From a virus (Duplodnaviria; Caudoviricetes), in the IMG/VR virus record IMGVR_UViG_3300022916_000084, positions 1 through 25,423 of that record: a DNA stretch of 25,423 nucleotides; one strand, 5' to 3'. The translations under genes were made by a program, and so were the position numbers. Each line of letters starts with the position of its first letter. Within the stretch, counting starts at the first letter, position 1. This document shows, in pieces, positions 1 to 25,423 of the stretch. Under the pieces are notes generated by a model. The model did no database searches and was not told the DNA's origin. It was given only the letters and a program-made list of their open reading frames with translations.

Positions 1-22
1 TTAAAGCAACCTGCCCTTTGTT

Positions 23-175
23 TTACTTTGCTATGGTAATTTTGCCACAACGTAAGCACTGTTTTACTTCTTTATCAGATATTAATTCAAATCCTGTGTC
101 GTGTAATACATCATCTTGGCATATTTCACAATGATCTTTTTTAATACTGGTAAAGTGGTAATTAAAATCTTTCAT
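23..175 (-). CDS. Small zinc-ribbon protein (50 aa), not in ORF track
   Basis: Manual translation MKDFNYHFTSIKKDHCEICQDD...KQCLRCGKITIAK with two CxxC pairs; AAGGAGGAG Shine-Dalgarno (SD) upstream; ATGA overlap with the preceding ORF. Confidence 0.7.
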   Translation of the reverse strand: MKDFNYHFTSIKKDHCEICQDDVLHDTGFELISDKEVKQCLRCGKITIAK

Positions 176-345
176 TTCTCCTCCTTAATTATGAAACCTG
201 CTTGATGATGGTTGCCTGTTACTTCTTTATAAGCCATAGAAAGTTCCATTAGCTTACTTTCCAATACTGCTATTTCAGCCAATAAGGATGAAATAGTAGC
301 AAATCTTTCATCTTCCCTGATTTTCAGATATTCACTAAATTTCAC
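172..345 (-). CDS. Hypothetical helical protein (57 aa, GTG start), not in ORF track
   Basis: AGGAGG-TTATT-GTG start; translation MKFSEYLKIREDERFATISSLLAEIAVLESKL...IIKEEK. Confidence 0.65.
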   Translation of the reverse strand: MKFSEYLKIREDERFATISSLLAEIAVLESKLMELSMAYKEVTGNHHQAGFIIKEEK

Positions 346-354
346 AATAACCTC

Positions 355-624
355 CTATTTATATAAATTTTTATCCTTTCCAAATATTTTATAATCTTCT
401 TTACATTCAATATATAATTTGTAGTGAGGGCTCACTCTATTACAACCTTCATTTAGAGTACCAACTATTTCACAGCCCTTATCACCACCGATACAAAAAG
501 CATATTCAAGGCCATCCTCTAATTTCTTTATCTTCGCAAATACAAATAAACAAAGATACAAAGAAATTATAAGACTTATTATGCCTATAATTATCATTCT
601 AATTATCTGAATTTTTGTAGGCAT
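355..624 (-). CDS. Small membrane-anchored hypothetical protein with Cys residues
   Basis: N-terminal hydrophobic helix IIIGIISLIISLYLCLFVFA; four Cys in the soluble part. Confidence 0.55.
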   Translation of the reverse strand: MPTKIQIIRMIIIGIISLIISLYLCLFVFAKIKKLEDGLEYAFCIGGDKGCEIVGTLNEGCNRVSPHYKLYIECKEDYKIFGKDKNLYK

Positions 625-874
625 ATTCTTTTAAATTTGTTATTGCTTTATTTAAGCTAACAGGACTTTTCTTTATATCTAAAAATATTGTTTCTAAACT
701 TCCAACTCTACCAGAAAGATTACCTATCTCTTTAACTAATTCATTATTTTTTTCATAGATCATATCTTTAATCTTATCAATCCTAGAAGATACAGCCCAA
801 GAAGCTCCTCCTACTGCTAATAATACGGTTATGAAAATTGCTACTAAAGTTAATGTATATTGATCTCTTTTCAT
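599..874 (-). CDS. Membrane-anchored coiled-coil protein (possible lysis accessory)
   Basis: N-terminal TM helix followed by heptad-like segment; strong SD TAAGGAGG; directly after the holin-like gene. Confidence 0.6.
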   Translation of the reverse strand: MKRDQYTLTLVAIFITVLLAVGGASWAVSSRIDKIKDMIYEKNNELVKEIGNLSGRVGSLETIFLDIKKSPVSLNKAITNLKEYAYKNSDN

Positions 875-888
875 TTAATTAGTCCTCC

Positions 889-1092
889 TTACTTTATTTC
901 AGTTAAATATTTCCTAATAGCATTAACTAGAACACTATTTATAGCAACTACAATCCCTGTATAAGCTCCAAAATCAACACTAGGTATTGTTTCTTGCAAA
1001 TAAGTAGCTAAAGCACCTCCTAGAGCAATTAATAAGCCTAAGCCTAATTTCTTCCAATCAATACTGTTCAATGTAAATCTTTTTGATTCCAT
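889..1092 (-). CDS. Putative holin (2 TM helices)
   Basis: 67 aa, two hydrophobic helices, basic C-terminus (IRKYL), located after the tail genes. Confidence 0.6.
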   Translation of the reverse strand: MESKRFTLNSIDWKKLGLGLLIALGGALATYLQETIPSVDFGAYTGIVVAINSVLVNAIRKYLTEIK

Positions 1093-1104
1093 ATGTTTAT
1101 TTAA

Positions 1105-1401
1105 TTAATTAATTAATGAGTTTAATAAATTACCATTGACATTTGTGATAGTATGATTACCTTCTAATCTTAATTGGATTTCTCCAATCACTTCTTTTTG
1201 TTGATTTAGATCTAGTTCTACTAATTCTATTTCATCATCAACTATTGCATCATAGACATCACTTTCAGCTCCGGCTTGTTCTACTTTTCCAATAGGATTA
1301 TTATTTTTGCTGATTATATCAGCACCAAAAGATAGTATTAATACAATACCAATTATTATTAATACTTTTTTTGTTTTTAACTTTTGTCTTTTTTTATTCA
1401 T
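1105..1401 (-). CDS. Membrane-anchored hypothetical protein
   Basis: Likely start MNKKRQK at 1401, just after the upstream stop at 1403, rather than 1431; basic N-region plus hydrophobic helix VLIIIGIVLILSFGA. Confidence 0.6.
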   Translation of the reverse strand: MNKKRQKLKTKKVLIIIGIVLILSFGADIISKNNNPIGKVEQAGAESDVYDAIVDDEIELVELDLNQQKEVIGEIQLRLEGNHTITNVNGNLLNSLIN

Positions 1402-1402
1402 A

Positions 1403-3289
1403 TTATTGATATTTATGTTTTGATTTATCATAAAGCAATTCTATTTCAGCAGTTGTTAATACTCTATTCCATATTTTAATATCAGCTAAATCTCCATCAA
1501 AATAGCCAGTAGATACTCTACCTATGTCCATATCATTAACAGTAAAATTAGTATTGGTAGTAATAACTATATGATTCCAATTACTATCTATTACGCTAGT
1601 TTCAACTGAATTTATATAAAAAGTAGGATCTATAAATCCGAAGGCACTTATTGCTGGACCAGATTTAGTTTCTATATAATGAGTTCCACCATCAAGGTCA
1701 ATCATTTTTTGAATAGTTCCATTTTTTTCCCAAAAACTAATTGTTTTTAATTCTCTATTTGTATTTCCAATATCTATATAATCATCAGTTCCATCAAAAG
1801 TAGTAGAGGCTGTTCCTATAGTAGCACCATCAACCATACCATCATTTCCATAAGGAGTTTTATCTAAAGTAGTTCCATCTATTTCTTTAACTGTAATATC
1901 AGTAAATTTTAAATCAGTAGTACCACTTCTATAAAATTGAACTTGGATACCTGTTGCTGTAAAATTATAAGTATGGATACCTGTTGCTGTAATCGTATCA
2001 ACCATCCCTAATCCACCAGTAACAAGAACATTTAACCCTCCGCTAGTAATTTCAGTTACATTTATTTTTAATTGATAACTTTTACCGATTATAAAAGGAT
2101 TTTGTAATATTCCAATTAAACCTCCGTTACTAACTAAATGAGCAATATCGTTTGTTCCATCTCTATCAACATAATTACTAACATCTTCTCCGAATACTGT
2201 CCAATCATCAGGATCATCTCCTGTCCAATCACTAAAATCTCCATTAGCAATTAAATCGCTACCTGCTTTTGTATAAGGACTATAAAGTGGCATATCGAAT
2301 ACTAATCCTTTAACTAAAGAACCAGTCGAATATTTATTAGTAGTTTCTACTAATTTTATATTTGTTATGTCAACATAGTTACCATTTGTATAATTAATAA
2401 AATATAAAGCTCCTGCACCAGTAGCAACTTGTTCATAGCTATAAAACTTCCAAGAAGTTGTTAAAACTTGAGTAGCTGGAACGCCTGCCCCTAATTGAAC
2501 TCTAAATACTGTAGCTACATTATCTGTTTTAGCCCAATAAGATAATCTAAATGTCTTACCAACATCAAATTCAGAAATAGCTTGAGAAAGATAAACAGTT
2601 GAGCCGCTATGAGTTATTCTGGCAAAATTGTCAAAATTAGCATCAGATTGATGAGTAATTCCTGCTTCTGACCAATCATCAAAATCATCTCCAGTATGTT
2701 CAGATAAATCTCCATTAGTGATTAAATCGCTAGCATCTATTTGGAGTTTATTAGTAATATCTACTATTGAAATATTATCAATAGCAAAAGCAGAACCAGA
2801 ATCTACACTTGCATAAATTCTTACTTTCGTTGCATTATTTTCAGCAGTTAATTCAGCTGAGTATCTTCCTAATGGATATAGCTGATAAGTTCCACTACGA
2901 AATAATGGTTGATTTCCTTCTTTAGCAAAAGCTATATATGCAGAACCAGCAGATAAATCTAAGATATCAAAACTAACTCTATATTTTCTACCACTAACTA
3001 TTGTAATTGAAGCTGATGTATCTAAGGCATTATTACCAGTAGTATCATCAAAAGTAGCTTTTCCACTTGCTATAGTCCAAGAAGCACCTTCTGTCCATCC
3101 GATTGCTCCATTACTAAAATCACCATTTGTAATTAAATTTTGTGAATCAACTATAGCACTTCCTAAAGGTTCTTCTGGTAAGTTTTGCCAACTATTCCTA
3201 ATACCTAGACCTAAAAATACTAGCATTATAATACTACCTATAATTCCAGTTGTTTTAGGATGTTCTAATATTTTGTCTAATATTTTCAT
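1403..3289 (-). CDS. Membrane-anchored multi-lectin protein: 3 CBM4/9-like repeats plus LamG/concanavalin-like domain
   Basis: N-terminal TM (GIIGSIIMLVFLGLGI); three repeats starting NLITNGDFS/DLITNGDLS/DLIANGDFS; LamG motifs FDGTDDYI, WNHIVIT, FDGDLADIKIWNRVLT. Confidence 0.75.
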   Translation of the reverse strand: MKILDKILEHPKTTGIIGSIIMLVFLGLGIRNSWQNLPEEPLGSAIVDSQNLITNGDFSNGAIGWTEGASWTIASGKATFDDTTGNNALDTSASITIVSGRKYRVSFDILDLSAGSAYIAFAKEGNQPLFRSGTYQLYPLGRYSAELTAENNATKVRIYASVDSGSAFAIDNISIVDITNKLQIDASDLITNGDLSEHTGDDFDDWSEAGITHQSDANFDNFARITHSGSTVYLSQAISEFDVGKTFRLSYWAKTDNVATVFRVQLGAGVPATQVLTTSWKFYSYEQVATGAGALYFINYTNGNYVDITNIKLVETTNKYSTGSLVKGLVFDMPLYSPYTKAGSDLIANGDFSDWTGDDPDDWTVFGEDVSNYVDRDGTNDIAHLVSNGGLIGILQNPFIIGKSYQLKINVTEITSGGLNVLVTGGLGMVDTITATGIHTYNFTATGIQVQFYRSGTTDLKFTDITVKEIDGTTLDKTPYGNDGMVDGATIGTASTTFDGTDDYIDIGNTNRELKTISFWEKNGTIQKMIDLDGGTHYIETKSGPAISAFGFIDPTFYINSVETSVIDSNWNHIVITTNTNFTVNDMDIGRVSTGYFDGDLADIKIWNRVLTTAEIELLYDKSKHKYQ

Positions 3290-3305
3290 ATTTTAAAGTT
3301 ATTTA

Positions 3306-3863
3306 TTATTCTCCCCAAAAGGTTACTGTTAATTTACCCACATCAATAGTTGTATTTATAGTATCTGATTTAGCATATACATTCATATAATCATTAGTTG
3401 ATAATTGAACTATACCAGTAATACTAATATTCGAAACCTTTGAACTAGCTAAAAAAGTATGAGGAGTTACAGCACCAGTTACTAAAGCACCATTTAGATA
3501 TAAAGCATAAGTAGTTTCACAAGCTTTATCTACTGCTAAATCACTTACTCCATTTAATAAAAACTCTCCACCTTCTCCTATGTAAGTTAAAGTTCCATCA
3601 GAAGCTAATGTAAAATCGTTATTTAATCCATCTGAAAAATCGCCATTAATCTGATAATAAGTATCTATACTTGCTAATAATGTAGTTGAAGCAGTTGATA
3701 AATTAATTACTCCTCTTTCATTATCTCTAATAATGTCTTCAGTTACTTCTAAATCTCCATCTACCTTAAAATTTTGATTATAAGAAGTTCGATAAGCATT
3801 AGCACTAAAATAAGATATTGCTATTGCGATTATTACTGCGAATATAAATAATATTTTTTTCAT
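3306..3863 (-). CDS. Signal-peptide protein with C1q/TNF/BclA-C-like jelly-roll domain
   Basis: MKKILFIFAVIIAIAISYFSANA (AxA cleavage site); C-terminal pattern TLTY..G.FLLNG..YALYLNG..SITGIVQLSTNDYMNVY. Confidence 0.6.
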   Translation of the reverse strand: MKKILFIFAVIIAIAISYFSANAYRTSYNQNFKVDGDLEVTEDIIRDNERGVINLSTASTTLLASIDTYYQINGDFSDGLNNDFTLASDGTLTYIGEGGEFLLNGVSDLAVDKACETTYALYLNGALVTGAVTPHTFLASSKVSNISITGIVQLSTNDYMNVYAKSDTINTTIDVGKLTVTFWGE

Positions 3864-3875
3864 ATAATTATTTTA

Positions 3876-5315
3876 TTATTTAATTCTCCAATTTGTACCA
3901 TTAAATATATATTCAATAGAATTATAATCACCTGATATTGTATCGAAAGCATTACCATTAATTGTTTTTCCATCACTAGCATCAACTCTAATATAGTTTC
4001 CAGAAGCATTACCATCATCATCAATAATTGTAATAGCTGTTCCTGTGGCTGTTCCAACTGTTAAAGCTGGTAGAGTGGTAGTAGAAATGCCTGTATTTGA
4101 ATATTGATTAAAGATTGTATAATCTGATTCAGTGGCTGTATGAGTAGCACCAGTTTGGAAATATGATTTATATTTCTTACCGCCTTGCTCTTCTACATAA
4201 CCATTTGAACCATCATAAGTAAATCTAGCTATTTCATTTGCTCCAGCTATTAAACTTACAGAGTCCGATGCTCCAAAACCTACACCAGTGTTTGTATCAC
4301 CTGAATAAGTCAAAGTTGGGTTTGTAAAACTACCTGTAGCTTTTTTTATTTGACCACCTGCACTACCAGTAGAAGAAAAAACATTAGATGTCATATCCCA
4401 ATAACTAGAACCAACAGTGAACCTAATACTATCAGATGAATTTCTATAAAATCCTAAATTAGTATCATTTGCAAAGTGTACTGTTTGAGTTCCTGCTGAT
4501 ACTCCACCATCACTTAAGATTATTGGAGTATTAGAAAAATCAAGTTTTTGATTCTGAATACCACCAATCCCATCAGCTTCGGCATAAACTTTTAAGATAG
4601 TATTTGAATCTACTGCCATACTATATGATTGTTCTACTCCTGCACTAGGAGTTGCACTAACAGGTAAATTAACTAGAGTAACTACTCCAGAATCTTCTAC
4701 TAATTCTATTGGACCAACATTTAAAGTAGCTCCAACATCTATTTCATCATCAGTATTTACTTTAAACATACTTACATAATCAGTTCCTGCATTATTATAA
4801 CCTCTAAACCAAGCATCATTAGCTATTGAAATTGTTGAACTAGAACTTAATCCTCCTTGAACTAATAAGACACCTTGTAAATCAGTAGATCCTTTAACAG
4901 TTAAAGTACCTTCAGTTGTAATATTTCCAGTAGCTACGCTAGTAGTAGCAAATCCACCAACATCTATATCAGTTCCAATAGGAACATTAAATTTTATTTC
5001 ACTATTAGTAGTATCTACTTGAAACATATCGAGATCTATGTCATTACCGACTAGGAATGCAGAAGTAGAAGTTGTTTGAACGTGTAAAAACCCATCTACC
5101 ACTGTATCAATAACAACACTACCAACGTGTAATAGGTCAGCCCAAATTTCAGTTATTTTGTTAGTTATATCTCCTAATGTCCAAGTATCTTTTTTAAGAT
5201 AAATAGCATCATCAGTTTTTCTCCAAAAATTTGGTTCACTAGATTGTGCTTTTGTAGAGTTAAAAGGCATTAATAGAATACCCAATATCCCTATAATAGC
5301 TAATATTTTTTTCAT
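3876..5315 (-). CDS. Tail-fibre-like beta protein with N-terminal signal peptide
   Basis: MKKILAIIGILGILLMPFNSTKA-Q; Gly/Thr/Ser-rich beta repeats; C-terminal TLP...IIDDDGNA...TING...Y.FNGTNW resembles T4 gp34-type fibre repeats. Confidence 0.65.
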   Translation of the reverse strand: MKKILAIIGILGILLMPFNSTKAQSSEPNFWRKTDDAIYLKKDTWTLGDITNKITEIWADLLHVGSVVIDTVVDGFLHVQTTSTSAFLVGNDIDLDMFQVDTTNSEIKFNVPIGTDIDVGGFATTSVATGNITTEGTLTVKGSTDLQGVLLVQGGLSSSSTISIANDAWFRGYNNAGTDYVSMFKVNTDDEIDVGATLNVGPIELVEDSGVVTLVNLPVSATPSAGVEQSYSMAVDSNTILKVYAEADGIGGIQNQKLDFSNTPIILSDGGVSAGTQTVHFANDTNLGFYRNSSDSIRFTVGSSYWDMTSNVFSSTGSAGGQIKKATGSFTNPTLTYSGDTNTGVGFGASDSVSLIAGANEIARFTYDGSNGYVEEQGGKKYKSYFQTGATHTATESDYTIFNQYSNTGISTTTLPALTVGTATGTAITIIDDDGNASGNYIRVDASDGKTINGNAFDTISGDYNSIEYIFNGTNWRIK

Positions 5316-5332
5316 ATTATTTTAATTAATTA

Positions 5333-5623
5333 TTAACTTTTAAATTGTTTATTACCTGTCAAATATACTGTTGATGTTTTACCAGCAGTAGGGCATTTTA
5401 AATGTAGGAAAATACTTTTAGGCATTTTAATATATTCACCAGAACCACCTAATAATATTTTACTATCTGCATCTACTACTCCATCGAAGGAGAAAGCAAC
5501 ATCTGCACCATTACCAGTTGCTAGAGAAACGTTAATGTTCAAATCTCTCAAAACAGGCAATGATATTAACTGATCTGCATCAGTAACATCTACTTTTAAT
5601 TTGTATTGATATGTTTCTACCAT
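5333..5623 (-). CDS. Small beta-rich virion-associated hypothetical protein
   Basis: 96 aa ORF within the tail-fibre cluster. Confidence 0.55.
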   Translation of the reverse strand: MVETYQYKLKVDVTDADQLISLPVLRDLNINVSLATGNGADVAFSFDGVVDADSKILLGGSGEYIKMPKSIFLHLKCPTAGKTSTVYLTGNKQFKS

Positions 5624-5657
5624 ATTTTTTTTATTAATTATTATTTAATTATTTATA

Positions 5658-6488
5658 TTATTCAAATGCTTCAAAAGATATTTTTACCCTAGAATGTAAA
5701 GAAGTAGTATTAGGATCTTGTCTTTCTCTTCTAATTACAAATCCAGTTTCACTAATACTATTTATTTCTATTTTTTGACCTACTCCTGTTGCTCCAGGAG
5801 ATCCTAGTTGAAGTGGAGTTGTTACATCATTTGGTTTATTTGTTTCTAAATTTTCTACTGCATTATCACCAGAAGGTGCACTTAGAGAATTTAAAAGATT
5901 ATTAAATTTTAATACAGTTCCTTCAAATACTACTATACCTATTTTTTGAATATAACTACCACCAGATACTCCTTGTAAATAATAATGGATTTTTATCATT
6001 CTAGGTTTAAATCCTAAATCAACAGTTACATCATTATTAGTAGTTCCAGATGTTGTTGAATCTAAATCTGCTACAACCCCAGCTCTAAACTTAGGCCAAT
6101 GTAATATTTGTATTTGTGTAGAACTAATAGCTCTTCCAACTGGTATAATATAAGTTCCAGGTGTTGTTCCTATTGTTCCATCATCTTGAACATAATAAAG
6201 AGCATTTATTGTCAAGGCACTAAAACCACTAACTATACCATTCTTTTGTAATTGTATAGGATTTCCATCAGTAGAAGTTGATACAAAGAATCCAACAAAA
6301 TTCAACTTTGTCAAATCATTAGCATCACAATTATAACCTTCACCATCAGCATTATCAATATAACCTGCTACTGGTAAAGTCGCACCTGCAATAGATTCAC
6401 CAGCATTAACTAATACAGGCAAATCTTTATTAATCTCATCCGCTGACAATAGATCTCCTGCTGATTTTGGTCTTGCTGTATCACTCAT
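5658..6488 (-). CDS. Putative tail fibre / receptor-binding protein
   Basis: N-terminal cement/DUF2190-like pattern (AGE.I...G.VSGF..L.....YY....G.I......VGRAIS); C-terminal DLGFKP motif common in fibre tips. Confidence 0.6.
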   Translation of the reverse strand: MSDTARPKSAGDLLSADEINKDLPVLVNAGESIAGATLPVAGYIDNADGEGYNCDANDLTKLNFVGFFVSTSTDGNPIQLQKNGIVSGFSALTINALYYVQDDGTIGTTPGTYIIPVGRAISSTQIQILHWPKFRAGVVADLDSTTSGTTNNDVTVDLGFKPRMIKIHYYLQGVSGGSYIQKIGIVVFEGTVLKFNNLLNSLSAPSGDNAVENLETNKPNDVTTPLQLGSPGATGVGQKIEINSISETGFVIRRERQDPNTTSLHSRVKISFEAFE

Positions 6489-6506
6489 ATATAAAATTAT
6501 TATTAA

Positions 6507-7115
6507 TTAAGCATTTGCGAAAGTATATTGTCCTGAAATAAACAAACTTCCTGATTTAACCCATCCACCAGTAATAAGTAAACTCCAAGCCTGTCCATCA
6601 TTAGGTGTACTTCCATCACCATCTATAAAATATCCGAACTCTTCATAAGTTGCATCTGGAATATCTCCTGCACCTATAAAAGAATCTATTGTAACTATAT
6701 TATCATCGAAAGCTGACGTATCAACCACTCCTCTTTCTGTTTCTGTATTTAATTGAGTAGAAGCTACTGTAAAAGCTGTTGTACCACTCCCTAAAGCCCA
6801 ATCTGTAACCTCTCCAGTATAAGTAGTATCTCCTGCTAATCTTCTACATAAAACGTTAAATCCTGTTGTAGGAATAAGATTATGCTTCATATCAGCACTT
6901 AAAATAACTCCTTGTTTTACTAAAAGCTGATACATTTTATCTACTAATAGATCTTCGAGGTTATTATATTTATGAGCTAGTTCTTTTACTACTTTCATTA
7001 CATCATCAGTTCTCTTAATTTTTGGATTCAAATTAAAAGCAGTATAATTAACTTTAACTTTTGCTGTCTTTTTTATAAATTTCTTTACAAATTTTTCTAT
7101 AAGTTTTTTTATCAT
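6507..7115 (-). CDS. Tail-tip / fibre-attachment protein (tail-collar N-terminal-like)
   Basis: TTG.N.L...LAG....VTDWALGSGTTA....TQL.TE.ER...EFG pattern; position after the hub gene. Confidence 0.55.
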   Translation of the reverse strand: MIKKLIEKFVKKFIKKTAKVKVNYTAFNLNPKIKRTDDVMKVVKELAHKYNNLEDLLVDKMYQLLVKQGVILSADMKHNLIPTTGFNVLCRRLAGDTTYTGEVTDWALGSGTTAFTVASTQLNTETERGVVDTSAFDDNIVTIDSFIGAGDIPDATYEEFGYFIDGDGSTPNDGQAWSLLITGGWVKSGSLFISGQYTFANA

Positions 7116-7126
7116 AATATTTTATT

Positions 7127-8620
7127 TTAATAAAGTTTCATTGATATATCTAATCTACCTTGCCTTTTAGGATCAGCCTGACTTGATGGTTCATAATATG
7201 CTAATACCCAGATTGGCTCTACTGCTGAAGTATAATATTGTTCTGCTACCTCTATACCTGCATTATCTTCAACTGGATTAACTAAAGTAAATTCTTCTAA
7301 TACTGTTATATTTAAAGCATCTAATTGCATATTCTCATCTGTTTCTGAATTATCTATCTCTCGAGGCTTAGGAGTTAATAACGATTGTAGCATTTCAATT
7401 AATGTAAACCTCTTTGTGCTGACTAAATCTAATGAATATTGGAATGAATCGTAGCCGTGCTGACTAAATCTAACTTTTTTTATTATTAAATCTTCATCTA
7501 TATTAAATCTATTACTATAAACTCTTATTGTTTGACCTGCTTTTAATCCGGATTCATAAGTTTTTACTCGAGAATCAACAACTGAATCTGCAAATGTTAA
7601 TAGTTCTGCTCTGGCTCTCTTTCTTGCTACATCAGGATCTTCAATGGTATCATCATCAATAATTTTCTCAATTTGAATACCATATTTTATAATACTAGCT
7701 GAATCTTGTGCTATTGCTAATACTGGTTTTTTAGGATTACCACTATACTCCACTACATCAGCATCACTTAAAGCATTTTCAAATCTAAATGTTTTTTCAT
7801 CAAAATTATATAAAACGTCATAGTCTGCAAAAAGATCTGTTCCATCTATACCTACTGTTTGAAGTACTGTATTTAATTTGACTACAAAATTTGTAAATTT
7901 ATAATCAACTAGGAATGATTTAGTTATATTTCCATTAACAGTTATGCTATCTGTAAAAGTACTTGCTTCATAAATACCACCTCTAACCTTTACTACATTA
8001 GCAACTTGTGATCCATCATCGTTTATCTTTAAACTTCCTACTATATGCTTTCCATAATCACTATCAGTATCGTCATCAGTTATTTTGAATGGTGCTGATT
8101 CAGTATTTTTAGGAAAGAAATGTACATCTTTATCTTGATCTATATAGTAACTATACTGAACAATATCTGCTAATCTCTTAATACACTGACCTAGAGAAAC
8201 CTGATTAAATACTATTTTTTCGATTAAGAAGTCTGATGTCGCATTAACGCTTGTAAAACCTGATGCAAAATCGGTTACTAAATCTGAAATTATATCTGCT
8301 ATTGTTTCATTAGTATAAGTTCTTGCTACCAACTTTGAATCAAATTCCCAAGTATGATCTACACAATTAATATTATATATAATTCCTTCAGCGTTAGATA
8401 ATGGACTTTGATTTACTGATAATATTTTTCCTCCTAATATTTTAACCCCTCCATCATATATCTTAATATCGTCATTAAATTCTGGTACTGTTGCTCCTTT
8501 TTGTTTGATCTGGAAATTTGCTGTATCTACTACATTATTTAGATTTAAGTTTACTATAAGACTTTTTTCTACAATAGTATTAGTCTTATCAACATCATTA
8601 ATTTTTACTTGAATACCCAT
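7127..8620 (-). CDS. Minor tail protein / baseplate hub-like (Tal/gp27-like)
   Basis: Directly after the tape measure gene; hub-like motifs IKRLADIVQYSYYIDQDKDVHF, NVVKVRGG, SIIKYG, GLKAGQTIRV. Confidence 0.65.
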   Translation of the reverse strand: MGIQVKINDVDKTNTIVEKSLIVNLNLNNVVDTANFQIKQKGATVPEFNDDIKIYDGGVKILGGKILSVNQSPLSNAEGIIYNINCVDHTWEFDSKLVARTYTNETIADIISDLVTDFASGFTSVNATSDFLIEKIVFNQVSLGQCIKRLADIVQYSYYIDQDKDVHFFPKNTESAPFKITDDDTDSDYGKHIVGSLKINDDGSQVANVVKVRGGIYEASTFTDSITVNGNITKSFLVDYKFTNFVVKLNTVLQTVGIDGTDLFADYDVLYNFDEKTFRFENALSDADVVEYSGNPKKPVLAIAQDSASIIKYGIQIEKIIDDDTIEDPDVARKRARAELLTFADSVVDSRVKTYESGLKAGQTIRVYSNRFNIDEDLIIKKVRFSQHGYDSFQYSLDLVSTKRFTLIEMLQSLLTPKPREIDNSETDENMQLDALNITVLEEFTLVNPVEDNAGIEVAEQYYTSAVEPIWVLAYYEPSSQADPKRQGRLDISMKLY

Positions 8621-8623
8621 ATA

Positions 8624-10057
8624 TTAAAAACTTAATTTTTGATTCATTCTTAAATCTCCCATAAGAACTTCTCCAACTCTATTTATTAAATCTTCTCCTG
8701 TAATATCACCATAGACATTTATAGTAAGACCTCCTCCAATTCCACTAGCATTACTTTTATTTAAAGGCACAACTGCTTCTGGTCCGGCTTCTCCAATCAT
8801 TGCTATTGTAGGCTTATTAACAATTCCACCTTTAGCTAATCGTGGTATTTGTGGTATCAATGGTATATTAATTCCCGGTACTGAGTTTATTCCTCGTTGA
8901 ATTGAGTTTGCTTTTCTAACAAACCAATTTAATTTATCAATTACATAATTTATCATTGCCTTGATACCATCTTTTATTGAATCAATCACTCCACTAATAA
9001 CTGTTTTTATTCCATTCCAAATATTTGATGCTCCTTGTCTTATTTTATCCCAATTTTTAACTAATAATACTCCAATAGCTATTAAAGCTCCGACTGCTAC
9101 GATTACTGCTAATACAGGCCAAGATAATAGAGCAAAACCAGCAATTATTGGTGGTAAAGCTAATCCTATTAGTCCTAATACTGTTAATAATCCAAATAAA
9201 GAAGCAGTGGCTATAATTATTACCTTAGTTAATTTAGGATTTTCTTGTACCCATTCAGAAACTTTAGCAATTACTGGTAATAATTTTTTCAATAGATCAT
9301 CAATTATTGGTAGAAAAACAGTACCTATTGTTTCTGATACATCTTTCATTGTAGCTTGTAATTCTTGTTGTCGTCTTATAAAACTATCTTGATTCTCTGT
9401 AAAGCCTTCGATAGCATCAGAACTTTGATTAGTTATTTGAGCTAACAATGCTTGAGCTTGTATTTGAGTTCTCATTGCAGGATCTAAATCATTAAGAGTT
9501 TGACCTTCTTGTAATAAGCCTTCATTTAAGGCTACAACTTCTAAAGTAGTTATTCGAGCATCAATACCATACTGTTTTAATGGCTCACTAGAACCAACTA
9601 AACCAGATTTAATAGCATTTAATACTTGTTCTGGATTAACATCATTAAAAGCTGAAATTTTATTTGATAAATCGAGAAAATCTTTAGTCATTCCCTGTGC
9701 ATTTTCCCTAGAAACTCCCATAGGAACTAATAAATCCTGAACTCCTGAAGCCATCTTAACAATATCTCGAGTAGCAGTAGGCATTTCTTTTCTTAAAGAG
9801 TTGACAAAATCTAACATTTCTTCTTTACCATCACCAAAAACAGTATTAAATTTAGCCATAGCACCTTCCATTTCACCAGCATCTTTAACAGCTTTACCTA
9901 TTCCAACAGTTATAGCAGTAAGTCCAGCAACACCAACAACCGACATTTTCTTAAATGCCTTTTTATTATTTTTTAGTGTACCACTTAATTTATTCAAATC
10001 TTTACTAGCTTGATCTTTAAGTGTTAATAATAGTTGTAATGTTCTACTTTCTGCCAT
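8624..10057 (-). CDS. Tail tape measure protein (short, 477 aa)
   Basis: N-terminal LTLKDQASK; helical Ala/Leu-rich body; hydrophobic stretch; C-terminal LAKGGIV..PT.AMIGEAGPEAVVPL. Confidence 0.9.
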   Translation of the reverse strand: MAESRTLQLLLTLKDQASKDLNKLSGTLKNNKKAFKKMSVVGVAGLTAITVGIGKAVKDAGEMEGAMAKFNTVFGDGKEEMLDFVNSLRKEMPTATRDIVKMASGVQDLLVPMGVSRENAQGMTKDFLDLSNKISAFNDVNPEQVLNAIKSGLVGSSEPLKQYGIDARITTLEVVALNEGLLQEGQTLNDLDPAMRTQIQAQALLAQITNQSSDAIEGFTENQDSFIRRQQELQATMKDVSETIGTVFLPIIDDLLKKLLPVIAKVSEWVQENPKLTKVIIIATASLFGLLTVLGLIGLALPPIIAGFALLSWPVLAVIVAVGALIAIGVLLVKNWDKIRQGASNIWNGIKTVISGVIDSIKDGIKAMINYVIDKLNWFVRKANSIQRGINSVPGINIPLIPQIPRLAKGGIVNKPTIAMIGEAGPEAVVPLNKSNASGIGGGLTINVYGDITGEDLINRVGEVLMGDLRMNQKLSF

Positions 10058-10259
10058 TTTTCGCTTTTAATCTATTAAATTTTTCTATATTATTTTTCGC
10101 TTTTATTATAGTAAAATAATCTAGTACATCTTTCTGCTTCATATTTCTTATTTGATCTGGTGTCCAATGGTATCTCTCACTTAACATTTCAAATAATACT
10201 ATGTTTGATGGTGGCTTCTTTCCTTTAATTTCATCGACAGCACGATTAACATTTAATCT
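10044..10259 (-). CDS. Tail assembly chaperone C-terminal extension (gpGT-like), reached by -1 frameshift
   Basis: Open -1 frame after the A9 run: RLNVNRAVDEIKGKKPP...ERYHWTPDQIRNM...NGRK*; stop overlaps the tape measure start. Confidence 0.8.
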   Translation of the reverse strand, partial: RLNVNRAVDEIKGKKPPSNIVLFEMLSERYHWTPDQIRNMKQKDVLDYFTIIKAKNNIEKFNRLKAKNGRK

Positions 10260-10606
10260 TTTTTTTTACCAATTTTATCTAATTCTTCCATTAATAAATT
10301 ACCATCATCAATATCTAAATTATAAAGCCAATCTCTAGTGTAAGTTATTTTCTTCTCTCCTTCTCTGATTTCCTTGATACATACCTCTGCCATTTTATAC
10401 TTACCATTTATTAAAGATTCTCCTAATCCCAAATCAATATCTAAATCTTTTGCATCATCTTCAGTCATTCCCGGTTTTAAATTATTTACCTTAGTTGCTT
10501 GATATAAAGTAGCTTGAATATCACTAGCTTCACCCCAAGATAAATAAGTAATTATGTCAACCTCACACTTGCTTAGTTTTATGGTTTTGATTTCTCTATT
10601 TTCCAT
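10253..10606 (-). CDS. Tail assembly chaperone (gpG-like)
   Basis: Between tail tube and tape measure genes; ends GGT AAA AAA AAA GAT TAA (slippery site). Confidence 0.8.
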   Translation of the reverse strand: MENREIKTIKLSKCEVDIITYLSWGEASDIQATLYQATKVNNLKPGMTEDDAKDLDIDLGLGESLINGKYKMAEVCIKEIREGEKKITYTRDWLYNLDIDDGNLLMEELDKIGKKKD

Positions 10607-10710
10607 TATATTGTTGTTATTATTAAAATAAATATTATTAAGAAGAATACTGCTATTACTGATGTTATAATTCTTCCTGTTTTGATTCCTTTTTTAATAT
10701 AGTCTGTCAT
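10606..10710 (-). CDS. 34-aa single-TM peptide, not in ORF track
   Basis: MTDYIKKGIKTGRIITSVIAVFFLIIFILIITTI*; A-rich leader AAACAAAATT-ATG like other genes; TAATG coupling to the chaperone start. Confidence 0.6.
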   Translation of the reverse strand: MTDYIKKGIKTGRIITSVIAVFFLIIFILIITTI

Positions 10711-10725
10711 AATTTTGTTTATATT

Positions 10726-10749
10726 AGGGGAGGGTTGTTAGCCCTCCCT
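10726..10749 (-). terminator. GC-rich hairpin after tail tube gene (weak terminator or mRNA stabiliser)
   Basis: GGGAGGG-CTAACAA-CCCTCCC stem; no good U-tract on the minus strand. Confidence 0.45.
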
Positions 10750-10757
10750 GAATTTAA

Positions 10758-11747
10758 TTAGCTTAAAGGTATATCGTATTCAGTAGTAAGATTTCTAAGA
10801 ACTAATGAACTTTGTTCTCCATCAGTTTCATTGAAAAATGCTTTAACACTTACTGGCTGTCCTACTAATTCACCAGCTCCAGCATCATCCCTATTCCAAT
10901 CTTGAACTTGAACTCTATTAAGAATCATAGTAATTGTAGGATAAGTTCCACCACCTAAATCAGCATCACCAGTAATAGTGATTGACATATATTTATAAGT
11001 ATCAGCTAGATAAAGGTCTTTGAAAGTATCATCATCATAGTTCAAAGTAAAGTCAACATCTAAGGCAATTTTACCATTATAAATATCATCTGGAGCATAA
11101 GCACCTAAAATATGATCTACAATTAAACCTAGATCCCATTTAATACTAACATCCTTTGGTTTAATAGCAGTTGCTCCGGCTAAACCACCTTCAGTATCAG
11201 CAAGTTTGATAACAATATCTTTTCCGATAAAATCATATTCAGTATCATAACTAGGTGTATCAGTATTCGCTACGCTATCCTTAGCCATAAATTCAGCAGT
11301 AAACTTAACATAATCATCAACACTAGCAGATATTTCTAAAGCACTAACCATAGCATTTTGATAAGCTTCTTGACTATTAGCACCATCTTTAGCATAAACA
11401 GTCAATGAAGGATTTTGAATTGTATTACCTACTGAAAATGTATGATCGTAAACGCTTCCAGATACAACAGAACTAGAACAAGCACCAAAAACATTATAAA
11501 AAATATAACCAATCATATCAGCTTGAACATTGCCCTCTAAAGAACCTTCAAACCATTTTTTAACAATTCGAGCACCTAAAGATTCTTCTAATCTATTTCT
11601 GGTACTTTCATCTACTTTCTTTTCAGCCTTAGGAACGATGTTAGCTGTTATTTTTTTAACCCATTTTTCTGCAGTAGCCCAAGCAGTACCTCTTACATTC
11701 TCAATACCTAAGCCTACTTCAATTTGTTGTCCAATTATTTCACCCAT
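10758..11747 (-). CDS. Major tail tube protein
   Basis: 329 aa acidic beta-rich protein; VGLGIE..RGT, YDHTF, PSLTV motifs; position after the tail terminator. Confidence 0.8.
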   Translation of the reverse strand: MGEIIGQQIEVGLGIENVRGTAWATAEKWVKKITANIVPKAEKKVDESTRNRLEESLGARIVKKWFEGSLEGNVQADMIGYIFYNVFGACSSSVVSGSVYDHTFSVGNTIQNPSLTVYAKDGANSQEAYQNAMVSALEISASVDDYVKFTAEFMAKDSVANTDTPSYDTEYDFIGKDIVIKLADTEGGLAGATAIKPKDVSIKWDLGLIVDHILGAYAPDDIYNGKIALDVDFTLNYDDDTFKDLYLADTYKYMSITITGDADLGGGTYPTITMILNRVQVQDWNRDDAGAGELVGQPVSVKAFFNETDGEQSSLVLRNLTTEYDIPLS

Positions 11748-11769
11748 ATTTTTTTAATTATTATTTATA

Positions 11770-12192
11770 TTAATTTGTAGTCATTAAATTGACTATTAGA
11801 TTTAATTCTGCAAATACTACTCTACCAGCCTCATTATCAGCAAATCCCCAATCACCAGTATTTAATTTCCACCAGATTCTATGGCCATCTAAAGTTCCTT
11901 GATTCCAATCTTCATCAAACTGGGCCATTATTTGATCTACTGCTTCAGCTAATATTGTATTTATAGCATTCTGATTTCCAGCTTTTTTCATTTCTTGAAT
12001 AATATATATCTTGAAATTATAACCTTTTAAATTTTCTGCATTAGTTAAAAATTCATTTTCAAACACTGTCGGAATATAGTAGGCACAAGGATAACCGGGA
12101 AAATCTTTAATAGGATAATTATAAACTTTATCATTTAGCTTATCACAAGCCTCTAATGTTGTTTGAATTTTTGGTAACAATGTTGCATACAT
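11770..12192 (-). CDS. Tail terminator / completion protein
   Basis: Size, position, and VY.YP...F.GYPC pattern. Confidence 0.6.
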   Translation of the reverse strand: MYATLLPKIQTTLEACDKLNDKVYNYPIKDFPGYPCAYYIPTVFENEFLTNAENLKGYNFKIYIIQEMKKAGNQNAINTILAEAVDQIMAQFDEDWNQGTLDGHRIWWKLNTGDWGFADNEAGRVVFAELNLIVNLMTTN

Positions 12193-12194
12193 AA

Positions 12195-12608
12195 TTATTT
12201 TGCTAATTCTTTAACTACTTTATCTAAAAATTCTCTTTCTTTCTTTCTTATAAATGGTTTTGCATCCTGTTTAGCTACATCTAGGAAAGGTCTGCCATCC
12301 ATTTTATTAGTTCCTTCGTGGACATATACAGCGTATTTTGCCTTAGTTTCATTAACATATATCTTTGCACTCAATGGTCCAACAAATTTACTTAACACTG
12401 ATCTATCTCTCAAATTACCACTAGCGAATGGAATACCTTTACCTTTACCATTAGGATTACCAACTTCCCACGGAGCTCTCTTTAATAAACTTAGGATATG
12501 AGCCTTTGTCCTTTGAATCATCTTCTGACCTTCTTCTATAACAACTTTAGGATTTCTTTTAATTGCAGTTTCAAACTCTTTAGCTCCTATTAATTTCACT
12601 ACTACCAT
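12195..12608 (-). CDS. HK97 gp10-like tail completion protein
   Basis: SGNLR..., AKYAVYVHEGT.KM.GRPFL motif. Confidence 0.8.
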   Translation of the reverse strand: MVVVKLIGAKEFETAIKRNPKVVIEEGQKMIQRTKAHILSLLKRAPWEVGNPNGKGKGIPFASGNLRDRSVLSKFVGPLSAKIYVNETKAKYAVYVHEGTNKMDGRPFLDVAKQDAKPFIRKKEREFLDKVVKELAK

Positions 12609-12609
12609 C

Positions 12610-12915
12610 TTATTTTCCCTCCTCTACATATACCTCCAAATGTTCATTATCTCCTACATTATTTTTCTGAATTGTTCTAACTGTATAATCAATTCCATTA
12701 AGAGTTATTTTATCAGTTTCATTAATTACTGTATCAACCGGACACCAGACAATATGAGTTAGATTAAACTTTCCTTCAAAAAATTGGATAACATCAGGTC
12801 TAGCTTGTTGAATATGTCCTGTAAATCCATCACCTTTAACATAATCACTATTATTGCCAGTATATACTAATTCTTTTCTAGTAAATGTACTTGTATAAAA
12901 ATTTTCTATTGTCAT
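12610..12915 (-). CDS. Head closure (stopper) protein
   Basis: 101 aa; DKITLNGIDYTV...HLEVYV; position after the adaptor. Confidence 0.65.
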   Translation of the reverse strand: MTIENFYTSTFTRKELVYTGNNSDYVKGDGFTGHIQQARPDVIQFFEGKFNLTHIVWCPVDTVINETDKITLNGIDYTVRTIQKNNVGDNEHLEVYVEEGK

Positions 12916-13535
12916 ATAATTGGTTTAGTATATTGGGCTATTGCTAATTTTGCTCTTTCAAATGCACTCCATCCTTCATCATTATTATAAGATACTGAAT
13001 ATAAACCAATCTTTTCAGATTTAACATTTCCACTAGCACCACCTCGATTAAACATATATATTCCACTAGCTAGAATTGTTGTCGCTAATACTATTGCTTC
13101 AGGTACTGCAACTGAATAACCCCATTTAGCAGTTATCTTATGATTTCCTCTACCTAATAACCAAGCATAACCTCTTAATGCTAATCGTCTTATAGGAGCT
13201 TTTAAGGCTGAAAAGTTAAATGGCATCTTACTATATCCTGCTGAATTAGTACCCTGAACAAACTCTGCAATTGTTGTAAAGCTATCTCCATAATAATTAT
13301 CACCTTTTTGTACAACAGTTATTTCAACACACTCATCAATAGGTAAAATATCCTTATCATTGCCATCAAATAATCTAGAACTAGCCTCTGAATCAGCTAT
13401 AAAGTTTCTTCCAGTTAATTGATCAATAACATCAACGGCTTGATTAATAGCATCATCTGCACTACCAACAGTAATAGTTTTATTCAAAAAAGTATTTATC
13501 TTAGCTTCATCAGTATATTCCTTAGTAATACTCAT
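12912..13535 (-). CDS. Head-tail adaptor/connector protein
   Basis: IDQLTGRNF, ITAKWGY..VPEAI..A, VKSEKIG.YSVSY motifs. Confidence 0.8.
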   Translation of the reverse strand: MSITKEYTDEAKINTFLNKTITVGSADDAINQAVDVIDQLTGRNFIADSEASSRLFDGNDKDILPIDECVEITVVQKGDNYYGDSFTTIAEFVQGTNSAGYSKMPFNFSALKAPIRRLALRGYAWLLGRGNHKITAKWGYSVAVPEAIVLATTILASGIYMFNRGGASGNVKSEKIGLYSVSYNNDEGWSAFERAKLAIAQYTKPII

Positions 13536-13909
13536 ATATTTTTATTAATATTTTTCCAATTATTATATTTTATATCAAATTTTCTATGGCATTTTTTACA
13601 TAAAGCTTTATAATCATTAGTATTTCTTCTGTATTTGTGATCTATATTAGCCCAATCTTCTGCTTGTTTTCCACAATCAATACATTTATGTTCTTTTGCC
13701 ATTCCTAATCTTCTTTCTATCCAGTGATGTATTGCTCCTTTCTTAGCATCATCACCTTTCCACATTCCATTTTTTTCATTAGCACAATGACCTTTAATTC
13801 CTTTATTCCAACCAGCTATTAATTTAATATTTTTAGGAGTTTTACCTTTCATAGCTTCACTTACTTTCTTTTTATGTTCTTCCGTTTGTTTGTATCCTTT
13901 AAAGGGCAT
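13532..13909 (-). CDS. NUMOD3 + HNH-like zinc-finger protein
   Basis: TEEHKKKVSEAMKG (NUMOD3-like); NGMWKGD, CxxC, WANIDH, LCxxCH. Confidence 0.7.
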   Translation of the reverse strand: MPFKGYKQTEEHKKKVSEAMKGKTPKNIKLIAGWNKGIKGHCANEKNGMWKGDDAKKGAIHHWIERRLGMAKEHKCIDCGKQAEDWANIDHKYRRNTNDYKALCKKCHRKFDIKYNNWKNINKNI

Positions 13910-14189
13910 TTATTTTGTTTTACGTTTGTAAGATCTTTTCTTTCTTTCAACAACTTCTTTCCTTTTAATATCAGTTGTTCTAACACCAGATACTAATACT
14001 AAGTTCTCATTATCTTGTTCTGTATGGCTTAATATTCTAGCACCAGTTTTCTTATTTTTGTAAATAAATTTATACATATTTTTATCCTTTCCAATTATTA
14101 TAATTTATATCAAATGCTCGGTGGCATTTAGTACATAAAGCTTTATAATCATTAGTATTTCTTCTGTATTTGTGATCTATATTAGCCCA
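13597..14189. repeat. 58-bp perfect direct repeat (13597-13654 and 14132-14189)
   Basis: tacataaagctttataatcattagtatttcttctgtatttgtgatctatattagccca present in both HNH genes. Confidence 0.9.
13910..14077 (-). CDS. Small basic hypothetical protein (55 aa), not in ORF track
   Basis: MYKFIYKNKKTGARILSHTEQ...RKKRSYKRKTK*; fills the gap between the two HNH genes with A-rich leader and abutting stop/start. Confidence 0.65.
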   Translation of the reverse strand: MYKFIYKNKKTGARILSHTEQDNENLVLVSGVRTTDIKRKEVVERKKRSYKRKTK

Positions 14190-14564
14190 TTCAATTTTTG
14201 CTTCTTCTCTAGTTTTACCACATTCTTCACATTGTTTAGGCTTTCCTTTTTCTCTATCTACCCATCTATGAAGTGCAAAATAACCTACTTTATCACCTTT
14301 CCACATTCCATTTCCTTTACCTTTAGTCTGAGTTATCTTTAATCCTTTATTCCACGGCTCTTTTCCTAAACGATATTTATTACCTTTCATTTTTTCCGAC
14401 AAATGTTTCTTAAATTCTTCACTATTAGTTTTAGTTCCAATCTTACCTTTATAAGAACATTCTCTAGAACAATACTTATGTCTATTAATCCAATCTTTTT
14501 GACTTTCATTTATTGGTTTTTTAAATTCCTTGTTACAATACAAACACCTTTTTACTTGTTTCAT
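14082..14564 (-). CDS. Zn-finger + NUMOD3 + HNH-like protein
   Basis: Likely start MKQVKRC at 14564; CxxC...YCSREC, SEEFKKHLSEKMKG, NGMWKGD, CxxC, WANIDH, LCxxCH. Confidence 0.7.
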   Translation of the reverse strand: MKQVKRCLYCNKEFKKPINESQKDWINRHKYCSRECSYKGKIGTKTNSEEFKKHLSEKMKGNKYRLGKEPWNKGLKITQTKGKGNGMWKGDKVGYFALHRWVDREKGKPKQCEECGKTREEAKIEWANIDHKYRRNTNDYKALCTKCHRAFDINYNNWKG

Positions 14565-14570
14565 ATAATT

Positions 14571-14619
14571 GCTTTCGAACCTTATTGGGTCTAGCGGTTC
14601 GAAATGCCGACCCAATAGG
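14571..14619 (-). promoter_or_regulatory. Structured RNA element (hairpin with pseudoknot or alternative pairing) between capsid stop and HNH start
   Basis: CCTATTGGGTC/GACCCAATAAGG stem; loop TTTCGAACC complementary to downstream GGTTCGAAA. Confidence 0.55.
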
Positions 14620-14657
14620 AACAATTAAATTATTGTTAAATATAAATACTATTACGC

Positions 14658-16016
14658 TCAAGCTGATGCACTGGCAGTTGTCAATTTAGTAAGAGCAGTA
14701 GGAATGATAAAGATAAATCCAACTCTTTCAACCCATCTAACAGCTTTTCTATCAGTAGTGATAAGATTAATATCAGCATCACCAGCAACATTTCTAACTA
14801 CACCAGCATTAAACATTTCAGCTTTCAATCCACCCTTAATACCATAAATAGATGCTTTCTTCATATCTCCGAAAAGAACGAAAGAAGTATCAACAGCAGT
14901 TTCAGATTTTTCAGGCATTACTTCAACTTCTACAACTGGTTTACCCCAAATAGTAGCAGGTCCAGTTTCACTAGGAGCTTGATAAAGATAAATACCATCA
15001 GTAGATTTAAGAGTTCTGATAAGACCTAGAATAGAGATGTGCATATAAAACTTACCATTCTTTCTAGCACCTTGAGGAGTAGCAACAATCATATCCCATA
15101 GATCTTCTGCATCCATAGAAGCAAATGTAGTACCTGTCATAGTAACTTCATTAACAGAAGTATTCACTAAAGCTCCAGTAAAACTACCATAAGTAGAAGT
15201 ACCATCACCATTAAAGAATGCTTCATCTTCTTTTTCAGCAAAACCTTCAGCAACACGACTAGCTAAGAAACTGAATAAATCAACTTCCTCATCATCAAGC
15301 AATTCGTTAGTTAAAGTACAAATAGCACCTAATTTCTTAAGTTCTAAAGTAGATTGACCTAAAACAGCTTGAGTAGATCCAATTACACCAGCTTCATCAA
15401 CCCAGTTTACAGTTACATCAGTTACTAGATCATTAGCTTTATAACTGTTCTTTGATAAAGTGATAACACTAGCTTCTCGTCTAGCAACTCCATATTCAGT
15501 AACCAAATGTCTAATTTCAGCACTTAATTCAGAATCTACAACATAACCACCATAAGGAGTACCAGTAGCATCAGTAGTCATTTCTTTCAACATAGAATCA
15601 TCACCATTCAAGATAGCGTGAGCAATTCCTTTCATTACCTGATTCATTTTCTTCCGTTTAGCTTCCTTTTGAATCTCAGGGTTATAGATACCAGCTTTCT
15701 TAGATTTTAACTCGATTTCTTCTTTAACAGCTTTTTCTAATTTAGCATCAAATTCTTCTTTATACTCTTTAGCAATTTCTTCTCGAGCAATTTTCAACTC
15801 TTTCTTTAGAAAAGCCTTTGCTTCCTCTTTAACTTCTTTATCTTCACCTTCTTTAACTTCTTCTTCAGGTAGAGCATCAACTTTCTCAACTTCTTCTTTG
15901 ATCTCTTCTTTATCTTCCTTCGGAAGTTTCTCAACTTCATTAGCAACCTCTTCCTTTTCGTCCTTAGTTGCCCAGCCCTTCTCAATAAGAGCTAATAATT
16001 TTTTTAACAAATTCAT
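14658..16016 (-). CDS. Major capsid protein, HK97 fold, with N-terminal delta/scaffold domain
   Basis: Charged coiled-coil N-terminus; GGYVV, WVDEAG, KKLGA...TNELLDD, EDEAFFNGDG, IWGKPV, LFGD motifs. Confidence 0.95.
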   Translation of the reverse strand: MNLLKKLLALIEKGWATKDEKEEVANEVEKLPKEDKEEIKEEVEKVDALPEEEVKEGEDKEVKEEAKAFLKKELKIAREEIAKEYKEEFDAKLEKAVKEEIELKSKKAGIYNPEIQKEAKRKKMNQVMKGIAHAILNGDDSMLKEMTTDATGTPYGGYVVDSELSAEIRHLVTEYGVARREASVITLSKNSYKANDLVTDVTVNWVDEAGVIGSTQAVLGQSTLELKKLGAICTLTNELLDDEEVDLFSFLASRVAEGFAEKEDEAFFNGDGTSTYGSFTGALVNTSVNEVTMTGTTFASMDAEDLWDMIVATPQGARKNGKFYMHISILGLIRTLKSTDGIYLYQAPSETGPATIWGKPVVEVEVMPEKSETAVDTSFVLFGDMKKASIYGIKGGLKAEMFNAGVVRNVAGDADINLITTDRKAVRWVERVGFIFIIPTALTKLTTASASA

Positions 16017-16029
16017 AAAATTATTATTA

Positions 16030-16920
16030 TTATTTAATTTTTAATAGTCCTCTAATAGACTTATTCACTAAGCGTTTATATTCGGCTCTGTCGGTTGGAT
16101 CATCAACCGAGTTTCGTTTTAGCTCCTCGCCTACGCTTTTAATTGAATAAGCAATAGTTTCCATTATTTGAACTTTTTTACTTTTTACTTTAATTGTTTC
16201 TTCACTTTTAGGTACGATTGGTTTTGGCTCATCTTTTTTGGATTTTTTAACTTTAATCCTCTTTCCTTTACTATCGTTGTTTTCGTTGGCCTTAAGTTTG
16301 GTCTTGTCTTTAGCTTTATCTTTAACATTATCTCCTGATTTCTTAGTGGATTTTTTATTACCTTTTTTATTTTTCGCATATGTTTTATTTATTTTTTCAA
16401 ATAATGCTTCTGGATTGGCAGGAACACTGACGATAGATAATTCTAGTAATTCAGATTTTAATATATTATATTTCTCATCAAACTCTTTAGGAATAAAACC
16501 AATGGATACAGCGTTTATAAAACCAGCTTCTAGCATTTCTTTAGCTAAAGCACCTTTAGGATTCATTTCAGCAAATACTACTGTTCCCTGTAATTTCTTA
16601 TCTTTAGTCTTTACATTTTTAACTTTACCTAAAATATGCTCAATACCATCATAATTATGGCTATCTAAAACAACAGGATTCTTCTTAAAACTCTTTAAAT
16701 CAAAATCTTGATATACTATTTCATAATGTCTATCCTCTTTAGCAGTGGACATAACAACATTAAAACCATCTTCAACTGATTTAGATTTCTTAACATTTAT
16801 AAAAGAATCTACTGAAATACCTTTATAGCCTTTTGCTTTTAGTTTTTTCCAAAGGTCTTTATAGTTCTTAACTTTGTAAGAAGCGAATGATCTATTATTC
16901 AATTTGTAAAATTTTATCAT
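16030..16920 (-). CDS. HK97-type prohead protease with Lys-rich C-terminal extension
   Basis: DRH.EIV, NPVVLDSH, AVSIGFIP, LLELSIVSVPANPEA. Confidence 0.9.
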   Translation of the reverse strand: MIKFYKLNNRSFASYKVKNYKDLWKKLKAKGYKGISVDSFINVKKSKSVEDGFNVVMSTAKEDRHYEIVYQDFDLKSFKKNPVVLDSHNYDGIEHILGKVKNVKTKDKKLQGTVVFAEMNPKGALAKEMLEAGFINAVSIGFIPKEFDEKYNILKSELLELSIVSVPANPEALFEKINKTYAKNKKGNKKSTKKSGDNVKDKAKDKTKLKANENNDSKGKRIKVKKSKKDEPKPIVPKSEETIKVKSKKVQIMETIAYSIKSVGEELKRNSVDDPTDRAEYKRLVNKSIRGLLKIK

Positions 16921-16972
16921 ATTTTTAAATTATTTATATTTATTCATACTTGACATTATTATTAATTTATTG

Positions 16973-17698
16973 TCAGATAGTGCATCTGCAGTTCACCACT
17001 TCTTCAGGTGGTCCGGTTGGATCTCCCGGCATCATCAATCCATTATCAAACGGCACTTTCATAGGTCTTTCTTGTCCATCTAGCATAGCGTGAGTATCTC
17101 GAGTTGCTCCATCCATAACTGCTACCCATATCTTAATTGGAATACCTGCTTGTTGATAACCATTTAATATTCCAGTTTGATTGGCTACTTGTATTTCAGT
17201 TCGAGCTATATTTAAAGCCCTACCTTTACTAATGCTATCGTAAGTATCTTCAATCCTATCAGCTAACTGTGTTAAATTTTCTTCTGCTTCTACACTCTGA
17301 TGAAACTGTGTCTTTAATTGCTTAAATGTAGTTTCATTGATACTGGTTGCAAATAATTCAGCTCTAGCTTCCATTGTTGATCTTATTTCTGATGAAAGGA
17401 TAAAATTGAAGTCATAATTTGCGAAATTAAGCGTTTCTACACCAGCTTCGACTAATACCTCCTCTAGGAATGGTAATAAACTTTCTTTTGCTAATTGTAT
17501 CTCGAGTTCTAAATTAAATGATTCATCAATAATATCTTTACTCTTTCCTATATCAAATGTTTCTAAAACTCTTTTTTGTTGCTCTCTGAAAAATTCTCTG
17601 ATTAATTTTATAAACTTCTTTTCTTCTTTTTCAAATCTCTTATTATAAATATCCCAGTATATTCTTCTTTTCTTTTCGTCTTGTAGTGGATGTTTCAT
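16973..17698 (-). CDS. Minor head protein, SPP1 gp7 / Mu gpF family
   Basis: RA.NIARTE, KIWVA..D..TRDTH..LDGQ, PGDP.GPPEEVVNCRC. Confidence 0.9.
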   Translation of the reverse strand: MKHPLQDEKKRRIYWDIYNKRFEKEEKKFIKLIREFFREQQKRVLETFDIGKSKDIIDESFNLELEIQLAKESLLPFLEEVLVEAGVETLNFANYDFNFILSSEIRSTMEARAELFATSINETTFKQLKTQFHQSVEAEENLTQLADRIEDTYDSISKGRALNIARTEIQVANQTGILNGYQQAGIPIKIWVAVMDGATRDTHAMLDGQERPMKVPFDNGLMMPGDPTGPPEEVVNCRCTI

Positions 17699-17699
17699 T

Positions 17700-18914
17700 T
17701 TATTCTTTTGGTAAATCTGGTTCAGATCCTAATTCAGTTAAACCGAAAGGAACTAATATAACATCGCCTTCTGACAATGGATCTAATCCTTGTAAATCTC
17801 TCATCTCGTTAATAGTCATATAATGATGAGTTCCACCACTTTCTATTTTACTATTTACAGCTTCGGTATCTTCAGGAGTTGGATCTGGACTAATCAATAT
17901 TTCATTATCTTCTGTTAAGGTATTAAACTTAGCCACTAAATTCCTTATTAAAGGATAAACTGTGTTCTTAATGAACATTCTCTCAGTTTCTTCATAATTA
18001 CCCTTCTGAACGCCATCTGTGAGCCCTAGTAAGGTCTTAGGAACTTTATAAAGAACAAATACATCATTTCTATTAATATTCTTAGTTTCTAAATAACTTA
18101 GTTCAGTTGGAGTTAATGCTAACTTTTCATATTTACTATCACCACCTAAGAATAAAGGATTACCTGATTTCTTTGCTTCAGCATATTGTTCATTATATTT
18201 TTCTTTTAATTCTTCTAGTTGTTGTTTAGTCAAAGTATCTATCTTAAATGTAAATATACCTTCAACCTTTCCACCATTCTTTAAAACTTTATTTTGATAC
18301 TCGCATAATTGCTTTTCAGTATCAATACTATAAGCTCCCGGTCTTAATGGACTTAAACCTTGTAATGCACTTAAAGGATTAGGAGTTAAACTAAATATAA
18401 TTTCTTCTGGTTTATATTCTTTCTTTGCTAAGTTTGGATCACTAGATTTAAAACCAGCTATTGCAGTATTATCATCATTCATCTGAATAGTAATATAATC
18501 TGGTTGCAATAAATGGAATGATTGAATATCTCCAGATATATTATCTTCACCTTTTCTAATAACATAAACAAAAACACTACCTGTTAAATCTTTATAAGTT
18601 TGGTAGCGTTCAAAAAATTCTTCTTTAGTTTGATATTCATTAGGCTTATTTAAAACATTAACTAGATTACTATTTTCAACTTCTTTTTTAGTTTTCTTAT
18701 TAATCACTTTAAAATCTAAAAGTTCTGATGTCTTTTCTCCTCTAACCTTTACACAAGCGTAAACATACAAAGATGAAGCATAAACTCCTAATTGGCTAGT
18801 AGCAGTATTTAATATAGATTTCCAACCAGTAGCATTACTATATAAATCTTTAAATAAAACATTCATACTTCGTTTCTTAGTGAATGCTAACTTTATTCTA
18901 TTTCCTATATTCAT
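17700..18914 (-). CDS. Portal protein, HK97 family
   Basis: VYACV, LNKPNEYQT, GLSPL, KNGG...G, YKVP..LLG, MTINEMR...GL.P. Confidence 0.93.
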   Translation of the reverse strand: MNIGNRIKLAFTKKRSMNVLFKDLYSNATGWKSILNTATSQLGVYASSLYVYACVKVRGEKTSELLDFKVINKKTKKEVENSNLVNVLNKPNEYQTKEEFFERYQTYKDLTGSVFVYVIRKGEDNISGDIQSFHLLQPDYITIQMNDDNTAIAGFKSSDPNLAKKEYKPEEIIFSLTPNPLSALQGLSPLRPGAYSIDTEKQLCEYQNKVLKNGGKVEGIFTFKIDTLTKQQLEELKEKYNEQYAEAKKSGNPLFLGGDSKYEKLALTPTELSYLETKNINRNDVFVLYKVPKTLLGLTDGVQKGNYEETERMFIKNTVYPLIRNLVAKFNTLTEDNEILISPDPTPEDTEAVNSKIESGGTHHYMTINEMRDLQGLDPLSEGDVILVPFGLTELGSEPDLPKE

Positions 18915-18928
18915 AATAATTTTTTAAT

Positions 18929-18962
18929 AAAAAAGAGGACACCAAATAATATTGGCATCCTC
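18929..18962 (-). terminator. Intrinsic terminator 14 nt upstream of the portal start
   Basis: GAGGAUGCCAA-UAUUAU-UUGGUGUCCUC (11 bp including 2 G-U) followed by U6. Confidence 0.8.
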
Positions 18963-19085
18963 GAGTTCCTCGCAGGATATAAGGTTTTTTAACTTATTGA
19001 CGGGGGAGACTTGATATACTCCCCCTCCCCTAATCAATAAGCAAACAAAATGTATGAAAAGATATCCCACACAAAACTAACCCTA
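18929..19085 (-). ncRNA. Structured 5' leader / attenuator of the morphogenesis operon (candidate cis-regulatory RNA)
   Basis: P1 19062-19070 with 18972-18980; internal hairpin 18993-19041; antiterminator 18956-18979; terminator 18935-18962. Confidence 0.55.
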
Positions 19086-19090
19086 TTCTA

Positions 19091-19119
19091 AGTTTAACAT
19101 ATATTTATAAAAAAGTAAA
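19091..19119 (-). promoter_or_regulatory. Sigma70-type promoter with extended -10
   Basis: TTTACT - 17 bp - TAAACT with TGn directly before the -10; points at the portal gene. Confidence 0.65.
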
Positions 19120-19122
19120 GCC

Positions 19123-19293
19123 CTATAATTTATCATTATTAAAACTATGGCTCTTCTCAGTTTTCTCTTTCACTGTGGAAACATTGCAGTTATTAATAGT
19201 CAGAGATACTTCGATTTTTCCAAATCGAGTATTCTTAATCATTTCTCTAATTTTATCAAACCACCATCTTTCATTTGTGTTTAAATTTGGCAT
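19123..19293 (-). CDS. 56-aa protein resembling DUF2292/YezD, not in ORF track
   Basis: MPNLNTNERWWFDKIREMIKNTRFGKIEVSLTINNCNVSTVKEKTEKSHSF...; helix-FG-beta-beta-EK pattern (family call by eye). Confidence 0.55.
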   Translation of the reverse strand: MPNLNTNERWWFDKIREMIKNTRFGKIEVSLTINNCNVSTVKEKTEKSHSFNNDKL

Positions 19294-19304
19294 TTATTTT
19301 TATT

Positions 19305-19478
19305 TTATTTTTTATAAAATTCTTTCATTTCTTTGATCAAAAAAGCATTTACTTCATCTAAAGTTTTAAAATAATTAATATTATTTACTACAAAACCATT
19401 ATTTATTTTATATACATCAAAAGGTTGTCTATGAGTTGTTACACTTTCAAATGAAATTTTAAATCTAATTCTTTTCAT
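19305..19478 (-). CDS. 57-aa hypothetical protein, not in ORF track
   Basis: MKRIRFKISFESVTTHRQPFDVYKINNGFVV...FKTLDEVNAFLIKEMKEFYKK*; A-rich leader. Confidence 0.6.
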   Translation of the reverse strand: MKRIRFKISFESVTTHRQPFDVYKINNGFVVNNINYFKTLDEVNAFLIKEMKEFYKK

Positions 19479-19495
19479 AATGTTTATTTTATTAA

Positions 19496-20749
19496 TTAAG
19501 CAAATCCTATAAATCCTTTTGGTTGATGTTTTGTAAACTCACCATATCTGATAGCGTCCATTAAATGATTAAACTTATCTACTGGTACATTTGTTGGTTC
19601 TTTCTCTCTGTTAAGAGCCCATTTATATTCTTGATTTTCATTCTTTAAATTTTCACTATCATCAGTATAAAAAACTTTTCTACTTATTAAATAATCTATA
19701 CCAGCTCTTATACTATCTGCACCTTTAACACAAGGTTTAATATTATAATATCCATATCTCTTAATTTCTTCAATAGATTTAGGTTCAGCATTATCAGCAT
19801 AAATAACTGCGTCTTTTGGTATTCCTAAAGCATCTAACTTTTTACAAATCATAGGATTAGTTAAGCCAGTTTCATATAAAAGTTCTCTAGTATATATTCT
19901 ATCATTATGATCCTTCAATCCGACAAGTGCAGTTTCATCATTTGAAAATCCAAAGTCTAGTCCATAGTATTCATCATAAGGTAATTCTTCATATTTATTT
20001 GCAGGTATAGTTTTCCATTTTTTATATATTCTACCTCTCATTCCCTCACTGACTAAACCCTTTATCATATTATAATAATGTTCTGGATTCTTTGTTTTAT
20101 AGCTCTCATATCTAGCAATAGTCTTTACATTCAAATTCTTAATGTTCTGCAAATATGTTCCGTGTATATAAATTGTATCTTTCTTTTCTGATTCTTTTAA
20201 CTCAGCTTCATAATATCCATCTATGCCTGATGGTATTAGATTAAACCATCTTTTGATTATCCAATGATTTCTGAATGGAGGATTGAGTAATAATATAACT
20301 ATGATATCTGATTTAGTAGTTCTCAATGAATCATCTAACTGCATAAAATCTTCTTCTGCTACCTCATCAGCTTCTTCTATGATTACAACATTATAACTAG
20401 CCAATGATTTCAATTTAGATTTCTGATCTCCACTAGACTTTCTGAAACCAATACCATTTATCTTATTACCATTGAACTCGAATGATAAACTGTTTTCTCT
20501 TATCTTAACTAAATCTTCTATTTTACTTTCTTCAATTCTATCTCTAATTTCTTGATATATTGAGTTTCTAATATCACCTAGAACAAATCTCATTATTGCA
20601 CATCTAAAATAATTTGATGATAATAGTTTTAATAAAGCGAATTGACTAGCAGAATAAGAACGGCCTGAAGCTCTGCCACCCATACAAATAAAATATCTAG
20701 GACTTTTCGTGAATAGGGGTTTGTATATCTTGTTTGGTATTATCTTCAT
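19496..20749 (-). CDS. terL: Terminase large subunit, PBSX/Terminase_3 type
   Basis: Walker A-like GGRASGRS, Walker B IIEEADE, LLNPP; nuclease motifs GLDFGF, ADNAEP, NHLMDAIRY. Confidence 0.95.
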   Translation of the reverse strand: MKIIPNKIYKPLFTKSPRYFICMGGRASGRSYSASQFALLKLLSSNYFRCAIMRFVLGDIRNSIYQEIRDRIEESKIEDLVKIRENSLSFEFNGNKINGIGFRKSSGDQKSKLKSLASYNVVIIEEADEVAEEDFMQLDDSLRTTKSDIIVILLLNPPFRNHWIIKRWFNLIPSGIDGYYEAELKESEKKDTIYIHGTYLQNIKNLNVKTIARYESYKTKNPEHYYNMIKGLVSEGMRGRIYKKWKTIPANKYEELPYDEYYGLDFGFSNDETALVGLKDHNDRIYTRELLYETGLTNPMICKKLDALGIPKDAVIYADNAEPKSIEEIKRYGYYNIKPCVKGADSIRAGIDYLISRKVFYTDDSENLKNENQEYKWALNREKEPTNVPVDKFNHLMDAIRYGEFTKHQPKGFIGFA

Positions 20750-21254
20750 TGTTTTCGAAGTCTTTAAATAAAACTTGTATATTATTTAATATTAATTTAC
20801 TGTCCTCTAATCCTTTAATCTCTTTTACATTTATAGGCTCTCCTAATTCAGTTTTGATTATCTCATAGGCTATTTTAATGTCTTTATTAGATGGAGGAAC
20901 TTTTATTTTATAAGTATCACCAGTTATTAAACTAACCTTTTCAAATATCCTGTCCTCTAATAAATCCATTGCTCTCTTGATAGCCCTCAACTTAGCTTTC
21001 ATTAAAATATCAGTCGAGTTCTTTATGTAGTGATTTATTAATTTCTTACGCAATTTGTTAATCCTTGTATCAAAATTGTAATAATCTCTGTAATATGTCA
21101 ACTGTGGCCTTCCTTTAAATAAACACTCTTTATCTTTTGTAGTTTGTAAAATATTACAATTATTTCTTTCATAAACCATCACCAGTTTATCAATCTCGTG
21201 TTCTTTTAGCTCTCTATATGATAAATGAGTTGTAGCATTTTTATTCTTGAACAT
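20697..21254 (-). CDS. Putative terminase small subunit
   Basis: Directly upstream of and overlapping terL; helical protein with HTH-like N-terminus; positional call. Confidence 0.55.
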   Translation of the reverse strand: MFKNKNATTHLSYRELKEHEIDKLVMVYERNNCNILQTTKDKECLFKGRPQLTYYRDYYNFDTRINKLRKKLINHYIKNSTDILMKAKLRAIKRAMDLLEDRIFEKVSLITGDTYKIKVPPSNKDIKIAYEIIKTELGEPINVKEIKGLEDSKLILNNIQVLFKDFENNEDNTKQDIQTPIHEKS

Positions 21255-21435
21255 TTTTATTATCTATTACTTCTACTTCCTCAATATCCTTTTCATTAAA
21301 CTTAAAGTCTACTATTGTATCATTATCACAGCCATTAATTATCATCTTTTGAAATGATGGTAATACATCTTCTGCTACCTTAACGAAATAAGTATTGTCT
21401 TTGTCCTTTTTAATTTCTACTATTATTTTTTTCAT
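21241..21435 (-). CDS. Hypothetical protein
   Basis: ORF track; A-rich leader; overlaps the terS start. Confidence 0.55.
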   Translation of the reverse strand: MKKIIVEIKKDKDNTYFVKVAEDVLPSFQKMIINGCDNDTIVDFKFNEKDIEEVEVIDNKNVQE

Positions 21436-21511
21436 ATTTTTTATGTTTATAACTTAAATATATCCATTGAAACCATACCTTGATCTGATTTTTAAAGTGA
21501 TGGAAACTCAT
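21410..21511 (-). CDS. Possible 33-aa peptide
   Basis: MSFHHFKNQIKVWFQWIYLSYKHKKYEKNNSRN*; ATGA overlap with upstream stop; fills the gap. Confidence 0.35.
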   Translation of the reverse strand: MSFHHFKNQIKVWFQWIYLSYKHKKYEKNNSRN

Positions 21512-21813
21512 TTATTCTCTTTAGTATCTTTAGCTACATTATCCTTAGCATTTTTTAGAGCTTCTTCATCTTTTATCTTCTTTTCTTCGGCTTCTTTCTC
21601 AGCTTTAACCTGCTCGAGCATTGCAGTACAATCTACTGGAGTAGCAATAACTTGAAAAAAAGCAGGGTTTTTCTTCAAAGGTTCTGCTCCATATTTAAAA
21701 CACATTCTGGTTTCTTCGATTAGTTTATTATAACCAGTAATAAATGCTTCTCTTCTTTCTGCTAAATCCTTTTTTTTATCTCTTTTAAATGCCTTACGTA
21801 CTTTGTCAAACAT
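21508..21813 (-). CDS. Hypothetical protein with charged C-terminus
   Basis: ORF track; A-rich leader after a hairpin. Confidence 0.6.
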   Translation of the reverse strand: MFDKVRKAFKRDKKKDLAERREAFITGYNKLIEETRMCFKYGAEPLKKNPAFFQVIATPVDCTAMLEQVKAEKEAEEKKIKDEEALKNAKDNVAKDTKENK

Positions 21814-21839
21814 AACTTTTTTGTTTTATTTATAATACT

Positions 21840-21915
21840 ACTCTCCTCTACTACACCCCATACCCTTAAAATGCTCAGGATGGCTTAAAATAGCACTGGG
21901 GGAGAGTAGGGGAGT
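21840..21915 (-). other. GC-rich intergenic stem-loop
   Basis: Minus strand ACTCCCCTACT...AGTAGAGGAGAGT outer stem; inner CCCC/GGGG and AGTGCT/AGCATT. Confidence 0.5.
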
Positions 21916-21916
21916 G

Positions 21917-22645
21917 CTACTTAACTTGATTAAATAAACTAGCTTTACTATCTAATAGCTTCTCATAAGGAATACCATCAACCTCTTTATGAACTACTGT
22001 GCCGTCTGGTCCAAAGAATCTAGTACCCCACCAGTGATGGAAGAATGCTCTTTCATTAAAGAAACTGTACTCCTCACCCATACAATCTTTATATTCATTT
22101 TTTTTCCATCTTAAAAATTCAGCTCTGCCACCTAAAGAAAGGGTTTTGAAATAAAAGTGTTGTCCTACATCAAACTTAACTCCATCAAATTCTCGAGCTT
22201 CAAAGCTCATCTTATTATCCATAAACCAATCTTTTCTAAAAAACATTACTGCAGGTCGCATAGGTTTTAAAGGGCATCCTTCGGCTCCCAATAATCTTAT
22301 ATCTTTATCTGTATAATATTCAACTAATTTTTCATCCCAATCCTGTAATAAGATATGTGCATCAATATCCATAGCTAAAATATATTCTCCTTGAGCTTCT
22401 TGTATTCCTAGATCCATTCCTTTTCCGTGTCCTAGATTCTTTTCAGGCTTTATAATTTTTATATTAGCACCTTCTTTTTCATAAAAGACATAATCTTCTT
22501 CTTTTAATTCTCCTGAATTATCTACTATAACTATTTCTATATTTGTCGGATGAGTTGATTTTAATAAAGATGTATTAATTAATAAATCAGCAAAGTCTTT
22601 ACCCCACCAATTAACTGCTACGCAAGTTATAATATGTTTATTCAT
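21917..22645 (-). CDS. Glycosyltransferase family 2 (GT-A fold)
   Basis: EIVIVDNS, NLGHGKGMDLG, GEYILAMDID (DxD motif). Confidence 0.85.
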   Translation of the reverse strand: MNKHIITCVAVNWWGKDFADLLINTSLLKSTHPTNIEIVIVDNSGELKEEDYVFYEKEGANIKIIKPEKNLGHGKGMDLGIQEAQGEYILAMDIDAHILLQDWDEKLVEYYTDKDIRLLGAEGCPLKPMRPAVMFFRKDWFMDNKMSFEAREFDGVKFDVGQHFYFKTLSLGGRAEFLRWKKNEYKDCMGEEYSFFNERAFFHHWWGTRFFGPDGTVVHKEVDGIPYEKLLDSKASLFNQVK

Positions 22646-23043
22646 AAATTTTTTATTAATTTATCAAATTTAATATGACATTTCTTACATCTAATATCAT
22701 AATCATTAACATTTCTTTTATATTTATGATCTTTATTTGACCATTCTAGTCTTGATCCTTCATCCTTATTGTTTCCACAATCAACACATACTCCATCTTT
22801 TGCTTTACCTTTCTCTCTTACTATCCATAAATGCTTAACAGAATATGTTGCTTTATCACCTTTCCAACTTGCATTTTTACTACCTTTTCTGCCTATTTTT
22901 CTTTTATGTTCCTCAGTTAATTTTCTTCCTTTATGTATTTTTGATATCTTATCTTTGACTTCTTGACTATGTTTATGTCCTTTCCTAAAAACATTACCAA
23001 TGCCTTTATGTCCTTTTTTGAATGATGTTTTATTTTTGGACAT
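22642..23043 (-). CDS. NUMOD3 + HNH-like protein
   Basis: HSQEVKDKIS and LTEEHKRKIG repeats; NASWKGD, CxxC, EWSNKDH, CxxCH. Confidence 0.7.
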   Translation of the reverse strand: MSKNKTSFKKGHKGIGNVFRKGHKHSQEVKDKISKIHKGRKLTEEHKRKIGRKGSKNASWKGDKATYSVKHLWIVREKGKAKDGVCVDCGNNKDEGSRLEWSNKDHKYKRNVNDYDIRCKKCHIKFDKLIKNL

Positions 23044-23045
23044 AT

Positions 23046-23564
23046 TTATACCTTTCTTAATTCAATTCCATATCCCCAAGAGTTACCTTCATCACCTCTA
23101 TACCATTCTTCTACAAATTCAAATAATGGTACTGGGTATTGAGAATATCGCTTAGCGAAAGCTTCGCCAAATGGATCACCTTTAATAAAATATTTAAAAC
23201 TTTCCTTTACCCAAAAACTTATATGAGTTGGATCTTGAACACTAGCTGGATGAGGAAATAAAGGAACTTCTATATCTAGTATTCCGCCCACCTTTAATAA
23301 ATCGTGGAATAGAGCCATTACTTTAACTTTATTCTCTGGTTTTAAATGCTCGAGAATATGATGAGCTCTGATTTCATCTACCTTTCCAATATGATTATCT
23401 ACAAAAAGAAATTCAATTTCATTTACTTTCTTTATAGAAAAATCACCCTCAATATCTACACAATAATCAGCCTTTACACTAGGATCTTTATCTAATGTAA
23501 TATAGTCCTCGAAGTGAGCTCTGCCACTGCCAATATCAATCTTGATGAGTTTTGTATCTTCCAT
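23046..23564 (-). CDS. Class I SAM-dependent methyltransferase
   Basis: IDIGSG motif I; VDEIRAHHILEHL; LLKVGG.L.IEVP; DPTH. Confidence 0.85.
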   Translation of the reverse strand: MEDTKLIKIDIGSGRAHFEDYITLDKDPSVKADYCVDIEGDFSIKKVNEIEFLFVDNHIGKVDEIRAHHILEHLKPENKVKVMALFHDLLKVGGILDIEVPLFPHPASVQDPTHISFWVKESFKYFIKGDPFGEAFAKRYSQYPVPLFEFVEEWYRGDEGNSWGYGIELRKV

Positions 23565-23568
23565 ATAA

Positions 23569-24027
23569 TTAAAATATTCCTCTAATTAAAAATCCTATAA
23601 TAACTAATACTGCTTGAACTAGAATTATTTTAGCAATATAGTCTAACTTAGTAATTTCAAATCTTATTAATTGTTTTGAAAGGCTAATATAATTACTTAG
23701 TGTCATTGCCTTATGATCGAATCCGAAATGAACTAATGTAAAATTTCCTATTTCTTCACCTAAAGTAGAGCCTTTATCAACTAGAATAAATAGATCAGGA
23801 TATTTCTTACGCATTATTTTACCAGCTTCAACACTAGCATCACCTCCTAAATGCCAAATTTCTTCCCATAGATCCTTTTCTTTTACCATTACTTCCTTGC
23901 CTTCTCGTATAACTTTATGCTGTCTGTCATTGAATCTAGCCTTAATAGTCTTTAGATTATCACTTATAAGCTCATCTAGTTTTTTCTTTTCGTTGTGGAG
24001 CTTCTCTAATTTCTTAAATTTATTCAT
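23569..24027 (-). CDS. Hypothetical protein with C-terminal TM anchor
   Basis: C-terminal IILVQAVLVIIGFLIRGIF. Confidence 0.6.
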   Translation of the reverse strand: MNKFKKLEKLHNEKKKLDELISDNLKTIKARFNDRQHKVIREGKEVMVKEKDLWEEIWHLGGDASVEAGKIMRKKYPDLFILVDKGSTLGEEIGNFTLVHFGFDHKAMTLSNYISLSKQLIRFEITKLDYIAKIILVQAVLVIIGFLIRGIF

Positions 24028-24035
24028 ATTTTTAT

Positions 24036-24485
24036 TTATTTAATTAAATCTTTATTATCATAAATATTTCCTATTCTATTATAAGAAAATCCTGATTCCT
24101 TTGCCCATCCAATCGCAGTTCTATCAAAATCGCCAGTACAGGCATCTACAACAAATGCACCATCTTCAAATTTTACTTCTGTAATAAATCCTTCATCATT
24201 AGTAAAATCATCATCATCATTTCCATCTTCATCATAACCACTACCTGCTTCGTGTCCTCTTAATATATCTCCTTTATAAATATTAATTCCATTTATATCA
24301 TCTTCACCAGTATATTGCCCAACTGTTTTTTTATCTATTATATGCACAGTTTTACCATCTTCATCAAAAATTTGTGGTGTTATTTTATCTCCATTTTTCA
24401 CACCAATTAAGGCTTCTACATAATAACCATAAACCCATTCACCAGTTGAAATATGTTTAGCTCTAAACTTTATTTCTTTATTCAT
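24036..24485 (-). CDS. YopX family protein
   Basis: EIKFRAK...GEWVYG, TVGQYTG..D.NG..IY.GDIL, IGNIYDN.DL. Confidence 0.9.
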   Translation of the reverse strand: MNKEIKFRAKHISTGEWVYGYYVEALIGVKNGDKITPQIFDEDGKTVHIIDKKTVGQYTGEDDINGINIYKGDILRGHEAGSGYDEDGNDDDDFTNDEGFITEVKFEDGAFVVDACTGDFDRTAIGWAKESGFSYNRIGNIYDNKDLIK

Positions 24486-24984
24486 ACACTTTTTTTGTTA
24501 ATATATTAGGTAATTTAGTTAGATTAAATTGTTTAGTTAATGGATCTCTGAGAGCATCCTTATAATTTATATCATTAAAATCATATACAAAATTAATACT
24601 TGTAGAAAAACTCTCTTTTTTATTCTTTGGAGTATATCCGTAACCAGTCTGGAAGGTACATTTATTCATTTTATTACTTATAGTCTTGCATCTTTTAACA
24701 GGTAGTCTGAAAAACTTTAAAAATTTATATAATTTTTTGTTGATATTCTTTATATCAAATATTATTTCTCTATAAGAAAACTCTACTTTAATACTTTTCA
24801 ATCCATTTTTAGCTATTTTCTGAATCTCACCATTATCTAAAAAAAATGATATATCAATATAATCTCTCTTTCTACTAAATAGATATGTAGAATAATCTTT
24901 AATATAAATCTGTTTTCCCTTAGAATTAAAAAATCTACAAATACATTTATCTAATATTATTTTCTTTTCTTTATATTTTTTCAT
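24478..24984 (-). CDS. Basic hypothetical protein
   Basis: ORF track; start overlaps upstream stop (ATGA), stop overlaps the YopX start. Confidence 0.55.
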   Translation of the reverse strand: MKKYKEKKIILDKCICRFFNSKGKQIYIKDYSTYLFSRKRDYIDISFFLDNGEIQKIAKNGLKSIKVEFSYREIIFDIKNINKKLYKFLKFFRLPVKRCKTISNKMNKCTFQTGYGYTPKNKKESFSTSINFVYDFNDINYKDALRDPLTKQFNLTKLPNILTKKVYE

Positions 24985-25423
24985 ACTCTATATCTTCTAA
25001 CGGCATCACCATCTTTTTCATAGACAATACCGTTTGGATTAATAATCTTTTTGATTCCAATTTTATCAAATATCTTTATCATAAATTCGGTTCTTTTTCT
25101 AAACTTCTTATATTCTAAATCTGGTATTGGATGATGCTCAACTTCAACTTCTTCACAATAAGCAACATCCCATTTAGTTTCATTCTTTAATTGATAGAAG
25201 AATAAAGTATGTTCACCACTAATCTTTATTTCCTCATCCCATAGTAATTCTTTAAACATATCTGTTCTGAATAAACCAAAATTAAATACTATATCAGTAT
25301 ATAAAAAACCTTCTTCATTAACTTCTTTTTCTTCCTTTAAATGATGTAAGGTTTTACCTTTCTTTATTAAACTACCTTCATAATGAGATTTACTAACTCC
25401 ATCATCTAATAAACTACCTCCTA
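24981..25423 (-). CDS. C-terminal part of a glycosyltransferase (B4GALNT/GT-A-like), 5'-truncated by the window edge
   Basis: Frame is open from the window edge (GGSLLDD...HYEGSL) through YTDIVFNFGLFRTD...WDEEIKI.GEH..FF...VAYCEEV.VEH. Confidence 0.7.
   Translation of the reverse strand, partial: GGSLLDDGVSKSHYEGSLIKKGKTLHHLKEEKEVNEEGFLYTDIVFNFGLFRTDMFKELLWDEEIKISGEHTLFFYQLKNETKWDVAYCEEVEVEHHPIPDLEYKKFRKRTEFMIKIFDKIGIKKIINPNGIVYEKDGDAVRRYRV

Follow-up and report, generated by a model that had tools for sequence, protein, structure and literature searches.

Organization of the portal leader

The window, that is, the whole 25,423-nucleotide stretch of DNA analysed here, comes from a tailed phage with all of its genes on the minus strand. 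The same phage is also known as a 37-kb record, and a search for DNA homologs among annotated phages found none. Along the minus strand, the terminase large subunit gene terL (19496..20749, minus strand; Pfam Terminase_3, E 2.7e-32), which lies upstream of the leader, is followed by two small ORFs, a 208-nt gap and then the portal, head, connector and tail genes. The first small ORF, of 57 amino acids (19305-19478), lies between terL and the second; a different gene takes its place in L045, the locus with the one full homolog of the leader, which was reached through the small protein. The second ORF (19123..19293, minus strand) encodes a 56-aa DUF2292/YezD/OscA-like protein, a candidate RNA-binding antiterminator. 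The portal gene (17700..18914, minus strand; Pfam Phage_portal, E 9e-50) is the first gene of the head-tail operon that would be gated, with capsid, connector, tail tube and tape measure genes downstream on the same strand. Elsewhere in the window there are three homing-endonuclease-like ORFs (13532-14624 and 22642-23043), two of them between the capsid and head-tail adaptor genes, and a long G/C-rich intergenic hairpin without a U tract (21815-21925, minus strand, −28 kcal/mol).

The nearest relative on the portal tree, L134 (support 93), has a small protein 50% identical to that of the window. Since L134 comes from a Collierbacteria genome and four of the five genome matches carry a Patescibacteria-group label, the host of the phage is likely a member of the Patescibacteria.

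An earlier note on this DNA had described a promoter and a leader with several helices in the gap, and all the sequences that it listed are present there. The predicted sigma-70-type, extended −10 promoter (19091..19119, minus strand) consists of a −35 box (19119-19114), a 17-nt spacer, a TG and a −10 box (19096-19091), with a predicted transcription start at about 19084-19086. Besides the TG, it matches the consensus at 8 of 12 positions (4/6 in each box) and was therefore not listed by our promoter scan, which needs 9/12. Both boxes, the TG and the spacer length are kept in L045, and a promoter-like site is found at the equivalent place in relatives.

The leader has a predicted folding energy of −56.7 kcal/mol (z = −4.8 against shuffled sequences, none of 200 being as stable). 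Its 5′ segment (19037..19086, minus strand), with the local hairpin H1 (19051-19073, pairing probability ~0.95), is near-invariant in comparison with L045 (49 of 52 columns identical), against 130/174 identical columns in the small gene and 140/245 at the portal start. H2, a long hairpin interrupted by a small asymmetric internal loop (18992..19042, minus strand), presents only 20 identical columns out of 41, its stems and internal loop being preserved by compensatory changes. The bulged hairpin placed at 18993-19041 by the earlier note is thus real, with slightly wider limits. No further homolog of this 5′ domain was found in viral contigs or genomes and the metagenome scan gave L045 alone; the case for H1 and H2 thus comes from two sequences, the window phage and L045 being the only ones in which the domain is seen. 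Twelve nucleotides of the H2 5′ arm (19023-19034) are exactly complementary to 10723-10734, the 3′ arm of another hairpin of this transcript, placed after the tail tube gene; none of 100 shuffles gave two such matches, for a pattern that was chosen post hoc and in which both runs are G/C. A 48-codon ORF spanning the leader (18924-19070) was rejected, as its frame is broken in L045 and it has no family match.

Different long hairpins occupy the 5′ leader position in other relatives, and at L110 the portal leader contains a tRNA-Leu(CAA) gene (1712-1786), downstream of the promoter and upstream of the hairpin. H1 and H2 lie outside the conserved switch, as lineage-specific passengers or accessory elements. 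Considering these other long hairpins and the tRNA gene, the terminated leader may be a passenger small RNA, or its DNA may be a protein-binding site; in the window phage this 150-nt product of termination may in addition function as a small RNA itself, given the tRNA gene at the same place in L110.

Terminator, antiterminator hairpin and P1

The leader ends in an intrinsic terminator (18929..18962, minus strand; hairpin 18935-18962) of 11 pairs followed by U6. It is the strongest of the minus-strand U-tailed hairpins of the window, at −17.1 kcal/mol against −8.8 for the next, and its pairs are kept or compensated in L045. The antiterminator hairpin (18956..18979, minus strand) is 24 nt long, with a lower stem, a single G bulge and a short upper stem with its loop. 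Its 3′ strand is the 5′ arm of the terminator, so that 7 nt are shared. When nascent RNA was folded at nine lengths, the antiterminator had a probability of ~0.99 from the moment its 3′ strand was made until the last terminator bases appeared. The completed terminator is then predicted to win, by 5.3 kcal/mol in the window and 4.6 kcal/mol in L045.

No second copy of the hairpin-terminator was found in the whole phage (window and L152), where the scan gave one weak opposite-strand match inside terL, and no second strong U-tailed terminator was found downstream within the window. A likely replication initiator gene in L152, which belongs to the same phage, is preceded at 1900-2072 by a promoter and by a leader that carries a U tract and a strong nested hairpin; this element is attenuator-like, and by the scan its hairpin is not of the DUF2292 type.

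The earlier note had added a third helix, P1, of 9 bp, as an anti-antiterminator closing a domain that holds a bulged hairpin, in the layout of riboswitches and of PyrR-controlled attenuators. The two strands of P1 are complementary in the window, but the helix is neither populated nor conserved. Its pairing probability is ≤0.02 at all nine transcript lengths, because its 5′ strand sits in H1; two of the nine pairs are U-U in L045, and forming it costs 2.8 kcal/mol in the terminated state of the window and 6.8 kcal/mol in L045. Moreover, 31 of 43 curated leaders, including those of the nearest portal relatives L134 and L055, have ≤35 nt before the hairpin and therefore no room for an aptamer or for P1. 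Since compensatory changes keep the pairs of H2 and of the terminator while two P1 pairs break, the comparison indicates selection on the structures of the terminator, the antiterminator and H2, and none on P1. The scan of the window against Rfam gave no match at the gathering score (the best weak match, ncr1575, reached 28.5 bits vs 60). We thus found neither a conserved aptamer closed by P1, as in a metabolite riboswitch, nor a conserved anti-antiterminator bound by a regulator, as in PyrR systems. The three-helix layout is not supported, the conserved sensing element being the antiterminator hairpin itself.

Relatives of the leader and of the small protein

Related loci were gathered by protein only: 41 via terL, the best 80 of 131 via portal and five from genomes. 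Collapsing identical upstream regions gave 75 loci; L045 was added and nine with too little upstream DNA were dropped, leaving 67. Among these 67 loci, a related small gene precedes portal in 42 and does not in 25. Loci with the gene share one layout, in which a promoter-like site and a short leader follow the gene and two hairpins come next, a small one and another that shares its 3′ strand. The small hairpin has a lower stem, a bulge or small internal loop, a 3-pair upper stem and an A-rich five-base loop.

A profile was trained on hand-curated hairpins, each locus being scored with itself and its look-alikes left out (leave-cluster-out). In these portal-selected loci a score of at least 8 was reached in 36 of the 42 regions with the gene, in one of the 25 without it and in 3% of 670 shuffles. 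The window hairpin scores 8.2, the best in its region and the fourth in the window. Additionally, in four near-complete phage records without the hairpin the small gene is absent anywhere (4/4, the positive control being detected). The exceptions are L084, with the small gene and no leader, and L060, with the hairpin and no gene found in a 13%-complete record. Two other tests gave little or no separation of the groups, the automatic choice of terminator often swallowing the small hairpin: a loose structural rule (30/41 with the gene, 12/25 without) and a training-free competition test (23/42 and 17/25). Hairpin and gene are adjacent, and adjacent elements can vanish in one deletion; corrected for the portal tree, the co-occurrence comes down to four independent well-supported pairs, of which 3.2 agree and 0.1 disagree (p = 0.25, underpowered).

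Two-sided changes occur at 7 of 8 antiterminator pairs among 11 relatives and, in a second count, at 3/3 pairs, and in 40 of 43 curated leaders the downstream hairpin is favoured by 2 kcal/mol or more; these covariation and competition counts lean toward structure, because most of the hairpins were hand-curated for complementarity and overlap. The comparison between the window and L045 is free of this bias. Of what the earlier note had proposed to look for in homologs, conservation and covariation are thus seen for the antiterminator hairpin and not for P1. A U-rich tail follows the second hairpin in 32/43 leaders, and in several others this hairpin extends to the start codon or over it, which points to one sensor with two kinds of output.

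A covariance model of the single-bulge subclass (R2), which was chosen after a broader mixed model (R1) and built without the window phage or L045, gave the window hairpin as its top match in the window (21.3 bits, E 0.0029; next match 11.3 bits). R2 also returned five of seven held-out hairpins as its top five rows, one alone at E <0.01. R1 missed the window hairpin and found 7/16 held-out hairpins.

Phages without the module place a similar promoter directly before portal, so the gate is not required by the group. In L017, L071, L085, L086, L093 and their kin, a −10-like site lies ~7-10 nt before the portal start codon, which suggests a leaderless portal mRNA. Further afield, in L028, L029, L030, L033 and L039, whose portals are unrelated, the stretch between terL and the head genes likewise holds a short hairpin touching a terminator, along with one small gene or two; several of these hairpins have three- or four-base loops like that of the window. 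Matches at L139, L142, L144 and L145 were discarded as chance occurrences of the pattern in unrelated coding DNA. An exact DnaA-box consensus lies near the portal promoter, in the 300 nt before portal, at 9 of 66 loci (L013, L025, L056, L060, L064, L074, L110, L130, L134) and in none of the control stretches within portal; it also occurs at L152:1907 and 4632.

Three homologs of the 56-aa protein are 77-81% identical to it. The ORF is real and DUF2292-like, as had been said, in that its profile aligns with bacterial DUF2292 in hhalign (probability 85, E 6e-6; phage family as a whole 94, E 9e-8), a comparison that is not fully independent since the bacterial set was picked with the phage profile and confirmed by Pfam (14/16 above the cut-off). 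Against Pfam DUF2292 (PF10055) itself, the protein reaches 15.2 bits, below the cut-off of 22, and 8 of the 42 phage small proteins match at E ≤0.05. The predicted fold is a helix and a beta-hairpin (pLDDT 85); a lone unit of this kind probably needs a partner copy for stability. In the family a single glycine following an aromatic residue is near-invariant, and the window protein is only mildly basic (net charge +3). Foldseek against the PDB and viral structures gave no match at E 0.001, Atlas matches stayed under 0.9, comparison of the small proteins with the PDB by sequence and fold gave no significant match, and none of the 42 small proteins has a CAT or PRD Pfam domain.

In two of three Patescibacteria-group DUF2292 loci that were read, a comparable hairpin lies over a terminator. 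Searching about one third of the genome collection with a DNA pattern that drew in part on these loci gave 121 loci. Overlap with a U-tailed terminator was seen in 64 of them, where 10.8 were expected, and in 20 (from 25 candidates) the gene just ahead exceeds the Pfam DUF2292 cut-off. Among genomes without an adjacent gene, DUF2292 is encoded elsewhere in 8/10 with hairpin and terminator (one by a short partial match) and in 1/10 whose match lacks the terminator (p = 0.005-0.02), in a set of 20 hand-picked genomes where lineage confounds. R2 found none of 10 bacterial hairpins, so the homology of phage and bacterial RNAs rests on architecture and not on scored sequence. The genes gated differ widely among loci, and we infer from this that a protein ligand fits better than a metabolite.

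A proposed protein-held antiterminator and its alternatives

Taken together, the sequence comparisons indicate that the attenuator is real and conserved and that it likely has a protein partner. Our preferred reading, which we hold to be somewhat better supported than not, is that the head-tail operon stays off until the adjacent DUF2292-like protein binds and holds the hairpin, as a RAT-like protein-stabilised antiterminator. A host-type promoter would fire into the leader and its transcripts would halt at about 18930, where those arriving from terL would also stop. As the hairpin is predicted to fold first and then to be displaced by the terminator, the default would be off, and the operon is likely off until the protein holds the hairpin. 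The small protein, encoded by the last gene behind terL, would build up and so set the timing; binding the hairpin as it forms, it would keep the 5′ arm of the terminator occupied. The terminator would then be disabled and the head-tail operon read, P1 having no part. Of the late-gene switch put forward by the earlier note, the gate before the head-tail operon and the DUF2292-like candidate are retained, now with conservation, covariation and co-occurrence behind them, and the riboswitch layout is dropped.

It is fairly unlikely, in our estimate, that the attenuator is real but has a fixed read-through set by a host factor, or by folding kinetics alone, the small protein being linked to it only as a passenger. 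A kinetic leak is plausible because the antiterminator keeps its probability of ~0.99 up to the synthesis of the last terminator bases; the tree-corrected co-occurrence is not significant, and 101 of the 121 bacterial matches lack an adjacent DUF2292 gene above the cut-off. Against a passenger, phages and unrelated bacterial phyla both have this family next to a hairpin of similar architecture, and the genomes with distant hairpins mostly encode DUF2292 elsewhere.

The small protein might instead be a processive antiterminator acting via RNA polymerase, either in the manner of gp39 or in that of lambda N, the hairpin then serving as its loading site. Polymerase-binding antiterminators of small size are found in phages (PMC3351154), and a long late operon lies downstream. 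The bases shared by hairpin and terminator are, however, enough by themselves to explain read-through, the window holds no other strong U-tailed terminator downstream, and in several relatives the output is occlusion of the start codon; we regard this explanation as improbable.

Co-occurrence does not tell the sign of control, and the protein could bind the leader with the opposite effect (termination or a block of translation), for example as head-gene feedback. This is very improbable, because the element that is conserved and covaries cannot coexist with the terminator, which in 40 of the 43 curated leaders prevails with no help. We give scarcely any weight to P1 as the anti-antiterminator and aptamer-closing helix of a metabolite riboswitch or of a PyrR-like attenuator: the 9-nt complementarity with its modest cost in the window, the near-invariance of the 5′ 50 nt in L045 and the different 5′-end helix of L045 that competes for the 5′ strand of the hairpin speak for it, and the pairing probabilities, the broken pairs, the short leaders and the Rfam scan speak against it.

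Beyond the window, we find it nearly as likely as not that DUF2292/YezD/OscA proteins are stand-alone, sensorless RNA-binding antiterminators across bacterial phyla, the pair having been adopted by Patescibacteria phages as a late-gene switch with transcriptional or translational output. If the protein-held antiterminator is true, a widespread uncharacterised protein family would gain a function, and phage late genes could be controlled without a new sigma factor or a modified polymerase. The pair would be a new minimal protein-RNA switch of ~50 residues and 25 nt, easily tested and reused, and a possible explanation would be at hand for why oscA and yezD adjoin stress operons or respond with them.

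Comparison with known systems

Transcriptional riboswitches and PyrR-type attenuators place a mutually exclusive terminator and antiterminator in the 5′ leader. The window leader does the same; unlike them, it has no conserved anti-antiterminator or aptamer, and the predicted effect of the ligand is on, not off. Phage lambda times its genes through terminator read-through with N/nut and Q, which modify RNA polymerase, and HK022 put is reportedly another phage antitermination element that modifies the polymerase. Antitermination by gp39 of P23-45 likewise acts on RNA polymerase, in the text available from PMC3351154. The window system resembles these in timing phage genes by read-through and differs from them in that its hairpin would disable a single terminator, the one with which it overlaps.

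Like DUF2292/YezD/OscA (PF10055, NF033785), the small protein has the pattern of a helix, an aromatic-Gly and a beta-hairpin as well as the profile match, and bacterial members, like the phage gene, also lie just upstream of a hairpin-terminator; unlike bona fide DUF2292, it scores under the Pfam cut-off. For DUF2292, yezD and oscA, the portions of the literature at hand give no molecular function and speak only of unknown or stress-linked genes; the gene for a sulfate-binding protein is co-transcribed with oscA (PMC3596284). No description of the hairpin-protein pair was found in the main texts searched, largely of open-access papers, and nothing on a hairpin-DUF2292 pair was found in work on phage and CPR antitermination or on portal-terminase RNA motifs.

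The closest parallels are with BglG, SacY and LicT, whose RAT, in the available portions of PMC5393181, is a hairpin of 29-33 nt with two conserved internal loops that shares 6-10 nt with the terminator. As in the BglG/LicT-RAT systems (PMC5393181, same portions), the 3′ end of the window hairpin shares bases with an intrinsic terminator (here 7), termination would be the default, the apical loop is variable, the stem is interrupted and the putative binding unit has ~55 residues. The window hairpin is shorter than the RAT, ~24 nt, with one bulge or loop instead of two internal loops. Finally, unlike BglG and LicT, the window system would work without a CAT, PRD or sensor domain, none having been found, and its targets are virion genes.
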